A DNA stretch of 64,000 bases from Longimicrobiales bacterium. Its GTDB lineage: Bacteria; Gemmatimonadota; Gemmatimonadetes; Longimicrobiales; Gaopeijiaceae. The notes under the pieces were generated by a model that saw only the letters and a list, made by a program, of their open reading frames with translations, was not told the DNA's origin and made no database searches. The stretch lies in NCBI GenBank assembly GCA_963664435.2, contig CAXXKM010000002.1, positions 512,001 to 576,000 on the forward strand. The letters are read 5' to 3'. The translations under genes were made by a program, and so were the position numbers. The stretch's first letter is position 1; each line of letters starts with the position of its first letter. Of this stretch, positions 1 to 64,000 are shown piece after piece.

Positions 1-122
1 TAGGTTGGGGGGAATACCTTGTCTCCCGCGCCACCCGCGGGCTGAAGCGTCAGGCGTGAGCGGAGCGCGACGGCACCGCCGCTGACGGCCTCCAGCAGGG
101 CGGGGAAGGTGAGTTCGGTCAT
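1..122 (-). CDS. csb1: Type I-G (I-U) CRISPR-associated Cas7/Csb1 (GSU0053 family), N-terminal 40 codons; truncated by the window edge
   Basis: Manual translation from ATG at 122-120 gives MTELTFPALLEAVSGGAVALRSRLTLQPAGGAGDKVFPPT(Y). LQPAGG-x-GDKVFPPTY is the characteristic Csb1/Cas7g N-terminal motif as I recall it. SD GGAGGAG lies just upstream. Not in the ORF track. Confidence 0.85.
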   Translation of the reverse strand, partial: MTELTFPALLEAVSGGAVALRSRLTLQPAGGAGDKVFPPT

Positions 123-218
123 GCTGCTCCTCCGTAGGGTTGGCTGGACCCGCCGTTCACCGCAGATGGCGGACCAGAAAGGTATTGTGGTCTTGCCAAG
201 GGACACGGCTCACCGTGC

Positions 219-327
219 TGGAATGCGGCGGTGGGACTCGAACCCACAACCTGTCCGGGCGGTCTCTCCCGCAAGGGATCGACCATTCGTAGACCCGAAC
301 CGCTCTGTCCAAGTGAGCTACGCCACA
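219..327 (-). ncRNA. tRNA-like RNA with an expanded anticodon arm (possibly tRNA-Arg(UCU)-derived)
   Basis: Minus strand folds as: acceptor TGTGGCG/CGCCGCA; T8A9; D arm GCTC-ACTTGGACA-GAGC; anticodon stem GTTCG/CGGAC; variable region AGGTT; T arm GTGGG-TTCGAGT-CCCAC; then TTCCA. The anticodon loop holds 31 extra nt including the hairpin GGTC-GA-TCCC-TTGC-GGGA-GA-GACC. Confidence 0.85.
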
Positions 328-430
328 GTGCCGGAACCCGTGCGGGCCCCGGAACCCGTCCTCCGACGAATGGAGGCACCCCGCTGACGCACCAGCTTCA
401 ATGAGGCTGTGGATGATCACGAGTGTATTC
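328..430 (-). CRISPR. Degenerate single-spacer mini-array / crRNA-like RNA (pseudo-repeat, ~37-nt spacer, pseudo-repeat hairpin)
   Basis: 430-395 reads GAATACACTCGTGATCATCCACAGCCTCATTGAAGC, with a type I-G-like 3' end and 8-nt handle ATTGAAGC. Spacer spans 394 to ~358. A second repeat-like hairpin CCGGGGCCC-GCAC-GGGTTCCGG lies at 352-331. Confidence 0.75.
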
Positions 431-447
431 TGGTGAGTTAGAGGGGT
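428..447 (+). promoter_or_regulatory. Putative Cascade target site (TTC PAM plus partial protospacer) in an AT-rich, promoter-like region
   Basis: TTC (428-430) precedes TGGTGAGTTAGAGGGGT, versus guide TGGTGCGTCAGCGGGGT. A -10-like TACACT lies on the minus strand at 427-422. Confidence 0.65.
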
Positions 448-905
448 ATTTAAGAGGGCTAACCCATTCCTAACGGATATGCCCATCCAACGCAAGTCCC
501 CCATTCGGCAACCGCTGACCTCGGACCCTACGGCTCCGAGCAACACGCGATCATGGAGGGGCGCGCTTCACGACCAGGAGCGGCGGCATGCACGGGAGCG
601 GCGTCAACTGCGGACGGGCTGGCGAACGGACCAGCCGCGACCACCCCGTACACGGGGGCGACGAATTGTGCTGACGATGCTGCCTGTGCTCGAAGCACCG
701 GCGTGCGTGGAGGCCCTCTCCAGGCGCGTGGCGATCAGGAGCTCGCCGAGATCGACGTCCTGCGCCCAACCGTCGGTCGCCAATAATGCCAGCGCGGAGG
801 CAAGCGCTGCCAATTGAATGGCGGCTCGCCGACAACAGTGACAAAGAGATCCTGAAAGTGTCCGATCTTCCTGGATGGATGGTCGCCGTGGCTTTCGCCG
901 CTCCC

Positions 906-3900
906 TCACCCCCCGTCCGTAATCAGCAGCAGCCCCCGCGTACGCAGCATCTCGTTCAGCGCCGCCACGTCCTCGGCGATCAGCGTCTCCACGGCGGTGA
1001 GGTGCAGCTGCAGCTGCTCGTGCAGGATGCCCTTCACCTCCGTCTCCTGGTCGGTGGGCGGGAAGTCGGCGATTGAGAGCGCGTTGGTCAGGTAGCCCAG
1101 CTTCGACAGCAGGCGGGCCTCGAAGCGGACCGCGTCCTGTCCCTGGCCGGTCTGGCGCAGGTCCACCAGGGTTCCCTGCAGCTCCGCCAGCTTGTCCTCC
1201 AGGTCCGCGATGGCGTCGGAGAGGGTCTCGTCCTCGGCAAACCGCGCCATCGTCTCGAGCTGGACCCTCAGCGCCTCCACCCGGTGCACGGCCTCGCCCG
1301 CGGTCACCACGTCCGCGCGCACATCCTTCAGGAAGGCGATCTGCTCCGCGATGTCCGCCTCGCTCCCGGCTGAATGCGGATCCTTGATGACGGTAAGCGG
1401 CTGCTCGTGCGTCGTCCCGTCCACGTTCAGGCGCACGGTGTACTGGCCGGGGGCCATCAGGATGGAAATCCGGGCCGCGCCGGGAGCCGGACGTCCCTCC
1501 TCGCCCACCGCGATGTGCTCGGCGTACATCGGTCTGGTGTACAGCATGATGGGATCGTTGGGCTCGTCCCGGAGATCCCAGTAGATGCGGTTCACGCCCG
1601 CATTGTTGCTCCCGTCCAGGGTGCGCACCACGGCGCCCATGCCGTCCACGATCTCGACGGTGGGCGCCTCTTCGGCCGGAGCCGCCAGCCAGTAGTTGAG
1701 GTAGGCCCCGTACTCCGGATCCACCCCGACGGTGGGATCGTCGTAGGGCACCGAAGGCGGCGTGATGGGCCTGAATCGATATGCGTCGCGGGGCGCGAAC
1801 AGGTGAGAACCGGACGCCATGACCTCCGGGGTCAGCTGCTGCAGGGGCGCGAGATCGTCGAAGATCCAGAAACCGCGCCCGTACGTGCCCACCACCAGGT
1901 CGTTGAAGTGCTCCTGGATGACGATGCCCGATACCGGGGCTGCGGGCAGGTTGTTCTGGAGCGGCTGCCAGTTGTCGCCGTCGTCGAAGGACACGTAGAT
2001 GGCGTTTTCGGTGCCGACGTAAAGGAGGCCCTGCCGCTTCGTGTCCTCGATGATGATCTTCGTGTAGCTCAGCATGCTCGGCGGTATCCCGTCGGTGATC
2101 TTCTCGAACGACGCGCCGTAGTCGCGCGTCCGGTAGACGTAGGGATCGCGCACGTTCATCTGGTGCCCGTCGATGGCCACGTATGCGGTGCCCGCGTCGT
2201 AGCGGGAGGCGGCGATGCTGCGCACGGCCAGCCATTCGGGCAGATCGGGCATGTTTTCGGTCACGTTGGTCCAGCTGGCGCCGTTGTCGCGGGTGACGTG
2301 CAGCAGGCCGTCGTTGGTGCCCGCCCAGATCAGCCCCTGCTCGATGGGCGACTCGGCGATGCCGAACACCACGCCCGCGTACTCGACGCCGATGTTGTCG
2401 CCGGTGAGCCCGCCGGAGAAGCCCATGCGGCTCCGGTCGTTGAGGGACAGATCGGGGCTGATGACCTCCCAGCTCTGGCCCCTGTTCTGCGTGCGGTGCA
2501 CGTGTTGGCTGCCGACGTAGACCGTGTTGTTGTCGTGCGGGGAGATGAGAATCGGGGCATCCCAGACGAAGCGGTAGCGGACGCCCTCCGCCGCGCCGCG
2601 GCTCTGTTCCGGCCACACCTCGACGCCCCGCCACTGGCGCCGGTCCTCCTCGTAGCGCACCACGATGCCGCCGACCATGCCCGACCCCGAGGCCGAGGAC
2701 CAGACGATGTTGGGGTCGACCGGATCGGGGGTGGCGAAGCCGCTCTCGCCGCCGCCCACGTGGTGCCACATGCCGCGCGGAATCCCGGTGATGCGCCGCT
2801 GGCCCTGGATGCGGCTGTTGCTGGGACCCCGGTACGTGGGCTCGTCCTGCTTGTTACCGAGGACGTTGTAGGGGATCTCGTTGTCCACGGTCACGTGGTA
2901 CATCTGCGCGTTGGTGAGGCGCTGGCGGAACCAGGTCTTGCCGCGGTTGATGGAGATGGAGAGCCCCTGGTCGTGCGCGACGATCATGCGGTCGCCGTTG
3001 CCGGGGTCGATCCACATGTCGTGGTGGTCCCCGCCCGGCGCGTCCTCGCGCGGGATCACGTTGATGGCGCGGCCGCCGTCGGTCGAGACCGAGAAGGAGG
3101 CGGTCAGGAAGTACGCCTCGTCCTCGTCGTCGGGCGAGACCACGACCCGCGAGTAGTAGTGCGGGCGGCCCATGGCGTTGCGGTTGCGGGTGATGCGGGT
3201 CCAGGTGCGGCCGCCGTCGGTCGAGCCCCAGACTTGGCCGTCCTCGGTCTCGCGGCCGTCCCAGGGAATCCCGTCGCCGGTCTCGAGCATCGCATAGACG
3301 CGCTGCGTATTCGAGGGCGCGATCGCCACCGCGACCTTGCCGACCGGAAGGTTGGGCAGCCCGATGCCGTTATCGGGACCATTGAGCTTCTCCCAGCTGT
3401 CGCCGCCGTCACGCGAGACGTGCAGGCCGCCGCCGGGTCCTCCGCTGGTGCGGCCATACGTGTGGATCTCCAGCTGCCAGGTCCCCGCGAACAGATTGCG
3501 CGGGTTGACGGGATCGAGAGCGATGTCGGAGCACCCCGTGTTCTCGTCCACGAAGAGCACATGCTCCCAGCTCTCGCCTCCGTCCATGGTGCGGAATACG
3601 CCGCGTTCGGGCTGCGGCCCATAGGAGTGCCCGAGCGCGCAGACGTAGACGATGTCGGGATCGGTCGGATGGATGGCGAGCCGGGGAATGCGCCCGGTCT
3701 GCTCGAGCCCCATGAGTGTCCAGGTCTGGCCCGCGTCCGTGGACTTGTAGATTCCCTGCCCGACGGAGATGTGGCTGCGGATCTTTCCCTCGCCGGTGCC
3801 GGCCCAGACGATGTTGGGATCGGTCAGGGACACCCCCAGCGAGCCGATCGACTGCACCGGCTGGTCGTCGAAGATGGCGTCCCAGTTCACCCCGCCGTCG

Positions 3901-4127
3901 GTGGTCTTGTAGATGCCCCCGGAGGCGGCGCCGACGTAGTAGGTGTAGGGGTCGCCCGGCAGCCCGGCGGCCGCGGAGAAGCGGTTGCCCTCGGGGCCGA
4001 TGTAGCGCCATTCGAGGTCGGCGTAGGCTTCGGGAGCAGGCGCCTGCTGGGCGGCGGCGGGCGCGGAAGCCGCAACCAGGGCCAGGAGAAGGAAAAGGGC
4101 GAACGTGCGGGAAGCGAAGGCGTTCAT
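906..4127 (-). CDS. Secreted VPS10/sortilin-like BNR-repeat protein (sialidase/glycosyl hydrolase-like)
   Basis: Signal peptide, WRYIGP start of the mature protein, many S/T-x-D-G-G-x-T/S-W Asp-box repeats, C-terminal helical region. Confidence 0.9.
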   Translation of the reverse strand: MNAFASRTFALFLLLALVAASAPAAAQQAPAPEAYADLEWRYIGPEGNRFSAAAGLPGDPYTYYVGAASGGIYKTTDGGVNWDAIFDDQPVQSIGSLGVSLTDPNIVWAGTGEGKIRSHISVGQGIYKSTDAGQTWTLMGLEQTGRIPRLAIHPTDPDIVYVCALGHSYGPQPERGVFRTMDGGESWEHVLFVDENTGCSDIALDPVNPRNLFAGTWQLEIHTYGRTSGGPGGGLHVSRDGGDSWEKLNGPDNGIGLPNLPVGKVAVAIAPSNTQRVYAMLETGDGIPWDGRETEDGQVWGSTDGGRTWTRITRNRNAMGRPHYYSRVVVSPDDEDEAYFLTASFSVSTDGGRAINVIPREDAPGGDHHDMWIDPGNGDRMIVAHDQGLSISINRGKTWFRQRLTNAQMYHVTVDNEIPYNVLGNKQDEPTYRGPSNSRIQGQRRITGIPRGMWHHVGGGESGFATPDPVDPNIVWSSASGSGMVGGIVVRYEEDRRQWRGVEVWPEQSRGAAEGVRYRFVWDAPILISPHDNNTVYVGSQHVHRTQNRGQSWEVISPDLSLNDRSRMGFSGGLTGDNIGVEYAGVVFGIAESPIEQGLIWAGTNDGLLHVTRDNGASWTNVTENMPDLPEWLAVRSIAASRYDAGTAYVAIDGHQMNVRDPYVYRTRDYGASFEKITDGIPPSMLSYTKIIIEDTKRQGLLYVGTENAIYVSFDDGDNWQPLQNNLPAAPVSGIVIQEHFNDLVVGTYGRGFWIFDDLAPLQQLTPEVMASGSHLFAPRDAYRFRPITPPSVPYDDPTVGVDPEYGAYLNYWLAAPAEEAPTVEIVDGMGAVVRTLDGSNNAGVNRIYWDLRDEPNDPIMLYTRPMYAEHIAVGEEGRPAPGAARISILMAPGQYTVRLNVDGTTHEQPLTVIKDPHSAGSEADIAEQIAFLKDVRADVVTAGEAVHRVEALRVQLETMARFAEDETLSDAIADLEDKLAELQGTLVDLRQTGQGQDAVRFEARLLSKLGYLTNALSIADFPPTDQETEVKGILHEQLQLHLTAVETLIAEDVAALNEMLRTRGLLLITDGG

Positions 4128-4215
4128 GGCAGGTCTCGTGGGAGGTGGTGGAGGATGAGGACTGTGTTCTGGAAAAAGCCCCTCGGAAACCTCGGTCTCC
4201 GGGCGCGTTATTGAC

Positions 4216-5727
4216 TTAGTGCGCCAGCTCGCCCGCGGGCGTCAGGCGGGACACGACGGCGGCCCGGGTGGCATCGACGATCAGATCGATTTCGGCAGAG
4301 GTGACGGCGAAGTGAGGCGTGTAGCGGACGGAGTTCCTGCCCCCGTGAATCACGCCCACGCCGTGGCGGCGCATCTCCTCCTCCACGCTTCCAGGCCCGT
4401 GGCTCTTGATGCCGGGCTCGAAGGCGCAGCTGACGAGGAGGCCCGTGCCCTGCACGGCGGTAATCGGTCCATCGAGATCGGTGGCTGCGCGCTCGAGCTT
4501 CGCCACGAACTCGGCGCCGCGCGCGCGGATGTTGTCGCGCATTTCCGGGGTGAGCGATGACAGCACGGCCACCGCCACCTCGAGGGCGCGCGGGTTGGTG
4601 GTCATGGTATTGCCGTACACGCCCCGCCGGTACATCCCCGCGGCCCGCGGCGTCATCCCTACCACCGAAAGCGGGTACTGGCCCGCGTTGAGCGCCTTGG
4701 ACCAGGTCTCCACGTCGGGGGGCTCGGCATCCTCGAATGCGGGATAATCGATGATGGAGAGGCATCCGTGCGCCCGCAGCCCGGCCTGGATCGAATCGAC
4801 CACCAGGAGTCCGCCGTGGGCACGGGACAGCGCGCGCGCCGCATCGTAGAATTCGCGGGTCACGGCCTTGCCGGGATTCCCCTCGCCCATCACCGGCTCC
4901 ATGTAGAAGGCCTCGATGAACCAGCCCTGCTCCTCGGCGAGAGCGTAGAGATGACGCAACTGGCCGATGTCGTTCGCGGGCACCTTCAGGGCGTCGTGAT
5001 CGCGGAAGCTGGCGAGATGCTCCTGGTAGTAGCAGTGGGTTGAGTCGGAGACCTGGGCGGGCCGGCTGGTGCGGCCGTGGAAACCGCCCTCCAGCGCGAG
5101 CGTCCGGATGGCGGCTCCGTCGCGGGGCCCACCCGGGTCGGTAACCTGTTTCGCGTGGATGTCCGCGAGACGGGACGCGAAGGTCATCGCCTCGGAGCCG
5201 CTGTTGAGGCACACGAAGCGCTCGAAGGGGCATGCCCGGCCCGTACGATGGCCGATCTCGGCCTCCAGCGCCCGGACCAGTCGAGCCTGGCTCGGGCTGG
5301 CCGTCATGACATTGGCCATGACCCGGGGTTCGCTCATGGCGTCGAGGATCGCCTGTGGCGCGTGCCCGAGCCCGAGCATGCCGTAGCCGCCGGAATCGTG
5401 GATCAGGGCGCCCGCGGTGGTCACGATCCAGGGTCCGCGCGCGGCGAGGGCCACGTAGGGGTTGACCAGGTCGTCGGGATAGAAGTTGAGGTAGCCTCGC
5501 TGCATCCGTCTGACCTGGTCGGCCTCGTCGAGGCCGGCGAGGCGGGGCAGATCGCGCCGCAATCGTCGATGGTACTCCGCCGCCTCGACCGCGGCCTGGC
5601 GAAGCAGGGCATCCCCCGCGGCGAAGCGCTCGATCACGGCGTCCGGCAGGCCGGGCGAGGAGCTCGTCCCGCTTTGGTCCCGGATTTCGCGAAGGATCGC
5701 CAGGGTATCGCGGGGGGTCGGCATCAA
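4216..5727 (-). CDS. Class III PLP-dependent aminotransferase (lysine/ornithine aminotransferase-like)
   Basis: NSGSEA, GFHGRT, EPVMGEG, DSIQAG, SKAL(K-PLP) and GNT motifs. Confidence 0.9.
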   Translation of the reverse strand: MMPTPRDTLAILREIRDQSGTSSSPGLPDAVIERFAAGDALLRQAAVEAAEYHRRLRRDLPRLAGLDEADQVRRMQRGYLNFYPDDLVNPYVALAARGPWIVTTAGALIHDSGGYGMLGLGHAPQAILDAMSEPRVMANVMTASPSQARLVRALEAEIGHRTGRACPFERFVCLNSGSEAMTFASRLADIHAKQVTDPGGPRDGAAIRTLALEGGFHGRTSRPAQVSDSTHCYYQEHLASFRDHDALKVPANDIGQLRHLYALAEEQGWFIEAFYMEPVMGEGNPGKAVTREFYDAARALSRAHGGLLVVDSIQAGLRAHGCLSIIDYPAFEDAEPPDVETWSKALNAGQYPLSVVGMTPRAAGMYRRGVYGNTMTTNPRALEVAVAVLSSLTPEMRDNIRARGAEFVAKLERAATDLDGPITAVQGTGLLVSCAFEPGIKSHGPGSVEEEMRRHGVGVIHGGRNSVRYTPHFAVTSAEIDLIVDATRAAVVSRLTPAGELAH

Positions 5728-6008
5728 GCTCGCTCCGGGGTGAGGGTTGCGCTCGCGGGCGGAAGGTCAAGCTAGAAAGCCGGGGGGTGATTGAAAACTC
5801 ACGCGTTACCCCGTCGTCACCAGGGTCAACGTGAAGTTACTGGAACATGTTGGACGGGAGAGCCGCCGGGGCAAGTCTCTCCGGTTTTTCCGAAGCGGCA
5901 TTCCTGAAGGTCGCCCGGCGGGTCGGCTCGCGTACCTTGTTGGGGTGTACGAGCAGCAATGGCGATTCTCCGGCCCCGGACCGGACCCATCAACCTGGAG
6001 TTGGACTC

Positions 6009-8117
6009 ATGACGCGTTGTGCCCTCGCCCTCCTGACTGTTGTCGTACTGGCCGCCGGTTGCGGAGGGTACGCGGAACCCGCACCACCCGCGCCCGCGGG
6101 CCCCGGACAGGCGGATGCCGCCGAGGCGGCGGAGGCTGCGATCCCGGACCGCGAGGCCGCCGCCCCCGATGACCAGGCCGCGACCCCTGACCCGAACCCG
6201 TCCGAACTGGCGGCCCGGGTGGCGACCATCGAGATCGTACCCGCGTCCATCGAGGTACAGCGGGGCGATTCCGTGACCTTCCGCGGCATCCTGCGCGACG
6301 CGGAGGGCAACCAGGTGGAAGGGGCGCTCTGGGGCGTGGGCACGGTCGGCCCCTTCGAGTTGCGGTCGATCAAGGACGAGGTTCCCGACACCTACGTCCT
6401 GCGGGGGACGCAGTACGGAGAGGCGGTGATCGGCGTGTTCCTCGGCCTGGCCGGGCCGTCCGAGGACCAGCCCAACTGGACGCCGGCGGCCGAGATCCCC
6501 GTGAAGGTGAACGACTACCCGGTGGCGCGCATTGACATCGATGCGCCCGACTACGCCAGCTACGCGGGGACGTCCTTCGCGCTGACGGGGCGGGCGATCA
6601 CCACGGCGGGGGAGGAGCACGCCGAGGCGGTGGTGGAGTGGTCGGCGGCGGACGAGGCGGTGGCGACCGTTACGGCCGGCGGCCGGCTGGAGCTGCACGC
6701 GCCCGGGACCGCACGCGTGGTCGGCGAGGCGGGCGGGGTGCGGGCCGAACTCGCCCTGGACGTGGTCCCCAACCCGGTGGAGGGTCTCACGGTGGCGTCG
6801 CCCGAGTCGCGCGTGCGCACCGGCGACGTGGTCCGCCTCGCGGTGGCCGCCATGGACGCTTCCGGGGAGCGGGTGAACGATGTCGCGCTGGCCTACCAGG
6901 TCCAGAGAGAGGACGGCGCCGAGGCCGCCGCCACGGCCTACATGGACGGGGCCTTCGTCGCCGAGGAGCCGGGGCAATACCGCGTCCGCGTGGACGCGGG
7001 CACCGCGGCCGAAACCGTCGACCTGGAGGTCTTCCCGAGGGAGGCCACCCGGGAGGTCACGCTGGTGGGGCAGGGCCCGCTCGGCACCTCGAGTTCGGAC
7101 CTGTGGGTCTTCGAGGGGCTCGACGGGCGCGATTATGCCTATACGGGCACGATGTCCGCGGCCACCATGTACGCCTGGGACGTAACCGACCCCGCCGCGC
7201 CCGCCATCGTCGATTCCCTCCGGGTGGACGGCCGCCGCGTCAACGACGTCAAGATCAACGACGACCGCACCATCGCAATCGTCACCAGCGAAAACGCCTC
7301 CAACCGCCGCAACGGCATCACCCTCATCGACATCACCAACCCGGCCGACCCGGAGACCATCACCCACTACACCGAGGGGCTCACCGGCGGCGTCCACAAC
7401 GTCTGGTTCGTGGGCGACCTGGTCTACGCCATCAACGACGGGACCCTCGACGTCCACATCATCGACATCTCCGACCCCGCCAACCCCTTCGAAGCCGGGC
7501 GCTGGGGACTCGACAAGCCGAACAAGTACCTCCACGACGTGAGCGTGGTCGACGGCATCGCCTATCTCTCCTACTGGAACGACGGCCTGGTCATGCTCGA
7601 CGTGGGCGACGGCCGCTGGGGCGGGACCCCGACCGAGCCGCAGCCGATCTCCTCGTACAGCTACCTCTACGACATCAACGGCGCGCTCTTCGGCAACACG
7701 CACCACGCCATCCGCTACGGCGACTACGTCTTCCTCGGAGACGAGATCTTCGGTTGCCCGGGGTGCGACGGCCCGCGCGGCTACATCCACGTCGTGGACG
7801 TGAGCGACATCGAGAATCCGCGCGAGGTCGCCGAGTACAGGCTGCCCGAGGCCGGCAGCCACAATCTCTGGGTCGAGGATGATCTGCTCTACATCGCCTA
7901 CTACCAGGGCGGGCTGCGGATCGTCGACGTGTCCGGGGAACTGCGCGGGGACCTGCTCGCCCAGGGTCGCGAAGTGGCGTCCTTCATGACCACGCCGGAG
8001 GGCGAGAGCTCGACCATGGCGTGGGGTCCGCAGCCATACAAGGGCAACATCTTCGTCTCCGACATGCGCACCGGGCTCTGGGTGATGAACCTGGCGCCGG
8101 CGCGGGTGATCCCATAG
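6009..8117 (+). CDS. Lipoprotein with Ig-like domains and LVIVD-repeat beta-propeller
   Basis: Lipobox LAAGC after ATG 6009; VEWSAADEAVATV Ig-like segment; repeated GLRIVDVS / IIDISDPANP motifs. Confidence 0.85.
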   Translation: MTRCALALLTVVVLAAGCGGYAEPAPPAPAGPGQADAAEAAEAAIPDREAAAPDDQAATPDPNPSELAARVATIEIVPASIEVQRGDSVTFRGILRDAEGNQVEGALWGVGTVGPFELRSIKDEVPDTYVLRGTQYGEAVIGVFLGLAGPSEDQPNWTPAAEIPVKVNDYPVARIDIDAPDYASYAGTSFALTGRAITTAGEEHAEAVVEWSAADEAVATVTAGGRLELHAPGTARVVGEAGGVRAELALDVVPNPVEGLTVASPESRVRTGDVVRLAVAAMDASGERVNDVALAYQVQREDGAEAAATAYMDGAFVAEEPGQYRVRVDAGTAAETVDLEVFPREATREVTLVGQGPLGTSSSDLWVFEGLDGRDYAYTGTMSAATMYAWDVTDPAAPAIVDSLRVDGRRVNDVKINDDRTIAIVTSENASNRRNGITLIDITNPADPETITHYTEGLTGGVHNVWFVGDLVYAINDGTLDVHIIDISDPANPFEAGRWGLDKPNKYLHDVSVVDGIAYLSYWNDGLVMLDVGDGRWGGTPTEPQPISSYSYLYDINGALFGNTHHAIRYGDYVFLGDEIFGCPGCDGPRGYIHVVDVSDIENPREVAEYRLPEAGSHNLWVEDDLLYIAYYQGGLRIVDVSGELRGDLLAQGREVASFMTTPEGESSTMAWGPQPYKGNIFVSDMRTGLWVMNLAPARVIP

Positions 8118-8148
8118 TCGCTCATTCCCGAACCACAGGAAGGACCCA

Positions 8149-9225
8149 ATGCGCCATCTCCCCGCCCTTCTCCTCTGCCTCGTCGTCTGGACCTGCGCCG
8201 AAGCCCCCGAGGCCGCCCAGGAGCCGGAAGTTTCAGCTGAAACGCCTTTGCCGCCGGGTTCCGTTTACGAGGGCCAGGCCTTCGAGTTCGAGGAAGTGGT
8301 GCCGGATATCTTCCACGCGCGCGGAACCGGCGCGCTCAACGTAGGCTCCCACGGCGCGATGGTGGTCAACGAGGACCACGTGCTCCTCGTCGAGTCGCAT
8401 ATCTCTCCCGCGGCGGCGCGGGCGGCCTACGACGAGGTGATGGAGCTCACCGGCAAGCCTCTGCGCTACGTGGTCAACACCCATTTTCACTTCGATCACG
8501 CGCACGGGAACAGCGCCTACCCGGACGACGTCCATGTCATCGGCCACGAGTTCACGCGCGAGATGATCGAGAACGGGGGCTCGATGGGCCGTTCCTGGGA
8601 GAACTTCGTGGGCGGGGTACCGACCCAGATCGCCGAGCTTGCGGACCAGGTCATGCGCACCGACATCGAGGAGGAGCGTCTCGAACTCGAAGACCAGCTC
8701 GCCTTTCTGGAGAACTACTACGCGAGCCAGGACGGACTCGACCCGGAGAGCCCCAACACGACCCTCTCGGAGCGGATGACGCTGTTCGCGGGCGACCGCG
8801 AGATCCGCATCCTCTTCTTCGGGCGCGGTCACACCGGAGGCGACATCGTGGTCCACCTCCCCGCCGAGCGCGTGCTCATCACCGGGGATCTGCTGCTCCC
8901 CCGGCTTCCCTTCATGGGCGACGGCTATCCCGGGGAGTGGGCCGAGACCCTCGAGCACCTGAAGGGGCTGGAGTTCGACTGGATGCTGCCCGGCCACGGC
9001 GATCCCTTCCAGGACCGCGCGGTCATCGATCATCTGCAGGCCTACCTGCGCGACTTCGAGGAGCGGGCGACGGCGCTGCACGCGCAGGGGCTCTCCTACC
9101 AGGAGGCCGCGGCTCAGATCGACATGACCGACCACGCCGGAAACTACCCGCAGATCACCGGGCCGGGGGTCGCGGAAATCGCGATGCAGCGGATGTTCGA
9201 GCTGCTGGACGGGACCGCGGGGTAG
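8149..9225 (+). CDS. Exported MBL-fold metallo-hydrolase (cyclase-like)
   Basis: THFHFDH, GHTGGD, TGD and PGHG motifs; N-terminal signal. Confidence 0.9.
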   Translation: MRHLPALLLCLVVWTCAEAPEAAQEPEVSAETPLPPGSVYEGQAFEFEEVVPDIFHARGTGALNVGSHGAMVVNEDHVLLVESHISPAAARAAYDEVMELTGKPLRYVVNTHFHFDHAHGNSAYPDDVHVIGHEFTREMIENGGSMGRSWENFVGGVPTQIAELADQVMRTDIEEERLELEDQLAFLENYYASQDGLDPESPNTTLSERMTLFAGDREIRILFFGRGHTGGDIVVHLPAERVLITGDLLLPRLPFMGDGYPGEWAETLEHLKGLEFDWMLPGHGDPFQDRAVIDHLQAYLRDFEERATALHAQGLSYQEAAAQIDMTDHAGNYPQITGPGVAEIAMQRMFELLDGTAG

Positions 9226-9264
9226 CCAGCCGGAGAGACCCATCGCCGCCGTGTTGGACGGGAG

Positions 9265-10506
9265 GTGGGTGCCCGTATGACGCCGAGCCGCCGCGGACCT
9301 CCCCGCTTCTCGCGGAACGCCGTGGTCCGGCTGTGGCTGCACCGCCAGGGACTCGCCCGGTCGCGGGGGACGGTCCCGCTCGACCGGCGCGCATTCGTCG
9401 ACCACCTGGAGCGCACCGGAGCGCTGCAGCTCGACAGCGTGAACGTCGTGGACCGCGCCCATTACCTCACGCTCTGGAGCCGCTTCGGTCCCTACGACCG
9501 GGCGCAGGTGGATCGCTGGGTGTACCGCGAGCGGCTGGCGTACGAGTATTGGGGACACGAGGCTTCGATCCTCCCCATCTCCCACCTCCCGCTGGGCCGG
9601 CGGCGGATGCGCCGCTTCCCTCCCCTGAGCTGGTCCGGCCGCAAGTGGTGGTCCCGATACGCGACCTCGACCGCTTCCAAGCGTCGTGTGCTGCGGCGGA
9701 TGCGCGCCGGAGGGCCGCTGGAAAGCGCCGACTTTGCGCCGCGCCCGGAGGAAGTGGTTGAGAAGACGGATTCTCCAGGGTGGCGGCTGCGCGAGGACAA
9801 GCGATCGCTGAAGCTTCTGTGGCACGACGGTCGCCTCGCTGTGAGCGGCCGGCGCCATTTCCGCTGCATCTACGACATGGCCGAGCGCGTCTACCCCGAG
9901 GGGCCCGCTGCGTCGCTCACGGCGTACCACGACAGCTGGCTCCTCATCGGGCTTTCCGGATGCGGCATCGCTCCGGAACGCCACCTCGTCAACTACTTCA
10001 CCGCGCCGGCACTGAACGCGGCGGAGCGGCGCCGGGTCATCGCCCGCAATCTTCGCAGCAAGCGGATCGTCGAGGTGGAGGTGGAGGGCCTCCCCGGTCC
10101 GTGCTACGCGCTGCCCGAGCACCTCGATGCAGTCGACGCCCTCCCCGAGCCCACCGGAACGACGCTCATCTGTCCCTTCGACTCCCTGCTCTGGCAGCGG
10201 AAGCGCGCCGCCGAACTCCTCGACTTCGGATACACCATCGAGATCTACGTCCCCGCCGCGAAGCGGAAGTACGGCTACTACGTCCTCCCGATTCTCCACG
10301 ACGGCCGCCTCGTAGGCCGCCTCGACCCCAAACTCCACCGCGACCGCGGCGTCCTTGAGGTCCGCTCACTGCACTTCGAACCGGACTTCAGGCAATCGGC
10401 TCGCTTCGAGGCAGGGCTTCACGAATCGCTCGGGGACCTCGCCGACTTCCTGGGCGCTTCCGGCATCCAGGCCAGCGCGGTGAGCCACGATGCGGTCCGG
10501 TTGTGA
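9265..10506 (+). CDS. ycaQ: YcaQ/AlkZ-family winged-helix DNA crosslink-repair glycosylase
   Basis: LQLDSVNVVDRAH, EYWGHEAS, PFDSLLW, IEIYVPAAKRKYGYYVLP motifs. Confidence 0.85.
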   Translation: MGARMTPSRRGPPRFSRNAVVRLWLHRQGLARSRGTVPLDRRAFVDHLERTGALQLDSVNVVDRAHYLTLWSRFGPYDRAQVDRWVYRERLAYEYWGHEASILPISHLPLGRRRMRRFPPLSWSGRKWWSRYATSTASKRRVLRRMRAGGPLESADFAPRPEEVVEKTDSPGWRLREDKRSLKLLWHDGRLAVSGRRHFRCIYDMAERVYPEGPAASLTAYHDSWLLIGLSGCGIAPERHLVNYFTAPALNAAERRRVIARNLRSKRIVEVEVEGLPGPCYALPEHLDAVDALPEPTGTTLICPFDSLLWQRKRAAELLDFGYTIEIYVPAAKRKYGYYVLPILHDGRLVGRLDPKLHRDRGVLEVRSLHFEPDFRQSARFEAGLHESLGDLADFLGASGIQASAVSHDAVRL

Positions 10507-10548
10507 CTCGCTCGGTGATCTCGCGGCCCGCCTCGTTCTCCGTCCGGC

Positions 10549-11703
10549 CTACAGCGGGATGATTTCAGTCAGGATGTCGCGCCCGCTTACCGCGCGAAAT
10601 CCATCCGCCAGGGGGAACGTGTGCCTTCCCACGTGCACCACGTCGATACGGCTCAATCCGAGGACCTTCCGAGCCGTCCGCATGGACGACGTGACCTTCG
10701 GTGCGTCCGTTCGCTTGAACTCGTATCCGCGCCGCTGGCGGCCGCGAACAACCAGGAGATCGAGTTCCGGTCCACCGTGGACCGACCAGAAGTAGCACTC
10801 GTCCGGCCGCGCTCCGATGCGGCGCATCACCTGCTCCAGGGCAAAGCCCTCCCAACTGGCTCCGACTTTCGGATGCCTCGCCAGGTCGCGGGCGTTCGCA
10901 ATGTCGAGCAGCACGTGGAGCAAGCCGCTGTCGGCGATGTAGGTTTTCGGCGACTTGACGATTCGCCTGGCGACGTTTTCCCGCCAGGGGCGTAGCACCC
11001 GCATGAGGTAGGCGCCCGTCATCCGGTCCAGGTAGCGACGCACCGTCGTGTGCGCCAGCCCGAAGGCGCGGGCGAGCTCCGACCCGTTCCAGGTCTGGCC
11101 GTGGTAGTGGGCCAGCATCGTCCAGAAGTCCTGCAGCAGGACCGGCGGCAACGAGATGCCGAGCCCCGGCAGGTCGCGTCCGGCGAGCGATCGAATGAAA
11201 TCCCTGCGCCACTGCTCGCTCCGTGCGTCGTCCTCCGCGAGCCACGCCCTCGGGAAGCTGCCCCGCAGCCAGAGCTCCCGCCAATTCTCGCCACCGACTT
11301 CGGACAGGTCGAAGCCCGGCAGTTCGTGGTATGCAATGCGCCCGGCGAGCGACTCCGATCCCTGACGCAGCAACTCCGGAGACGCGCTCCCCAGCACGAG
11401 GAAGCGGGCAAGAAGGGGCCTGCGGTCCGCGAGTACGCGAAGGATCGGGAACAAGCCTGGACGTGTCTGAATCTCGTCGATGATGACCAGACCGCGGAGC
11501 GGCTCCAGAGCCAACATGGGCTCGCTCAACCTGGCCAGATCCCGCGAATCCTCCAGATCGAAGCGGGTAACACGCTCCTGCGTGGCTGCGAGTTCCAGCG
11601 CGAGCGTCGTCTTCCCCACCTGCCGCGCACCCAGGAGTGCGACGACGGGATTGTCGCTCAGTTTGCTCGCCAGAGCGGCCAGATGGGCGGGCCTGGGTAT
11701 CAT
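10549..11703 (-). CDS. AAA_14 ATPase with DUF4143 and C-terminal PD-(D/E)xK-like domain
   Basis: GARQVGKT Walker A, IIDEIQ Walker B, LGSAS, SLAGR, KSPK..DSGL, ELDLL...EFK. Confidence 0.9.
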   Translation of the reverse strand: MIPRPAHLAALASKLSDNPVVALLGARQVGKTTLALELAATQERVTRFDLEDSRDLARLSEPMLALEPLRGLVIIDEIQTRPGLFPILRVLADRRPLLARFLVLGSASPELLRQGSESLAGRIAYHELPGFDLSEVGGENWRELWLRGSFPRAWLAEDDARSEQWRRDFIRSLAGRDLPGLGISLPPVLLQDFWTMLAHYHGQTWNGSELARAFGLAHTTVRRYLDRMTGAYLMRVLRPWRENVARRIVKSPKTYIADSGLLHVLLDIANARDLARHPKVGASWEGFALEQVMRRIGARPDECYFWSVHGGPELDLLVVRGRQRRGYEFKRTDAPKVTSSMRTARKVLGLSRIDVVHVGRHTFPLADGFRAVSGRDILTEIIPL

Positions 11704-11709
11704 GATATC

Positions 11710-11740
11710 TGAAATATGAACACTGCATGCTCATATTTCA
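11710..11740. promoter_or_regulatory. AT-rich perfect 10-bp inverted repeat (operator or terminator)
   Basis: TGAAATATGA-N11-TCATATTTCA between the thiC stop and the ATPase start. Confidence 0.6.
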
Positions 11741-11748
11741 AGAAATGA

Positions 11749-15613
<3,865 letters not shown>

Positions 15614-15616
15614 AAT

Positions 15617-15818
15617 GGTGACCGGGGTCCCATCCGGGTCTGGTCTCCGGGTCCATCCGGGCCTGGTCAACCGGGTGCATCCGGGCCTGGTCACCGGATC
15701 CATCCGGGCTTGGTCACCGGGTCCATCCGGGCCTGGCCGCCGCGTCAATTCCGGGCCTGGTCACCGGGTCCATCCGGGCTTGGTTGCCGGCACGACCCCC
15801 GGCCTGATCACCGGCACC
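15617..15818. repeat. Degenerate ~23-bp tandem repeat, about 8-9 copies
   Basis: Consensus CCGGGTCCATCCGGGCCTGGTCA repeated head-to-tail after the ggt stop. Confidence 0.85.
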
Positions 15819-15823
15819 ATGCA

Positions 15824-15944
15824 GTCCCGAATTCACATGACGGAGTCTCGTTCTGCCATTGACAAGGTTTGGCGTCCCCCGACGCAGGGGGACCAGGAGC
15901 GGCCGTCCTGAATTCACATGGCGGAGTCCCATTCTGCCATTGAC
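15824..15944. repeat. Two ~40-bp direct repeats separated by 41 bp
   Basis: GTCCCGAATTCACATGACGGAGTCTCGTTCTGCCATTGAC (15824-15863) and GTCCTGAATTCACATGGCGGAGTCCCATTCTGCCATTGAC (15905-15944). Confidence 0.85.
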
Positions 15945-16111
15945 GGATTCGGAGGTCGCGATTCGGCAGAGTCCGACATTCCGGATTCACCAGCCCGCCA
16001 GAGGCGCTGACGGACGCGCTGACAGCGTTCGCGGACCCATGCCTCTTCCGAAGATCTCCCAACCCCGCTTCGGCCACTACAGGGCATCCTGAGAAGCCGA
16101 TTCGAGGGGCG

Positions 16112-16140
16112 TTATATTTGTACGTAAGTCATGGTACAAT
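16112..16140 (+). promoter_or_regulatory. Putative sigma70 promoter of the HNH gene
   Basis: TTATAT-N17-TACAAT with an extended -10 TG. Confidence 0.5.
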
Positions 16141-16143
16141 CGC

Positions 16144-17937
16144 ATGTTGGGAGGAATGATGATCGCATCTCCAGACGTTCTCTACGATACGCGCGGGAGG
16201 TCCTCTCCCTGGCCCGCGATGGTGCGCGAACCGACTGGCTCCCGGCCCGCCACCAGGCGCGTGTCCCCGGATGCCCTCTCCGCGCCCGGCGCCGTCACTC
16301 CCCGCGACGATGACCTCGCCCGGCTGGGCGAGCGCATCGCGGAGCTGGCCGCGGGCATCAATGCCGCGGAATCGCGGATGATGGCCCTCCTCGCCGATTT
16401 CGATCGCCGGGGCGGCTGGAAGGACGGCTTCGGCTCCTGCGCGGAGTGGCTCGCCTGGAAGATCGGCATCACGATCGGGCCGGCCCGCGAACGGGTGCGG
16501 GCCGCCCGCGCGCTGGAGAATCTGCCGCAGACCGCCGACGCTCTTCGGGAGGGGACCATCTCCTACGCCAAGGTGCGGGCGCTGACGCGCGTCGCGACGC
16601 CGGCGAGCGAGGCGGAGCTGCTCGAGTTCGCACGCGCCGGCTCGGCCGCGAGGCTGGAGCGGATGGTGCGCATGTGGAAGAAGCTGTCGCGCGATGAGGA
16701 ACTGACCGCCGAGCAGGCCCGGCACCGCAGCCGCACGTTCTCGATGTTCGTGGACGGCGACGGGATGTACGTGGTGAAGGGCCGGCTCGAGCCGGAGGTC
16801 GGAGCGGTGCTGATGCGCGCGGTGGAGGCGGCGTCGGATGCGCTGTTCCGACGCGAGGGCGGGGCCCGAGCCGGAGCAGGAATCGCAACGAGTGTCAGGC
16901 GAGACGCCGGCGATGCGCGCCCGGAGCCGAAGCAGCGGCGGGCGGATGCGGTGGGGCTATTGGCGGAGCGGGCGCTGGCGGCCGGGTTCGGAGATAGCGA
17001 ACTCGGCGACGAGCTGAAGACTCGATCCCACGACGATGGGCCCCGTGACGATGCGCCCCAATCCGAGGACGAGCCGCAGACTCGGTCCCGCGAGGAGTGG
17101 CAGCCCCGATCCCGCACTGAACCGCCCGCCTCCCGCGGCGTCGAATCCGGCACCCGTGCGGAGCGCTACCAGGTGATGGTACATTGCGATGCGGCGACGC
17201 TCGCGGCGGAGGGCGAGCCCGGACGCTCGGATCTGGACGGGATCCGCGTTTCCGCGGAGACGTCGCGGCGCATGGCGTGCGATGCCGCGGTGGTGGCGAT
17301 GGTCCACGCGAAGGATGGCTCGTTGCTGAAGGATAGCTCGCTGCTGAACGTCGGACGCAGGACGCGCACCATTCCTCCGCACATCCGGCGTGCGCTGGAG
17401 GAGCGCGACCGCGGATGCCGCTTCCCCGGGTGCGGGTGCAGGTTCACCGAGGCGCATCACGTGAAGCACTGGGCCGACGGAGGTGAGACGAGCCTCCGGA
17501 ACACACTGTTGCTCTGCCGGCGGCACCATCGCGCCGTTCACGAGGGACAGGTGAAGGTGTCGGTGAACGGCGATGGGACAGTGCTCTTTTTCACGCCCAG
17601 CGGGAAGATGCTGGCGGACGCGCCGCGCAAGCCGACATCGGCGGACACGCTGGGCAAGCCGACATCGGCGACGGCGCCGGGCAGGCCGAGATCCGCGACC
17701 GTGCCGGGCAAGCCAACATCGGCGACCGCGCCAGGGCAGCGAGGCGAAGGGGAAGCACAACCGCCCACGCAGCAGGGGTGGGAGGACTTGCCTCGCGTCC
17801 CATCCGTCCATCCCGGTGCCCCGCCGATGAGCAAGACCGTCGCCCTCTCAAACGGGGCCGCGCTCTACCGCGATTCCGATATCCCGTGGGAGATCGAGGC
17901 CAGGGCGCGCGAAGCTGTGGAGGAGTCTCTGGAATGA
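16144..17937 (+). mobile_element. DUF222 + HNH endonuclease protein (13E12/REP13E12-like element)
   Basis: FDRRGGW...SCAEWL N-terminus, RRMACDA, RDRGCRFPGC...AHHVKHWADGGET...N...LCRRHH HNH motif. The true start may be 16156 or 16159. Confidence 0.85.
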
Positions 17938-18054
17938 CGGGGTCGTCCCCTCCGTAGAGCGTATCGCCCGCGATCGGGCGCACTTCTCCCCGAGATCACC
18001 GGAGGAGCCGGCCTCAGGACTGGCAGCAGACGCCCATCAGAGCTGCGGGAACCA

Positions 18055-18213
18055 CGCGGGAAATGATCGCGTGGACCTCCGCGCCGGAGCGGAAAATGAT
18101 CTCGTGGACACGCGCCGGAGGGGGAGATGATCGCGTGGCCCCCCGCGCCGGAGCGGGAGATGATTGCGTGGCCCCCGCGCCGGAGGGGGAGATGATCGCA
18201 TGCACCTGCGCGC
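18055..18213. repeat. ~31-33-bp tandem repeat, about 5 copies
   Basis: Consensus CGCGCCGGAG(C/G)GGGAGATGATCGCGTGG-N(2-5). Confidence 0.85.
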
Positions 18214-18224
18214 CCAGCCGAAAG

Positions 18225-19523
18225 TCACGGACTGTACACGTAAACTACCGGCAGCCTGGACACGTCGGTGACGCTGTTGTCCGTGTGGTGGTAGATGTTC
18301 ATCCGTCCCGTGCCGCAGTCGCCGAAGGCATCGCAGGATATCGTCCCGACCAAGCCGGTCATCGCGGTAGCTCGCACCTGCGCGCGCAACGCCGCCCGGT
18401 CGATGTGCAGTCTGTCGCCCTCCTCCACGGCGACGGACTGAATGGCCGACAGAAGCATGGTGGTCGCGTCATAGGCGTGCGCCCAGTAGGGGGACTGAGG
18501 GAAACCGCCGTGCCTGGCCTCGAACGCGGCGAGAACCTGCTGCCCGCTTCTTCCGGTCCGCTCGTTCACGTTTGAGCCGAAGTCCGATTCCGGGCCGGCG
18601 AAGTAGATCCCCTCCGACTGGGGCGTTTCCAGGAACGCGGAGACCAGCAGCGCGGCGGCCGATATCAGGGTGGTCCCTTCGAGCCCGTCGAAGGCCCGCG
18701 CCTGCGCGGCAAATGCCGATCCTTCCGTCACGAACAGCGGAAAGAAGATGGCATCCGGGCCGGCGGCCGCGAACTCCGCGAGAACGTCCGTCATGTCGGT
18801 GTCGCCCTTGTCGATTTCGGCCCGGGTCGGCACTTCGCCGCCGAGGGCCGAGAACGCATCGGCGAACGCCGCCACCAGGGCGGACGTGTACGGGTCACCG
18901 TCGTGCACGGTGGCCACGCGCCTGAGTTCCAGCTGGTTGTACACGAAGTCCGACAGAGCCCGTGCCTGGTGGAGGTCGTTGGACGACACGCGAAAGTATC
19001 CCGCGTGATGGTCGGCATCCGGTGTGCCGGCCAGGTCCGAGGTGAGCCGCGGCGAGGTGTTGCTGGGCGAAATCATGACCAGACCCGCATCGGTGACGAC
19101 GGGCGATGCGGCCACGGCCGCGGCCGAGCAGTTCGTGCCGATGACGCCCGCCACCTGCGGATCTCCGACGATTCCACCCGCCCCCGCGCGGCCGCCCTCC
19201 GGCGAACAGCTCGTGTCGATCGGCTCCCCCAACTCGACCGGGCGCCCGTGGATGGAGCCCATGTCCTCGGCGGCGAACTCGGCCCCCTGCCGGGACACGG
19301 CGCCAAGCGTCGGCGCAACCGTGACCGAGAGCAACATGCGGAGCCGCACGGCCTCGCCCGCCTCCAGCGTGACCGCGCCCAGCGGGCCGGGCTCGAATTC
19401 AACCGGCGGCTCGACCGGCGGCTCAACCGGAGGTTCGACCGGTGGCTCGGTCGCATCACGGCATCCCGACAGGGCGAGAACCGCTGCCAGCGCCGTACCG
19501 AGTGGAATGATGTGCCTGTGCAT
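18225..19523 (-). CDS. Branched-chain amino acid ABC-type substrate-binding lipoprotein (LivJ/LivK-like), orphan
   Basis: Lipobox LSGC, PPVE repeats, VIGTNCS, ISPSNTSP, HDGDPY, AYDA motifs. Confidence 0.85.
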   Translation of the reverse strand: MHRHIIPLGTALAAVLALSGCRDATEPPVEPPVEPPVEPPVEFEPGPLGAVTLEAGEAVRLRMLLSVTVAPTLGAVSRQGAEFAAEDMGSIHGRPVELGEPIDTSCSPEGGRAGAGGIVGDPQVAGVIGTNCSAAAVAASPVVTDAGLVMISPSNTSPRLTSDLAGTPDADHHAGYFRVSSNDLHQARALSDFVYNQLELRRVATVHDGDPYTSALVAAFADAFSALGGEVPTRAEIDKGDTDMTDVLAEFAAAGPDAIFFPLFVTEGSAFAAQARAFDGLEGTTLISAAALLVSAFLETPQSEGIYFAGPESDFGSNVNERTGRSGQQVLAAFEARHGGFPQSPYWAHAYDATTMLLSAIQSVAVEEGDRLHIDRAALRAQVRATAMTGLVGTISCDAFGDCGTGRMNIYHHTDNSVTDVSRLPVVYVYSP

Positions 19524-19626
19524 GAGAACCGCTCCTCCCTGGTCGTTTCTCGTGACCTGATGTTGGTCGTTTCTCGTGACCTGATCGTTGTCCACCGGCG
19601 CGGACGAGCGGCGCCGGTGCGTGCCG

Positions 19627-20217
19627 TTACTCGGGGCCCGGTTCGCCCATGGCGCGGCTGACCACGGATGAGCCCCAACGCCGCGCCCAACGTAGCGCCA
19701 CGCTTGCGGTGACGGCCATCGTGGCGGCCAGCACGTTGAACAGAATGTCGACGGGGTCGAAGACCCGGCTGGGGATAAGCCTCTGGATCCCCTCGTCGAT
19801 GAGGCCGACCAGGGAAGCCGCCACGATCGCGAGCAGCGGCGGCACGGGGACCCGGCGGCCCTGTCTGGCGCGCTCCGTCAGCGCCTCATGGATGAAGACG
19901 GCGACCACGCCGTACTCCACCAGGTGGGAGCGCTCCGTCGGCACCGACATGCGCACGATGATCAGCAGGTACGCCGCCGCGACGCCCAGGGCGACCGCGA
20001 TCTCGGCGCCTCCCGGGCGGACCTTGAGCCCCTGCGTAATGACGGTCAACAGAACGAGAAGGCAACCGGCCAGGAAGAGCCACACCGAGACGAAGTCGTT
20101 GCCCAGATAGTCGACCAGCGTGCGTGCCAGGCCGAGCGTGGAGTAGATCGCGGCAACGACAACCGCCGTCCACAACCAGAGGCGACGTTCCCGCTTTGAA
20201 GAAAAAAGGGAGGGCAC
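19627..20217 (-). CDS. VanZ-family membrane protein
   Basis: ERSHLVEYG and DEGIQ..IPSRVFDPVDI motifs; multiple TM segments. Confidence 0.8.
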   Translation of the reverse strand: MPSLFSSKRERRLWLWTAVVVAAIYSTLGLARTLVDYLGNDFVSVWLFLAGCLLVLLTVITQGLKVRPGGAEIAVALGVAAAYLLIIVRMSVPTERSHLVEYGVVAVFIHEALTERARQGRRVPVPPLLAIVAASLVGLIDEGIQRLIPSRVFDPVDILFNVLAATMAVTASVALRWARRWGSSVVSRAMGEPGPE

Positions 20218-20226
20218 GCGAAACGC

Positions 20227-21582
20227 CTACATCACCGGCACCATCCCCGCCTGCGATACCAGGATCAGCAGAGCGCGCTGGATGCCGACGGGGCCGTTGT
20301 GGTTCATGAAGAACTCGGCGAGCGAGTGCGAGTTGCCGCCCGCGCCGCCGCCGCCGATGGTGACCGACGGGATGCCGAGGGAAATCGGCGTGTTGGAGTC
20401 GGTCGAGGAGCGACGGAGCGACGTGATGCCGCCCATGAGCTCGGTGGCCGCCAGCGCCCGCTGGATGAAAGGGTGATCCTCGGGGATCTCGCCGCTGGGC
20501 CGGTTGCCGATCATGGTGATCTCGAGGGTCAGCTCCTCGCCCCGGGCGCGCACCGCGTTGGCTTCCTCGAGCCCGCGCCGCATCGCCGCCTGGAAGACCG
20601 CGTCGATCTCCAGCAGCGCCTCGGGGCTCTCCGAGCGCATGTCGATCTCCATCCAGGCCTCGAAGGGGATCGAGTTCACGGAAGTGCCGCCTCCCACGGT
20701 GCCGACGTTGTAGCTGGTGCGCTGGGCCGCGTCGTCGGTGTAGCGCTTTGCCTCGGCGTCGAAGGCGGCCACGGCGCGCCCCAGGGCGTGGATGGGGTTG
20801 CCGAGCCCGAACGCTCCCCAGGAGTGCCCGCCCGGTCCCTTGAAGGCGACCCGGTAGCGGTGCGAGCCGAGGCCGGCGTTGGTCACCCCGCTGTGCCCGA
20901 GCCCGTCGATGGAGATGAACGCGCTGAAGTCGGGCGAGCCCTCGCGGAAAAGGTGCTTGACCCCGCGAAGATCGCCGGTGCCTTCCTCGCCCACCGTGCC
21001 CACGAACCAGATGTCCTGCTCGGTCTGGATGTCGGCGGCGTTCATGGCGCGCAGCACCGCGAGCACGGCCACCAGGCCGCGGGTGTCGTCGGCGATGCCG
21101 GGCGCGAACAGGGTGTCGCCGTTCTCGCGGATGGTCACATCGGTGCCCTCGGGGAAAACCGTGTCCAGGTGCCCGGAGAAGATCATCGTCCCGGTGCCAT
21201 TGCCGCGCCGCAGTCCGATGACGTTGCCCTCCGCGTCGGCCCAGACGGAGTCGACCCCCGACTCCTGAAGCAGCTCCATAAAGCGTTGTCCGCGCACCTC
21301 TTCCATGAAGGGCGGCGCGGGAATCTGGGTCAGTTCCCGCAGGGTGGCGATAGTCCAGGGGTCGTTCTCCTCGATGTGACGGAAGGCGGCCTGGACGGAG
21401 GGATGTTCCATGAGGGCGCGCACCTCAGCTGCCGCGTCGAACCCCGGCGCCTGGGCTGATGCGGGAGACGGCACACCGGCGAGGAGGGCGACCGCGACGA
21501 GGACGGCGCCGGGAAACGAGGCGGCGAGCGGCGACGGCGGGGTCGGCGGGGACGGGGCGGGATGGAAAGCGGGACGGCTCAT
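20227..21582 (-). CDS. M20/M25/M40 family metallopeptidase, exported
   Basis: GHLDTVFP, PGIADD, GEEG, GGHSW, STDSN, HSLAE. Confidence 0.9.
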   Translation of the reverse strand: MSRPAFHPAPSPPTPPSPLAASFPGAVLVAVALLAGVPSPASAQAPGFDAAAEVRALMEHPSVQAAFRHIEENDPWTIATLRELTQIPAPPFMEEVRGQRFMELLQESGVDSVWADAEGNVIGLRRGNGTGTMIFSGHLDTVFPEGTDVTIRENGDTLFAPGIADDTRGLVAVLAVLRAMNAADIQTEQDIWFVGTVGEEGTGDLRGVKHLFREGSPDFSAFISIDGLGHSGVTNAGLGSHRYRVAFKGPGGHSWGAFGLGNPIHALGRAVAAFDAEAKRYTDDAAQRTSYNVGTVGGGTSVNSIPFEAWMEIDMRSESPEALLEIDAVFQAAMRRGLEEANAVRARGEELTLEITMIGNRPSGEIPEDHPFIQRALAATELMGGITSLRRSSTDSNTPISLGIPSVTIGGGGAGGNSHSLAEFFMNHNGPVGIQRALLILVSQAGMVPVM

Positions 21583-21636
21583 GGATCTCTCGGTATCGGT
21601 TCGTGCGCCAGGCGTCGGGCCGAGCCGACGCCCCGG

Positions 21637-21672
21637 AATACGTAAAATACGTAATTTGCGTAAAATGCGTAA
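21637..21672. repeat. AT-rich 9-bp tandem repeat x4
   Basis: AATACGTAA AATACGTAA TTTGCGTAA AATGCGTAA. Confidence 0.75.
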
Positions 21673-21679
21673 AACACCC

Positions 21680-22147
21680 TCACCAGCGGGGAAACAGCCA
21701 GGAGAGCGCCTCTCCGATTTCCGGGTGGCGGATGGCGCCCCCGAGGTGCCCGGTCCAAGCCAGAACGTAGCTCAGGAGCAGGGTGCCAACCACCACGATT
21801 CCGTGCAGCCAGCGGGGCACCGGCTCCTCCTGCATCTCGCGCAGCGTCATCTGGAGCGCGGTCAACGCCAGCAGCACGAGGCCGAAGAAGGCCGCCCTGC
21901 CCAGCACGGCGTGCAGCTCCACCAGATCGCGCATCGGAGCCAGCTCGGTTTCCATCGCCTCGAAGGCGGTCGGACCGGAGAAGTAGGCGGGCACGCTTAC
22001 GACCGCAGAGGCTACCAGCAACCAGCGGCCGATGCGCGCGGAAGGGGTGTCGTGGCGCAACCGCGCGCAAAGGAAGAGCACGAGCGCGAGCGGGCACAGG
22101 ATGACCGGCAGGTGCACGGTGACCAAGTGGAGGTGGGCGGCGCTCAC
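21680..22147 (-). CDS. DUF2231-like membrane protein
   Basis: HLVTVHLP N-terminus, 4 TM segments, GHLGGAIRH C-terminus. Confidence 0.7.
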   Translation of the reverse strand: MSAAHLHLVTVHLPVILCPLALVLFLCARLRHDTPSARIGRWLLVASAVVSVPAYFSGPTAFEAMETELAPMRDLVELHAVLGRAAFFGLVLLALTALQMTLREMQEEPVPRWLHGIVVVGTLLLSYVLAWTGHLGGAIRHPEIGEALSWLFPRW

Positions 22148-22160
22148 GACCGCACCAAGT

Positions 22161-23069
22161 CTAGTTGCGGCCGGTCCCGACGGCCTCCGCCGCGGGAACG
22201 CCCGCGTCGACCGCTTCGAAGTCCAGCTCGCTGCCGCGCATGCTGTGCGGAATGAGGTAGACGACCGTCATGACGAGCGCGGCGACACCCACGGTCACGC
22301 GGCCCGGTCCGGCCTTCCGCTTCGGTTTCATCCCCAGCGCAAACGCCGCGGCGACCCACACCACCCACATGATGAGCAGCTTGTTGTCGGTCAGGTCGTA
22401 GCCCCAGGGGAAGCCGGTCCAGTACTCGCCGAAGGCGTACTTCTGGACGAACGGGCCCAGCACCAGGCCACCCACGGTCATCCCGATCAGGGTCACCCAG
22501 ACCAGGGTGCGGACGTTTCCGGGAGCAAAGAGCGCTCCCAGCCCCGTGCGCATGCCGATCAGCACGGTGAAGAACATCGCGATGACATGCGAGATCAGGA
22601 GCGGGGCGGGTACCGGATCCTTGTAGCGCAGGATGATGTTGGCGTCCCCGCCCTGCTCGGCCGGAATGCGCACCGCGCCGTCGGCGGTCTCCAGCTCCAC
22701 GTAGTACTCCATCTTGCCGGCCGCCGGCTGGACCGGCAGGTACGCCGCCAGCTCGGGACCATCCTCCCCCTCCTCCACCGCCATCTCCACCGTTGTGAAG
22801 TCGTCGCCGGTGGGGTAGCGCCGGTAGGTCATCGTGCCGCTGGCGCCCGCGCCCGGCCGGGGCAACGCTACCCGCGCACGCTCGATGGTCTCCTGGCTGC
22901 GCACCAGCTCGTAGCGGTACGCGTCGGCGCCCACCGCCACCTCGCCGCGCAGCGGATAGGTGGGCCCGGTGCGGCGCTGGTAGATCGCGGCTCCCGCCAT
23001 GATCAGCACCGCGCCGACCCAGAGCAGGGCGCCGCGCCAGCGGGAATGTCGGGCTTTATCCATCAGCAT
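22161..23069 (-). CDS. Hypothetical membrane protein
   Basis: YQRRTGPTYP, QKYAFGEYWTGFPWGYDLTDNK; sits in an operon with 1-bp spacing. Confidence 0.75.
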   Translation of the reverse strand: MLMDKARHSRWRGALLWVGAVLIMAGAAIYQRRTGPTYPLRGEVAVGADAYRYELVRSQETIERARVALPRPGAGASGTMTYRRYPTGDDFTTVEMAVEEGEDGPELAAYLPVQPAAGKMEYYVELETADGAVRIPAEQGGDANIILRYKDPVPAPLLISHVIAMFFTVLIGMRTGLGALFAPGNVRTLVWVTLIGMTVGGLVLGPFVQKYAFGEYWTGFPWGYDLTDNKLLIMWVVWVAAAFALGMKPKRKAGPGRVTVGVAALVMTVVYLIPHSMRGSELDFEAVDAGVPAAEAVGTGRN

Positions 23070-23070
23070 C

Positions 23071-23634
23071 TCACTCCGGCCACAGCCACCCGAAGGCGCC
23101 GCCCGTCAGCACGGCGTAGATCAGGCCGTCGAACATCGTCTTGAACGTGGTCGACCAGCTTCTGTGGAACCAGATGGAATGTATCGGCTCCCCGAGCGCG
23201 TAGCAGCAGAAGGTTACGGTGCCGGCAAGGCGGAAGACGGTCAGGTACTCGGCGCCCGGCGCGAGCATGCGGCCGGTCACGTAGGCCACGACCACCCCGA
23301 TCACGACGCAGTAGACGAACCACTGCCCGAGACTCCTGCCCATGCTGCTGAACGCGCCCGGATCCGCCACCGTCATGAAGGCGGCGGGTCCTTTCTTCAG
23401 CTTCGCCTGGTAGGCCTCGGATTTCATGGCCTCGGCGCTGTCCGCGTGCGGGATGAAGTAGTCACCCGGAGCGAGGTTGGCGGGCTGCAGCGCATCCAGC
23501 ACTTCGTCCTCGGCGTCGACCTTCGAGTAGTCGCTCTTGTGGTAGCCCAGGACCATGTGGATGATCGAGCTGCCGAAGAACACGAGGACGGCGGCGAGGA
23601 GAATCGGAAGCCAGAGGGCGAGAATGGGGACCAT
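23071..23634 (-). CDS. Hypothetical membrane protein
   Basis: Four hydrophobic helices; SD GGGAGG upstream. Confidence 0.75.
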   Translation of the reverse strand: MVPILALWLPILLAAVLVFFGSSIIHMVLGYHKSDYSKVDAEDEVLDALQPANLAPGDYFIPHADSAEAMKSEAYQAKLKKGPAAFMTVADPGAFSSMGRSLGQWFVYCVVIGVVVAYVTGRMLAPGAEYLTVFRLAGTVTFCCYALGEPIHSIWFHRSWSTTFKTMFDGLIYAVLTGGAFGWLWPE

Positions 23635-23806
23635 CTAACCTCCCAGGTCGGACTGCCAGGCAACGGAAACGGAAAATAAACCCGGCGCTCCCCGTCCGCC
23701 AAACCGGCGCCTGCGGCAACCCGGAGACCGGTCGCCCGCCGAGAAAGGCTGCCGGATGTCATCCGAGCGGTCGCCGAGCGGTCTCGCTCGCGCGCCCGGA
23801 GCCCGT

Positions 23807-25186
23807 TCAGCCGCCCTCAGCCTGGATCTCCGCCGCCACCCGCTGCACGTCGTCCAGCACGCGCAGAAGATTGCCGCTCCAGAGCATGCCGATCTCCTCC
23901 TCGGTGTAGCCGCGCCGGACCAGTTCCAGGGTGACGTTGAAGGTCTCCGAGGCGTCGTCCCACCCGGTGACGCCCCCGCCTCCGTCGAAGTCGGAGCTGA
24001 TGCCCACGTGCTCGAGCCCGATCAGGCCGACCATGTAGTCGATGTGGTCCACGAAGTCGGCGACATCGACCGGCGGCGTCACCGGCGCGACCTCCACGGC
24101 AATGCGCTCCGCCGCCGCGTCCTGGACCATGCGGAGTCCGGCCTGGTACTCCTCGCGCTCCTCCGGGCTCATCGCCTGCAGCGCCATGAAGAAGGCGCGC
24201 CCCCGGCCTCCGCCGATGATCTCGAAGTCCATCTCCTCGGCGACTTCCGCGAGGACCATCTGGGAGGCCTGCTGGTACGCCTGGTTCTTGGGCCCGTCCA
24301 CGTAGCCGCGGAAGGCCACGGTCTGGACCACGCCCCCGTTCTCCCGGAGCGCCATCAGCTGCTCATCGTCCAGGTTGCGGCTGTGGTCGTTGAGCGCGCG
24401 CGCCGAGGAATGCGAGGCCATCACCGGGGCCCGGCTCAGCTCGAACACCTCCATGTTGGCCTGCTTGGAGGGGTGCGAGATGTCGATCATGATGCCGACC
24501 CGGTTGAGTTCGGCCACCGCCTGCCGGCCCAGCTCGCTCAGCCCGTCGTGCAGCCAGTCGTCCAGCGCCTCGCCGGTGTTGGAGTCGGAGAGCTGGCTGT
24601 GCCCGTTGTGGGCGAGCGACAGGTAGCGCGCGCCCCTCTCCTGGAATTCCTGGATGCGGCCGATATCCTCCCCGATCGGGTATCCGTTTTCGACCCCGAT
24701 CATCGCCACGCTGCGCCCCTCGCCCGCGATGCGGCGCACGTCGTCGGAGGTGAGGGCCAGCCCGATCCGCTCGGGGGCGATCTCCTCGGTGAGGCGGTGA
24801 ACGGCGTCGAACTTGGCGACCGCCTGGTCGTAGGCTTCGGCGTACCCCTCCGGGCTCAGGTCGCCCTGCCCCACGTAGACGATGAACCACGCCACGTCCA
24901 GCCCGCCCGCTTCCATCTTGGGCAGGTTCACCTGGGTGGGCAGATCCATGGTGTAGTTGCGCTCGGCGGTGAAGTTGCCCGGATTGATGTCGGCGTGCGT
25001 GTCCAGAGTGATGACCCGCTCGTGGATGCCGCGGGCGCGTTCCATCAGCTCCGCGTCGGCTTCCGGCGCAGGCGCGTCGGCGTTGGCGCACGCGGTCAGG
25101 CCCAGCAGCAGAACGGCGGGAATCGCGTCGCGCGCGAAGTGAATGACGCTCTTCGGCGTGTGCCCTGTTGTGTGCCCTTCATGCAT
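23807..25186 (-). CDS. Membrane dipeptidase (peptidase M19), lipoprotein
   Basis: DTHAD, GVENG, LAHNG, DISH, SHS, SSDFDGG; lipobox LTAC. Confidence 0.92.
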   Translation of the reverse strand: MHEGHTTGHTPKSVIHFARDAIPAVLLLGLTACANADAPAPEADAELMERARGIHERVITLDTHADINPGNFTAERNYTMDLPTQVNLPKMEAGGLDVAWFIVYVGQGDLSPEGYAEAYDQAVAKFDAVHRLTEEIAPERIGLALTSDDVRRIAGEGRSVAMIGVENGYPIGEDIGRIQEFQERGARYLSLAHNGHSQLSDSNTGEALDDWLHDGLSELGRQAVAELNRVGIMIDISHPSKQANMEVFELSRAPVMASHSSARALNDHSRNLDDEQLMALRENGGVVQTVAFRGYVDGPKNQAYQQASQMVLAEVAEEMDFEIIGGGRGRAFFMALQAMSPEEREEYQAGLRMVQDAAAERIAVEVAPVTPPVDVADFVDHIDYMVGLIGLEHVGISSDFDGGGGVTGWDDASETFNVTLELVRRGYTEEEIGMLWSGNLLRVLDDVQRVAAEIQAEGG

Positions 25187-25273
25187 CGGTGCCTCCCCTG
25201 GCCGGCCGGATCTGGATGCCCGCCAAGTTAGCACGCGCGGGGGCGCCTCGCTCGCAAGCGCCTCCCTGGAGCC

Positions 25274-27874
25274 CTACGGATCCGGCTCGGAAATGCGCGC
25301 CACGATCACCCGGGCGGAGCTCGGAATGTCGTAGTAGAACGCGGCCCCGTTCCCGGCGCCGCGCGCGCGGAAATCGTGGATGCGGACGCCGCTGGCGCCC
25401 AGCCGGCCGCTGAAGGTGCGCGTTTCCGAAGTCGCCAGGGGCACGGCGATCGGCGCGAAGCCGTTGTCGGTGTCTTCCCCGACGGTGGTGACCGGCCAGG
25501 GGTAGAAGCCCGGCGGGTCGGGCTCACTGAAGACCTCCGCGGCGGTCGGAAAGTCGTAGGTGGTGAAGTGCGGCACACCGGCGCCCGCCACGCTCTCGCT
25601 GCCGGCAAAGGTCATGGCGACCGCGTGCTCGACGAGCAGCTCCTCCATCGGCCTGCCGGTGACGGCTTCGATGCCCGGGACCCCGGACGCGGTGAGCGAG
25701 TCATTGAGCACGCGCATGAAGCGCTCATCCGTCCCCGAGCCGCCGGTCCCCACCACCCAGTCGCGAAGGAAGCGATGGAAATGCCAGCCCGACCCGTACA
25801 CATCCCCCACCTCTCCATCTCCGTAATGGAAGGTCACCGCGCTCGAATCCGGCGCGAACGCCCACACCGTGCGCGCCATCGTGATGAAGACACCGTAGGC
25901 CTCGGCTCTGGCCGTGCCCCCCGTGGCTCGAATCGCTGAACGCAGATGGTCTGCCGTTACGCGATCGCTCATTGCGGGACCGCCCGCACGCTGCCAGGCC
26001 AGGCGCGACGACACCTCCTTGGCAATGTCGGCCGTGCCCTCCTCGATCCACAGGGGCTGGAACCCCGAGGAACCCCTTCTTCTGCGGGATGCCTTGTACA
26101 GCGAGCTCACGTGCTTCATCTCGTGTACGATCGTGCCGAGCGCCCAGTAGTCACCGCCGCCGATGTCAGCGATGCTCTCGCCGTCGACGTGGATCAGCTC
26201 CATTTCGTTCGACGCCGGACATGAGGTCCGCGAAAGCGTCATGTCGGCGGACCACACGTAGGCCCGGGTATTGCCGGGCAGTTCGGGACGGATGAGGACG
26301 TTAACGATGCCGTCTCCGTTCACGTCGCTCACGCCCGCGAAATAGCGTTGAATCACCTCTTCCCCGTAGTCGGCGTAGTAGTCGAGGATCTGCCGGACAT
26401 GATCGGGCGAAACGGATGTCTGGTATTCGTAGAAGGCGAGGTATCGGTTCTCGGCGACCAGCCTGGCGGTTACGGTGGAGTCGACGGTGCAGCTGCCGCC
26501 GAACGCGTCGCCGAGCCGGAAGGCCAGTTCCTCCGGCGCCCGCCCCCCCGCGGCCCCGCCACCAGCTGCCCGCGCCACCTGTTGCGAGAGGTCCGGGAGG
26601 ATGGGGAGAGGTCCTTCCGCCGACAGGCGCTCCATGAGCTCGACCTCGCTCCGGCGGAGGCGCGCGTGGGCCTCGGCGTAGTCGCGCTCGCGTTCGAGCA
26701 GGTCCTCCAGCCAGGGTCCCCCGATTGAGGTCGCCTCCTGCGGCGTACCCCGTGCGGGCGCCTGCGCGCTCGCCACCACCGCTGCGGACGGAGCTGTGAA
26801 GCTTCCCTCAACGCCGAGTTCCACGTCGTAGACGCGCGGATTCTCCGGCGTCTCCGTTCCCACCATGGTTACCCGGTAGTAGGCGCCGGCCCGCGGAGCG
26901 TGCACGAAGAAGCCGCACGCTCCGCGCTCGCCGGCCTCGAAGACCTGGTAGTCCCCTTCCTCGAGGCCCAGCGCACCCTCGCAAACTCGCAGGGACAGCG
27001 CCGCGTTCGCCCGTCTCCCCTGGGCATTGGTCACGGTGACGCGGAACTGCGTGAAGCCTGTGGCGGTCGGAGTCCCGGTGATCAGCCCGTTGCTCGTGAA
27101 GGCGAGCCCTTCGGGGAGACGCGTTCCCCCTTCGAGGCTCCACACGAGACCCTCGGTCGTGCCGCCGCGCGCGGTCAGCTGCTGCGCATAGGGGATGGCG
27201 ACGCGGCCGGTCTGCAGCGACTCGGTTGCGATGAAGAGGTCGGCGGCGCCCACAAAGTCGTGCTCGAGGCGCTGCCCCGTGGACAGGGTCCGGGTGAAGC
27301 TGGTCGCATCGAAGGCGAACCCCCCCGTGGTCGCCAGCGATACCGTGTACTCCCCCGGCCGAAGCGCCACGAACTCGTAGCGGCCAGCGGCGTCCGTCGT
27401 GTCCGCGGACTCCTCCAGGCCGGTCATGCGAAGCGCGATGCCTCCCACCGGTTCCGGCTGACTGCCCTGGGTCACGGCCAGCACCCTGCCCATGATGGCC
27501 GAGGTGCGCAGATACTCGCCCGGGAAGTCGGCGCGCAGCTGCTGCCCGGCGGACGAGATGGTGACGGACGCGGTCGTCCGCGAGAAGGTCACGTCGTTGG
27601 GGATCCCGCTCGCCAGCGTGACGGTGTGCGAACCCGCGGGCACGGAGACGAACTGGAAGCCGCCGTCCGCGCCCGTCGCGGTCGACTGGGCGGTCCCGCC
27701 GCTCAGCGACACCAGCACGCCCGGAAGCGGCGCGCCTTCGACCGTGACCTGGCCAATGACCGTGCCGGTCACAGGGGATGGCGGCGGGGCCGGATCGACC
27801 GTGCCGCCGTCTCCGCCGCAAGTCGCGGCGGACAGCCCGGCAAGCATCGCCGCCGGAAACCCTCGCAGTGTCAT
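25274..27874 (-). CDS. Exported protein with carboxypeptidase-regulatory-like and Ig domains plus a zincin (HEXXH) metallopeptidase domain
   Basis: Signal ending AATC, TGADGGFQF / TDAAGRYEF beta-sandwich repeats, LPEGL..GLITGTPT Ig, HEMKH...WIEEGTA. Confidence 0.8.
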   Translation of the reverse strand: MTLRGFPAAMLAGLSAATCGGDGGTVDPAPPPSPVTGTVIGQVTVEGAPLPGVLVSLSGGTAQSTATGADGGFQFVSVPAGSHTVTLASGIPNDVTFSRTTASVTISSAGQQLRADFPGEYLRTSAIMGRVLAVTQGSQPEPVGGIALRMTGLEESADTTDAAGRYEFVALRPGEYTVSLATTGGFAFDATSFTRTLSTGQRLEHDFVGAADLFIATESLQTGRVAIPYAQQLTARGGTTEGLVWSLEGGTRLPEGLAFTSNGLITGTPTATGFTQFRVTVTNAQGRRANAALSLRVCEGALGLEEGDYQVFEAGERGACGFFVHAPRAGAYYRVTMVGTETPENPRVYDVELGVEGSFTAPSAAVVASAQAPARGTPQEATSIGGPWLEDLLERERDYAEAHARLRRSEVELMERLSAEGPLPILPDLSQQVARAAGGGAAGGRAPEELAFRLGDAFGGSCTVDSTVTARLVAENRYLAFYEYQTSVSPDHVRQILDYYADYGEEVIQRYFAGVSDVNGDGIVNVLIRPELPGNTRAYVWSADMTLSRTSCPASNEMELIHVDGESIADIGGGDYWALGTIVHEMKHVSSLYKASRRRRGSSGFQPLWIEEGTADIAKEVSSRLAWQRAGGPAMSDRVTADHLRSAIRATGGTARAEAYGVFITMARTVWAFAPDSSAVTFHYGDGEVGDVYGSGWHFHRFLRDWVVGTGGSGTDERFMRVLNDSLTASGVPGIEAVTGRPMEELLVEHAVAMTFAGSESVAGAGVPHFTTYDFPTAAEVFSEPDPPGFYPWPVTTVGEDTDNGFAPIAVPLATSETRTFSGRLGASGVRIHDFRARGAGNGAAFYYDIPSSARVIVARISEPDP

Positions 27875-28012
27875 CAAGTGTATCTCCGAATGACGGCTTG
27901 CCTGCAGAGTGTGGAATACGTGACGAAAGCGGCGCTCCCGCCCATTCGTTCTTACCTCAAGGTACTCATTCGTGCCCCGGCGCGCGCGCGGATCCGGGAA
28001 TGGGAGCGGCCG

Positions 28013-28957
28013 TCAGGCCCACCCCGTCCGAGTGGCCGACTCGGTCACCGTGAGGGTGGCCGAATCCGCGTCCAGGCGCGCGTTGGCGAGCACGGGGATG
28101 GTGCAGTTGTGCTCGGTATGGCCGAAGGGAAGGCCGGCAACCGCGGGCACGCCGAGTCGCACGGCCAACTCGGCGAGCACGGCGGCCATGTGGCCCGCCC
28201 CCTCGCGCACTCCGGTGAACCGGCCGAAGGCGAGCCCCGCGACGCCGTCGAAGGCACCGGCCCGAAGGAGTTGGTGCAGCATCCGGTCCACTCGGTAGGC
28301 GGGCTCGCCCACGTCTTCCAGAAACAGGATGCGGCCGCGGGCGAGGATGGCGTCCCGCGATCCGCACAGCGACGCCAGGATCGCGAGGTTGCCGCCGATC
28401 AGCCTCCCCTTCGCGGTCCCGCCGACAAGCCGGTGGGGAGCGGGGTCGTCGGGCCGGGACGGCAGCCGCCCGGAAGCTTCGCCGGAGAAGAGCGCGGCGC
28501 GGAAGGAAGCCTCGGTTTCCGGGGGAAAGTCGGCCCCGGGATGCGGCCCGTGGAAGGAGATGACACCCGCGCGGGCATGCAGGGCATGGAGGTTGGTATT
28601 GTCGCTGAAGCCGATGAAGGGAATGGGCGCGCGACGCTGACGGGCGAGATCCAGCCCGTCGAGGATGCGCAGCGTCCCGTACCCGCCCCGGAGCGCCCAC
28701 ACCGCGTCGGTCGCCGGGTCGTCGAAGGCTGCCTGCAGGTCCGCGAGGCGCTCGTCGTCGCTTCCCGCCAGGTAGCCCCGCCGGCGGGTCGCCGCCGGAT
28801 ACACGATCGGTTCCAGGTCGAGCTTCCGGCAGCGTTCGAGAGCCTTGTCGAGGACACCGGGCTGGAGCGGTCCCGCGGGAGCCACCAGCGCCACGCGCGA
28901 GCCGGGGCGAAGCGCCCGCGGCCGGAGCGGAGGGGGGGCGGAGTCGCGGAAGGTCAT
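28013..28957 (-). CDS. ldcA: Muramoyltetrapeptide LD-carboxypeptidase (S66)
   Basis: RGGYG, GFSDNT (catalytic Ser), GGNL, LEDVGE, FGH. Confidence 0.93.
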   Translation of the reverse strand: MTFRDSAPPPLRPRALRPGSRVALVAPAGPLQPGVLDKALERCRKLDLEPIVYPAATRRRGYLAGSDDERLADLQAAFDDPATDAVWALRGGYGTLRILDGLDLARQRRAPIPFIGFSDNTNLHALHARAGVISFHGPHPGADFPPETEASFRAALFSGEASGRLPSRPDDPAPHRLVGGTAKGRLIGGNLAILASLCGSRDAILARGRILFLEDVGEPAYRVDRMLHQLLRAGAFDGVAGLAFGRFTGVREGAGHMAAVLAELAVRLGVPAVAGLPFGHTEHNCTIPVLANARLDADSATLTVTESATRTGWA

Positions 28958-30411
28958 CCGCGCGCCCCGCGCCTGGTGTCCAACTCGGCCAGAAGCTGCT
29001 CGTGGATGCCCCCGAAGCCCCCGTTGGACATGATCAACACGACATCGCCCGGGCGCGCTCCGCGGACGACGCGGCGCACGATGGCGTCGACGTTCGGTTC
29101 GTAGTCGGCGTCGACGCCCCGGGCGCGCAGCGACGCGATCAGCTGCCGGGGGTCCAGGCGGGTCGCGTCATCGTAGCGCTCGGGTCGGAAGAGCCCGGCC
29201 ACGATGGCGTGGTCGGCCAGGGCGAGCGCCGCCCCGTAGGCTTCCTGGAATTCGCGCCGCTGGGCGGTGTAGCTGCGGGGTTCGAAGACGGCGATCAGCC
29301 GTCGGCCCGGGAACCGTTGCCGCGCCGCTCCCAGGGTCGCCGCGACCGCGGTGGGGTGGTGCGCGAAGTCGTCCACCACGGTGACGCCCCCCGCCTCCCC
29401 CCGAACTTCCATGCGGCGGCGGACGCCCCGGAAGGTATGCAGGCCCTCGCGGATCGCGTCCCATTGCGCGCCCGCCGCGGCCGCCGCCGCCAGCGCCGCG
29501 AGGGCGTTCAGGACGTTGAAATCCCCCGCGAGCTCCATCTCCACCTCCCCCAGCACCTCGCCGTCCCGCCGGACCGCGAAGCGGGTGCAGGCCTCGCCGT
29601 AGCGTATGCGCTCCGCCCGCCAGCGCGGATGCGAAGGCTCGCCCCCGGCCATCGCCTCCGGCGCCATCTCCCTCCCCGAATCGCCGATGCCGAAGGACTG
29701 AACCGGCGCGCGCGAGATCCCGAGCATCCCGCGCAGCACAGGGGAGTCCCAGCCCGCCACCAGCGTGCCTGCCCGCGGAACCAGGTTGATGAAGCGCTCG
29801 AAGGCGAACCGGTACGAGATATCGTCCCGGAAGATGTCCGCGTGGTCGAACTCGACGTTGGTCACCACCGCCGTCCAGGGCAGGTAGTGCCACATCTTGG
29901 GGCCCTTGTCGAAGTACGCGGTGTCGTACTCGTCGGCCTCGATGACGAAGAACTCGGAGTCCGTGAGCCGGAACGAGATGCCGAAGTTCTCCGCGATCCC
30001 TCCGATCAGAAACGAAGGGGCGAGCCCCGCCGCCTCGAGCAGCCATGCCACCAGGCTCGCGGTGGTGGTCTTGCCGTGCGTGCCCGCCACCGCCAGCACA
30101 TGGCGGCCTTCCAGAAACTCGCCCTTGATCACGGCTGCGGCCGACGCATGGCGCAATCGCCGGTCGAGCACCTCCTCGAGCTCCGGGTTCCCGCGGCTGA
30201 TCGCATTGCCCACCACGACCACGTCCGGAGCGGCGGCCAGGTTGTCCGGGTGGTACCGGGCCGCGTACTCGATGCCCAGATCGTCGAGCATCAGCGACAT
30301 GGGAGGATAGACCCCCTGGTCGGAGCCGGTCACCCGGTGGCCCTTCGCGCGCAGCAGACCGGCGAGCGAAGCCATCGCCGTGCCCGCGATGCCGATCAGG
30401 TGATAGTGCAT
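28954..30411 (-). CDS. mpl: UDP-MurNAc:tripeptide ligase (murein peptide ligase)
   Basis: GIAGTAMASLA, YPPMS, GTHGKTTT, EADEYDTAYFDK, DDFAHHPTA, MSNGGFGG. Confidence 0.93.
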   Translation of the reverse strand: MHYHLIGIAGTAMASLAGLLRAKGHRVTGSDQGVYPPMSLMLDDLGIEYAARYHPDNLAAAPDVVVVGNAISRGNPELEEVLDRRLRHASAAAVIKGEFLEGRHVLAVAGTHGKTTTASLVAWLLEAAGLAPSFLIGGIAENFGISFRLTDSEFFVIEADEYDTAYFDKGPKMWHYLPWTAVVTNVEFDHADIFRDDISYRFAFERFINLVPRAGTLVAGWDSPVLRGMLGISRAPVQSFGIGDSGREMAPEAMAGGEPSHPRWRAERIRYGEACTRFAVRRDGEVLGEVEMELAGDFNVLNALAALAAAAAAGAQWDAIREGLHTFRGVRRRMEVRGEAGGVTVVDDFAHHPTAVAATLGAARQRFPGRRLIAVFEPRSYTAQRREFQEAYGAALALADHAIVAGLFRPERYDDATRLDPRQLIASLRARGVDADYEPNVDAIVRRVVRGARPGDVVLIMSNGGFGGIHEQLLAELDTRRGARG

Positions 30412-30448
30412 GGCTCCCCTGGAAACCTGGATGCGTCCCTGCCGCGCA

Positions 30449-33400
30449 TCACCCTTCCTGGCGCTGCCGCGATGCCCCTGGCGCGGTGTGCATCTCGCGC
30501 ATCCATCCGGCGGCAAGCGCGCCCACTACGACGACCCCCAGCACGCCCCCCGGCCTCGCACCCGCGTATGGCCCGGTTGCGACCTGGACGAGGAAGTCGG
30601 CGCACATCAGGGTTCCGACGATGCCGGGCATCAGGGCCGGCGCCGCCGCGCCGAGACGGGCCAGTCCGAGCAAGACGGCCCCGGACGCGAGTACCGCGGG
30701 CACCCAGGTGAGAACCGATTCCTCCAGAGGCCCCGACACGGAGAGAATACCGGCCGCCGCCACGCAGACCCACAGCGCGATGCGTGAGCGGGCGCGGGCG
30801 CGCGACCTCAGCGCGAGGCCGCTCATCAGGAGCAGCCCGGTCGTCCCAAAGAGAAACACGGTGGTCGCTCCAAGCGGTCCGGCCAGGGTTGGGATGAAGG
30901 AGTTGGCCCCGGCCACGTCGGGCCACGCGGGAAGCCCCCCTGCGATCCACTCTTCGAGCGTCACCAGACCCAGCAGGACAGCGCCCGCCGCCAGGGCCAT
31001 CGAGCGCGATACCGGCGCCGGCCCGTCCCGCCTCTCTCCCAGCCATCGGTGCGCGAGCGCGATCCCCAGACCGACCGCCGCCGATCCGAAAAGAAGCCCG
31101 AGAAAGCCCCCGAACACGGCGATCCCGGCCTGAAGGCCCCACGGCTGCAGCGCAGAGAAGAACGACGCGGTCCCCGGCCAGGAGTTCACTTGTCCGAGGC
31201 CGAGCGCCACCGCGGCGAGCAGGGTAGCCCGGACGAACAACCTCGTATCCAGCCCGCGCTTCGCCCACGTGACCGCCGACAGGACGCATGCCCCGGCGAA
31301 ACCGAGCACGAGCACGAGCACGGCGCACAGGTTCACCAGGCTCCGGAGCGCCTCGCTGTCCCCCCGCGCGAGCTCCCACTCCTCGGGCACGTTGACGAAG
31401 CGAGCCACGTCCACGATCTCGTCGCCGGCCAGCACCACCGTCAATCGCGCTTCGCCGGGGATTTCCGGGAGTACCGCCCGATCCTCAAAGGTGAATCTCC
31501 AGTCCGTGCGCTCCGGACGAACCGTCTGGACGGCGCCGACCTCGTCGATGGACTCCGGGCCCATCCCGAACCTTGCCTGGATGGCGCCGAGCGCGGCCGC
31601 CCGCGCCTCCTCCTCCTCCAGATGCGCGCCCGGATGCGCCTCGGGCAGGATGTGCCGGAAACGTACGGGTTCGGCCGCCGCATCGAGGTGGACGCGCAGT
31701 TCCTCGACGCGCTGCTCGGGATCGGCATTGAAGTCCAGGAAGCGTACCATCCATTGAGGCCTGTTCAGATAGGTTCCGAGCAGGCTCTCGTACACCTCCG
31801 GGCCCGCCTCCTCGAAGACGTACCGGTGGTCGTCTCCCCGGCCGCCATCCACCCGGGAAAGGGATGTCCACGACTCCACGGCGTGCCCGCGGCGGGTCAG
31901 CGTGTCCAGGGCGACCGCGATCGCCTCGCTCCGGGTCGCCGTCAACCGGGGGGCTGCGCCGGCATTCGTGAACGCTCCGGGGGCCCAGGCGAAGACGCCC
32001 ATCGCACCCATCGCGTAAACCAGCTTGCGCCGCGAGAGGAATCCCCGGGCGGCCGAAGGCACCTCGGAGGTGGCCGACCGGGCTCCCGCCTCCCCATCCG
32101 GCTCTGCGCCTGCGTCCGCCTCCGCTTCCGCGTCCGCCTCCGCTTCCGGCTCCTCGGCCGCGGGCGGCTCCCAGGTGCGATTGTACGCCCATTCCGGCGC
32201 CTTCGCGCGCGCACCGACCTTCAGCCGCGCCCCGGCGACAATCAGGAGCGGAGCCAGCCCGGCCGCCACCACGACCACCCGGTCGAGGAGAATGCCGGGC
32301 GCGGATGATGCGAAGAGCGGAATCGACAGCAGCGAAAGGTTGTAGGTGAAATGGGAGAGGATGGTCGGAACGAGGCCGAAATAGAGGTAGATCACGCCCC
32401 AGAGCAGGGCGGGGAACGCGAGCTCCACCACGCGGGCGTAGGCCGGTTGCTGAGGGTAGTTGGCGTGACCCGCGGCGAAGACGACGGCCTGCAGCACCAC
32501 CGCACCCCAGATCCAGAGGCTCTTCCGTCCGTAGCGCGCGCCCAGCAGGGCCGCGCAGGCGATGGGAATGGCGCGGAACGCGCTCTCTTCCCAGAAGGCG
32601 GCGAAGAGAGAAGTCGAGACCGCCACGAGCCAGGGCTGCGCCGTCGCAAGCAGGTCGGGCTGGACGACTGCCTCGGCGGGAGACCACCAGCCCTCGAGCC
32701 GGGAGGTGGCCAGGTAGAAGAGCACGACGTAGCCGAGTTGCGTCCCCAGAAGAAGGTACGCGCCCGCGGTGCGGCCGAGCGCGGGCGTGGACGCCGCCAC
32801 CTCCGGCGACCAGAATCGCCACTGCTGGAGGTGGCCGGGGAACGCACGCCGACTCAGCGACTCCCCCGCGAGGAAGATGAACGCGAGAAGCGGAGCGCCG
32901 AGGGCGGCGGTCGCGCCTGCCAGGACCAGTTGCTGGGCCAGAAACGTCTGGATCGAGACGGCGGGGTCGTAGCTCATCCAGCTCAGCGGAAGGTTGTTTA
33001 CGACCCCGAGGCCGAGCAGGACCGCCGTGATGCCGCCCCAGGCGAGGGCCGGACGCCAGACGACCAGGCTCTTCCTCATGAGGAATGCGGTGCCGCCTAC
33101 GCCTCCGACAAGCAGGAACAGGACGACGAAGACCGATTGCGATGCGAACGCGATCGCATCGTTTCTCGACCGCATGTCCCGGTAGCGCTGGGAGAAGGCT
33201 TCGGGCACGTAGACGAAGTGGGCGAGCTCGGAGGCCCGGTTCCCCGCCACCCGGATGCGAAGCCGGAAGCGGCCATCCTCCGCCGTGGCGTCCGTCCGCT
33301 CGAACACGAAGGTGTGATCCACGCGCCCGCCGGGCTGCGTCTCCTCGGACGACTCGAGGAGTTCGAAACCGGCGAGATCGACCCCCCACTCCGCCGCCGT

Positions 33401-33862
33401 CCCTTCTGCGACGGCTCGAGCCTCCTCCTCCGCGAGGTTGCCGCTGCCGGGATCGTCCTCGGAGAGGCGAAGACCGAACCCGTACGGCTCGCCCGCCGGC
33501 GTGAAGCGGACCCGACTCTCCTCGACCGCTCCCTCCTGGAAGCGTCGCACCGTCCACACGTACGGCTGATGGATGCCACGCTCGGCCAGCCCGACGAACG
33601 CGTCCCTCCCTCCCGCTTCCAGTTCGACGTACGACTGTACCTCGGGGTCGGTCTGGCCGAAGGTGGCGGCCGTTCGAGCGTCCGGCGGGTCCCATCCGTA
33701 CTGCCGCGCCAGGGTGTCCGCCCGGGAAACGGCGGCCTCGCGGTCCATGGCGAGATCCAGCGTGACGATGGGGAAGGCGGCCGGAAAGAACCGGATCGCG
33801 ACGACGACGCCGGCAACGCCGAGGAGGCCGAAGAGGATCCAGGGACCCGGTCGACGCATCAT
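30449..33862 (-). CDS. Large CPBP/Abi (CAAX-like) intramembrane metalloprotease with duplicated extracytoplasmic domain
   Basis: WEESAFR, FAAGH and H-F-T-Y-N motifs; two similar soluble domains each followed by TM bundles. Confidence 0.85.
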   Translation of the reverse strand: MMRRPGPWILFGLLGVAGVVVAIRFFPAAFPIVTLDLAMDREAAVSRADTLARQYGWDPPDARTAATFGQTDPEVQSYVELEAGGRDAFVGLAERGIHQPYVWTVRRFQEGAVEESRVRFTPAGEPYGFGLRLSEDDPGSGNLAEEEARAVAEGTAAEWGVDLAGFELLESSEETQPGGRVDHTFVFERTDATAEDGRFRLRIRVAGNRASELAHFVYVPEAFSQRYRDMRSRNDAIAFASQSVFVVLFLLVGGVGGTAFLMRKSLVVWRPALAWGGITAVLLGLGVVNNLPLSWMSYDPAVSIQTFLAQQLVLAGATAALGAPLLAFIFLAGESLSRRAFPGHLQQWRFWSPEVAASTPALGRTAGAYLLLGTQLGYVVLFYLATSRLEGWWSPAEAVVQPDLLATAQPWLVAVSTSLFAAFWEESAFRAIPIACAALLGARYGRKSLWIWGAVVLQAVVFAAGHANYPQQPAYARVVELAFPALLWGVIYLYFGLVPTILSHFTYNLSLLSIPLFASSAPGILLDRVVVVAAGLAPLLIVAGARLKVGARAKAPEWAYNRTWEPPAAEEPEAEADAEAEADAGAEPDGEAGARSATSEVPSAARGFLSRRKLVYAMGAMGVFAWAPGAFTNAGAAPRLTATRSEAIAVALDTLTRRGHAVESWTSLSRVDGGRGDDHRYVFEEAGPEVYESLLGTYLNRPQWMVRFLDFNADPEQRVEELRVHLDAAAEPVRFRHILPEAHPGAHLEEEEARAAALGAIQARFGMGPESIDEVGAVQTVRPERTDWRFTFEDRAVLPEIPGEARLTVVLAGDEIVDVARFVNVPEEWELARGDSEALRSLVNLCAVLVLVLGFAGACVLSAVTWAKRGLDTRLFVRATLLAAVALGLGQVNSWPGTASFFSALQPWGLQAGIAVFGGFLGLLFGSAAVGLGIALAHRWLGERRDGPAPVSRSMALAAGAVLLGLVTLEEWIAGGLPAWPDVAGANSFIPTLAGPLGATTVFLFGTTGLLLMSGLALRSRARARSRIALWVCVAAAGILSVSGPLEESVLTWVPAVLASGAVLLGLARLGAAAPALMPGIVGTLMCADFLVQVATGPYAGARPGGVLGVVVVGALAAGWMREMHTAPGASRQRQEG

Positions 33863-33889
33863 GTCACCCTCCTGGCAATCCCGTGGCGG

Positions 33890-34432
33890 CTAGCCGAACA
33901 GCAGCCGCACCACCCACACCGCGAACAGCATCGCGGCGATGTCGGCCGTCAGCCCGGCGGGAATGGCGTGCCGGGTGCGCTTGATGTTGACGGCGCCGAA
34001 GTACACGGCCACGACGTAGAAGGTCGTCTCGGTCGAGCCGAACATGACGGCGGCCATCTTGACGAAGAGGGAATCCTCGCCGTACCGGGCGACCATGTCC
34101 GCGACCAGTCCCGCCGAGCCCGAGCCGGTGAGCGGCCGGATGATCGCCATCGGCAGCACCTCCGCCGGGAACCCGATCGGTCCGAGCACCGGATTCAGCA
34201 GGGTGATGAGCGCCTCCATGGCCCCGCTGGCGCGGAACATGCCGATGGCGAACAGGATGGCCACGAGGTAGGGGATGATGCGCACCGCCACCCCGAAGCC
34301 CTCCTTCGCCCCCTCGACGAAGGTCTCGTAGACCGGCACCCGCTTGTACAGACCGTACAGGGGGAAGCCGATCAGGATGACGGGGATTACGAAGGCGGAG
34401 AAGAGCCCGATCAGTTCGCGCGCGGCTTCCAT
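33890..34432 (-). CDS. spmB: SpmB-like nucleoside-recognition (Gate) membrane protein
   Basis: YETFVEGAKEG, RPLTGSGS, GSTETTFYVVAVYFG. Confidence 0.9.
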   Translation of the reverse strand: MEAARELIGLFSAFVIPVILIGFPLYGLYKRVPVYETFVEGAKEGFGVAVRIIPYLVAILFAIGMFRASGAMEALITLLNPVLGPIGFPAEVLPMAIIRPLTGSGSAGLVADMVARYGEDSLFVKMAAVMFGSTETTFYVVAVYFGAVNIKRTRHAIPAGLTADIAAMLFAVWVVRLLFG

Positions 34433-34433
34433 C

Positions 34434-35468
34434 TCAGCCCTCCCCGTGCCCGGACGCACCACCGCCCGGCGCGCGGCCACCCGGCCGCTGTCCCTGATTG
34501 GGATCGGACGCGCGCGAGCCCGGCAGCTTCCCATACAGCTTCGCAGCCACGATCGCCACGAGCAGCGACAGCCCGGTGGTGATGATGATGGCGAAAATGA
34601 GCCGGTTGATCTGGAGTCCGAGGAGCGCCAGCAGGAGGACGGGGGGCACCAGCTGCACGCTCGCGGTGTTCATGGCGAGCAGCATCACCATGGGATTCGT
34701 GGCGGTGTCCTCGCTCGGGTTCAGCCGCTGCAGCTCCTCCATCGCCTTGATGCCGAACGGCGTCGCCGCGTTCCCCAGCCCGAATATGTTGGCGGTCAGG
34801 TTGAGCGCGATCATGCCGAGCGCGGGATGGTCCTCGGGCACTTCGGGGAAAAGCGGCCGCAGCACGGGGCGGACCAGGCGCACGATGGCGAAGATGATGC
34901 CCGCCTCCTCCGCGATCTTCATGACTCCCAGGAAGAGCGCCAGCACCCCGATCAGCCCGATCGCGATCCCGGCGGCGGTCTCGGCGAAATCAAGTGCCGC
35001 GGCCCCGATGGCGGTCATCTTCACGAAACGCACCGGCTCAAAGCGCACGGCCGCCTCGGCGGTTGGGGGATCGTCCCCCACCCCGGGCGCGGGGGACACC
35101 GGCTCCTCCAACGCGCCCTGCAGCTCGTCGTCGTTGGAGCGGGACACGCCCCGGATCGTCTCCAGCGGCTCCGGGAGCGCGGCGCCCGCATCGAAGCGCA
35201 GCACCATCCCTTCGTCGGTGCGCAGGAGGACGCCGTCGTAGCCTGCCGCGGGGCGCTCTTCGGTGCCGTAGAAATCCTGGTAGACCCCTGCGTCGATGCG
35301 GATCCGGACCGGCGTGCGCGCGGAGTCTGCGATGCCCTCGGGGAATGCCAACTCGACCGGAAGCGGCTGCCCGTTGCGATACGTGTCCCGGCTCACATCG
35401 CGAATGTCGGAAACGCCTGCGAAAACAAACGCCGAGATCAGCAGTGCCGCCCAGATGTAGTTGAGCAA
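34434..35468 (-). CDS. spmA: SpmA-like nucleoside-recognition (Gate) membrane protein with periplasmic insert
   Basis: MLNYIW start, LFPEVP..HPA, ANIFGLGNAATPFGIKAM. Confidence 0.9.
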   Translation of the reverse strand: MLNYIWAALLISAFVFAGVSDIRDVSRDTYRNGQPLPVELAFPEGIADSARTPVRIRIDAGVYQDFYGTEERPAAGYDGVLLRTDEGMVLRFDAGAALPEPLETIRGVSRSNDDELQGALEEPVSPAPGVGDDPPTAEAAVRFEPVRFVKMTAIGAAALDFAETAAGIAIGLIGVLALFLGVMKIAEEAGIIFAIVRLVRPVLRPLFPEVPEDHPALGMIALNLTANIFGLGNAATPFGIKAMEELQRLNPSEDTATNPMVMLLAMNTASVQLVPPVLLLALLGLQINRLIFAIIITTGLSLLVAIVAAKLYGKLPGSRASDPNQGQRPGGRAPGGGASGHGEG

Positions 35469-35613
35469 GCGGTCTTTTCCCGTGATCGAGGGGCCGGCTG
35501 GACGATCGACAGGCCGGTGGACACCTTACCGGACGTGCCGGGTTATGATAGCGATCATCCTCGGACCCGGCACGGTCCCGGGCCCTCCCTCACCGACAAG
35601 GCCGAACCACACC

Positions 35614-36711
35614 ATGCGCTCCAGGCCCCTGTCGCTCGCCGCCGCGGGCGTGTCGCTGCTGCTCTCCTGTTCCGACGCGCCGACGGGCCCCGAACCCGCG
35701 GCACCGGTCGACGTCGGTCCCAACTGCTCGATCAACACCGATCTGGTCTTTGACGGCGGGGTGGGCGTGGACGGCATCCCCGCCCTCACCAACCCGCCCA
35801 TGGCGGGGATCTTCGACCAGCAGACCGGCTTTCTCTGGGAAAGCGATCGAGTGATCAGCTTCGAGCTGGACGGACAGATGCTTGCGGTTCCCCATCGCAT
35901 TCTCTGGTGGCACGAGATCGTGAACCTGACGATCGGCCAGCACCAGGTCGCCGTCACCTATTGTCCGCTCACCGGATCGAGCATCGTCTTCGACCGCAGC
36001 GGGATGGCCGGAACCGAGTTCGGCGTGTCCGGGCTGCTGTTCCAGAACAACCTGATCATGTACGACCGCACGGACGGCGACAGCTCGCTGTGGCCCCAGA
36101 TGCTGCGCCAGGCCGGGTGCGGATCCAAACTGGGGCAGCCGCTGCCGCTCATCGCCTCCACGGAGGTCACCTGGGACCGCTGGCGCGGGCTCTACCAGGA
36201 CGGTTTGGTGGTGGTGCGCCCGGACGGGGGCCTGAGCACGACCTACGACCGCTATCCCTACGGCGACTACGAGAGCCTGGACAACCCCGAACTCCTGGCT
36301 CCCCAAACCGTCACCGACACCCGCCGCCCGGTCAAGGAACGCGTGCTCGGGGTTCTGGACGATGCGGATGGCGGCAAGGCCTATCCGTTCGGGGAGCTCC
36401 GGGGAGACGGGTCGCCCGTGACCGTCGTGAACGACATGGTGGGCGGGAAGCCGGTCCTGGTGGTGTGGGACAACTCCGGCGAGGCAGCGTTCGCGCTCAA
36501 CCCCGTGGTGGACGGACAGACCCTCACCTTCGAGGTCAGCGGCGGCGACATCGTGGACACGGGGACGGGTTCGAACTGGCGGGTGGACGGGGTCGCCTTG
36601 GAGGGGCCCATGGAAGGCACCCGCCTGGAACCGGTCGAGGGCGCCTACATCGCCTTCTGGTTCGCGTGGATAGCCTTCCAGCCCGGGACGGAGCTGTGGG
36701 AGGCGAACTGA
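35614..36711 (+). CDS. DUF3179 domain lipoprotein
   Basis: DGIPAL, WHEIVN, TYCPLTGS, FGVSGLL..NNLIMYDR, FWFAW. Confidence 0.88.
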   Translation: MRSRPLSLAAAGVSLLLSCSDAPTGPEPAAPVDVGPNCSINTDLVFDGGVGVDGIPALTNPPMAGIFDQQTGFLWESDRVISFELDGQMLAVPHRILWWHEIVNLTIGQHQVAVTYCPLTGSSIVFDRSGMAGTEFGVSGLLFQNNLIMYDRTDGDSSLWPQMLRQAGCGSKLGQPLPLIASTEVTWDRWRGLYQDGLVVVRPDGGLSTTYDRYPYGDYESLDNPELLAPQTVTDTRRPVKERVLGVLDDADGGKAYPFGELRGDGSPVTVVNDMVGGKPVLVVWDNSGEAAFALNPVVDGQTLTFEVSGGDIVDTGTGSNWRVDGVALEGPMEGTRLEPVEGAYIAFWFAWIAFQPGTELWEAN

Positions 36712-36712
36712 T

Positions 36713-37618
36713 TCAACTACCCGTGCGCAGTTCCTGCGCGGCCGACCGGAGCATGGCCACGGCGGCGTAGAGCACCACCACCACGACCAGCCAGCGCATC
36801 ACGTCGAGCGGCAGCGACCGGACGATGAACGCCGCGATGAGTACGGCCGGGATGCCCCCGATGGCCAGCCCGAGCGCGGCCTTCAGCCCGTAGCGGCCCG
36901 CCCGCGCAAAACGGATTCCGGCGACCGCCATCAGGAACGCCGCGGACCCCATCATGATGGGAAAGGCCACCGCCGGGGTCATGCCCATCATGCTCACCAC
37001 GATCATGGTGGGCGCGTACATGCCGATGCCGATCGTCATCAGCGCGCCCAGCACGCACAGGCAGATGGCGGCGATCACCAGGTCGGTGCCGGTGAGGCCG
37101 GTCGCAAGCCCGCCCACCGGGTCGGTTCCGAAGATGGACCGCAGAAACGTGCCCGCCGCGATCAGCAGCGCGATCCCCATGCCGATCTGTATCCAGTGGC
37201 GCGGCAGGCGGGTCACCACCCCCGCGCCCAGCCAGGCCCCCAGCACCGCCGCCGCGACCAGCGTGAAGAGGGTGACCGGATCGACGATGATGATGGCCAT
37301 GAAGATGAAGGCCTGGATGATGACGGGCGGGGTGTGGCCGGTCATCATGGTGCCCGGGATCTCGTCGTCGGGAACCGTCTTCGCCAGCTTGAAGAGGGAG
37401 GTGGTGGGCGCGAAGGAACCGATCCCGAGCGTGTCGAAGAAGTTGGTGCCGAACCCGACCGCCAGCTCGAACAGGCCGGGCTTCCCGCGGGTCCCGCCCC
37501 TGCCGGAGCCGTCACCTGCCGTCGCGCGCGCCGTGGTGACCCAGTGGTAGAGAAACAGCACGGCCACGACGGCCAGTGCCGCGAACAGGATCAGGCGGGG
37601 GTCGCTGGTGTCGAACAC
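36713..37618 (-). CDS. TauE/SafE-family (sulfite exporter) membrane protein
   Basis: NFFDTLGIGSFA, GIGMYAP, FPIMMGS; about 8 TM segments. Confidence 0.8.
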   Translation of the reverse strand: MFDTSDPRLILFAALAVVAVLFLYHWVTTARATAGDGSGRGGTRGKPGLFELAVGFGTNFFDTLGIGSFAPTTSLFKLAKTVPDDEIPGTMMTGHTPPVIIQAFIFMAIIIVDPVTLFTLVAAAVLGAWLGAGVVTRLPRHWIQIGMGIALLIAAGTFLRSIFGTDPVGGLATGLTGTDLVIAAICLCVLGALMTIGIGMYAPTMIVVSMMGMTPAVAFPIMMGSAAFLMAVAGIRFARAGRYGLKAALGLAIGGIPAVLIAAFIVRSLPLDVMRWLVVVVVLYAAVAMLRSAAQELRTGS

Positions 37619-37769
37619 GTCCGTTCTCCGCTGGGGAAACGTGGCAGGCGCGCGCAGGTGGGTTCTCGGGCGTCCGTTCGCCCTCGCGGCAGCTGGTTTG
37701 ATTCGAGGCTGATCGGTCGCTAAGGGTACTTCAGCAGTTCGTAACGTGCCAGAAACAGGAGAGTTGGAG

Positions 37770-39005
37770 ATGAGCGACAGACGAATTCGCGGCGCAGGTA
37801 CACGAATCCGCGGCGCAGACGAGAGAAGCCATCGGAGAATCGGACTGGTGCTGTTCGTCGTGCTGGCCTCTGCCTGCGGCGGGCCGGACGGTGAGCAGGG
37901 CGCCGCGGACGGGAGCGCGCCGGCGCCCGAGATGCGCAGCGCCGAGCCGGCGGGCGAGGCCGATCACTTCGTGCCCTCCACCCCGGAGAACGTGGCGTGG
38001 GGCTGGTTCCCGATCGACAGGGAACCCGTGCTGCGGATCCAGCCGGGCGAGACCGTGCGCATCAACACCCTCACCCACGCCGGCGCCACGCAGAGCGAGG
38101 AGCCGGTGGCCTACCTGACCGGCCTCGGCCTCCCGCGCGACGAGATCCTTCAGGACGTGCTCGACTTCTGGGCCTCCCGCGAGGGACGCCCACGCGAAGG
38201 ACGCAGCGGCCACGTCATCACCGGCCCCGTCTACGTCGAGGGCGCCGAGCCCGGCGACGTCCTCGAGGTCGAAATCCTCTCCATCGAGACGCGGGTGGCC
38301 TGGGGCATCAACAACACCTCCGCCCGGGGCGGCGTGTTCTCGATGGACTATCCCGGCGCCCATCCGGACGACCCTGCGCTCGACATCCCGCCCGGAACCC
38401 GCCACGTGATCCGAACCGGGGACGTCGACGGGCGCGAGGTGGCCTTCATGTCCGACGACATCCAGGTGCCGCTGGCGCCCTTCATGGGAATCCTGGCCGT
38501 GGCGCCCGACCCGGTGGTGGGCCAGCCGGGCGTGACCGTGCCGGGGGTGCAGGGTTCGCGCCCCCCCGGCGCGTTCGGGGGCAACCTGGACGTGAAGGAC
38601 CTCAAGGCGGGCACCACCGTGTACCTGCCCGTCTTCCACGAGGGCGCGCTCTTCTACGCCGGCGACCCCCACGGCGCGCAGGGCGACGGCGAGGTGAGCG
38701 GCACCGCCATCGAACAGTCGCTCTCCGGCGTCTTCCGCTTCGCCGTGCACAAGGACCGCACCATCGCCGCGCCGCGCGCCGAGGACGACGAGTACTACAT
38801 GATCATGGGCATCGATCTGGATCTGGACCGGGCCGCCCGACATGCCACCTGGGAGGTCGTGAACTTCCTCGGCGAGGAGAAGGGGCTGTCCCCCGCCGAC
38901 GCGCTCTCCCTCGCCAGCATCGCGGTGGACTTCCGGGTGAGCGAGGTGGTCGACCTCACCCAGGTGGTCACGGGGTACATCCCGAAGAACATCTTTCTGA
39001 GGTAG
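37770..39005 (+). CDS. Acetamidase/formamidase family protein, lipoprotein
   Basis: HVITGPVYVEGAEPGD, GGNLD, GDPHGAQGDGEV..TAIE. Confidence 0.9.
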   Translation: MSDRRIRGAGTRIRGADERSHRRIGLVLFVVLASACGGPDGEQGAADGSAPAPEMRSAEPAGEADHFVPSTPENVAWGWFPIDREPVLRIQPGETVRINTLTHAGATQSEEPVAYLTGLGLPRDEILQDVLDFWASREGRPREGRSGHVITGPVYVEGAEPGDVLEVEILSIETRVAWGINNTSARGGVFSMDYPGAHPDDPALDIPPGTRHVIRTGDVDGREVAFMSDDIQVPLAPFMGILAVAPDPVVGQPGVTVPGVQGSRPPGAFGGNLDVKDLKAGTTVYLPVFHEGALFYAGDPHGAQGDGEVSGTAIEQSLSGVFRFAVHKDRTIAAPRAEDDEYYMIMGIDLDLDRAARHATWEVVNFLGEEKGLSPADALSLASIAVDFRVSEVVDLTQVVTGYIPKNIFLR

Positions 39006-39012
39006 GCACGGC

Positions 39013-39285
39013 TCATTCGTCCAGAGCCGCTGCGACCCGCTCGCGCAGCTCTTCCCGGGACAGGCCCTCGATCCGGACCCGCTTGCGCCGCGACCCGGCC
39101 CCGGCCACGATGACGATCCGGTCCCTGCCCGCCGACAGCGTGCGGGCCAGCAACGCCACCACGGCCCGGTTGGCCCGGCCTTTCTCCGGCGGCGCGGAGA
39201 CGCGGAGCTTGAGCGTATCCCCCATCCAGCCCTGGACTTCGTCCCTCCCGGCGCCCGGAGCCACCTTCACCTTGAGAACCGCCAT
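39013..39285 (-). CDS. DUF167 (YggU-like) protein
   Basis: VKVAPGA...LKLRVSAPPEKGRAN...GAGSRRK. Confidence 0.85.
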   Translation of the reverse strand: MAVLKVKVAPGAGRDEVQGWMGDTLKLRVSAPPEKGRANRAVVALLARTLSAGRDRIVIVAGAGSRRKRVRIEGLSREELRERVAAALDE

Positions 39286-40405
39286 GAGACGTCTCCCCGC
39301 AGTTTTTTGTGTCGCGTGGGCCCTGACAGCCCCCGCAGGACTGCTCTTCGCGCTCGAGTCGCGCAGCGATTGCCCGACCTGCGTCTTCCCGGGCGAGGAG
39401 TGGGAGATCGTCCCCCGGGACGGACTGTCCGGATTCGGATGGGACGCCGGCGCGCTCGATTCGATGCGCGACTTCGTGCGCGACAGCGCCAACTCCACCG
39501 GCATCGTGGTGGCGGACCGGGGCCGGATCGTTTTCCGGTACGGCGACATCGAGGAGTTGTCATATCTGGCCTCCGTTCGCAAGAGCATCCTGGCGATGCT
39601 GTACGGTTACTGGGTCGAGAACGGCGCCATCGACCTCAACGCCACCATGGCCCATCTGGGCGTGGACGACATCGGGGGGCTGTTGCCGATCGAGCTGGAC
39701 GCCACGGTGGACCACCTGGTCACGGCGCGCTCGGGCGTCTACCATCCCGCCTCCAACGGCGGGGACAATCTCTCCGAGGCGCCGCCGCGCGGATCGCAGG
39801 AGCCGGGCACCTACATGCTGTACAGCAACTGGGACTTCAACGCCGCGGGCGCCGTCTTCGAGCAGCTCACCGGCCGCAACCTCTACGACGAGGCCCAGGC
39901 GCAGCTGGCGATCCCGCTTCAGTTCGAGGACTGGGACCGCTCGATGCAACGCAAGTCCGGCAACCTGACGATCTCGCGCAATCCGGCCTACCACTTCTGG
40001 CTGTCCACGCGCGACATGGCGCGCATCGGGCACCTGATGCTCAACGAAGGCTCGTGGGACGGCCGGCAGATCATTTCGCCGGAGTGGGCGCGGCGCATCG
40101 TGAGCGTCGTGACCCCGCTGGAGGAGATGAACCCTGTGCGGCGCCGGGACGGCTACTTCGGCTACGGCTACATGTGGTGGGTGTGGGACGGCCCGCGCGC
40201 CACCGGGCCGTTCGAGGGGGCGTACACCGCCCGCGGGGCGGTCGGGCAATGGATCACGGTATTCCCCGCCCTCGACCTGGTGGTGGCGCACAAGACCAAC
40301 TCGGTGTACGGCCGCACCACCAGCTGGGAGTCGTGGGAGCGCGCGGTGGAGCTGCTTTTCGAGGCGAAGGGAATCGAGATGGAGGAGTGGCCGTGGAGCG
40401 GATGA
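39284..40405 (+). CDS. Serine hydrolase, beta-lactamase family
   Basis: SVRK (SxxK), YSN, RDMARIG, YGYMWW; signal peptide from ATG 39284. Confidence 0.88.
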   Translation: MRRLPAVFCVAWALTAPAGLLFALESRSDCPTCVFPGEEWEIVPRDGLSGFGWDAGALDSMRDFVRDSANSTGIVVADRGRIVFRYGDIEELSYLASVRKSILAMLYGYWVENGAIDLNATMAHLGVDDIGGLLPIELDATVDHLVTARSGVYHPASNGGDNLSEAPPRGSQEPGTYMLYSNWDFNAAGAVFEQLTGRNLYDEAQAQLAIPLQFEDWDRSMQRKSGNLTISRNPAYHFWLSTRDMARIGHLMLNEGSWDGRQIISPEWARRIVSVVTPLEEMNPVRRRDGYFGYGYMWWVWDGPRATGPFEGAYTARGAVGQWITVFPALDLVVAHKTNSVYGRTTSWESWERAVELLFEAKGIEMEEWPWSG

Positions 40406-40968
40406 GGAGGGTTCGGGAGGGCCTGGCGCCGGCGGGTCGGATGCGGCGGCCGTGGCCGGGTGCCCCATGCCTGGCGGCGGCCGTGCTCGCGGCAGCCGCG
40501 CTCGTGGTGGGCTGCGGGCCGGCCGGGACGCCGGACGAGGAGGGCGTGCAGGCCGGGGCTGAACCCGCCCCGCGCAAGGAGATCATCCAGCCCGAGGGGG
40601 TGGCCAGGCTGCCGGTGTTCTCGTCCGCGGTGCGTAGCGGCGACCTGATCTTCCTGTCGGGCGCGATCGGGGCGCTCCCCGGGGTGTCGCCGCCGACCCT
40701 GGCGGAGGGCGGCATCGTTCCCGAGACCCGTCAGACCATGGACAACCTGGCGACCGTGCTGGAGGCAGCCGGGGCGGGGTGGGGGGACGTGGTCAAATGC
40801 ACCGTCTTCCTGGCCGACATGTCCGACTACGCCACCTTCAACGAGGTCTACCTGGAGTACTTCCCGGAGGACCCGCCCGCGCGCTCAGCCCTGGCCGCGG
40901 CCGGGCTGGCTTTCGACGCGCGCGTGGAAGTGGAGTGCATCGCGGCGGCCCCGGAGGGCGGCCCGTAG
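40402..40968 (+). CDS. RidA/YjgF family protein with lipoprotein signal
   Basis: FSSAVR, VVKCTVFL, FNEVY, PARS, VEVECIA; VVGC lipobox; ATGA overlap with the upstream gene. Confidence 0.88.
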   Translation: MRRVREGLAPAGRMRRPWPGAPCLAAAVLAAAALVVGCGPAGTPDEEGVQAGAEPAPRKEIIQPEGVARLPVFSSAVRSGDLIFLSGAIGALPGVSPPTLAEGGIVPETRQTMDNLATVLEAAGAGWGDVVKCTVFLADMSDYATFNEVYLEYFPEDPPARSALAAAGLAFDARVEVECIAAAPEGGP

Positions 40969-41000
40969 CAGTCCGGGGATGAATCCGCGGGGTGCGGACT

Positions 41001-41471
41001 CTAGTCCATGATGCGCCGGTACGTCGCGTGCCCAACCCCGGTGATCTTCCCCTCCTCGTCAAGGCGCACGTACTCGTTCTGAATCGTGTTGCCGTCCTCG
41101 GAGAGGGTGTTGATGATGACCTGGTAGACCCTGCCGTTGCGGCTGTTCAGGATGCGCGTGCTGCGCTCGTCCACGACCTCGACCGCGGTCTCGGCGTTCT
41201 GCTGGCCCTCCACCGCGCGGAAGACGCCGTCGAACAGGGTCACGTATCCCCACTCCGAGCTCTCGCCGCGCGCGTTCGTGCTCGCGACCGTGATGCGCAT
41301 CCCTCCGTCGCCGTAGGGCTCGTAGGTCATGACGTTGGAGGCTGGCGGGGGCCGGTCCGAGTCCATCAGCCAGGCTCCGTAGCGTGACTCGCCCTGGGCT
41401 TCGACTCCCGATGAGAATGCGAGTCCTGCCAGAATCGTCGTTGCCGGGAGCCATACGTTGCGAAGTCGCAT
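41001..41471 (-). CDS. Hypothetical secreted protein (beta-rich)
   Basis: SD GGAGG, signal peptide VEA|Q, LSEDGNT motif. Confidence 0.7.
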   Translation of the reverse strand: MRLRNVWLPATTILAGLAFSSGVEAQGESRYGAWLMDSDRPPPASNVMTYEPYGDGGMRITVASTNARGESSEWGYVTLFDGVFRAVEGQQNAETAVEVVDERSTRILNSRNGRVYQVIINTLSEDGNTIQNEYVRLDEEGKITGVGHATYRRIMD

Positions 41472-41668
41472 CTCATCCTCCGTGTTGCGGTAGTGCCCCC
41501 TGGCGAGCGGGGCGTTGAGACAACATATGCGCGGCGCCAGCCTCGTGAAACGTCCGGGCTCCGATACACCGCCACCGCAGCCGGCGGGCGCCGCAGCGAT
41601 TGACCTTCACGGACACTATCACAGATCTTCGAGGGCCGCTTCCGCCCACGTCACACGCCAGAGACATC

Positions 41669-42325
41669 ATGACGAAACTCGCCTTCCCGATCCCGCTCCT
41701 CGCCCTCGCCCTCGCATCATCCTTCGCCACCCCCTTGCCGGCCGCTCAGGACTTCGAGCGTCCGGACGGCTGGCAGGTCCGTTTCGACGAGCCCGGCGCA
41801 TCGGAAGACCAGCTGGAGATGTTCGTGTCGATGCCCCCCGGGTGGCACGTAACTTCCGGACCCGCGGCCATCTACTGGGCCCCGGAGATGGAGGCCTCGG
41901 GCAACTATCGCATCGAAATGGAGGTTTTCCTGTTCGAACCGCACCAGGGGATGCGCGAGGCGTTCGGCTTCTTCGCCGGCGGGCGCGAACTGGACGGTGA
42001 CGACATCGAATACACGTACTTCCTCATCCGTGACGGGGGCGAGTTCATCGTCAAGCGGCGCGAGGGCGCCGACGCTCCCACGATCCGCCCCTGGACGGGC
42101 CACGACGCCATTCTGGGCTGGGCGGACCGCGGAGAAGGGGCCACGGCGAAGAACATCCTCGCCGTCGAAGCCGCCCCTGACGAGGTGCGCTTCTTCGTCA
42201 ACGATGCCCAGGTTGCCGCCCTGCCACGCGCCGAAGTCGCGATGGACGGGACCTACGGCTTTCGCGTGAACCACATGCTCAACCTGCACATCTCACGGCT
42301 CGAGGCGATGCCGCTCGACCCGTAG
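41669..42325 (+). CDS. Hypothetical secreted protein (possible concanavalin/DUF1080-like fold)
   Basis: Signal peptide; HVTSGPA, YTYFLIR, FRVNH. Confidence 0.7.
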   Translation: MTKLAFPIPLLALALASSFATPLPAAQDFERPDGWQVRFDEPGASEDQLEMFVSMPPGWHVTSGPAAIYWAPEMEASGNYRIEMEVFLFEPHQGMREAFGFFAGGRELDGDDIEYTYFLIRDGGEFIVKRREGADAPTIRPWTGHDAILGWADRGEGATAKNILAVEAAPDEVRFFVNDAQVAALPRAEVAMDGTYGFRVNHMLNLHISRLEAMPLDP

Positions 42326-42351
42326 GCGCCCGCCCGGCAGCCCGTGCGGTA

Positions 42352-45090
42352 CTAGAAGTCGTGCCGCACCCGGAACATCACGAACCTCCCCAGGGGCGCG
42401 GCGCCCACGAACTCGGTGTGGTTGCTGTCGAACAGGTTGTTGGCGGTAACCGACAACGTCGTGCCCGGCTGGAAGGGCAGCCGGTAGCTCACCGAAGCGT
42501 CCGCGACCTGGTAGCCGTCGATCACGCCGATATAGGTCCCCGAGTTGACCGGGAATCCCGCCGTCATTCGCATGCGTCCCGTCGCCGAAAACCCGCTTCC
42601 CTGGTTGGCATAGGTAAGCCCGAGCGATCCGTTGTGGCTCGGGGCGTTGAGCGCAACATCCTCGATGTCGTCGCAGTCGTCGTCGGTGCTGTTGAAGCAC
42701 TCGGCGCTCTTCCACGAGAAGTTGCCGTTGACGCTGAACTGGTCGGACAGCAGCACCTCCAGGGCCAGGTCGGCCCCCGTGTACGACACGTCCCCGAAAT
42801 TCCGGTAGGTCAGCAGCAGGTCGTGCGTGCCTGACTGGTCCGTAGCCAGGGTACCCAGCGGAAGGCTCGCGATCGCGCCGACGGCCAGGGCAATCGGGCC
42901 TTCGATGAGCGCGGGAGGGATCAACCCCGCTCGAATCAGGGGATCGAGCCGGTGAAGCACGAAGGCCTGAACCGAGGCGGGATCGAAGAAGACGTTGGGA
43001 GTCTCGACCCGGAGCGAGCCCACGAAGTTCTCGATGCGCGTGTGGTAGAGGTCGGCGGCCAGCAGAACCCGGTCGTTGATCAGACCCTTGTAGCCCACCT
43101 CGAAGCTGTTGTGAATGGTGGGGACGAGGTCGGGAACGTCCAGCACGCCCGGCCCACCCAGCGTGACGAAGGGATCCGAGGAACCGGCGCCCGCGGCGGC
43201 GACGTCGAAGCGCCGGAACAGGGTGCCGAGCTGAGGATCGCCGGCTCCGGGGTTCAGGAGCATGGCCGACAGCGTGGGCAGCAGGGGCACGAGTTCGGGC
43301 GGAAGCAGGGACGCGAACTGCGGAAGCAACGTCTCGATCACCGGGTTCCAGAAAACGGCCGCATTGGCGGGCAACCCCTGGCCCGGCATCAGGGGCGAGT
43401 ACATGCACCGGGACTCGACGCCGCCCGGACACTGGCTGTTGAAGCTGTAGCCGCCGAGCGGCACCCCCTGCGAGCGGATGCCGTAGTTGATTCCCGGCAG
43501 GATCGGGATATTCGCCGCGAGGATGTCCAGGAACAGGTTGTTGGTGGAGGGCGTCGAAAAAGCCCGGTTGTAGGTGAAACGGACGTTCTGGCCCTCGGCG
43601 GGCGTGAGCACCAGGGCCACGCGCGGGGAGATGCTGGTCTTGGTCAGGCGGCTGTGATCGTCGACGCGCACCGCGGCCACCAGGTCGAACATGTCCGAGA
43701 GCGCGGTCTCGGAATGGACGTAGGCACCGACCTCGCGCGAGTCGTCGTCGCCCTCGTTGCGGCCCAGCACCGTCCCCTCCGTGCGCGGGTTGGTGCCGAT
43801 CAGGTCGACCCCGTAGGTAAAGCTCTGCCGCTCCCCGAGATCGAAGCCGTGCTGAATCTGCGCGGACATCACGTACGACTTGTCCACGATGTCCTGACCT
43901 GTGCGCAGCAGGTAGGTGTCCCCGGCGTCGCTGGTGTTGTAGAAGGCCTGTGCGAAGAAGCGGTCCTTCGAGAAGCGGGCCTGAACGTAGGGATAGACCC
44001 AGTTCTTGCCCTGCGCGGCCCCGATTCCGGTGAGCGCGATGGCGTTCTTCATCTGGCTCATGCCGGCGTTCAGCACGAAGGAGCCCCCGCCCTCGCCCCG
44101 GATGTCGGCGCGGGCGTCGAACGCGTAGCGCTCATAGAAGAAATCGCGGGCGGCGACCTTGGGGTGCGCGTTGGGCGCCGCGGCGGCCGCGACTTCGACC
44201 GGATCCCGGTACTCGAAGTCGTCCCCCCGCATGTACTGGCCGGACAGCTTGAACCCGAAGCGCTCGGATGGTGCGACCGCCGTCCGGAACTGACCCGAGA
44301 AGATCGAACGCTCGCCCGCGGCCAGCGAGACGGAGGTTCCGGGGCGGTCGATGGGGGACGCCGTGATGATGTGCATCACGCCGGCGGCGGCGTTGGGACC
44401 GTACAGGGCGGAGCCCGGTCCGAGCGACACTTCGATGCGGTCGATATCCAGGTCGGAGGTGGAGATCAGGTCGAAGGAGTTGAAGCGCTGGGACGGGATG
44501 CGCGCGTAGCGGTTGTCGACGATCGTCAGCAGCGTCCCGGAAAAGACGTTGTTGAAGCCGCGTGCAACGACGTTCTTGCCCGTCAGGCTGGACTGGAAGA
44601 TGTCCAGCCCGGGTTGCGTCTGGACGTGGTCCGCGGGGGTCGTCGCGATGGTGCGCTGGATCTCGGCCGACGACACCGAGGACACGGAGGCCGGTGCCTC
44701 GAGCGCCTTTTCCTGGCGGCGCGACGCGGTGACCACGACCGGGTTGAGGATCAGGGCCCGCGAGCGGATCGGGATTTCGATGTCCGTTGTCGCGCCGGCG
44801 TCCACCGCGATCCCGTCCAGACGGGTGATCTCGTAGCCGATCAGGGTCACGATCACCGAGTGGCTGCCAGCCGGAACCGACGCGGTGAAGCCGCCGGCGG
44901 CGTCGCTGGCCATCAGGGGCTGTCCGACAATCTCGATGGTCGCGCCCACCACGGCCGAGCCCGTCTCGGCGTCGGTGACGCGGCCGGTGAGGGTCCCCTG
45001 CTGTGCAGCGAGGGGGGCGCTGTAGAGAACCCCCGCCGCGACGAACATCCAGGGGAGATACCGCTGCCACCGCGTGCTGATCGCTTTCAT
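42352..45090 (-). CDS. TonB-dependent receptor
   Basis: N-terminal carboxypeptidase-like domain, VVTASR TonB box, IDRIEV..GPGSALYG plug, NNLFD, terminal Phe. Confidence 0.95.
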   Translation of the reverse strand: MKAISTRWQRYLPWMFVAAGVLYSAPLAAQQGTLTGRVTDAETGSAVVGATIEIVGQPLMASDAAGGFTASVPAGSHSVIVTLIGYEITRLDGIAVDAGATTDIEIPIRSRALILNPVVVTASRRQEKALEAPASVSSVSSAEIQRTIATTPADHVQTQPGLDIFQSSLTGKNVVARGFNNVFSGTLLTIVDNRYARIPSQRFNSFDLISTSDLDIDRIEVSLGPGSALYGPNAAAGVMHIITASPIDRPGTSVSLAAGERSIFSGQFRTAVAPSERFGFKLSGQYMRGDDFEYRDPVEVAAAAAPNAHPKVAARDFFYERYAFDARADIRGEGGGSFVLNAGMSQMKNAIALTGIGAAQGKNWVYPYVQARFSKDRFFAQAFYNTSDAGDTYLLRTGQDIVDKSYVMSAQIQHGFDLGERQSFTYGVDLIGTNPRTEGTVLGRNEGDDDSREVGAYVHSETALSDMFDLVAAVRVDDHSRLTKTSISPRVALVLTPAEGQNVRFTYNRAFSTPSTNNLFLDILAANIPILPGINYGIRSQGVPLGGYSFNSQCPGGVESRCMYSPLMPGQGLPANAAVFWNPVIETLLPQFASLLPPELVPLLPTLSAMLLNPGAGDPQLGTLFRRFDVAAAGAGSSDPFVTLGGPGVLDVPDLVPTIHNSFEVGYKGLINDRVLLAADLYHTRIENFVGSLRVETPNVFFDPASVQAFVLHRLDPLIRAGLIPPALIEGPIALAVGAIASLPLGTLATDQSGTHDLLLTYRNFGDVSYTGADLALEVLLSDQFSVNGNFSWKSAECFNSTDDDCDDIEDVALNAPSHNGSLGLTYANQGSGFSATGRMRMTAGFPVNSGTYIGVIDGYQVADASVSYRLPFQPGTTLSVTANNLFDSNHTEFVGAAPLGRFVMFRVRHDF

Positions 45091-45354
45091 CGAACTCTCC
45101 TCTTTATGCGGATGCCCAGGGCGTCCGGAAGAACGGACTAGTCGTTGCTGTGACCGAAAATGTCGTCGAATCGGACGAATTCGTCGCAGAAATTGCTTTC
45201 CGAGAACCGGCAAAATAACCTGTCGGCCATCCGGGCGGCCAGTCCGGTTGGCGTCGCTTCGAGCGTCCGGCGAGGCACGCCGGGCCGGCAGTCCGTGGAT
45301 GAGCCCGCGCGCGCGGCTGGAGCGGCGGTGCCGGACAGTTCGTCCATCGGCCGG

Positions 45355-47880
45355 CTAGGGCCGGGCCCACTCCTCCAACCGGGCGCTCGCCCGGTCGAAA
45401 CGGGCCAGCAGATTCGGGATGTCCGCGTCTCCGTAGCCGATGACCAGTCGGTTGCGGGCGACGCGGAGCACCTCCGCCAGTTCGCGGGCCGCGCGCACCC
45501 TCGCGCCGGGTTCGGTGCTCCCGACCGCCCCGATCCAGATCGGCCCGGTGTGGGCAAACGGATAGCTGGCCATGGAGGGCCATTCCGTGCTCCCGCCCAC
45601 CGCGCGCACCGCGACCCACCCGCCCCCGGGGAGGTCGAGCGTTCCCTCGTACCGCCGCGAGCCCGGTCCATCGAGTCCGTCGGACTCCCAGGCCACCTCT
45701 CCGTTGACGAGCACGTCCACGCGCTCGACGCCGCCCGCAGAGCTCAGGTCGAGCGTCCAGGCGGCGGATCCGGGCGCCACCACCCCGCCCGGCCCCGCCC
45801 CCTCGAGCCGGAAGTCGAGGAAGGGACCGTTGGTGACGAAGGTGCGACCCTCGCGGAGCGCCGCCATGTACGCCGGCCAGTTGAGTCGGCCGCCGGTCAT
45901 CGCGTACACCCTCGTGGTCCCCACCGCCATGGTGCGGAAGAAGTTGTTCATTACGTCGGTACCGGCGCTGGGCGCCACCGGAATGCCCAGGTTGAGGAAG
46001 CGGTGCCACACCTGGGTGGTGGTGGTCTCGTCGCTCCACAGGCAGACCACCTCCAGGGCGTCCAGGTCGCCGAGCACCGCGTCCGCCACCAGCTCGACGG
46101 GTACGGCGGGCGCAAGCTCCTCGAAGGGCACTTCCGACCACGGCTGCTCGCGCTCGGCGCCGCGCGCGTTCACCGGGTGCACGTAGTACCCGAAGCCGCC
46201 GCGGGAGCGGGCGTGGCCCAGCGCCTCCGCGTTCTCGCGGTCGTCGGTGCCGTAGACCTGGTAGCCGGGGCCCCACACCCACGGCCAGAAGAAGTCACCG
46301 ATGCCGATGAGGCCCACGTGGCCGAGAAAGTGGGAGCGCACCTCCTGGCCGAAGCGGATGAGCGGTCCCTCGCCCGCCCGCTCCCAGCCCCACAGGTCCT
46401 GGTCCTCGAAGCGGTTGTGCAGGTTGGCCAGCAGGGGGGTGGCGACGTCGAGCGCCTCCCCCCGCATCATCGGGACCAGGTCGGCCGGGGCCAGGTCGTA
46501 GGGGCCCCCGTAGTTCAGGTGGAAATGGTGCTCCCCCGACACCCATCCCGCGGCCCGTGCGTCCCAGACGGGGGCGAGCGTCACCTCCACCTCGGTGGTC
46601 CGGCCGGCCACGACCTCGACGGTGCGGGCGACCTCGGGGGTCGCGAGTCCCTGCACGGCCGCCACGGTCGCGCTCCCGGCCGGCACCGTGAACTCGGCGA
46701 TCCCCGGCGAGTAGGCATACACCCGCCCGCTCTGACCGTCGAACCAGGGTCGCGAGCCGGCCGGGACGGCCGGGTGGCCGGTCGCGTCGACCACGTCCAG
46801 GCGGGCCGCCGCGGGTGGGCCTCCTTCCTCGAGGGTGGTGCGCACCCGCAGCGTGCCCGTCCCGACCCCCCAGTCCCAGGTGCGCACCACGACCTCCTCG
46901 GCCGGCCCGCCCGCGGCGGCCACCCGGTAGAGCCGCATCGGCCGGTTGCCGTCCCCGCGCGAGAAGTACACCCACTCCCCCCCGGGCCGGCTCCACGCGG
47001 GGGTGAGCGGCGTGCCGCCCTCCGTTTCCGGAGGCCCGACCAGCAGGATCGACCCGGCCGGGTTGTCCACATTCACCAGCCGCAGCTCCCATCCGGCCTG
47101 CGTGGGCCAGTTGACCGCGACCGTCGAGCCGTCGGGGCTGAGCGCCGGACGCGCCATGGAGGCGATCCTCCCCTCGAGCAGCGTCCGCGGCCCGGGTCCC
47201 GCGGGCGCTCCGGAAGCGTCGAGCTCCCGCACCAGCACCCGGTCGCCGCCCCCGCCGCCCTTGGCCAGGTACACGAGGGCGCCCGCCCCCGGCTGCGGCT
47301 TCAGCTCGATCCCCGCCACGTCGGTGATGGGGGTCCTCTCCCCGCTCGCCAGCTCGAGCGCCCACAGATCGATGGTCCCTGCCGACGCGGACGCGAAGTA
47401 GAGCCGGCCGCCATCGGGGGAGAAGGCCGGGTCGAGCTCGATCGCCGGCGTGTTCTCGCTCAGCAGCTCCGCGCCCGTCCCGACGTCCGCCACCACGATC
47501 CAGGTGTCGCGCGTGTCGTCGCGCACGAAGGCGATGCGGGACCCGTCGGGCGACCAGGCCGGGCGCGCGTCCATCGCTCCGCCGGACGTGAGCCGGCGCG
47601 CGCGCCCGTCCACCAGGTCCATCACCCAGATCCAGCCGTGCGATGCGAAGGCCAGGCGGGTTCCGTCCGGCGACGCCGCCGGATCGATGGGACCGCTGGT
47701 GAGGGAGGGCATCTCGTAGCCCTCCAGGTAGATCTGGTGCCCGTAGCCCTCCACCCGCGGATAGCGGTTGGTCCATTGGGCCGAAACCGCCGCCGGTCCC
47801 AGCGCCGCGGCCAGGGCGATCACGCCCAGCCGCGCAGCCGCTGGAGAGCCACTCCGAGCCCGATTCGTGCCTCGCTTCAT
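45355..47880 (-). CDS. CehA/McbA-family metallohydrolase with TolB-like PD40 repeats
   Basis: PAWSPDG repeats, GEHHFH, GQEVR..GH, YVHP, AGTD, GRTFVTNGP. Confidence 0.85.
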   Translation of the reverse strand: MKRGTNRARSGSPAAARLGVIALAAALGPAAVSAQWTNRYPRVEGYGHQIYLEGYEMPSLTSGPIDPAASPDGTRLAFASHGWIWVMDLVDGRARRLTSGGAMDARPAWSPDGSRIAFVRDDTRDTWIVVADVGTGAELLSENTPAIELDPAFSPDGGRLYFASASAGTIDLWALELASGERTPITDVAGIELKPQPGAGALVYLAKGGGGGDRVLVRELDASGAPAGPGPRTLLEGRIASMARPALSPDGSTVAVNWPTQAGWELRLVNVDNPAGSILLVGPPETEGGTPLTPAWSRPGGEWVYFSRGDGNRPMRLYRVAAAGGPAEEVVVRTWDWGVGTGTLRVRTTLEEGGPPAAARLDVVDATGHPAVPAGSRPWFDGQSGRVYAYSPGIAEFTVPAGSATVAAVQGLATPEVARTVEVVAGRTTEVEVTLAPVWDARAAGWVSGEHHFHLNYGGPYDLAPADLVPMMRGEALDVATPLLANLHNRFEDQDLWGWERAGEGPLIRFGQEVRSHFLGHVGLIGIGDFFWPWVWGPGYQVYGTDDRENAEALGHARSRGGFGYYVHPVNARGAEREQPWSEVPFEELAPAVPVELVADAVLGDLDALEVVCLWSDETTTTQVWHRFLNLGIPVAPSAGTDVMNNFFRTMAVGTTRVYAMTGGRLNWPAYMAALREGRTFVTNGPFLDFRLEGAGPGGVVAPGSAAWTLDLSSAGGVERVDVLVNGEVAWESDGLDGPGSRRYEGTLDLPGGGWVAVRAVGGSTEWPSMASYPFAHTGPIWIGAVGSTEPGARVRAARELAEVLRVARNRLVIGYGDADIPNLLARFDRASARLEEWARP

Positions 47881-49664
47881 GCTTCAGCCTCCTTTCCTGT
47901 CCTTTCCATCTTCGCCCGGTCGTGCGTCCGCCGCAGCGGAATCTCCGGGATGCGCGCCGCCAGCACCCCGGCCGCGAGTGTAAGGAACGCGACCAGCCAG
48001 TAGATCCGCTGGGAGGCGCGGGTGAACGCCAGCCGCACCCGGTCCGCCGACTCCCGCGCCACGGCGCGGCCCTCCGTGCGCAGTGCGACCGCTCCGTCCG
48101 GGCTGTCCGCCTCCCCGGCCCTCTCCTCGAAGGCTGCGAGAATCGCCTCCGGCAGGCCAACCCCACCTCTCGAAACATAGGCCTGCGCGCTGACCCTTCC
48201 ACGGGTGCGATCCCGCAATTCCGCATCCAGCGTGGAGAACGTGGCCGCCAGCGTAAAGGTCAGCACCGCGCCCATGGCCGCCGCCCCCATCGTCGCTCCG
48301 GTCTGGCGAAAGAACTGGGAGGCGCTGGTCGCCTGCCCGACGAAGCGAACGTCGGTGGCGTTCTGGATGGCGAGGGTGAAGAGAGGCATCCCGGGCCCGG
48401 CCCCGAGGCCGCAGAGGATCGTGCAGAGGTAGACCTGCCAGTACGCCGTGGAGGGATCCATGCGCGCCAGCAGCACGGCGCCCAGGAAGAACACCGCCGT
48501 ACCGACGACGATCTGGCGCCGGTAGCCGATGCGGCTGGCGACCTGTCCCGCAAGCGTGGCCGAGATCACGATGCCGAGCGAGAACGGGATCAGCACCAGC
48601 CCCGCTTCCGTAGCGGATACCCCCCTCGTCGACACGAGGAAGAGCGGGACGAAGATGTTGATGGAGATGAAGGCGGCGCCGAAGAAGAACGTAGCCAGGG
48701 TAGCCCGGCGAAAGACGGGTTCGGAGAACAGGCGTGGCTCGAGAATCGGGCCTTCCACGGCGCGCGAGCGGCGCACGAACGCCACCAGCAGAATCGCGGA
48801 CAGCGCCAGCAGGCCGGGCGTCGCCCACAACTGCCATCCCCCGGACGCGACCGCTCCCTCCGCCGCCATCGGTGCCGAGGCCAGCCACGGAAGCCAGGGG
48901 CTGGCCTGCTTGTCGATCTGCAGCCCGACGACCAGCGGCACCAGCCCGCCGACCAGAAGGCCAGCCCCGGCGAAGTCCGGGCGCGTCGCTCCCGGGGCCG
49001 CCTCCAGAAGCGGCATCCGGCGCAGGATATGCCACAGCGCGATCCCTCCGATGGGCATGTTGACCAGAAAGACCCAGCGCCAGCCGGCGATCCCGGGTAT
49101 CCAGCTCCCCGCGTGGTCCGTGAGCACCCCGCCCAGCAAGGGCCCCATCACCGAGGAGACGCCGAACACCGCGCCCACGTATCCCTGGTACTTGCCGCGC
49201 TCGGCCGGAGTGAAGAGATCCGCGATGACGATGAAGGTCATGGCGAAGATGCCCCCCGCGCCCATCCCCTGGACGCCCCGGGAGATCACGAGCTGGCTCA
49301 TGCCGTCGCCGAGCAGCGGAAGCGGCCCCGCGATTCCCGCCAGGCCGCAGGCGACCGAGCCGCCCAGGAAGAGACCCACGGCCGCCAGGGTCACGTGCTT
49401 GCGCGCATAGGTGTCGGCCAGCTTGCCGTAGACCAGCGCCAGGGAGGTCGACGCCAGCAGGTACATGGTCGTCACCCATGTGTAGCGCTCCACCCCGGCA
49501 AGGTCCTCCACGATCCTGGGGAGCGCCGTGGCCACGATGGTCTGGTCGAGTGCACCCAGCAGGAGCGCGAGCAGGATGGCCAGGTAAACCGTCATCCGGT
49601 CGGCGTGGGAGATCCTTCCCTCATCGGGCCCGGTCCCGAGCCCCCGCGGCGCGGTCGCTTTCAT
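47877..49664 (-). CDS. MFS DHA2 (EmrB/QacA-like) multidrug transporter
   Basis: LDQTIVATALP, GKLADTYARK, RGVQGMGAG, WRWVFLVN. Confidence 0.92.
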   Translation of the reverse strand: MKATAPRGLGTGPDEGRISHADRMTVYLAILLALLLGALDQTIVATALPRIVEDLAGVERYTWVTTMYLLASTSLALVYGKLADTYARKHVTLAAVGLFLGGSVACGLAGIAGPLPLLGDGMSQLVISRGVQGMGAGGIFAMTFIVIADLFTPAERGKYQGYVGAVFGVSSVMGPLLGGVLTDHAGSWIPGIAGWRWVFLVNMPIGGIALWHILRRMPLLEAAPGATRPDFAGAGLLVGGLVPLVVGLQIDKQASPWLPWLASAPMAAEGAVASGGWQLWATPGLLALSAILLVAFVRRSRAVEGPILEPRLFSEPVFRRATLATFFFGAAFISINIFVPLFLVSTRGVSATEAGLVLIPFSLGIVISATLAGQVASRIGYRRQIVVGTAVFFLGAVLLARMDPSTAYWQVYLCTILCGLGAGPGMPLFTLAIQNATDVRFVGQATSASQFFRQTGATMGAAAMGAVLTFTLAATFSTLDAELRDRTRGRVSAQAYVSRGGVGLPEAILAAFEERAGEADSPDGAVALRTEGRAVARESADRVRLAFTRASQRIYWLVAFLTLAAGVLAARIPEIPLRRTHDRAKMERTGKEAEA

Positions 49665-49824
49665 GAAGCCGGATTGGGGAGGGACATTGCGCGGGCCGGT
49701 GCTCGCTTGCCTGACAAGCGGAGGTTAGGGTAGGGAGGCTGGACCAAAGTGAGACCACCGCGTGCGAGCGGCCAGTTCCCGGGGAGGCGTGGCCGCGGAG
49801 CCGGACCAGCATGGAGGAGCGTTC

Positions 49825-50982
49825 ATGCCTGCCGATCGAAGAGAGTTTCTGAAGATGTCCGCGGCGGCGGGAGCCGCGCTGGGACTGGGTGCCGTTCCCG
49901 CTGCGGGGCTGCCGCATCCGGGCCCGGATCGCGGGCTCGCGGCGCCACAGGAAGCGCCTCGCTCACTGCGCATCCTCATCCTCGGAGGCACCGGCTTCAT
50001 CGGTCCCTTCCAGGTGCGCTACGCCCTGTCCCGCGGTCACTCGGTAACGCTCTTCAACCGCGGGCGCTCCAATCCCGGGATGTTCCCCGGGGTGGAAACC
50101 CTCATCGGCGACCGGAACGGCCAGCTTGACGCGCTCAGGGGCCACACCTGGGACGTGGTGATCGACAACTCGCGCTCCAATCCGGACTGGGTGCGCCTCG
50201 CCGCCGAGTTCCTGCGCGACTCCGTGGACCGCTACTTCTACGTTTCCTCGCGCTCGGCGTACTCGGACCTCAGCAGCGTGCCGATGACGTCGGACGCCCC
50301 GACCTTCACCTACGAGACCGCGGGCATCGAACCGGGTTCGGAAAACCTCCCCTACGGCCTCGCCAAGGCGCTCTCGGAGCGGGAGGCGCAGCGGGTCTTC
50401 GTGGACCGCACCAACATCGTGCGGCCCGGGCTCATCATCGGTCCCCGGGACGAGACCGACCGCTTCACCTACTGGCCGGTGCGCATCCACCGGGGCGGCG
50501 AAGTGCTGGCCCCGGGCGACGGCTCCGACACCGTGCAGATCATCGACGTGCGCGACCTCACCGAGTGGATGATCCGCATGGCGGAAACGGGGCACACGGG
50601 AGAGTACAACGGCATCGGGCCGGCCACGCCCCGGCCCATGACGGAACTGCTCTACGGAATTCGCGCGGTGACCGCGGCGGAGACCACCTTCACCTGGGTC
50701 GACACCGACTTCCTCATCGAGAGGGGAATGCGCCCGTACCGCGAGATGCCGGTCTGGCGGCCGCCGGTCCCCGGATTCGAGGGCTTCGCGCGCTTCGACC
50801 TGACGCCGGAGGTGGAGGCCGGCCTCACCTTCCGCCCGCTGGCGGACACGGCGCGGGACACGCTCGAGTATCATTTTTCCCGCCCACCCGAACGCCAGGC
50901 CAATCTGCGCGCCGGCGCCACCCCCGAGCAGGAAGCGGAAGTGCTCGCGGCCTGGCACCGCAGCGGGCGCGCCGGCCGTTAG
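49825..50982 (+). CDS. Tat-exported NAD-dependent epimerase/dehydratase family protein
   Basis: DRREFLK twin-arginine signal, GGTGFIG, YGLAK. Confidence 0.88.
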   Translation: MPADRREFLKMSAAAGAALGLGAVPAAGLPHPGPDRGLAAPQEAPRSLRILILGGTGFIGPFQVRYALSRGHSVTLFNRGRSNPGMFPGVETLIGDRNGQLDALRGHTWDVVIDNSRSNPDWVRLAAEFLRDSVDRYFYVSSRSAYSDLSSVPMTSDAPTFTYETAGIEPGSENLPYGLAKALSEREAQRVFVDRTNIVRPGLIIGPRDETDRFTYWPVRIHRGGEVLAPGDGSDTVQIIDVRDLTEWMIRMAETGHTGEYNGIGPATPRPMTELLYGIRAVTAAETTFTWVDTDFLIERGMRPYREMPVWRPPVPGFEGFARFDLTPEVEAGLTFRPLADTARDTLEYHFSRPPERQANLRAGATPEQEAEVLAAWHRSGRAGR

Positions 50983-51536
50983 CGGAGGGCCGGCCCCTCC
51001 TCCTTCTCCAACTGCCGGAGCAGCAGCAGGAGCGCGCCGATCATCAGGAAGGCCGCGCCTGCCATCGCCGGGATGGAAACGAAGCCGAAGACCGCCACGT
51101 AGCGCCCTGAGCAGGGTACCCCGCCCTCGCAGGGCACCAGGTCCAGCGTCGGCCGGAACTGGAGCGCGACGTGGTACGCGGCGATGGCCAGGCCGACCAC
51201 CGGCAGCGGCAGGGCGAAACGCCAGATTCCCGCATGCGCGCGCACCAGTCCAACCCCGAGCACCAGCACCAGCGGGTACATGGCGAACCTCTGGTACCAG
51301 CAGAATGGACACGGCACGAAGCCGACGATTTCCGAGAAATAGAGGCTGCCGCCAGTCGCGGCGAAGGCGATGATCCAGGCCCAGGCGATGACGTGGCGCT
51401 CGTAGCCCGCGAGCGACGTGCGCAGCCACGTGCGGCCAGCCGGTACCATGAGCCCCGCCAGGAGCGCCAGGGAGGCCGCCGCGCCGGCGAGGGAGGTCCC
51501 GCCGAGCATCTGAACGATCGCAGGGTAGAGTGTCAT
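50979..51536 (-). CDS. dsbB: Disulfide bond formation protein DsbB/BdbC
   Basis: GSLYFSE..PCPFCWYQR..MYP and a second Cys pair. Confidence 0.88.
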   Translation of the reverse strand: MTLYPAIVQMLGGTSLAGAAASLALLAGLMVPAGRTWLRTSLAGYERHVIAWAWIIAFAATGGSLYFSEIVGFVPCPFCWYQRFAMYPLVLVLGVGLVRAHAGIWRFALPLPVVGLAIAAYHVALQFRPTLDLVPCEGGVPCSGRYVAVFGFVSIPAMAGAAFLMIGALLLLLRQLEKEEGPALR

Positions 51537-51751
51537 CCGATGCCTGAAATGGTTGCGGGAAACACGTCGATCGCGAGCCTGGGCCCAGGGCCCGGAGGTC
51601 GCCGGGTTCAGCGCTCATCGGCCCTAGCGTGTCCCAAGGGCGAAGGCTATTCTTATGGCTCTTTGAAGTTGAGGCAAAATCCGGGGCAGGCGAATGGCCT
51701 TTCTGGCCCTCGACCATGCCCCTTCCCCGGTTACAGCAGCGTGAGGCCCGC

Positions 51752-54205
51752 ATGAACTCTCTTCCCGCCGCGCTCACCACGCTCGGGGTGCTTCTGGTAC
51801 TCGCGGGCCGACCCGCCGAGCCCGCTCCCGCCGACCCCATCGAGACACCGTCCACCCCGTCAGCCGCGAGTACGGAGATGGGTGCCCCGGAGCACGCGGA
51901 GTCGCTCACCGGCGTCATCCGCGTGTACTGCCAGGTCTGCCACAATGATGCCCTCATGACGGGCAACGTCTCGCTGCAGGCCTTCGAAGTGGAGTCGGCC
52001 CCGGAAATGGCGGAGACCGCGGAACGGATGATCCGCAAGCTGCGCGCCGGGATGATGCCCCCGCAAGGCTTCCCGAGGCCCGCCGGCGACACGCTCGCGG
52101 CTCTCGTGGAAGAGCTGGAGGCCCGCGTCGACGAAGCCTGGGCGCAGAACCCGAACCCCGGATTCCGCACCTTCCAGCGCCTGAACCGTGCAGAGTACGC
52201 CAACGCCGTCGAAGATCTCCTCGGACTCGAGATCGATGTCGGGGAGTTCCTGCCCCTCGATACCCGCAGCGCCAACTTCGACAACATCGCCGACGTGCAG
52301 GCTCCCTCCGCTACCCTGATGGAGGGGTATCTGCGCGCGGCCAACTACATCAGCAGGGTGGCGGTCGGAGACCCGGACGCGGAACCCAACTCGATTCGCT
52401 ACCGGCTGCCGCGCACAACCTCCCAGAAGGATCGCGTCGAGGGAGCGCCCTTCGGCACCCGGGGCGGCGTCTCGGTGATTCACAACTTCCCGGCCGACGG
52501 AAAGTACGTTTTCCACATCCAGCCTTATCCGGCGGTGGAGGGCGAGGTCTTCGGGCGCACCTTCGGCAATGAGCAGATGGAGGTCTCCATCGACGGCCAG
52601 CGCGTGGCGCTGGTCACGATCGACCGGTGGATGTCGGAGTCGGAGCCTACCGGACTGAACGTTCTCACCGATTCCATCTACGTGCGCGCCGGCCCCCGGC
52701 GCGTGACCGCCGCCTTCCTGAGGCGCTTCGAAGGCGAGCTGGACGACCTGATCCGCCCCATCGACCATACCTTGGCGGACGGACAGATCGGGATCGGCTA
52801 CGGGGTGACCACCATGCCGCACCTGCAGCGGCTCTCGGTTCTGGGCCCCTACGAGGTCACCGGGGTGTCCGACACGCCCACGCGGCAGCTCATCTTCACC
52901 TGTCGTCCCACCTCCCGCGAGGAGGCGCGGCCCTGCGCGGAGCGCATCGTTTCCCGCCTCGCGAGCCAGGCCTATCGCCGGCCCACCAACCAGGAGGACA
53001 TCGACGGGCTGATGTCCTTCTACGACCAGGCCGAGGCCGAGCGCGGCTTTGAAGGCGGCGTGCAGCTGGCGCTGCAGGCGATTCTGGCCAGCCCGCACTT
53101 CCTGTTCCGCATGGAGCGGGCCCCCGGCGCCACCGCCGGAACCCCCTATGCGATCACCGACGCCGACCTGGCCTCGCGCCTCTCCTTCTTCCTGTGGGGA
53201 GCTCCCCCGGACCAGCAGCTCGTCGGCGCCGCGTCGAGGGGCGAACTCTCCGATCCCGACGGGCTCCTGCGGCACGCGCGACGCATGCTGGCCGACCCGC
53301 GCGCCGCGGAAGGGCTTGCCCGCCGCTTCGGCGCCCAGTGGCTGAGGCTTCAGGACCTCGAGAAGATCGATCCGGACGCGCTCTCCTACCCCTATTTCGA
53401 CGGGACCCTCGCGGACGCTATGCACCGCGAGACCGAGCTTCTGTTCGCGAACATGGCCATCGAGGACCGGCCGGTCAGCGAATTGCTGACTGCCGACTAC
53501 ACCTTCGTCAACGAGAGGCTGGCCCGGCACTACGGCATCGCGGGCGTCACCGGGCCGGAGTTCCGGCGGGTCCGGTATCCCGACGACAACCGCCGCGGCA
53601 TCCTCGGGCACGGCAGCGTGCTGACCATGACCTCGCACGCCGACCGCACGTCGCCGGTGCTGCGCGGCAAGTGGGTGCTGGAGGTGCTGCTGGGAACCCC
53701 GCCCCCGCCGCCGCCCCCCGACGTGCCCGCCTTCGAGGAAACGGAAGGCGCGGACGACGGCCGCTTCCTCACCGTGCGCGAGCGCATGGAGATCCACCGC
53801 GCCAACCCGGTGTGCATGTCCTGCCACCAGCTGATCGACCCGGTGGGACTGGCGCTCGAGAACTTCGACGTGACCGGGGCATGGCGGATCAGGGACGAGG
53901 GCAACCCGGTGGATCCGGCCGGCGAGCTCTACGACGGCACGCTGCTCACGGGCCCGGCCGACCTTCGCAACGCGCTTCTGAGGCGCCCCGAGGTGTTCTA
54001 CCGTATCTTTACCGAAAACCTGATGGCGTACGGCCTTGGCCGCCGCGTCGAGTACTACGACATGCCCACCGTGCGCCGGATCGTGCGCGAGGCGGCAGAC
54101 ACGGATTATCGGTTCTCCTCGTTCGTCCTGGGCGTCGTGGAGAGTCCGGCCTTCCGCTCGTCGCTGGTGGCGCCCGAAGCCGTCGCCACGCCGGCGGGAA
54201 ACTGA
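51752..54205 (+). CDS. DUF1592/1587/1588/1585 (PSD/PSCyt) c-type cytochrome domain protein
   Basis: Two CxxCH motifs (CQVCH, CMSCH), RLNRAEY, LASRLSFFLW, TSPVLRGKW. Confidence 0.92.
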   Translation: MNSLPAALTTLGVLLVLAGRPAEPAPADPIETPSTPSAASTEMGAPEHAESLTGVIRVYCQVCHNDALMTGNVSLQAFEVESAPEMAETAERMIRKLRAGMMPPQGFPRPAGDTLAALVEELEARVDEAWAQNPNPGFRTFQRLNRAEYANAVEDLLGLEIDVGEFLPLDTRSANFDNIADVQAPSATLMEGYLRAANYISRVAVGDPDAEPNSIRYRLPRTTSQKDRVEGAPFGTRGGVSVIHNFPADGKYVFHIQPYPAVEGEVFGRTFGNEQMEVSIDGQRVALVTIDRWMSESEPTGLNVLTDSIYVRAGPRRVTAAFLRRFEGELDDLIRPIDHTLADGQIGIGYGVTTMPHLQRLSVLGPYEVTGVSDTPTRQLIFTCRPTSREEARPCAERIVSRLASQAYRRPTNQEDIDGLMSFYDQAEAERGFEGGVQLALQAILASPHFLFRMERAPGATAGTPYAITDADLASRLSFFLWGAPPDQQLVGAASRGELSDPDGLLRHARRMLADPRAAEGLARRFGAQWLRLQDLEKIDPDALSYPYFDGTLADAMHRETELLFANMAIEDRPVSELLTADYTFVNERLARHYGIAGVTGPEFRRVRYPDDNRRGILGHGSVLTMTSHADRTSPVLRGKWVLEVLLGTPPPPPPPDVPAFEETEGADDGRFLTVRERMEIHRANPVCMSCHQLIDPVGLALENFDVTGAWRIRDEGNPVDPAGELYDGTLLTGPADLRNALLRRPEVFYRIFTENLMAYGLGRRVEYYDMPTVRRIVREAADTDYRFSSFVLGVVESPAFRSSLVAPEAVATPAGN

Positions 54206-54298
54206 ACTGCACAGGCCGTGAAGCCTGAACGAATTGATTGCCCGAGCACCGCAAGAGCCGGTGTACTCGCAGGTTGTACAACCAACGGAGTCTGAACG

Positions 54299-55687
54299 AT
54301 GAATTTCATCACCGGAAAGAGCATCTCCAGGCGCGCCATGTTGCGGAGCATGAGCGGCGTCATCGGGCTGCCGCTGCTCGACGCCATGGTTCCCGCGGGA
54401 AGGCTGTGGTCGACGACTGCCGGCGGTCGCGCCGCCAACGACACCCGCCTCGTCTTCATCGAGCAGGTGCACGGCGCCGCCGGATGCAACGAATGGGGAG
54501 CTTCCCAGAATCTCTGGGCGCCCGCGGCGGAGGGTAAGGATTTCGACCTCTCGCCCACCAGCCTGCGGTCGCTCGATCCTTTCCGGAAATACCTCACCAT
54601 CGTCACCAACACCGACTCGCGCATGGCGGACGCGTTCTCGCCCGAGGAGATCGGCGGCGACCACTTCCGCACCACGGCGGTGTTCCTGACGCAGGCGCAT
54701 CCGAAGCAGACCCAGGGCTCGGATCTGCATATCGGGACCTCCATGGACCAGCTCTACGTCCAGCGCTTCGGCCAGGAGACTCCGATTCCGTCGATGCAGC
54801 TAACGATCGAGAACGTCGACCAGGCCGGCGGCTGCGCCTACGGCTACGCCTGCGCCTATACGGACACGGTCAGCTGGGCGTCTCCGAGCGAGCCGCTGCC
54901 GATGATCCGCGATCCGCGCGCTGTCTTCCAGCAGCTGTTCGGAGCCGGCGGAACCCCGGAGCAGCGGGCCCACCGTCTTCGCACGGACCGCAGCATCCTC
55001 GACTGGATGCTGGACGAGATCACCAGCCTGAAGCGCGAGCTGGGGCCGGCCGACCAGCATCGCGTCTCCCGCTATATTGACAACATTCGCGAGCTGGAGC
55101 AGCGCATCACCCGCATCGAGATGCAGAACACGAGCGGTGAGGAGCGGGAGATTCCGGAAGCTCCCGTGGGCGTGCCGGATGATTTCCGCGAGCACATGGA
55201 AGTGATGTTCGACCTTCAGCTGCTCGCCTTCACCTCCGACACCACCCGGGTCTTCTCGTTCAAGCTGGGGCGCGACGCGTCCCCGCGGATTTTCCCGGAG
55301 AGCGGATCCTCGACGCCCTTCCACGCGGGCAGCCACCACGGTGGACGCGAGGAGCGGATTCTCGACTTCGCCCTGATCAACTCCTACCACGTCGGCATGC
55401 TGCCCTACTTCCTCGAGAAGCTGCAGGCGACGAACGACGGCGACGCGACGCTGCTCGACAAAACCATGATCATGTACGGATCGGCGATGGCCGACCCCAA
55501 CATCCACAACCATGCCCGCTGCCCGCTCTTCATGGTCGGCGGCATGAACGGACTGCTGGAGGGCGAGCAGCACGTGGTGGCGCCTCCGGGAACCCCGATG
55601 GCGAACGTCATGCTCGACCTGCTGCACCGACTCGGCGTGACCGACGTCGAGACGTTCGGCAACAGCACCGGCACCTTCGCGGTATAG
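54299..55687 (+). CDS. DUF1552 (HXXSHH) protein, Tat-like signal
   Basis: SRRAMLR..LPLLDAM, HAGSHH. Confidence 0.92.
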   Translation: MNFITGKSISRRAMLRSMSGVIGLPLLDAMVPAGRLWSTTAGGRAANDTRLVFIEQVHGAAGCNEWGASQNLWAPAAEGKDFDLSPTSLRSLDPFRKYLTIVTNTDSRMADAFSPEEIGGDHFRTTAVFLTQAHPKQTQGSDLHIGTSMDQLYVQRFGQETPIPSMQLTIENVDQAGGCAYGYACAYTDTVSWASPSEPLPMIRDPRAVFQQLFGAGGTPEQRAHRLRTDRSILDWMLDEITSLKRELGPADQHRVSRYIDNIRELEQRITRIEMQNTSGEEREIPEAPVGVPDDFREHMEVMFDLQLLAFTSDTTRVFSFKLGRDASPRIFPESGSSTPFHAGSHHGGREERILDFALINSYHVGMLPYFLEKLQATNDGDATLLDKTMIMYGSAMADPNIHNHARCPLFMVGGMNGLLEGEQHVVAPPGTPMANVMLDLLHRLGVTDVETFGNSTGTFAV

Positions 55688-55739
55688 AGGCGGCGGCAAG
55701 ACTCAGGTCCCAGGCAACGGCCGCTGCGAGGAGCAGGAA

Positions 55740-57515
55740 ATGGTGACAAACAAGCGAACTATCGCGCCCTGGATGAAGCGAACCCTGGCGGTCAGCGCGC
55801 TGCTGCTGGTCGCGGCTACGCCCGACGATTCGCCGGTAGCGGACGCGGCCCAGCGGGGTGAGGTCGAAGAGATTCGCACTTTGCTGAGGCAGGGGGCGGA
55901 TCCCAGCGCGGCGCAGCCCGATGGCATGACCGCCCTGCACTGGTCGGCGCTGAACGACCAGCTGGACATCGTCGAGACCCTCATCTTCGCGGGGGCCACG
56001 CTGCAGCCGACCACCCGTGTGGGCGGCTACACGCCCCTCCACCTGGCGAGCAGGGCGGGCAATGCCGGGGTGGTCGCGGCGCTTCTCGACGCGGGCGCCA
56101 ATCCCGACGTCCTGACCGGCACCGGGGCCGCCTCCCTGCACTTCGCCGCCGAGGCGAACGTAGTCGAGGTGGTGAGCGCGCTGGCGGAACACGGGGCCAA
56201 CGTCAACGTGCGGGACGGCTACTCCAGCCGGACGCCGGCGATGTTCGCCGCGGCGCGCAATTCCGCGGCGGCGCTTCAGGCCCTTCTCGACGCCGGCGCC
56301 GATCCCGACCTGGTGAGCGACACCCGCGACTACGCGGAGATCGAAGCTGCGGACCGGGAGGAGCGGACGCGCCGGCAGCGCATCCGCGAAGCGGAGAAGG
56401 AACCCGAGCCCGAAGAAGAGCCTGGGGCGCAGCCTCCGGGCCAGGGACGCGGGGGGTTTCCGGGCGCCGGTGCTCCTCAGGGCGGCGAACCTGAACCGCC
56501 ACCGGACGGGCCGAAGGTACTCTCTTCCATCGAGCAGATCGGCATCCAGGGAGGGTTCTCTCCCCTGCACTACGCCGTCCGCAACGGGAACGCCGAGGCG
56601 ATGCGCGTGCTCGTGGACGGGGGTGCCGACATCAACCTGGGGACCGCGGATCAGTCCTCACCCCTGCTGTTGGCCACCATCAACGGGAACTACGACCTGG
56701 CGCGGGAGCTGCTGGAGGCCGGGGCCGACCCGAACATTCTGAGTGACGACGGCGCAGGCGCGCTGTTCGCCGCCCTGAACATCGAGTGGTCGCTGCGCAC
56801 CTGGTATCCGCAGCCCCAGGCATTCCGGCAGCAGGAAACGACCTATCTCGACCTGATGCAGCTGCTACTCGACGCGGGCGCCGATCCGAATGCACGCACC
56901 AACACACACATCTGGTACGCCGCCTACAACGCCGGCCGCATGGGCGTGGACTTCGCGGGCGCGACGCCGTTCTGGCGGGCCGCGTACGCCGCCGACGTGC
57001 AGGCCATGAAGCTGCTGCTCGACAACGGGGCCGACCCGAACATCTGGACCTACAACCTCATCAGTCCCCGGCGCTTCAACTTCCGCCGGCCCGGCGAACC
57101 GGAAGAGGATCCGTCAGGACTCGAGCCCGTTCCCCACGGGGGGCCCGGCGTCCACCCGCTGCACGCGGCTGCGGGCGTCGGCTTCGGCACCTCGCGGGTC
57201 GCACAGACGCACCGGCACGTGCCCGACGGCTGGCTGCCGGCGGTGCGCTTCCTCGTCGACGAACTCGGCGTCGATCCCAACATCCGCGACAAGGACGGCT
57301 TCGCGGCCATCCACCACGCGGCGTCCCGGGGCGACAACGAGACCATCCTCTTCCTTGTGGAAAGGGGCGCCGACGTGACCCTGCTCAGCCGGCGGGGACA
57401 CACCGTCGCCGATATGGCCAACAGCCCGGAACAGCGGGCCCAGCCGCATCCGCCGACCGTCGCCATGCTGGAGAAGCTGGGGTCGAAGAACAACCACAAC
57501 TGCAGGTCCTGCTGA
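55740..57515 (+). CDS. Secreted ankyrin-repeat protein
   Basis: DGMTALHW, GYTPLHLA, SPLHYA repeats; C-terminus HNCRSC. Confidence 0.92.
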   Translation: MVTNKRTIAPWMKRTLAVSALLLVAATPDDSPVADAAQRGEVEEIRTLLRQGADPSAAQPDGMTALHWSALNDQLDIVETLIFAGATLQPTTRVGGYTPLHLASRAGNAGVVAALLDAGANPDVLTGTGAASLHFAAEANVVEVVSALAEHGANVNVRDGYSSRTPAMFAAARNSAAALQALLDAGADPDLVSDTRDYAEIEAADREERTRRQRIREAEKEPEPEEEPGAQPPGQGRGGFPGAGAPQGGEPEPPPDGPKVLSSIEQIGIQGGFSPLHYAVRNGNAEAMRVLVDGGADINLGTADQSSPLLLATINGNYDLARELLEAGADPNILSDDGAGALFAALNIEWSLRTWYPQPQAFRQQETTYLDLMQLLLDAGADPNARTNTHIWYAAYNAGRMGVDFAGATPFWRAAYAADVQAMKLLLDNGADPNIWTYNLISPRRFNFRRPGEPEEDPSGLEPVPHGGPGVHPLHAAAGVGFGTSRVAQTHRHVPDGWLPAVRFLVDELGVDPNIRDKDGFAAIHHAASRGDNETILFLVERGADVTLLSRRGHTVADMANSPEQRAQPHPPTVAMLEKLGSKNNHNCRSC

Positions 57516-57523
57516 ACACATTT

Positions 57524-57586
57524 GGCTCCCCGCCTGCTGCCGAACCCCTCGTACTCGTTGCGAGGGGTTTGGTTTGGGCGGGAGTC
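57524..57586 (+). terminator. Long hairpin, probable terminator
   Basis: CCGAACCCCTCG...CGAGGGGTTTGG inner stem with an outer GGCTCCCCGCC/GGCGGGAGTC stem, right after the operon stop. Confidence 0.55.
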
Positions 57587-57683
57587 GACAGATCCGCAAT
57601 CGGGCGACATCGGCTCTTGATTGCGGTCCGGCCAACCAACTGAAGCCGAGGATGCGAGGGAGCATCCGATTACGGAGCACGGA

Positions 57684-58220
57684 ATGAAGCGTTACGCGTT
57701 GATGGCGATGGTACTCGGGCTGATCTGCCTCCCGGCGGGAAGCGCGGCTCAGGACACTGTGTGGAACCGCTATACCCTCGAGGATCTGGGCGGCGTTTTC
57801 GTCAGCGCACAGACCGGTGCGGCCTGCGCCGGCGCCGGCGTCACCGACGAGTCTGTGCGGGTCCAAGCCGAGGCGACGCTTGCGGCATCGGAAGTGGAAT
57901 TGCTGACCCAGGGCGAGATGCTCCGCAACCCCGGTCTTCCCGAGTTGCGCATCATCCTGGAGTGTGCGCCCGGCGACGGCGTGGCGGTGACGGGGGCGCT
58001 GGCCTGGTCGGTGGCGGTGCGCGTCCACCAGTCGACCCAGATGACGCGCGACAACCAGATCACGCTTTCGGAGGCCGTGACCTGGTTTGCGACCGGGGTG
58101 GGCGTCGCCGCGATCGTCGATGCCCAGGCCGTTCTCGAAGCCGCGGTCACGACCAGGGTGGAGGAGTTCGCCACCGCCTACACCGAAACCAACGGCGGAG
58201 GTGGCGGCAACCCGGGTTGA
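57684..58220 (+). CDS. Hypothetical secreted protein
   Basis: Signal peptide SAA|Q; GGAG upstream. Confidence 0.7.
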   Translation: MKRYALMAMVLGLICLPAGSAAQDTVWNRYTLEDLGGVFVSAQTGAACAGAGVTDESVRVQAEATLAASEVELLTQGEMLRNPGLPELRIILECAPGDGVAVTGALAWSVAVRVHQSTQMTRDNQITLSEAVTWFATGVGVAAIVDAQAVLEAAVTTRVEEFATAYTETNGGGGGNPG

Positions 58221-58361
58221 GGGGTAACCCGGTTCAAGCCGGTCTCCCTCCCGGTAACGCGCCCGCCACGGGGCGCGCGGGTTGAGACTTCGGCGCTGGC
58301 GACAACCCGGCGCGCAACAGGGCACGTTGCGCGGCCCAAGACGCCCAGTTCCCGAGGGACC

Positions 58362-59537
58362 CTACTTCAGGGCATGCGCAATCTCCTCGCGCACCCGGAC
58401 GTCGTCCTCCACCAGCATGCGCGCGCGCAGGGCGGCTGTGGCGTCGGCTGACGCCGCGATTCGCCCGAGCCCCCATGCGGCATGCCCGCGCACCAGCGGG
58501 GCGTCGTCGTGAAGCGCCCGGGTCAGCACGGCAACCGCATCCTCCTGTCCCAGGTTTCCGAGCCCCACGCAGACGTTGCGCAGCAGGCCGTTCCGCTTGG
58601 CGCGCTTGACCGGGGAGCCGCGAAAGGCGCGCGAGAACTCGGCATCGTCCATGGCGAGCAGGCGCTCGGCCAACTCCACCAGCAGCGGACCGTCCAGTTC
58701 CGGCCGCGCGCGGTAGGCCGGCTCGCTGGCGGGCGTCTGGAATTTCACGTTCCAGGGACACACTTCCTGGCAGATGTCGCAGCCGTAGATGCGGTTGCCG
58801 ATCGGACTCCTCAGCTCGCGCGGGATCGGTCCCCTGTGCTCGATGGTCAGATACGAGATGCAGCGCCGCGCGTCCATGACCGGCGCCCCGCGCGCGTCGC
58901 GTCCCAGCAGGGCCCCGGTGGGGCAGGCGTCGAGGCAGCTCCGGCAGGTTCCGCAGCGGTCTTCGGTGAAGGGCTCGTCCTCCGGCAGCTCGACATCGAG
59001 GAGCAGGATCCCCAGAAAGAAATACGAGCCGCTCTGCGGGTGGATCAGCATCGTGTTCTTCCCCAGCCATCCCAGCCCCGCACGCATCGCCAGCTCGCGC
59101 TCCAGGATCGGGCCCGTATCCACATAGGCGCGCCCGGAGACGGGGTGGCCGGCCTCTCCCGCGATCTCGGGGAGGAGCTTCAGGAGGCGCCGTTTCATAA
59201 CGTCGTGGTAGTCGTCGCCGCGCGCGTAGCGGGCGATCACCGCGCGCCGCTTGTCCCGCGCCAGCCCCGTAGGATCGGGCTGGTAGTAGTTGTGGGTGAC
59301 GAGCACCACCGAGCGCACGTCCGCCATGGTGAGGCGGAGGTCGCTCCTGCGCGCGATGGAGTCCTCCCGCGCGAGGTAGCCCATCTCGCCATGGGCTCCG
59401 TCCTCGATCCAGCTCCGGTAGAAGTCCATGTGGCCGCTGGCGTGCGGGGTGGTGACGCGCACCCGGTCGAACCCCAGGGCGAGAGCCCGCTCGCGGATGC
59501 GGTCGCGGTTCACTCGGGCGGGGCCGCGGGAGTCCAT
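58362..59537 (-). CDS. queG: Epoxyqueuosine reductase
   Basis: YARGDDYH, VDTGPILER, CGTCRSCLDACPT, CISYLTIE, GCDICQEVCPWN. Confidence 0.96.
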   Translation of the reverse strand: MDSRGPARVNRDRIRERALALGFDRVRVTTPHASGHMDFYRSWIEDGAHGEMGYLAREDSIARRSDLRLTMADVRSVVLVTHNYYQPDPTGLARDKRRAVIARYARGDDYHDVMKRRLLKLLPEIAGEAGHPVSGRAYVDTGPILERELAMRAGLGWLGKNTMLIHPQSGSYFFLGILLLDVELPEDEPFTEDRCGTCRSCLDACPTGALLGRDARGAPVMDARRCISYLTIEHRGPIPRELRSPIGNRIYGCDICQEVCPWNVKFQTPASEPAYRARPELDGPLLVELAERLLAMDDAEFSRAFRGSPVKRAKRNGLLRNVCVGLGNLGQEDAVAVLTRALHDDAPLVRGHAAWGLGRIAASADATAALRARMLVEDDVRVREEIAHALK

Positions 59538-59836
59538 CGGTCCGCGTCGCGCTTCTCGTATTTCTCGAGAACCCGCTTCAGGGCGTCGTCCAGATCGATC
59601 CCCCGTTCGTTGGAGAGGGCGATCAGCACGAAGAGGATGTCGCCGATCTCAAGCGCCAGATCCTTCTCGGCCTCATCGGCCCGCTTGAGCTTGGAGCCGA
59701 AGCGGTGATTGAGCTCGCGAGAGAGCTCCCCGACCTCCTCGACAAGGCGCGCGAGGTTGACGAGCGGAGGCCAGTAGCCCTCCTCGAATCGCGAGATCCA
59801 GGCATCGACCCGGGCCTGGGCTTCCTTCAGGTCCAT
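59510..59836 (-). CDS. MazG-like nucleotide pyrophosphohydrolase (YpjD-like)
   Basis: LVEEVGELSRE...EIGD, KYEKRDADRW. Confidence 0.88.
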   Translation of the reverse strand: MDLKEAQARVDAWISRFEEGYWPPLVNLARLVEEVGELSRELNHRFGSKLKRADEAEKDLALEIGDILFVLIALSNERGIDLDDALKRVLEKYEKRDADRWTPAAPPE

Positions 59837-59885
59837 GGCTCGGCCCTCGGCCTCGGGGACTGCCATCGCTGACCGGCGCACGCGC

Positions 59886-60911
59886 TCATGGCTTCAGCAC
59901 CAGCTTGCCGAACACCTCGCCCGCCTCAAGCCGCTCGTGGGCTTCCCGTGCTCGCTCGATCGGGAGGACGTCGTCGATGGGAGCCCGGACAGCGCCGTCG
60001 AAGACCAGCTGCATCACCCTGCGGTAGTCAGCGGGGGTGCCCATGGTGCTGCCCAGGATCGAGGCCTTCTTCCAGAAGAGGAGAGGGAGGTTGGTTTCGC
60101 CGACGGGGCCGGTGGTGGCGCCGTAGCAGACCAGGCGTCCGCTCTGGCGCAGTGCGCGCAGATTCGCCTTCCAGGTGGCCGCGCCGACCGAGTCCACGAT
60201 CAGGTCGACGCCCTGCCTGCCGGTGTCCTTCCAGAGCGCGCGCCCGTAGTCGACCTCCAGCCGGTCGTAGACGGCGTGGGCGCCCAGGTCGCGCACGCGG
60301 GCCATGTTGTCGGCCCCGCTGGTGACCGCATGGACCACGGCGCCGGCGTGCCGCGCGATCTGCACGGCCATGGTGGACACGCCCCCCGACGCGCCGGTCA
60401 CAAGCACCCGCTCGCCGGGACGCACTTGGCCGCGCACCACCACAGCGTGCCACGCGGTCACCCCGACCAGGCTGGCGGCGGCCGCGGCCTCGAGCGGGAC
60501 GCCGGCAGGAACCTCGACCAGGTTGGCGGCGGGGACCACCACGTAGTCGGCGAATCCACCCGGGGTGTGCTCGCCGATGATCCGCAGCTCACGGGAGGGC
60601 AGGCCCTGTCCAGGCGCGGTCCCATCGTACCAGTCGTAGTCCAGCGAGGGGTCCACCACCACCCGCGTACCGACCGGAACGTGTCCGGCGCCGGGTCCCA
60701 CCGCGTCCACCACGCCCGCGATGTCCGACCCACCGATGTGCGGCAGCGCGATGTCGATGGGCAGCCCGCGCCGCACCCACAGATCGAGATGGTTCATCGC
60801 CGCGGCACGCACGGCGATGCGCACCTCGCCCGGACCGGGAGTCGGATCGGGCACCTCCTCGATGCGCACGACCTCGGGACCGCCGTATTCGTGGAACAGC
60901 GCGGCTTTCAT
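59886..60911 (-). CDS. MDR-family (zinc-binding dehydrogenase/quinone oxidoreductase-like) protein
   Basis: YGGPEV, NHLDLW, GASGGV, GKLVL. Confidence 0.9.
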   Translation of the reverse strand: MKAALFHEYGGPEVVRIEEVPDPTPGPGEVRIAVRAAAMNHLDLWVRRGLPIDIALPHIGGSDIAGVVDAVGPGAGHVPVGTRVVVDPSLDYDWYDGTAPGQGLPSRELRIIGEHTPGGFADYVVVPAANLVEVPAGVPLEAAAAASLVGVTAWHAVVVRGQVRPGERVLVTGASGGVSTMAVQIARHAGAVVHAVTSGADNMARVRDLGAHAVYDRLEVDYGRALWKDTGRQGVDLIVDSVGAATWKANLRALRQSGRLVCYGATTGPVGETNLPLLFWKKASILGSTMGTPADYRRVMQLVFDGAVRAPIDDVLPIERAREAHERLEAGEVFGKLVLKP

Positions 60912-61070
60912 TCGTTGGGGCTCCCTGGGTTCGGAGGTCATTGCCCTGCGGGCGATGTTCGCACCCGCGCGCGGTAGAAGTCCGGGACGCTTGCCATCTG
61001 CCGATCATGCGTACGCAATCCGAGGGCTCGGCATCCACCGGAAGGAGGAGAATATGGCCGGGCACCAGCT

Positions 61071-61163
61071 TTGTCGATCACCCGTGAGCGTCAGGGCGCG
61101 TTGTCGATCACTTCGGCGAGATAATGATCGACAAGAGGAGTTGGCGTTCACCCGTGAGCGTCA
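61071..61163. repeat. Nested direct and inverted repeats in a divergent intergenic region
   Basis: TTGTCGATCA at 61071 and 61101, inverted at 61125; TCACCCGTGAGCGTCA at 61078 and 61148. Confidence 0.7.
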
Positions 61164-61281
61164 AACGAGGCGTTTTCTGCCCGCCGCAATCGCGGCGACG
61201 GCAGACATGGATCCGGTGCGGGCAACCGGCCAGGGCGGGCGTCGTCCTTGAATCGCGGTATGGCCATCTCTAGCTTGCCGC

Positions 61282-62208
61282 ATGACAAATGGGGAGACGC
61301 GGCGGGGTTCATCCGCTCAAGCAGGTGTGGATGACGGGGAGGTGCGCGGTGTGTCCAGGATCGTCTTCGGGGACAACCTCGAGGTGCTCCGGGGGCTGCC
61401 GGACGGGCTGGCCGACCTCATCTACGTCGATCCGCCCTTCAACACGGGCAGGGTTCAGGAGCACACGCGCCTCCGGACGACACGCTCCCCGAACGGCGAC
61501 CGCACGGGCTTCAAGGGCGAGCGCTACCGGACCACGTCGCTTGGCACGCAGCGCTTCCGCGACAGCTTCGACGACTACCTGGGCTTCCTGGAGCCGAGAC
61601 TCATCGAAGCGCACCGCGTCCTGGCCCCGCACGGGTCGCTCTACTTCCACATCGACTACCGGGAGGTCCACCGCTGCCGCTTCCTGCTGGACGAACTGTT
61701 CGGGCGGGACAATCTGCTGAACGAGATCATCTGGGCCTACGATTTCGGCGCGAGACCGAAGACGCGATGGCCGGCGAAGCACGACAACATCCTGTTCTAC
61801 GTCAAGAACCTGTCGGACTACGTCTTCGACGTGGACGCCATCGAGAGAATCCCGTACATGGCTCCGGGGCTGGTCGGGCCCGAGAAGGCCGCGCGCGGAA
61901 AGCTGCCCACCGATACCTGGTGGCACACCATCGTGCCCACCAGCGGCGCCGAGCGAACCGGGTATCCCACTCAAAAGCCGCTGGGCATCCTCCGGCGCAT
62001 GGTGACGGCTTCTTCCCGTCCCGGAGATCTGGTGCTGGACTTCTTCGCGGGAAGCGGCACCACGGGGATGGCGGCGCACGAACTGGGACGCAGGTTCCTC
62101 CTCGTAGACGACAATTCTGAAGCGCTCGAAGTAATGGCGCAGCGATTCGCGGCGGTGCCCGGCGTTCGCTGGGAGGGTTTCGACCCGAGAAATCCACAGG
62201 CCAAATGA
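61282..62208 (+). CDS. Site-specific DNA methyltransferase (N6/N4, beta class), apparently orphan
   Basis: DPPF catalytic motif precedes YPTQKP and DFFAGSGTT. Confidence 0.92.
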   Translation: MTNGETRRGSSAQAGVDDGEVRGVSRIVFGDNLEVLRGLPDGLADLIYVDPPFNTGRVQEHTRLRTTRSPNGDRTGFKGERYRTTSLGTQRFRDSFDDYLGFLEPRLIEAHRVLAPHGSLYFHIDYREVHRCRFLLDELFGRDNLLNEIIWAYDFGARPKTRWPAKHDNILFYVKNLSDYVFDVDAIERIPYMAPGLVGPEKAARGKLPTDTWWHTIVPTSGAERTGYPTQKPLGILRRMVTASSRPGDLVLDFFAGSGTTGMAAHELGRRFLLVDDNSEALEVMAQRFAAVPGVRWEGFDPRNPQAK

Positions 62209-62678
62209 ACGATATGCCACACACCATGCACGATGACCGGCGGGACCGGAACGAGACATCCGCGGCTGCGGCGGATGGCGATTCCAGGGGTTCCGACCGA
62301 GAGCCCGAAGACGTCCACGGGGTACCCGATGCGACCTTGGGCGGCTACCTGGATACCCACGACCGGCCACCGGCCTTCGAGGGCGCCGACGGGCACCCGT
62401 ACACGGTGTCGCTCGAGGTGGAGCAGACGCCGGATCTGCGCGCGCCTTATGTCGGCTACCTGGTGTTTCCGCGCTGGGCCGCCACCGGGCTTGGCGTGAT
62501 CGGACACGTGCAGACGCCGGTGCTTTGCCGCGAGCGGGGACGCACCGCCACCGAGGACCGGCTGCGCGAGCTTTCGCTGGACCGGGTGAAGTCGTTGCTC
62601 GACGAGGGGATCGAGCGCGCGGGAGACGAAGCGGGTGGTGAGCCGCGGCCCGATCCATACTCGTTCGGATCGGAATGA
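62205..62678 (+). CDS. Hypothetical protein
   Basis: ATGA overlaps with both neighbours; TLGGY..HDRPPAFEG.DG.PYTV. Confidence 0.75.
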   Translation: MNDMPHTMHDDRRDRNETSAAAADGDSRGSDREPEDVHGVPDATLGGYLDTHDRPPAFEGADGHPYTVSLEVEQTPDLRAPYVGYLVFPRWAATGLGVIGHVQTPVLCRERGRTATEDRLRELSLDRVKSLLDEGIERAGDEAGGEPRPDPYSFGSE

Positions 62679-63340
62679 AGGACTCTCTCCGCGTAACCGA
62701 GATCTTCCACTCGATCCAGGGGGAGTCGACCTGGGCGGGGATGCCGTGCACCTTCGTACGGCTCACCGGCTGCCCCCTTCGCTGCGTCTGGTGCGACACG
62801 GCCTACGCGTTCAGCGGCGGGGAGCGCATGTCGTTCGACGACATACTGGCCGCGGTGGGCGCGCACGGGTGCAAGCTGGTCGAACTCACGGGCGGGGAGC
62901 CGCTCGCCCAGGCAGGGGCCTACACCCTGGTGGACCGGCTGCTGGACGAAGGGTTCACCGTCCTGGTGGAAACGTCCGGGGCCATCGATGTCGGGCCGCT
63001 CGATCGGCGCGCGCACAAGATCATGGACCTCAAGTGCCCGGGATCGGGCGAGGTCGCGCGCAATCGGTGGTCGAACCTCGATCACCTGACCGCCCGGGAC
63101 GAAGTGAAGTTCGTGGTCGGGGATCGCGCGGACTACGAGTGGGCTCGGGACGTCATCGTCGAGCGCGGCCTCGCGGACCGCATCCGGGACGGGTCGCTCA
63201 ACGCGCTCCTGATGTCGCCGGTGTGGGGAGACACCGACCTCGAGGCACTCGCCCGCCGGATCCTGGAGGACGGGTTGCCGGTCCGCTTCCAGACGCAACT
63301 GCACAAGCACATCTGGGGCGCGGACGTCAAGGGGGTCTGA
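62675..63340 (+). CDS. queE: 7-carboxy-7-deazaguanine synthase (radical SAM)
   Basis: EIFHSIQGE, GCPLRCVWCDT, TGGEP, QLHKHIW. Confidence 0.93.
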   Translation: MKDSLRVTEIFHSIQGESTWAGMPCTFVRLTGCPLRCVWCDTAYAFSGGERMSFDDILAAVGAHGCKLVELTGGEPLAQAGAYTLVDRLLDEGFTVLVETSGAIDVGPLDRRAHKIMDLKCPGSGEVARNRWSNLDHLTARDEVKFVVGDRADYEWARDVIVERGLADRIRDGSLNALLMSPVWGDTDLEALARRILEDGLPVRFQTQLHKHIWGADVKGV

Positions 63341-63415
63341 GGGCACCGCCCCGCAGTTTCGTCCCCGTCCCATTTCTCTGCTCCCGGACGTGCATGGCCT
63401 TGCGGCGTCCGGCGA

Positions 63416-63790
63416 TCAGGTGCAGGCCGGGCAACGCCCGAAGAGGATCACCTCGTGGTCATCGACCTCGAAGCCCTCCGGAGCCAGGTCCTCCACTGCC
63501 TCGGGGCAACGGTGGATATCGAACGCCTTTTCGCAGGCGCGGCACATGAAATGGTGATGGTGAGGCCGAGCCGCCAGCTCGTAGCGCATGCCACTCCCGG
63601 GGAGTTCCACTTCAGTGAGCCAACCCTTCTCAGCCAGGATTTTGACGTTTCGGTACACCGTCGCCAGCCCGAGCGTGGGCGCGTGCGCCTGAGCGCGTTC
63701 GAGAACGTCGTCTGGCGTCAGCGGGCCCGCAACGTCGAGGAAGACGGCACGGATGGCCCGTCGCTGCCGGGTATCTCGTTGGGGGTGCAT
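63416..63790 (-). CDS. Fur-family transcriptional regulator
   Basis: TRQR, LATVYRN, HHHHFMCRAC, GRCPAC. Confidence 0.92.
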   Translation of the reverse strand: MHPQRDTRQRRAIRAVFLDVAGPLTPDDVLERAQAHAPTLGLATVYRNVKILAEKGWLTEVELPGSGMRYELAARPHHHHFMCRACEKAFDIHRCPEAVEDLAPEGFEVDDHEVILFGRCPACT

Positions 63791-64000
63791 GGTGTCCTTC
63801 GTCGGGGGCGAAGCGGCTCGAGTCATGCAGGACGATAACCGCCGTCGCCTGCATGTCGATACCCCGAATTGTCAACAGGCTTTGGCGCGACAGAGCCGGG
63901 CGCTCCACAGCATGCCCCCGGCAATCAGGAGGCTCCCCACGGGAGACGTGACGATTTCCGGGGCGGGCTCGAACCAACCGGCCAGAGAAGCAGCCCAGAT

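What the first reader, a model, noticed from the sequence alone, without database searches (positions are those of the whole stretch)
1..480. Candidate new system: type I-G cas operon led by a self-targeting crRNA-like guide fused to a tRNA-like RNA
Seen on the minus strand, 5'->3' and with no obvious U-tract terminator: AT-rich promoter-like region, degenerate repeat ending CCTCATTGAAGC, ~37-nt spacer matching that region, repeat-like hairpin, tRNA-like cloverleaf, SD, csb1/cas7. Established: CreA/CreR crRNA-like RNAs direct Cascade to repress promoters by partial complementarity, and in CreTA the repressed product is an RNA toxin that makes cells dependent on Cas. Inference: one transcript yields the guide, a tRNA mimic and the cas mRNA. 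Loss of Cascade or anti-CRISPR action would derepress all three, so the tRNA mimic could act as a toxin, a processing element or a stabiliser. I know of no described system with this arrangement.
Basis: partly seen in the sequence, partly recalled or inferred. Interest (0 to 1): 0.95.

Follow-up and report, generated by a model that had tools for sequence, protein, structure and literature searches.

The report
tRNA mimic fused to CRISPR self-regulator
In front of a bacterial CRISPR-Cas operon, a short guide RNA that points the Cas complex at its own upstream region (a known kind of self-brake) runs straight into a tRNA-shaped RNA that cannot read codons; it most likely serves as a cutting mark, but it could be a new kind of RNA toxin.

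Summary
Observation confirmed. A complete type I-G operon and 27-repeat array lie left of the window. The degenerate repeat 430-395 shares the array repeat's last 13 nt. The pseudo-spacer matches 431-447 beside a TTC PAM, the only such site in the genome (0/20,000 shuffles). This is a CreR/CreA-type self-regulator, a known kind that this scan already noted in other I-G loci. The unusual part is 327-223: a cloverleaf closest to host tRNA-Arg(ACG), with all four stems paired but a 38-nt structured anticodon region, starting 3 nt after the guide's 3' hairpin (Csb2 cuts at 4 nt). It persists in a relative with 88-90% identical csb1 DNA, and one RNA-library contig covers 225-444 (weak hint). No other copy turned up in the genomes, metagenome hits or viral hits searched, and three related I-G self-regulators lack it. 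Best reading: a non-decoding tRNA used as processing and stabilising punctuation in a self-repressed cas leader (0.4). Rivals: tRNA-mimic toxin (0.22), passenger relic (0.25). Toxicity is untested; known CreT hallmarks are absent. Not found in ten literature searches.

The parts
431..447 (+). Protospacer (self-target) of the guide; 14/17 match, mismatches at guide positions 6, 9, 12
428..430 (+). PAM TTC (type I-G uses TTN per 10.1101/2022.08.08.503147)
395..480 (-). AT-rich putative promoter region (45% GC); promoter elements not located
   Evidence: inference
395..430 (-). Degenerate repeat psiR1; last 13 nt identical to the array repeat, giving the 8-nt 5' handle (402-395); its own hairpin is weak (-1.9 vs -16.4 kcal/mol for the array repeat)
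357..394 (-). Pseudo-spacer, 38 nt
328..356 (-). Degenerate repeat psiR2: 4-nt lead, 9-bp hairpin (352-331), 3 nt, then the tRNA-like RNA in place of the repeat's last 8 nt
223..327 (-). tRNA-Arg(ACG)-derived cloverleaf: acceptor 7 bp, D 4 bp, anticodon stem 5 bp, T 5 bp, 5-nt variable loop; genomic CCA at 221-219 is one nt out of register
258..295 (-). Enlarged anticodon region (38 nt instead of 7): stem extension, unpaired CTACGAA (292-286, Arg-ACG-type loop), then a hairpin
   Evidence: (arm 253-300 z = -3.1, 0/200 shuffles)
123..218 (-). cas leader: 6-bp hairpin starting right after the CCA (218-203), SD before the start codon; overall fold not better than shuffles (z 0.26)
1..122 (-). 5' end of csb1/cas7g, first gene of the type I-G operon (continues left of the window, G000:C2:512122 to 500680; array C2:498657-500585)

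Best explanation
A promoter in the AT-rich stretch drives one RNA: psiR1, guide, psiR2 hairpin, tRNA-like cloverleaf, leader, cas genes (inferred). Csb2 cuts psiR1 to give the 8-nt handle (inferred from I-G biochemistry). The guide, loaded on I-G Cascade, binds 428-447 by partial pairing and damps its own transcription without cutting DNA (CreR-type; about 0.9 likely). The cloverleaf cannot decode; it acts as punctuation: RNase P at its 5' end (or Csb2, one nt further) makes the guide's 3' end just after the hairpin that Csb2 holds, and processing at its 3' end frees a cas mRNA that starts with a hairpin. Shown: anatomy, PAM-flanked self-match, fold, conservation in a relative. Inferred: transcript, cuts, repression.
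For: Unique PAM-flanked self-match with two of three mismatches at the unpaired 6th positions. The tRNA 5' end is 3 nt after the psiR2 hairpin; Csb2 cuts 4 nt after the hairpin base, so the cloverleaf sits where the cleavable tail of the repeat should be. In three related divergent self-regulators the same place holds a near-complete repeat tail (L008), a U-tract (L026) or other sequence (L021). Acceptor and T arms, the parts RNase P reads (own knowledge), are fully paired although 5 of 7 acceptor pairs differ on both sides from host tRNA-Arg(ACG); host has RNase P RNA. Cassette 224-448 has 19 differences in 225 nt in run X10, where csb1 pieces differ by 11-12% and 449-525 does not align; the three listed indels inside the cloverleaf fall in loops. 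One RNA-library contig spans 225-444, ending near the cloverleaf end (weak hint). tRNA-like elements do mature crRNAs when engineered (PMC4326828).
Against: No cut site, transcript end or repression was measured. The structured 31-nt anticodon insertion and the Arg-type loop are not needed for punctuation and stay unexplained. The cassette is absent upstream of 24 close and 29 further cas7g loci, so I-G self-regulators do without it. Csb2 could end the guide alone. The RNA contig has depth 3, appears with identical figures in two runs (probably one data set) and could be DNA. Guide position 9 mismatches, whereas in H. hubeiense CreA every seed position 1-5 and 7-11 was needed. psiR1 has lost most of its hairpin, so Csb2 cleavage there is not assured. 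Only summary counts, not the sequences, of the relatives were returned, so covariation was not tested.
Confidence: 0.4

Rival explanations
1. CreTA-like addiction module with a new toxin class: the released tRNA-Arg mimic is the toxin. When Cascade is lost or blocked, it accumulates and ties up a tRNA-Arg partner (arginyl-tRNA synthetase or the A34 deaminase TadA) or EF-Tu, starving CGN decoding.
For: Same logic as H. hubeiense creTA, one self-repressed promoter for toxin and antitoxin. Arg-type D loop and an exposed CTACGAA loop are kept (CTACGRA arises in 0.4% of shuffles of the 38-nt region, any Arg-type loop in 9%). CGC is the commonest Arg codon in the genes counted and the host has one tRNA-Arg(ACG) gene among intron-free calls. 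The structured insertion (z -3.1) would block decoding. Non-translating allo-tRNAs were hypothesised to link to toxin-antitoxin systems (PMC7609411 passage).
Against: No toxicity data. No SD-start-tandem rare codon mini-ORF as in known CreT. Every guide made brings one cloverleaf, and the seed mismatch suggests leaky repression. U73 and the lengthened arm fit ArgRS poorly (own knowledge). No T>C change, the sign of A34 editing, is among the 5 changes listed for the RNA contig. Very narrow distribution.
Confidence: 0.22
2. Passenger relic: an ordinary CreR next to a tRNA-derived sequence that arrived with mobile DNA (phages carry many tRNA-like genes with enlarged anticodon regions) and has no role in CRISPR function.
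For: 18 of 93 distinct viral matches are class I-like cloverleaves with 24-52 nt anticodon regions, several Arg-type. No second lineage carries the cassette. Earlier notes read other repeat-tRNA junctions as accidents (e1-5325689, e1-5379118; not tested here).
Against: All 21 stem pairs are intact; the element is as conserved as csb1 while adjacent non-coding DNA is not; its start is within 1 nt of the Csb2 register; no similarity of the insertion to the viral ones; it lies inside the leader, not at an island edge.
Confidence: 0.25
3. The cloverleaf is a defence-induced decoy or sensor: co-derepressed with cas genes during anti-CRISPR attack, it soaks up anticodon nucleases or other tRNA-binding proteins, or is a substrate for the extra Csb2-like protein of this operon.
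For: Stable tRNA fold with a non-decoding arm; a second, shorter Csb2-like ORF follows cas8g; CreR circuits are relieved by Acr proteins.
Against: No partner identified; no data on induction; purely inferential.
Confidence: 0.1
4. Intron-containing functional tRNA: removing 31 nt after position 37 would leave a UCU anticodon in register.
For: An alternative pairing gives a 3-nt bulge at the 3' junction like a canonical 37/38 intron; ARAGORN with intron search calls a tRNA here, though as Glu.
Against: That conformer is 12.4 kcal/mol less stable; the spliced loop would start G32-G33; no tRNA splicing endonuclease and no RtcB found in the 96% complete genome; too short for a group I intron (own knowledge); the host already has tRNA-Arg(TCT).
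Confidence: 0.03

Closest known systems
CreR (Cas-regulating RNA), Liu et al., bioRxiv 10.1101/2023.03.10.532045 (section 8 and passages seen); mini-arrays of Shmakov et al., 10.1101/2023.03.03.530964 (passages seen)
   Same: Two degenerate repeats, psiR1 keeping the 8-nt handle and psiR2 the 3' hairpin; partial match to a PAM-flanked site by the cas operon; listed for I-U/I-G.
   Different: Here the guide lies in the cas leader, targets the DNA just before itself and is fused to a tRNA-derived cloverleaf; the word search for tRNA in those main texts showed nothing of the kind. Their supplementary figure images were not visible.
CreTA of Halobacterium hubeiense / Haloarcula hispanica (PMC8501985, section 15 and passages seen)
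   Same: One self-repressed promoter for guide plus a second small structured RNA; TTC PAM; seed pairing with 6th and 12th positions free.
   Different: CreT is a mini-mRNA that sequesters a rare tRNA and precedes creA; here the second RNA is itself tRNA-shaped, follows the guide, has no such mini-ORF, and toxicity is unknown.
t-element-processed icrRNA in Haloferax (PMC4326828, passages seen)
   Same: crRNA end defined by a flanking tRNA-like structure cut by RNase P / tRNase Z.
   Different: Engineered and archaeal; this would be a natural bacterial case, on the 3' side only.
allo-tRNAs and other non-canonical tRNAs (PMC7609411 passages; PMC5389517 listing only)
   Same: tRNA-shaped RNAs, some not usable in translation, hypothesised link to toxin-antitoxin systems.
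   Different: Those have 8/4 or 9/3 acceptor/T stems; this has 7/5 and an enlarged anticodon arm, in a CRISPR leader.
Type I-G effector of Thioalkalivibrio sulfidiphilus (10.1101/2022.08.08.503147, passages seen)
   Same: Csb1, Csb2, Cas8g, Cas3g; 36-nt repeat with 8-nt handle; TTN PAM.
   Different: No such leader cassette in the passages seen.

Membership tests
Type I-G CRISPR-Cas | csb1/cas7g, csb2, cas3g, cas8g, cas4-cas1, cas2 and array | tested here: met
CreR / regulatory mini-array | psiR1 keeps the 8-nt 5' handle of the cognate repeat | tested here: met
   last 13 nt identical
CreR / regulatory mini-array | psiR2 keeps the 3' handle hairpin at spacer-length distance | tested here: met
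   38-nt spacer, 4-nt lead, 9-bp hairpin versus 7-bp in the array repeat; sequence similarity modest
CreR / regulatory mini-array | partial complementarity to a PAM-flanked site at the cas operon | tested here: met
   14/15 informative positions, TTC, unique in genome, 0/20,000 shuffles
CreR / regulatory mini-array | target overlaps the cas promoter | tested here: inconclusive
   AT-rich region but no consensus promoter found
CreR / regulatory mini-array | Cascade-dependent repression | not testable with these tools
   needs a reporter assay
CreTA | toxin RNA with efficient start codon and tandem rare codons | tested here: not met
   no SD-led or start-proximal tandem rare codons in 480-123
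CreTA | perfect seed at positions 1-5 and 7-11 | tested here: not met
   mismatch at position 9 against the rule; the rule is from type I-B
CreTA | toxicity on loss of Cascade | not testable with these tools
   needs expression tests
Canonical tRNA | 7/5 acceptor-T arms, D arm, conserved D and T loops | tested here: met
   Rfam RF00005 38.8 bits; cloverleaf is the minimum-energy fold, though at 19% of the ensemble and the centroid differs in D and T arms
Canonical tRNA | 7-nt anticodon loop | tested here: not met
   38-nt region
Intron-containing tRNA (endonuclease-spliced) | splicing endonuclease and ligase in the host | tested here: not met
   PF01974 and PF01139 not found in G000, 96% complete
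allo-tRNA | 8/4 or 9/3 acceptor/T configuration | tested here: not met
   7/5 (definition from abstract start)
Bacterial Y RNA (tRNA mimic; family features recalled) | Ro60/Rsr partner in the genome; Rfam match | tested here: not met
   PF05731 not found; no such Rfam hit at E<=10

The most novel reading that the evidence does not exclude
A CRISPR-guarded addiction module whose toxin is a tRNA-Arg mimic: one self-repressed transcript yields the guide, a non-decoding tRNA-Arg(ACG) look-alike that poisons arginine decoding when Cascade fails, and the cas mRNA. This would be a new RNA toxin class and the first CreTA-like module working in type I-G that I could find.
Probability: 0.22. Interest if true: 0.85.

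Novelty: new variant of a known kind. Interest (0 to 1): 0.6.

Why it matters
If the best reading holds, it is a natural case of a tRNA fold maturing a CRISPR-type guide, a trick so far seen by me only as engineering (icrRNA), and it ties host tRNA processing to cas self-regulation. If the toxin reading holds, it adds a tRNA-mimic toxin to CRISPR addiction modules. The cassette is about 230 nt and has sharp predicted cut sites, so both readings can be separated by a few ordinary experiments. Its rarity limits the reach: it looks like a local invention, not a widespread system.

Tried and rejected
These patterns would miss the D-loop variant seen. Lack of RNA cover on csb1 in runs X15/X19 is not used: the runs were picked with this stretch. 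Peptide toxin: the 86-codon frame 379-119 has no Pfam match and 1-nt insertions at 378, 363 and 274 in relatives shift it. Amber-suppressor reading (CTA in the loop): not in a 7-nt loop. Promoter and terminator scan: none found. Literature: ten searches showed no natural guide-tRNA-mimic cassette; the library lacks most subscription papers and bioRxiv supplements were closed.

Full report
Context. The window is G000:C2:512001-576000. Left of it, on the minus strand, lie csb1/cas7g (start at window 122), csb2, cas3g, cas8g, a shorter second Csb2-like ORF, an inverted AAA-ATPase/PD-(D/E)XK gene, cas4/cas1, cas2 and a 27-repeat array. The operon is type I-G.

The guide. Window 430-395 shares the last 13 nt of the 36-nt array repeat, including the 8-nt handle that Csb2 produces (10.1101/2022.08.08.503147, passages). 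The next 38 nt match + strand 431-447 at 14 of 17 positions beside TTC; the mismatches are at 6, 9 and 12, and every sixth base is unpaired in this effector. It is the only TTN-flanked site with at most two mismatches at the 15 informative positions in 4.5 Mb; 0 of 20,000 shuffles reach this score, and the 26 true spacers score 5-9. A 9-bp hairpin follows after a 4-nt lead, as in the array repeat. This is the CreR/CreA design, which Liu et al. list for I-U (section 8). Three of the 24 closest csb1 loci carry a divergent version (L008 15/15, L026 14/15 with a weak handle, L021 12/15), and earlier notes of this scan describe the same in other I-G loci. Caveats: the position-9 mismatch (all seed positions mattered in H. 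hubeiense), the weak psiR1 hairpin, and no consensus promoter found.

The tRNA-like RNA. 327-223 scores 38.8 bits on Rfam tRNA. Among the host's intron-free tRNA calls its best match is tRNA-Arg(ACG). Acceptor (7 bp), D (4), anticodon (5) and T (5) stems are all paired, although 5 of 7 acceptor pairs differ on both sides from the host gene, so it is not a decaying copy of that gene. The anticodon loop is replaced by 38 nt that fold into a stem extension, an unpaired CTACGAA and a hairpin (z -3.1, 0 of 200 shuffles). Such an arm cannot decode (inference). The Arg-ACG-type loop arises in 0.4% of shuffles, any Arg-type loop in 9%. Splicing is unlikely: less stable conformer, G32-G33, and no endonuclease or RtcB found. 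No Ro60 was found either. The 5' end lies 3 nt after the psiR2 hairpin; Csb2 cuts 4 nt after the hairpin base. A hairpin begins right after the genomic CCA, which is one nt out of register.

Conservation and expression. Of 24 runs listed I laid 4. In X9 one 6.1-kb contig spans csb1 and the cassette with 56 differences in about 1,520 nt. In X10, labelled sponge metagenome, a contig covers 224-448 with 19 differences and no gap, csb1 pieces of similar depth differ by 11-12%, and 449-525 does not align before similarity resumes at 526. A second variant has insertions at 274, 310 and 313, all in loops. So guide, target and cloverleaf travel together at coding-like conservation, but the tool gave counts, not sequences, and the table was cut, so covariation could not be tested. 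RNA runs X15 and X19 each hold a 223-nt contig over 225-444 with identical figures, probably one data set; depth is 3 and DNA carry-over is not excluded, so this is a weak hint of a discrete guide-plus-cloverleaf RNA.

Distribution. No second cassette was found upstream of 24 close and 29 further cas7g loci, in BLAST or pattern searches of the genome sets listed under Tried and rejected, among 25 metagenome and 135 viral pattern hits (own locus positive as control), or in plasmid and phage collections. These are samples, and the patterns would miss the D-loop variant.

Mechanism. Most likely one self-repressed transcript is cut into guide, cloverleaf and cas mRNA, the cloverleaf serving as punctuation for RNase P (present) or marking the Csb2 site, and shielding the downstream RNA (0.4). 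The guide part alone is about 0.9 likely. Engineered t-elements do this job for crRNA in Haloferax (PMC4326828, passages). A toxin role (0.22) fits the CreTA logic of a shared self-repressed promoter (PMC8501985, section 15) and the kept Arg features, but known CreT hallmarks are absent and nothing shows toxicity. A passenger relic (0.25) fits the rarity but not the intact stems, the register and the conservation.

Literature seen. Passages: 10.1101/2024.01.05.574328, 10.1101/2023.03.03.530964 (23), 10.1101/2023.03.10.532045 (section 8 in 45), 10.1101/2022.08.08.503147 (56), PMC10910872 (tRNA arrays with variable spacers, a different arrangement), PMC7609411, PMC4326828, PMC12737573, 10.64898/2026.10.21.760802 (77), PMC8501985 (section 15 in 83). 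PMC5389517: listing only. Ten searches showed no natural guide fused to a tRNA mimic. Figure S7 of Liu et al. and the mini-array tables of Shmakov et al. could not be seen and might contain such a case.

Verdict. Real feature; the guide is a new member of a known kind, the fused tRNA mimic makes it a new variant. Interest 0.6: surprising to a specialist and cheap to test, but rare and with the function of the novel part unproven.

Noticed in passing
L001:10540-11661 (minus; G000:C2:504540-505661): A second, shorter Csb2-like ORF (C-terminal Cas6-like part, E 2e-20 to TIGR02165) follows cas8g; it could be a dedicated or decayed RNA-processing subunit.
   Followed up: partly
L001:8825-10285 (plus): An AAA-ATPase-like / PD-(D/E)XK gene sits inverted between the effector genes and cas4/cas1.
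   Followed up: partly
L001:1089-3716 (minus): Beyond the array, an 875-codon frame matches PADLOC PDC-S01 in its first half and weakly a NACHT antiphage protein in its second: a defence neighbourhood.
   Followed up: no
G000:C3:1204747-1205850 (L006): The genome has a second, distant cas7g (33% identity); about 200 nt upstream is a stretch resembling one I-G-type repeat with a changed tail.
   Followed up: no
L008:9541, L021:9390, L026 about 9500 (opposite strand, upstream of csb1): Divergent CreR-like mini-arrays with PAM-flanked self-matches (15/15, 12/15, 14/15) and hairpin second repeats, without a tRNA-like RNA.
   Followed up: partly
L228, L244, L298, L337 and others (viral contigs): tRNA-shaped genes with 20-45 extra, often hairpin-forming nucleotides in the anticodon loop, several of Arg type; a recurring phage RNA class that my two literature searches did not clearly explain.
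   Followed up: partly
G000:C2:498657-500585: The array holds duplicated spacers (three pairs, one differing near its end) and its last repeat carries two substitutions.
   Followed up: no
L196:6001-6113 and L215:2172-2284: A CRISPR array ends 83 nt before an ordinary tRNA-Arg gene in the same direction.
   Followed up: no

What the first reader, a model, noticed from the sequence alone, without database searches (positions are those of the whole stretch)
378..448. Guide-target match with Cascade's every-sixth-base mismatch pattern and a TTC PAM
The spacer starts immediately after the ATTGAAGC handle (394->377: TGGTGCGTCAGCGGGGTG) and aligns to + strand 431-448 (TGGTGAGTTAGAGGGGTA). Mismatches fall at positions 6, 9, 12 and 18, and matching stops after that. 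Type I Cascades flip out every sixth guide base, so three of the four mismatches are at unread positions. The target is preceded by TTC, consistent with the TTN PAM reported for some I-G systems. A ~17-nt R-loop is expected to bind without licensing Cas3 cleavage, suggesting transcriptional autorepression.
Basis: partly seen in the sequence, partly recalled or inferred. Interest (0 to 1): 0.88.

Follow-up and report, generated by a model that had tools for sequence, protein, structure and literature searches.

The report
CRISPR self-regulating guide fused to tRNA-lookalike
A sponge-associated bacterium's CRISPR system carries a small guide RNA that very probably parks the CRISPR complex on DNA just in front of its own genes, a known kind of self-control, but here the guide is joined to an odd tRNA-like RNA whose role, a processing aid or a toxin, is open.

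Summary
The segment after the handle (394->377, minus strand) matches + strand 431-448 with mismatches at 6, 9, 12 and 18, behind TTC. It is the only such site in the 4.5-Mb genome; 10 of 40,000 random positions score as well. The handle is the only orphan copy of the repeat end of a complete type I-G system left of the window. In 108 I-G loci, a scan blind to PAM and position found 15 good local matches: 9 follow TTN (control 19 of 449) and mismatches peak at 6, 12 and 18. So this is a CreR/CreA-type regulatory mini-CRISPR, already predicted but untested in I-G. The repressed promoter and this system's own PAM were not established. Sponge RNA contigs cover only 225-444. I found no second example. 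Best guess: a host tRNA-processing signal; rival: a tRNA-mimic toxin.

The parts
428..430 (+). PAM (TTC) 5' of the target
   Evidence: TTN before 9 of 15 good local matches in I-G loci
431..448 (+). Target (protospacer-like site); pairs with guide positions 1-17 except 6, 9, 12
422..480 (-). Candidate promoter zone of the guide/tRNA-like unit; no consensus sigma-70 promoter, only weak -10 candidates at 432-427 and 427-422 (and one on the + strand at 426-431)
   Evidence: inference
395..430 (-). Degenerate first repeat: 21 of 36 nt identical to the array repeat, last 13 nt identical, hairpin lost (-1.9 against -16.4 kcal/mol); 8-nt handle at 402-395
356..394 (-). Spacer-like guide segment, 39 nt (array spacers 35-38 nt)
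328..355 (-). Degenerate second repeat: 9-bp GC-rich hairpin at 352-331 followed by 3 nt; the handle part is replaced by the start of the tRNA-like RNA
219..327 (-). tRNA-Arg-like RNA: 7-bp acceptor stem, D arm with A20, T arm, U73 at 223, then UCCA; 8-bp anticodon stem (300-293 / 260-253), 8-nt loop segment holding ACG (292-285), inserted 24-nt hairpin (284-261)
   Evidence: Rfam tRNA 38.8 bits, cut-off 29, E 2.2e-6; folds; comparison with host tRNAs; RNA contigs
123..218 (-). Leader between the tRNA-like RNA and cas7g, with ribosome-binding site; may hold a separate cas promoter (weak -10 candidates seen by eye only)
   Evidence: inference
1..122 (-). Start of cas7g (csb1), first gene of the type I-G operon, which continues left of the window: csb2, cas3g, two Cas8g-region genes, cas4g/cas1g, cas2 and a 27-repeat array

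Best explanation
A CreR/CreA-type regulatory mini-CRISPR of a type I-G system. One transcript starts near the target and runs through first repeat, guide, second-repeat hairpin and a tRNA-like RNA towards cas7g. Csb2 cuts at the conserved handle (inferred). The 3' end is made next to the hairpin, at the 5' end of the tRNA-like RNA, most simply by host RNase P, since the Csb2 cut-site sequence is gone there (inferred). The roughly 75-nt guide loads into I-G Cascade, which binds the TTC-flanked site over about 17 bp, too short to license Cas3 (inferred from tested I-B, I-E, I-F cases), and damps transcription of its own unit and of the cas genes behind it. The tRNA-like RNA keeps the acceptor, D and T arms that processing enzymes read and has a disabled anticodon arm. 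Shown: sequence match, PAM, repeat remnants, I-G genes, the recurring signature in relatives, an RNA contig over the unit. Inferred: processing, binding, repression, the role of the tRNA-like RNA.
For: Exact and unique match; chance 10 of 40,000. Complete I-G operon, Cas3g 768 bits against a cut-off of 400, DEVH and HD motifs present. Blind scan: 9 of 15 best local matches follow TTN (8 of 14 without this locus) against 19 of 449; mismatch counts 7, 10, 11 at positions 6, 12, 18 against 1-4 elsewhere; control flat at 102-132. In relatives the targets sit on or just behind recognisable -35/-10 boxes upstream of cas7g (L002, L003, L014, L158, read by eye). Handle kept in repeat 1 and hairpin kept in repeat 2, as described for CreR (10.1101/2023.03.10.532045 section 8). 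Csb2 cuts 4 nt after the hairpin; the tRNA-like RNA begins 3 nt after the hairpin. RNA contigs cover 225-444 only, end at the tRNA-like 3' end and carry the insert unspliced.
Against: No promoter could be placed, so 'auto'-repression of cas is by analogy. Repeat 1 has lost its hairpin, and Csb2 binds the hairpin, so the 5' cut is uncertain. The strain seen in the RNA contigs differs at guide position 8 (place 387), which adds a seed-side mismatch unless the target changed too; it gains a match at position 19 (place 376); two further differences in that contig were not listed. The upstream region is not conserved in any relative examined, so there is no direct guide-target covariation for this element. 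The tRNA-like RNA is a single case, and none of the other I-G mini-arrays needs one. The RNA contigs are unstranded, at depth about 3, and X1 and X5 look like one data set filed twice.
Confidence: 0.62

Rival explanations
1. CreTA-type addiction module: the guide works as described, but what it holds down is the tRNA-like RNA, a new kind of RNA toxin (a decoy for arginyl-tRNA synthetase or another tRNA-Arg-handling enzyme) that accumulates when Cascade is lost or blocked; cas7g may have its own promoter in 123-218.
For: The RNA keeps listed bacterial arginine determinants A20, U73 and G2-C71, and G70 of C3-G70 (PMC9976931 table 1, passages; sequence) while the anticodon arm cannot be canonical. 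The host has an ordinary tRNA-Arg(ACG), so the copy is not needed for decoding. Toxin and antitoxin share one auto-repressed promoter in Halobacterium hubeiense, and known CreT toxins act on tRNA supply (PMC8501985, passages). It occupies the place between target and cas genes where L002/L003 carry a 63-codon ORF. RNA contigs stop at its 3' end and do not enter cas7g.
Against: No toxicity data. The RNA is present in field samples. It would be made one-for-one with the guide. Known CreT RNAs use a ribosome-binding site and mini-ORF, which this is not. No second example.
Confidence: 0.2
2. The guide represses a divergent promoter that fires rightwards from about 438 (towards 449-820), as in relatives where mini-array and repressed promoter point apart; the product would be an unrecognised toxin RNA or the 112-codon ORF at 479-817.
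For: In L003, L155, L158 and L160 the PAM lies between the -10 box and the start of the target on the transcribed strand; here a -10-like hexamer sits at 426-431 on the + strand. Acinetobacter creT is divergent from creA and downstream of the target (PMC10097628, passages).
Against: No -35 for that hexamer; ORF 479-817 has no Pfam match and no clear ribosome-binding site (by eye).
Confidence: 0.08
3. The two segments only pair as an RNA stem in a leader transcript, with no DNA targeting.
For: Fold of 460->330 pairs leader with guide, -52 kcal/mol, z -2.99, 0 of 200 shuffles as good; RNA reaches at least 444.
Against: The fold of 444->219 does not form that stem. Three of the four mismatches (6, 9, 12) are C-U or C-A, not wobble pairs. 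The match starts at the first base after the handle and follows TTC. In L014, L071 and L141 guide and target have the same sense, so no stem is possible, yet the same signature appears.
Confidence: 0.06
4. A decaying remnant: orphan repeat and a broken tRNA gene left by island movement, the match being chance.
For: Single case; strain differences in the guide.
Against: Chance rate 2.5 in 10,000; all tRNA stems are paired although 5 of 7 acceptor pairs differ on both sides from the host tRNA-Arg(ACG) (read by eye); no second copy of the tRNA 3' end in the genome as an attachment site would leave.
Confidence: 0.04

Closest known systems
CreR (Cas-regulating RNA) mini-CRISPRs, Liu et al., bioRxiv 10.1101/2023.03.10.532045 (seen: passages, section 8 whole, legends; figure images not seen); crRNA-like regulatory mini-arrays, Shmakov et al., PMC10120712 (seen: passages, table 1)
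   Same: Two divergently decayed repeats (handle kept in the first, hairpin in the second), partial PAM-flanked match upstream of the effector genes, sixth-position mismatches. Liu lists creA-like elements for I-U (= I-G) in Figure S7; Shmakov gives mini-arrays in 4% of 235 I-G loci.
   Different: Tests reported in what I read were for I-B, I-E, V-A and I-F1, not I-G. In the passages read no case has a tRNA-like RNA fused to the second repeat.
CreTA / CrePA toxin-antitoxin modules (PMC8501985, PMC10097628, bioRxiv 10.1101/2024.01.05.574328; seen: passages)
   Same: Guide of the same build; a small structured unit under the targeted promoter; link to tRNA biology; TTC PAM and skipped sixth base in the I-B cases.
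   Different: Known CreT RNAs are mini-ORF RNAs that sequester rare tRNAs; CreP is a protein. None described in those passages is itself tRNA-shaped. Toxicity untested here.
Type I-G Cascade of Thioalkalivibrio sulfidiphilus (bioRxiv 10.1101/2022.08.08.503147; seen: passages)
   Same: Csb2, Cas7g, Cas3g; 36-nt repeat with 7-bp hairpin, 4 nt, 8-nt handle; 5+1 flip-out; TTN PAM cited.
   Different: This Cas7g finds no solved relative by phmmer (0 hits); the Cas8g region is two ORFs of 341 and 373 aa.
Bacterial tRNA-Arg(ACG); engineered tRNA-guide arrays (PMC9120480, seen: search listing only); mascRNA-type tRNA-like processing signals (recalled, no call)
   Same: D arm, variable loop and T arm nearly identical to the host tRNA-Arg(ACG); a tRNA next to a guide can define its end through host tRNA-processing enzymes (recalled).
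   Different: 8-bp anticodon stem and 24-nt inserted hairpin; natural, bacterial, and tied to a regulatory guide.

Membership tests
Type I-G CRISPR-Cas | cas7g (csb1), csb2, cas3g, Cas8g-region gene, cas4-cas1 fusion, cas2, array | tested here: met
   NCBIfam TIGR02570, TIGR02165, TIGR02621, NF049934, NF049935, TIGR01573 all over cut-off; 27 repeats
Type I-G CRISPR-Cas | TTN PAM for this system's own spacers | tested here: inconclusive
   No true protospacer found for 26 spacers; TTN supported only through regulatory targets in relatives and print
CreR / CreA regulatory mini-CRISPR | First repeat keeps the 8-nt 5' handle | tested here: met
   Last 13 nt identical to the array repeat
CreR / CreA regulatory mini-CRISPR | Second repeat keeps the 3' hairpin part | tested here: met
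   9-bp hairpin 39 nt after the handle, -18.2 kcal/mol, 14 of 36 ungapped identity
CreR / CreA regulatory mini-CRISPR | Partial, PAM-proximal complementarity to a nearby PAM-flanked site | tested here: met
CreR | Target in or next to the promoter of the cas effector genes | tested here: inconclusive
   Target is 309 nt upstream of cas7g, but no promoter could be placed; RNA contigs end at 444 and 225
CreR | Cascade-dependent repression without cleavage | not testable with these tools
   Needs reporter and binding assays
CreR | No linked toxin | tested here: inconclusive
   ORFs 109-387, 157-546, 479-817 have no Pfam match; a tRNA-like RNA of unknown effect is linked
CreTA | Toxic RNA with ribosome-binding site, mini-ORF and hairpin | tested here: inconclusive
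   None evident by eye in 123-480; no systematic scan below 60 codons was run for the window
CreTA | Toxicity on loss of Cascade | not testable with these tools
   Needs expression in cells
Canonical tRNA | 7-bp acceptor stem, D arm with G18G19, 5-bp T stem with T loop | tested here: met
Canonical tRNA | 5-bp anticodon stem with 7-nt loop | tested here: not met
   8-bp stem, 8-nt segment and 24-nt hairpin; ARAGORN finds none without the intron option; 5 bp and 7 nt are the rule (PMC7609411, passages)
Intron-containing tRNA (bulge-helix-bulge type) | Spliceable motif and spliced product | tested here: not met
   The bulge-helix register is 12.9 kcal/mol worse than the best fold and lacks the outer helix; RNA contigs run through the insert with no joint

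The most novel reading that the evidence does not exclude
A Cascade-regulated unit in which a domesticated, translation-dead tRNA-Arg derivative is a working part: either the first natural regulatory CRISPR guide whose 3' end is made by host tRNA-processing enzymes, or a tRNA-mimic RNA toxin (an arginyl-tRNA synthetase decoy) that makes the cell addicted to its type I-G Cascade and punishes anti-CRISPR phages.
Probability: 0.35. Interest if true: 0.85.

Novelty: new variant of a known kind. Interest (0 to 1): 0.55.

Why it matters
The guide-target pair alone extends a published mechanism: it gives about ten candidate I-G cases with a TTN PAM and every-sixth-base pattern in a subtype where, in the papers I read, it is predicted but not tested. 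The fused tRNA-like RNA matters more. If it matures the guide, nature uses the tRNA-guide trick that engineers devised, and a CRISPR guide can be finished without the Cas6-type cut. If it is toxic, it is a new class of CRISPR-guarding toxin with an obvious target to test. Both are cheap to test with a 300-nt fragment.

Tried and rejected
PAM from the main array: no true protospacer in the own genome (69 spacers from three related arrays), 19 genomes of the genus (a 27-of-30 hit in two genomes is a conserved gene preceded by ATC/ATG, uninformative), phage records or viral contigs (1 of 26 spacers tried, 0 hits). Homologues of the whole upstream region: only short T-arm matches in 10 of 100 other genomes; none in plasmids or phages. 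tRNA-like pattern: 0 in viral contigs, 0 in metagenome contigs, 1 of 401 and 1 of 111 genomes, both the own copy. Handle-plus-D-arm pattern: 31 viral hits, none with repeat or target. Loose enlarged-arm pattern: 54 viral hits, 27 distinct, none like this element or beside a guide-target pair. No tRNA-like RNA in other I-G loci (ARAGORN; Rfam on 40 loci; one ordinary tRNA-Pro call in L167). ARAGORN's 'tRNA-Glu with intron' label rejected. A first impression that L003 shares the 37-nt geometry was wrong (67 nt). Orphan handles in L042 and L161 have no convincing local target. Absence of RNA cover outside 225-444 is no proof of silence. No solved relatives for Cas7g or the 341-aa ORF. The likeness of the guide to the last array spacer is not significant after choosing the best of 26 (136 of 5,000 shuffles). 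Paper searches for a tRNA-like part in CRISPR regulatory units found none (term searches in an open-access library; supplements and figure images, notably Figure S7 of Liu et al., not seen and could hold a similar case).

Full report
Setting. The window is G000:C2:512001-576000. Reading left from position 122 on the minus strand, and beyond the window edge, lies a complete type I-G CRISPR-Cas operon: cas7g, csb2, cas3g, two Cas8g-region ORFs, an inserted AAA/PD-(D/E)XK gene on the other strand, cas4g/cas1g, cas2 and an array of 27 repeats of 36 nt with spacers of 35-38 nt. Cas3g scores 768 bits against a cut-off of 400 and keeps DEVH and HD motifs. The closest Cas7g relatives (63-77% identity) come from metagenome-assembled genomes of many phyla; RNA runs holding the stretch include sponge metagenomes.

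The observation. The segment that follows the handle matches + strand 431-448 with mismatches at 6, 9, 12 and 18 and none of use after; TTC precedes it. The handle and five bases before it are identical to the end of the array repeat, and this is the only copy outside the array. In the whole genome only this site has TTN and at most two non-sixth mismatches over 17 nt. Of 40,000 random genome positions treated as guides, 10 found an equally good TT-flanked site within 300 nt, 203 when no PAM was asked for.

Anatomy on the minus strand. Target (448-431), PAM, a first repeat with the handle but no hairpin (21 of 36 identical; -1.9 against -16.4 kcal/mol), a 39-nt spacer-like segment, a second repeat that keeps a 9-bp hairpin (352-331) but not the handle, three bases, then a tRNA-like RNA (327-223), 97 nt of leader and cas7g. 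This split of labour between the two repeats is what Liu et al. describe for CreR (section 8). For type I-G, Csb2 cuts 4 nt after the hairpin to leave an 8-nt handle, Cas7 flips out every sixth base, and a TTN PAM is cited (10.1101/2022.08.08.503147, passages). The array repeat here has exactly that 7-bp hairpin, 4 nt, 8 nt build.

Relatives. The upstream region itself is not conserved, so I asked whether I-G loci share the signature. I gathered loci by Cas7g. From 185 loci held, one search used 108, leaving out repeats of the own locus, re-fetched duplicates, 12 tRNA-arm hits and 51 array or viral loci; a few overlapping loci remain, and guides were de-duplicated. For 86 orphan handle-like motifs it took the best 18-nt match within 400 nt, with no weight on PAM or position. 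Fifteen reached 13 of 18 or better; 9 of these follow TTN (TTC 4, TTG 2, TTA 2, TTT 1; 8 of 14 without this locus), against 19 of 449 in a random control. Mismatch counts were 7, 10 and 11 at positions 6, 12 and 18 and 1-4 elsewhere; the control was flat (102-132). Caveats: the handle pattern was written after seeing some cases (the L071 handle was added by hand), and several cases are kin (L002, L003, L155, L156, L158), so there are perhaps five independent lineages. L002 and L003 share a mini-array but differ in both guide and target site. By eye the targets lie on or just behind -35/-10 boxes upstream of cas7g. This is strong family-level support for DNA targeting by I-G Cascade with a TTN PAM.

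What is repressed is less clear. No consensus promoter lies in the region, though host tRNA promoters are ordinary TTG...TAnnnT types. In most relatives the mini-array points away from cas; here it points towards it, so guide, tRNA-like RNA and possibly the cas genes share a transcript. Contigs from three sponge RNA runs cover 225-444, 225-444 and 225-363 and nothing else in 1-1300, while a DNA run covers all. They are unstranded, at depth about 3, from a slightly different strain, and X1 and X5 look like one data set; their common stop at the tRNA-like 3' end is a weak hint of a processed end. One fold pairs leader with guide, the fold of 444->219 does not, and same-sense cases in relatives cannot form such a stem, so a stem alone does not explain the pattern. 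That strain differs at guide position 8 (a match lost unless the target also changed) and 19 (a match gained); two more differences were not listed. This is unresolved and counts mildly against.

The tRNA-like RNA. Rfam scores it as tRNA (38.8 bits, E 2.2e-6) with 40 nt in place of 9 in the anticodon region. Its D arm, variable loop and T arm are close to the host's own intact tRNA-Arg(ACG); the loop segment begins like an Arg(ACG) anticodon loop, but the stem is 8 bp and a 24-nt hairpin with tandem G-A pairs is inserted. The acceptor stem is fully paired although 5 of 7 pairs differ on both sides from the host tRNA (by eye), and it keeps A20, U73 and G2-C71, listed as bacterial arginine determinants (PMC9976931). 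The two strain differences inside it fall at a variable D-loop base and in the insert. It is not spliced in the RNA contigs, fits a bulge-helix-bulge intron badly and has no duplicate 3' end in the genome. Its first bases take the place of the second repeat's handle. I found no second example.

Mechanism. Most likely (0.62) a CreR-like negative loop in which the tRNA-like RNA supplies the guide's 3' end through host processing, or is at least harmless. That RNase P reads the acceptor and elbow and ignores the anticodon arm is recalled knowledge, from no call. Next (0.2), a CreTA-like module with a tRNA-mimic toxin; an auto-repressed toxin-antitoxin operon is precedented (PMC8501985). A divergent promoter (0.08), a mere RNA stem (0.06) and decay (0.04) are less likely. 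That the guide directs Cascade to this site is common to the first three readings (0.9 together).

Novelty. Regulatory mini-arrays are published; I-U/I-G cases are listed as predictions and an earlier unchecked note of this scan reports another. The guide-target match alone is a new member of a known kind. The fusion with a translation-dead tRNA-Arg derivative was not found in seven paper searches, within the limits of term search, an open-access library and unseen supplements. As a single case without function it earns 'new variant of a known kind' and interest 0.55.

Noticed in passing
L186, L189, L196, L212, L216, L220, L225, L230, L237 (about 1495-1610): Viral tRNA genes with inserts of about 40 nt in the anticodon arm, made of a short hairpin followed by a shared ACAGCA(A) motif, in several tRNA types; Rfam calls the five tested (L186, L189, L212, L230 and neighbours) only tRNA. 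Phage tRNA introns are mentioned for megaphages (PMC6784885, search listing only); whether this motif is described I did not check.
   Followed up: partly
L197 1490-1589 and L204 1495-1611: Viral tRNA-Arg(TCT) genes with a 26-nt hairpin or a 43-nt insert in the anticodon loop.
   Followed up: no
L002 3235-3420, L003 5460-5620, L014 5650-5770, L071 9430-9625, L141, L155, L156, L158, L160, L016: Further candidate type I-G regulatory mini-arrays with TTN-flanked targets near cas promoters.
   Followed up: yes
L003 5710-5901 and L002 about 4024-4215: A 63-codon ORF between the target and cas7g, conserved in both loci; candidate small regulator or protein toxin. In L002 an insertion-sequence-like gene separates it from cas7g.
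   Followed up: no
G000:C3:1204750-1215500: A second type I-G system in the same genome (Cas7g 33% identical, 33 repeats of another sequence); no guide-target pair found near it.
   Followed up: partly
main array, G000:C2:498658-500585: Duplicated spacers (8 = 9, 22 = 25, 12 and 16 differ by one base); the last spacer shares its first 7 nt with the regulatory guide, not significant overall.
   Followed up: partly
L001 9825-11285 and 11540-13433: An AAA-ATPase/PD-(D/E)XK gene inserted in reverse between the effector genes and cas4g/cas1g; the Cas8g region is two ORFs (341 and 373 aa), the second with a partial Csb2-family match.
   Followed up: no
L088 about 1500 (G001): A lone intact I-G repeat directly after a cas4/cas1 gene fragment, apparently the scar of a deleted system.
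   Followed up: no
L015, L016, L019, L021-L025, L042, L141, 40-70 nt before cas7g: A recurring TGTCAYACCC-like motif upstream of cas7g, mostly in Acidimicrobiia, seen by eye; possible regulator site or promoter element.
   Followed up: no
window 15633-15944, 17586-17747, 18047-18214: Short degenerate tandem repeat tracts of 23-33-nt period.
   Followed up: no

Follow-up and report, generated by a model that had tools for sequence, protein, structure and literature searches.

A tRNA-like RNA adjoins the second pseudo-repeat of a predicted type I-G regulatory mini-array

Here we report that a hairpin at positions 328–357 (minus strand) of the window, the whole 64,000-nucleotide stretch of DNA analysed, reads as pseudo-repeat 2 of a regulatory mini-array that precedes a type I-G csb1 gene. 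The two pseudo-repeats and the spacer between them very probably make up a CreA/CreR-type mini-array of the type I-G system. The explanation that we prefer, with about even confidence, takes the hairpin as the 3′ pseudo-repeat of this array and the tRNA-like RNA behind it as a cargo on the same transcript. Complementary decay of the two repeats is already known from such arrays; the new element is the fused, conserved and non-canonical tRNA-like RNA. At the level of sequence, the locus holds both pseudo-repeats, the spacer, a unique PAM-flanked target and a cloverleaf, and the module recurs in a second family, represented by the genome G415 (another family of the same class). The features are as follows.

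1–122, minus strand: start of csb1 (cas7g), with its start codon at 122; first gene of the cas operon, which continues beyond the window
184–206, minus strand: possible separate csb1 promoter, a weak member of the motif TGTC-N12-NANNNT
203–221, minus strand: short hairpin that closely follows the tRNA-like RNA; G415 has a longer one at the corresponding place
223–327, minus strand: tRNA-like RNA with 7-bp acceptor stem, D arm, T arm and lengthened anticodon arm, and no CCA in register
328–357, minus strand: pseudo-repeat 2, with a 9-bp hairpin (352–331), a linker (330–328) and no handle
357–394, minus strand: putative regulatory guide spacer, 37–39 nt depending on the boundary
395–430, minus strand: pseudo-repeat 1, with a weak bulged stem (423–407), a 4-nt linker (406–403) and an 8-nt handle (402–395)
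428–430, plus strand: PAM, TTC
431–447, plus strand: predicted protospacer, directly upstream of pseudo-repeat 1, with mismatches at guide positions 6, 9 and 12

The mini-array and its predicted target

The cas operon has the order csb1, csb2, cas3g, a cas8-like gene (Cas3-extension), a gene for a Csb2-like C domain, further genes, cas4/1, cas2 and the main array. A profile search returned NCBIfam matches (TIGR02570, TIGR02165, TIGR02621, NF049934 and NF049935) and covered the cas genes other than cas2, which was assigned by eye. In the host genome of the window (G000), the main array comprises 27 repeats at C2:498.6–500.6 kb, with spacers of 35–38 nt. In its repeat, a 7-bp stem is followed by a 4-nt linker and then an 8-nt handle, the layout for which the Csb2 cut site was published (as described in bioRxiv 2022.08.08.503147). 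The main array also carries duplicated spacers (an adjacent identical pair, an identical pair 3 units apart and a pair with a one-base difference). A 486-aa gene without an NCBIfam match (L001:5825–7285, plus strand) lies inverted within the operon, between the effector genes and cas4/cas1. Both loci with the tRNA-like module have a second, stand-alone Csb2-like Cas6 domain gene after the cas8-like gene (L001:7540–8661, minus strand; L072:8870–9685, plus strand); the two proteins are barely similar to each other, and such a protein could act on the pseudo-repeats.

The two pseudo-repeats have decayed in opposite ways. Pseudo-repeat 1 keeps the handle, its last 12 nt (406–395) being identical to the end of the main-array repeat, and has a weak stem (−1.9 kcal/mol); by the published Csb2 rule, it is predicted to be cut at 403|402. 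Pseudo-repeat 2 is the converse, a division that the earlier note had correctly described and that is already published for other arrays. Its stem pairs 352–344 with 339–331 (9 bp, including 2 G-U) around a 4-nt loop (343–340), and the acceptor stem of the tRNA-like RNA begins at 327, directly after the 3-nt linker (330–328); on re-reading, the minus-strand letters of hairpin, linker and acceptor junction are those quoted in the earlier note. The 30-mer folds at −17 kcal/mol (z −2.29), a value equalled by 3 of 200 shuffles and by 0.4% of 3,000 random genomic 30-mers. A perfect stem of at least 9 bp starting 39–47 nt downstream occurs at 45 of 5,000 random genomic positions (0.9%). Between the end of the handle (395) and pseudo-repeat 2 lie 37–39 nt, according to the start chosen for the repeat; this bears out the earlier claim that the hairpin sits one spacer length from the handle (35–38 nt in the main array).

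Taken by its letters alone, the likeness of the hairpin to the cognate repeat is weak. The first 11 nt, aligned in register, agree with the cognate repeat at 8 of 11 positions (P = 0.008 against 20,000 genomic positions) and with the G415 repeat at 9 of 11 (P = 0.001), in both cases over an 11-nt window chosen after the match had been seen, and alignment over the whole length to the cognate main-array repeat is not significant (P ~0.2). The earlier suggestion that the hairpin resembles a type I-G repeat stem thus stands for the register, the hairpin and its position, and falls short for the whole length. The stem region also contains an 11-nt direct duplication (359–349 and 341–331). A contig from RNA libraries of a near strain has an A at 355 of the minus strand, the first letter of the cognate repeat. 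What decides for a repeat is G415, where the homologous module has an unmistakable repeat-derived hairpin.

The putative guide points back to the DNA directly upstream of its own array. Among 236 genomic sites that have a TTN PAM and match a 5-nt seed, 431–447 ranks first, agreeing at 14 of 15 scored positions, and the next best site agrees at 12; TTN is the type I-G PAM, and in the type I-G Cascade every sixth base is flipped out, as described in bioRxiv 2022.08.08.503147. Spacer and target pair over no more than 17 nt, in keeping with the cleavage-free repression that bioRxiv 2023.03.03.530964 describes for other mini-arrays. The mini-array appears to switch off its own promoter. Promoter scans of the window did not locate the upstream mini-array promoter; in G415, an 8/12 promoter match lies just upstream of the target.

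Two observations on the spacer count against our preferred explanation. The target (431–447) and the spacer (378–394) are inverted repeats around pseudo-repeat 1, and a precursor that includes 431–447 is predicted to pair this stretch with the spacer (probability ~1.0), so that in a precursor beginning upstream of 447 the guide could stay masked up to the cut. In addition, the near strain differs at spacer position 8, and a matching change in the target is not among the differences listed.

The last spacer of the main array shares its first 7 nt (window 388–394) and its last 4 nt with the mini-array spacer. Derivation of the mini-array spacer from the last array unit is not established, the alignment score of the last spacer being second among the 26 spacers (P = 0.017).

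The tRNA-like RNA and its distribution

The RNA at 223–327 shares with canonical tRNAs (Rfam RF00005, and the nearest tRNAs, Arg(ACG) and Thr(UGU)) a 7-bp acceptor stem, a D arm with G18G19 and a T arm. It differs from them in the anticodon arm: the canonical 5-bp stem with a 7-nt loop is absent, and both known copies have instead a 7–8-bp stem and a 32-nt interruption. In the window, the anticodon stem has 8 bp (300–293 with 260–253), followed by a loop-like heptamer (292–286) with ACG in the anticodon register and by a 25-nt hairpin insert (285–261). A sensitive search against RF00005 gave 38.8 bits. Owing to the interruption of its anticodon arm, the RNA escaped default ARAGORN and Rfam runs on the whole window.

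The complete module is also present in G415, before a csb1 gene whose protein is 77% identical (locus L009), in the order handle, spacer, hairpin, tRNA-like RNA, csb1. Within L009, its spacer matches a site just upstream at 14 of 15 positions, with PAM TTT and mismatches at 6 and 9. The G415 hairpin matches its own repeat, including the 4-nt linker, and is followed by 5 bases and then by the tRNA-like RNA. Across the 16 acceptor, D and T pairs of the two copies, 31 of 32 cells pair (the exception is C1-A72 in G415), with 1 two-sided and 3 one-sided changes; with only two rows, these counts have no statistical power, and 247 of 500 shuffles equal them. The anticodon stems differ by 3 two-sided changes, read by hand. 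Both inserts are 25-nt hairpins of unrelated sequence, the heptamers have 5 of 7 letters in common, and the last 25 nt of the RNAs are nearly identical. RNase P needs no anticodon arm, so that conservation of the heptamer and of the insert length points to a role other than that of a cleavage substrate, and the tRNA-like RNA looks selected for more than cutting.

An arginine character is indicated by several features and depends on the register chosen. The in-register heptamers read ACG in the window and UCG in G415, both arginine, and a one-base shift turns the G415 reading into serine; ARAGORN calls the G415 RNA Ser(cga) and the window RNA Glu(ctc) with an intron. Both RNAs have an A after G18G19, which together with C35 and G36 forms the bacterial arginine identity set as given in PMC9976931. 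In the host genome, it is chiefly arginine tRNAs that have this A (7 of 54 scanned sequences, a set that includes doubtful calls and one added Thr), and the closest tRNA there is tRNA-Arg(ACG), of which an ordinary gene lies elsewhere in the genome. Counting against arginine, the best match overall is the tRNA-Thr(UGU) of a related genome, which also has A after G18G19.

Three other origins of the element were considered. The remnant of a tRNA used as an integration site is not indicated, the last 24 nt having no other match within 4 mismatches in the host genome. Inspection revealed no bulge-helix-bulge of a spliced tRNA, and removal of the insert still leaves a 7–8-bp stem. Reading frames overlap the element, but the near RNA strain has a 1-nt insertion at 363, which speaks against a protein-coding region.

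The tRNA-like module is rare in the sets searched. Two of the 51 genomes that have a csb1 of this kind contain it, both being sources of the training sequences of our covariance model, and it is present upstream of 2 of 59 csb1 matches (L008 and L009), a set in which L041 and L057 duplicate other rows. Built from the two RNAs, the covariance model gave a full-length match among 151 genomes of the class only in the window's own; its other matches measured 73–76 nt, and the 7 loci checked were ordinary tRNAs. BLAST of 100–560 against 61 relatives returned only T-arm matches to ordinary tRNAs, and a 22-nt T-arm pattern was found in 1 of 401 genomes of the phylum (the host genome itself; G415 lies outside that draw) and in no viral contig. 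With a loose handle-plus-T-loop pattern in 47 genomes and the viral contigs, the matches listed were mostly ordinary tRNAs, and the 296 tRNA-shaped ones screened among them included no third module. The plasmids searched gave no match to the module, and the phages searched gave T-arm pieces only. Nine viral contigs (L109, L113, L118, L122, L132, L150, L159, L180 and L216) have tRNA-shaped genes with 25–55 extra bases between the D and T arms, in contexts unrelated to the mini-array module.

Four two-repeat mini-arrays lie before csb1 genes of a second type I-G group with no tRNA behind them (L034, L033, L023 and L031). L034 is in the host genome itself (G000:C3, ~300 nt upstream of csb1) and L033 is in G415. 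In all four, the second repeat has the full hairpin and linker and has lost the handle; a handle-less second repeat therefore does not call for a tRNA. Targets are clear in two of the four (L034, 14/15; L031, 13/15), while that of L023 is tied with noise and that of L033 is not top-ranked. The L034 and L031 spacers match sites close to csb1 with PAM TAC or TAT, which suggests CreR-type self-repression and a TAY PAM for the second type I-G group. At L019, a handle is present, with no clear target or second repeat.

The predicted guide 3′ end and possible transcription of the module

As described in bioRxiv 2022.08.08.503147, Csb2 cuts 4 nt past the stem and stays bound to the hairpin, and it binds the cut hairpin alone with a KD of 43 nM. 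The earlier note had placed the Csb2 cut at the base of the hairpin, which disagrees with this published position. By analogy, Csb2 would cut here at 327|326, one base inside the acceptor stem, and RNase P would cut at 328|327. Either cut is predicted to leave a guide of 75–76 nt, compared with 71–74 nt for guides of the main array.

The linker bears on the choice between the two enzymes. Behind the stem of pseudo-repeat 2, it matches the cognate linker at 1 of 4 positions in the window, at 4 of 4 in G415 and at 4–5 of 5 in the four tRNA-free arrays; it is thus kept in five of the six second repeats compared and eroded only in that of the window. The tRNA-like RNA abuts the hairpin here, whereas G415 has 5 more bases after its Csb2 linker. 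Given that G415 keeps the linker that the window has lost, RNase P may have taken over in the window. In the predicted precursor fold, the hairpin (pair probabilities 0.96–1.0) and the acceptor stem (0.68–0.91) fold separately and leave 330–328 single-stranded, as an RNase P leader should be, which favours RNase P. The host genome encodes an RNase P RNA (277 bits). Against RNase P, three free leader bases before a strong hairpin may hinder the enzyme through its leader contacts. In Haloferax, a functional crRNA has been engineered whose ends are made by RNase P and tRNase Z at tRNA-like elements, as described in PMC4326828. For this one locus, RNase P finishing the guide is plausible and favoured, with the odds in our judgement about level.

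The earlier idea that the tRNA serves as a processing signal for the guide accordingly divides in two. As a general rule it fails: the four tRNA-free mini-arrays truncate their second repeat likewise and the Csb2 linker of G415 is intact, so that guides of this type do not, in general, depend on a tRNA for their completion, and RNase P is not needed in G415, where the Csb2 site is intact. In the window it is favoured, as the one eroded linker of six is found here and the RNase P site lies at most 1 nt from the expected guide end.

Alternatively, the mini-array could be the same, with Csb2 or the stand-alone Csb2-like protein making both guide ends (the second at 327|326) and the tRNA-like RNA being a separate cargo with no role in maturation. 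This is the published route for two-repeat CreA, as described in PMC8501985, and it agrees with the cognate linker and 5 further bases before the tRNA-like RNA in G415, with the position of 327|326 on U1-A72, the least stable acceptor pair (0.68), and with a second Csb2-like Cas6 domain in the operon. We nevertheless judge it unlikely, given the near-complete loss of the cognate linker in the window compared with G415 and the tRNA-free arrays, and given that the cut would take off base 1 of a conserved acceptor stem.

Contigs from RNA libraries of the near strain cover 225–444 (X1 and X5) and 225–363 (X7) and nothing else of 1–900; X1 and X5, identical in length, place and depth, were counted once, and the three libraries fall under two study codes. 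In a fourth run, the whole stretch is present unchanged. The contigs stop near the 3′ end of the tRNA-like RNA and bridge the junction between hairpin and tRNA (331–327), and must therefore come from uncut precursor or from DNA; contigs cannot show ends or strand. They are a weak hint of a transcribed precursor, DNA in the library being possible, and missing RNA cover over csb1 and upstream is no evidence of silence. Among the strain differences listed, none falls in the hairpin stem or linker and one falls in the insert stem. A 46-nt piece of the window, at 561–606, has no second copy in the host genome; in run X10, two other contigs contain copies that are ~85% alike.

The motif at 206–184 may give csb1 a promoter of its own. 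Its pattern, TGTC-N12-NANNNT, whose spacing was picked out of 7 tried, occurs in 16 of 53 csb1 upstream regions, compared with 3 of 53 on the reverse strand and 1.1% of genomic windows; G415 has no match. Members lie 57–117 nt upstream of csb1 in several phyla (L016, L019, L020, L022, L028, L036–L038, L051–L053, L056 and L059–L061). The pattern presumably resembles the PafBC RecA-NDp DNA-damage promoter, and if this likeness is real, type I-G expression would be tied to a WYL-type activator. That motif is named, without a printed sequence, in PMC6789036. If csb1 has a promoter of its own, the guide would act chiefly on itself and on the tRNA-like RNA, in the manner of an antitoxin with its toxin.

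Proposed circuit and comparison with known systems

In the explanation that we prefer, one precursor would begin upstream of 444, and Csb2 would cut pseudo-repeat 1 at 403|402 to leave the 8-nt handle. Host RNase P would mature the tRNA-like RNA at 328|327. Since pseudo-repeat 2 has lost its Csb2 linker to decay in this lineage, that cut would also define the 3′ end of the guide, 75 nt long, with a hairpin that Csb2 could still bind. Cascade with this guide would sit on 431–447, pairing over 17 nt only, and would block transcription with the chromosome left uncut. Loss or inhibition of Cascade would lift the block and yield more tRNA-like RNA, which would have a function of its own. That last step is the weakest: an own function raised on de-repression, most likely that of a CreT-like growth-arresting decoy with arginine-tRNA features, is tentative and, taken alone, somewhat less than an even prospect. 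Still more doubtful is a dual role, in which the tRNA mimic would act at once as a toxin repressed by Cascade and as the signal for processing the guide that serves as its antitoxin: RNase P would free an arginine-type decoy with a hairpin insert in its anticodon arm and, by the same cut, complete the repressing guide. The module has only two independent examples, the window and G415.

A simpler circuit would be plain CreR-type self-repression of cas genes, with the tRNA-like RNA acting only as a processing or stability tag (a natural t-element) that frees the guide and perhaps the csb1 message. The parts read by RNase P, namely the acceptor, D and T arms, are indeed the best kept, whereas the anticodon arm is broken up; the mini-array lies directly upstream of csb1 on the same strand; and the engineered precedent works (PMC4326828). 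The four tRNA-free mini-arrays, however, manage without a tag, the kept heptamer and fixed insert length would go unexplained, and csb1 may have its own promoter at 206–184 (although G415 lacks that motif), which together make this reading quite improbable. Least probable of all is that the hairpin is no repeat remnant and that a GC-rich stem arose, by chance or by self-duplication, in the leader of a tRNA-like gene, with a one-handle guide trimmed by host nucleases: a one-handle CreA does exist (as described in PMC8501985), and the internal duplication and non-significant whole-length likeness would fit, but the stem is in the right place and register, G415 has a clear repeat-derived hairpin at the same place (P = 0.02–0.05 against its own repeat) and the RNA strain carries the first cognate repeat letter at 355.

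Our preferred explanation, a mini-array with a tRNA-like cargo, has close parallels. In CreA, likeness to the repeat is retained in the final 8 nt of pseudo-repeat 1 and in the initial 22 nt of pseudo-repeat 2 (as described in PMC8501985), and pseudo-repeat 2 is largely degenerate at the eight handle positions (as described in PMC9458426). The window follows this pattern, its repeat 1 keeping the 8-nt handle and its repeat 2 probably keeping the 5′ part and losing the handle, and it likewise has a partly complementary spacer and a PAM-flanked target inside the cas locus, in a region that may hold a promoter. The CreTA systems with a two-pseudo-repeat creA described in PMC8501985 and PMC9458426 are of types I-B and I-F. 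Unlike them, the present array is of type I-G, the RNA that it would repress lies downstream on the guide's own transcript, and that RNA, a putative toxin at most, is a cloverleaf and not a tRNA-sequestering mini-ORF RNA.

CreR and related mini-arrays repress cas promoters (bioRxiv 2023.03.03.530964, and the summary of CreR in bioRxiv 2024.01.05.574328), and in type I-D, cargo genes between mini-array and cas genes are described in the same two sources. The window resembles them in its position before the first effector gene, its degenerate distal repeat, its mismatches at 6 and 12 and its short pairing, and differs in that the target lies upstream of the array and that a non-coding tRNA-like RNA, joined to the distal repeat, forms the cargo. 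Neither I-G nor I-U is named in the main text of either source, and the supplementary tables of the survey may list type I-G loci. Our literature searches found no tRNA-like RNA fused to a regulatory mini-array and no type I-G regulatory mini-arrays; the present array extends such arrays to type I-G.

The CreT RNA toxins in the literature are mini-ORF RNAs and act by sequestering rare tRNAs; guides of type I systems owe their finished ends to Cas enzymes. Neither a host-nuclease-matured type I guide nor a tRNA-shaped CreT came up in our literature searches. If the preferred explanation is right, the locus would place a novel type of cargo under the control of CRISPR and might supply a natural example of a type I guide finished by RNase P. 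The nearest precedent for the latter is the engineered icrRNA with t-elements described in PMC4326828, in which a tRNA-like structure next to the crRNA likewise lets RNase P make the crRNA 3′ end. That archaeal construct has both ends made by tRNA enzymes, whereas the arrangement proposed here would be natural, concern one end only and keep a Cas6-type hairpin. The host genome also has a third CRISPR-Cas locus (L075; G000:C2:466000–478000), which lies ~21 kb away from the type I-G array and whose 8 repeats belong to another family.
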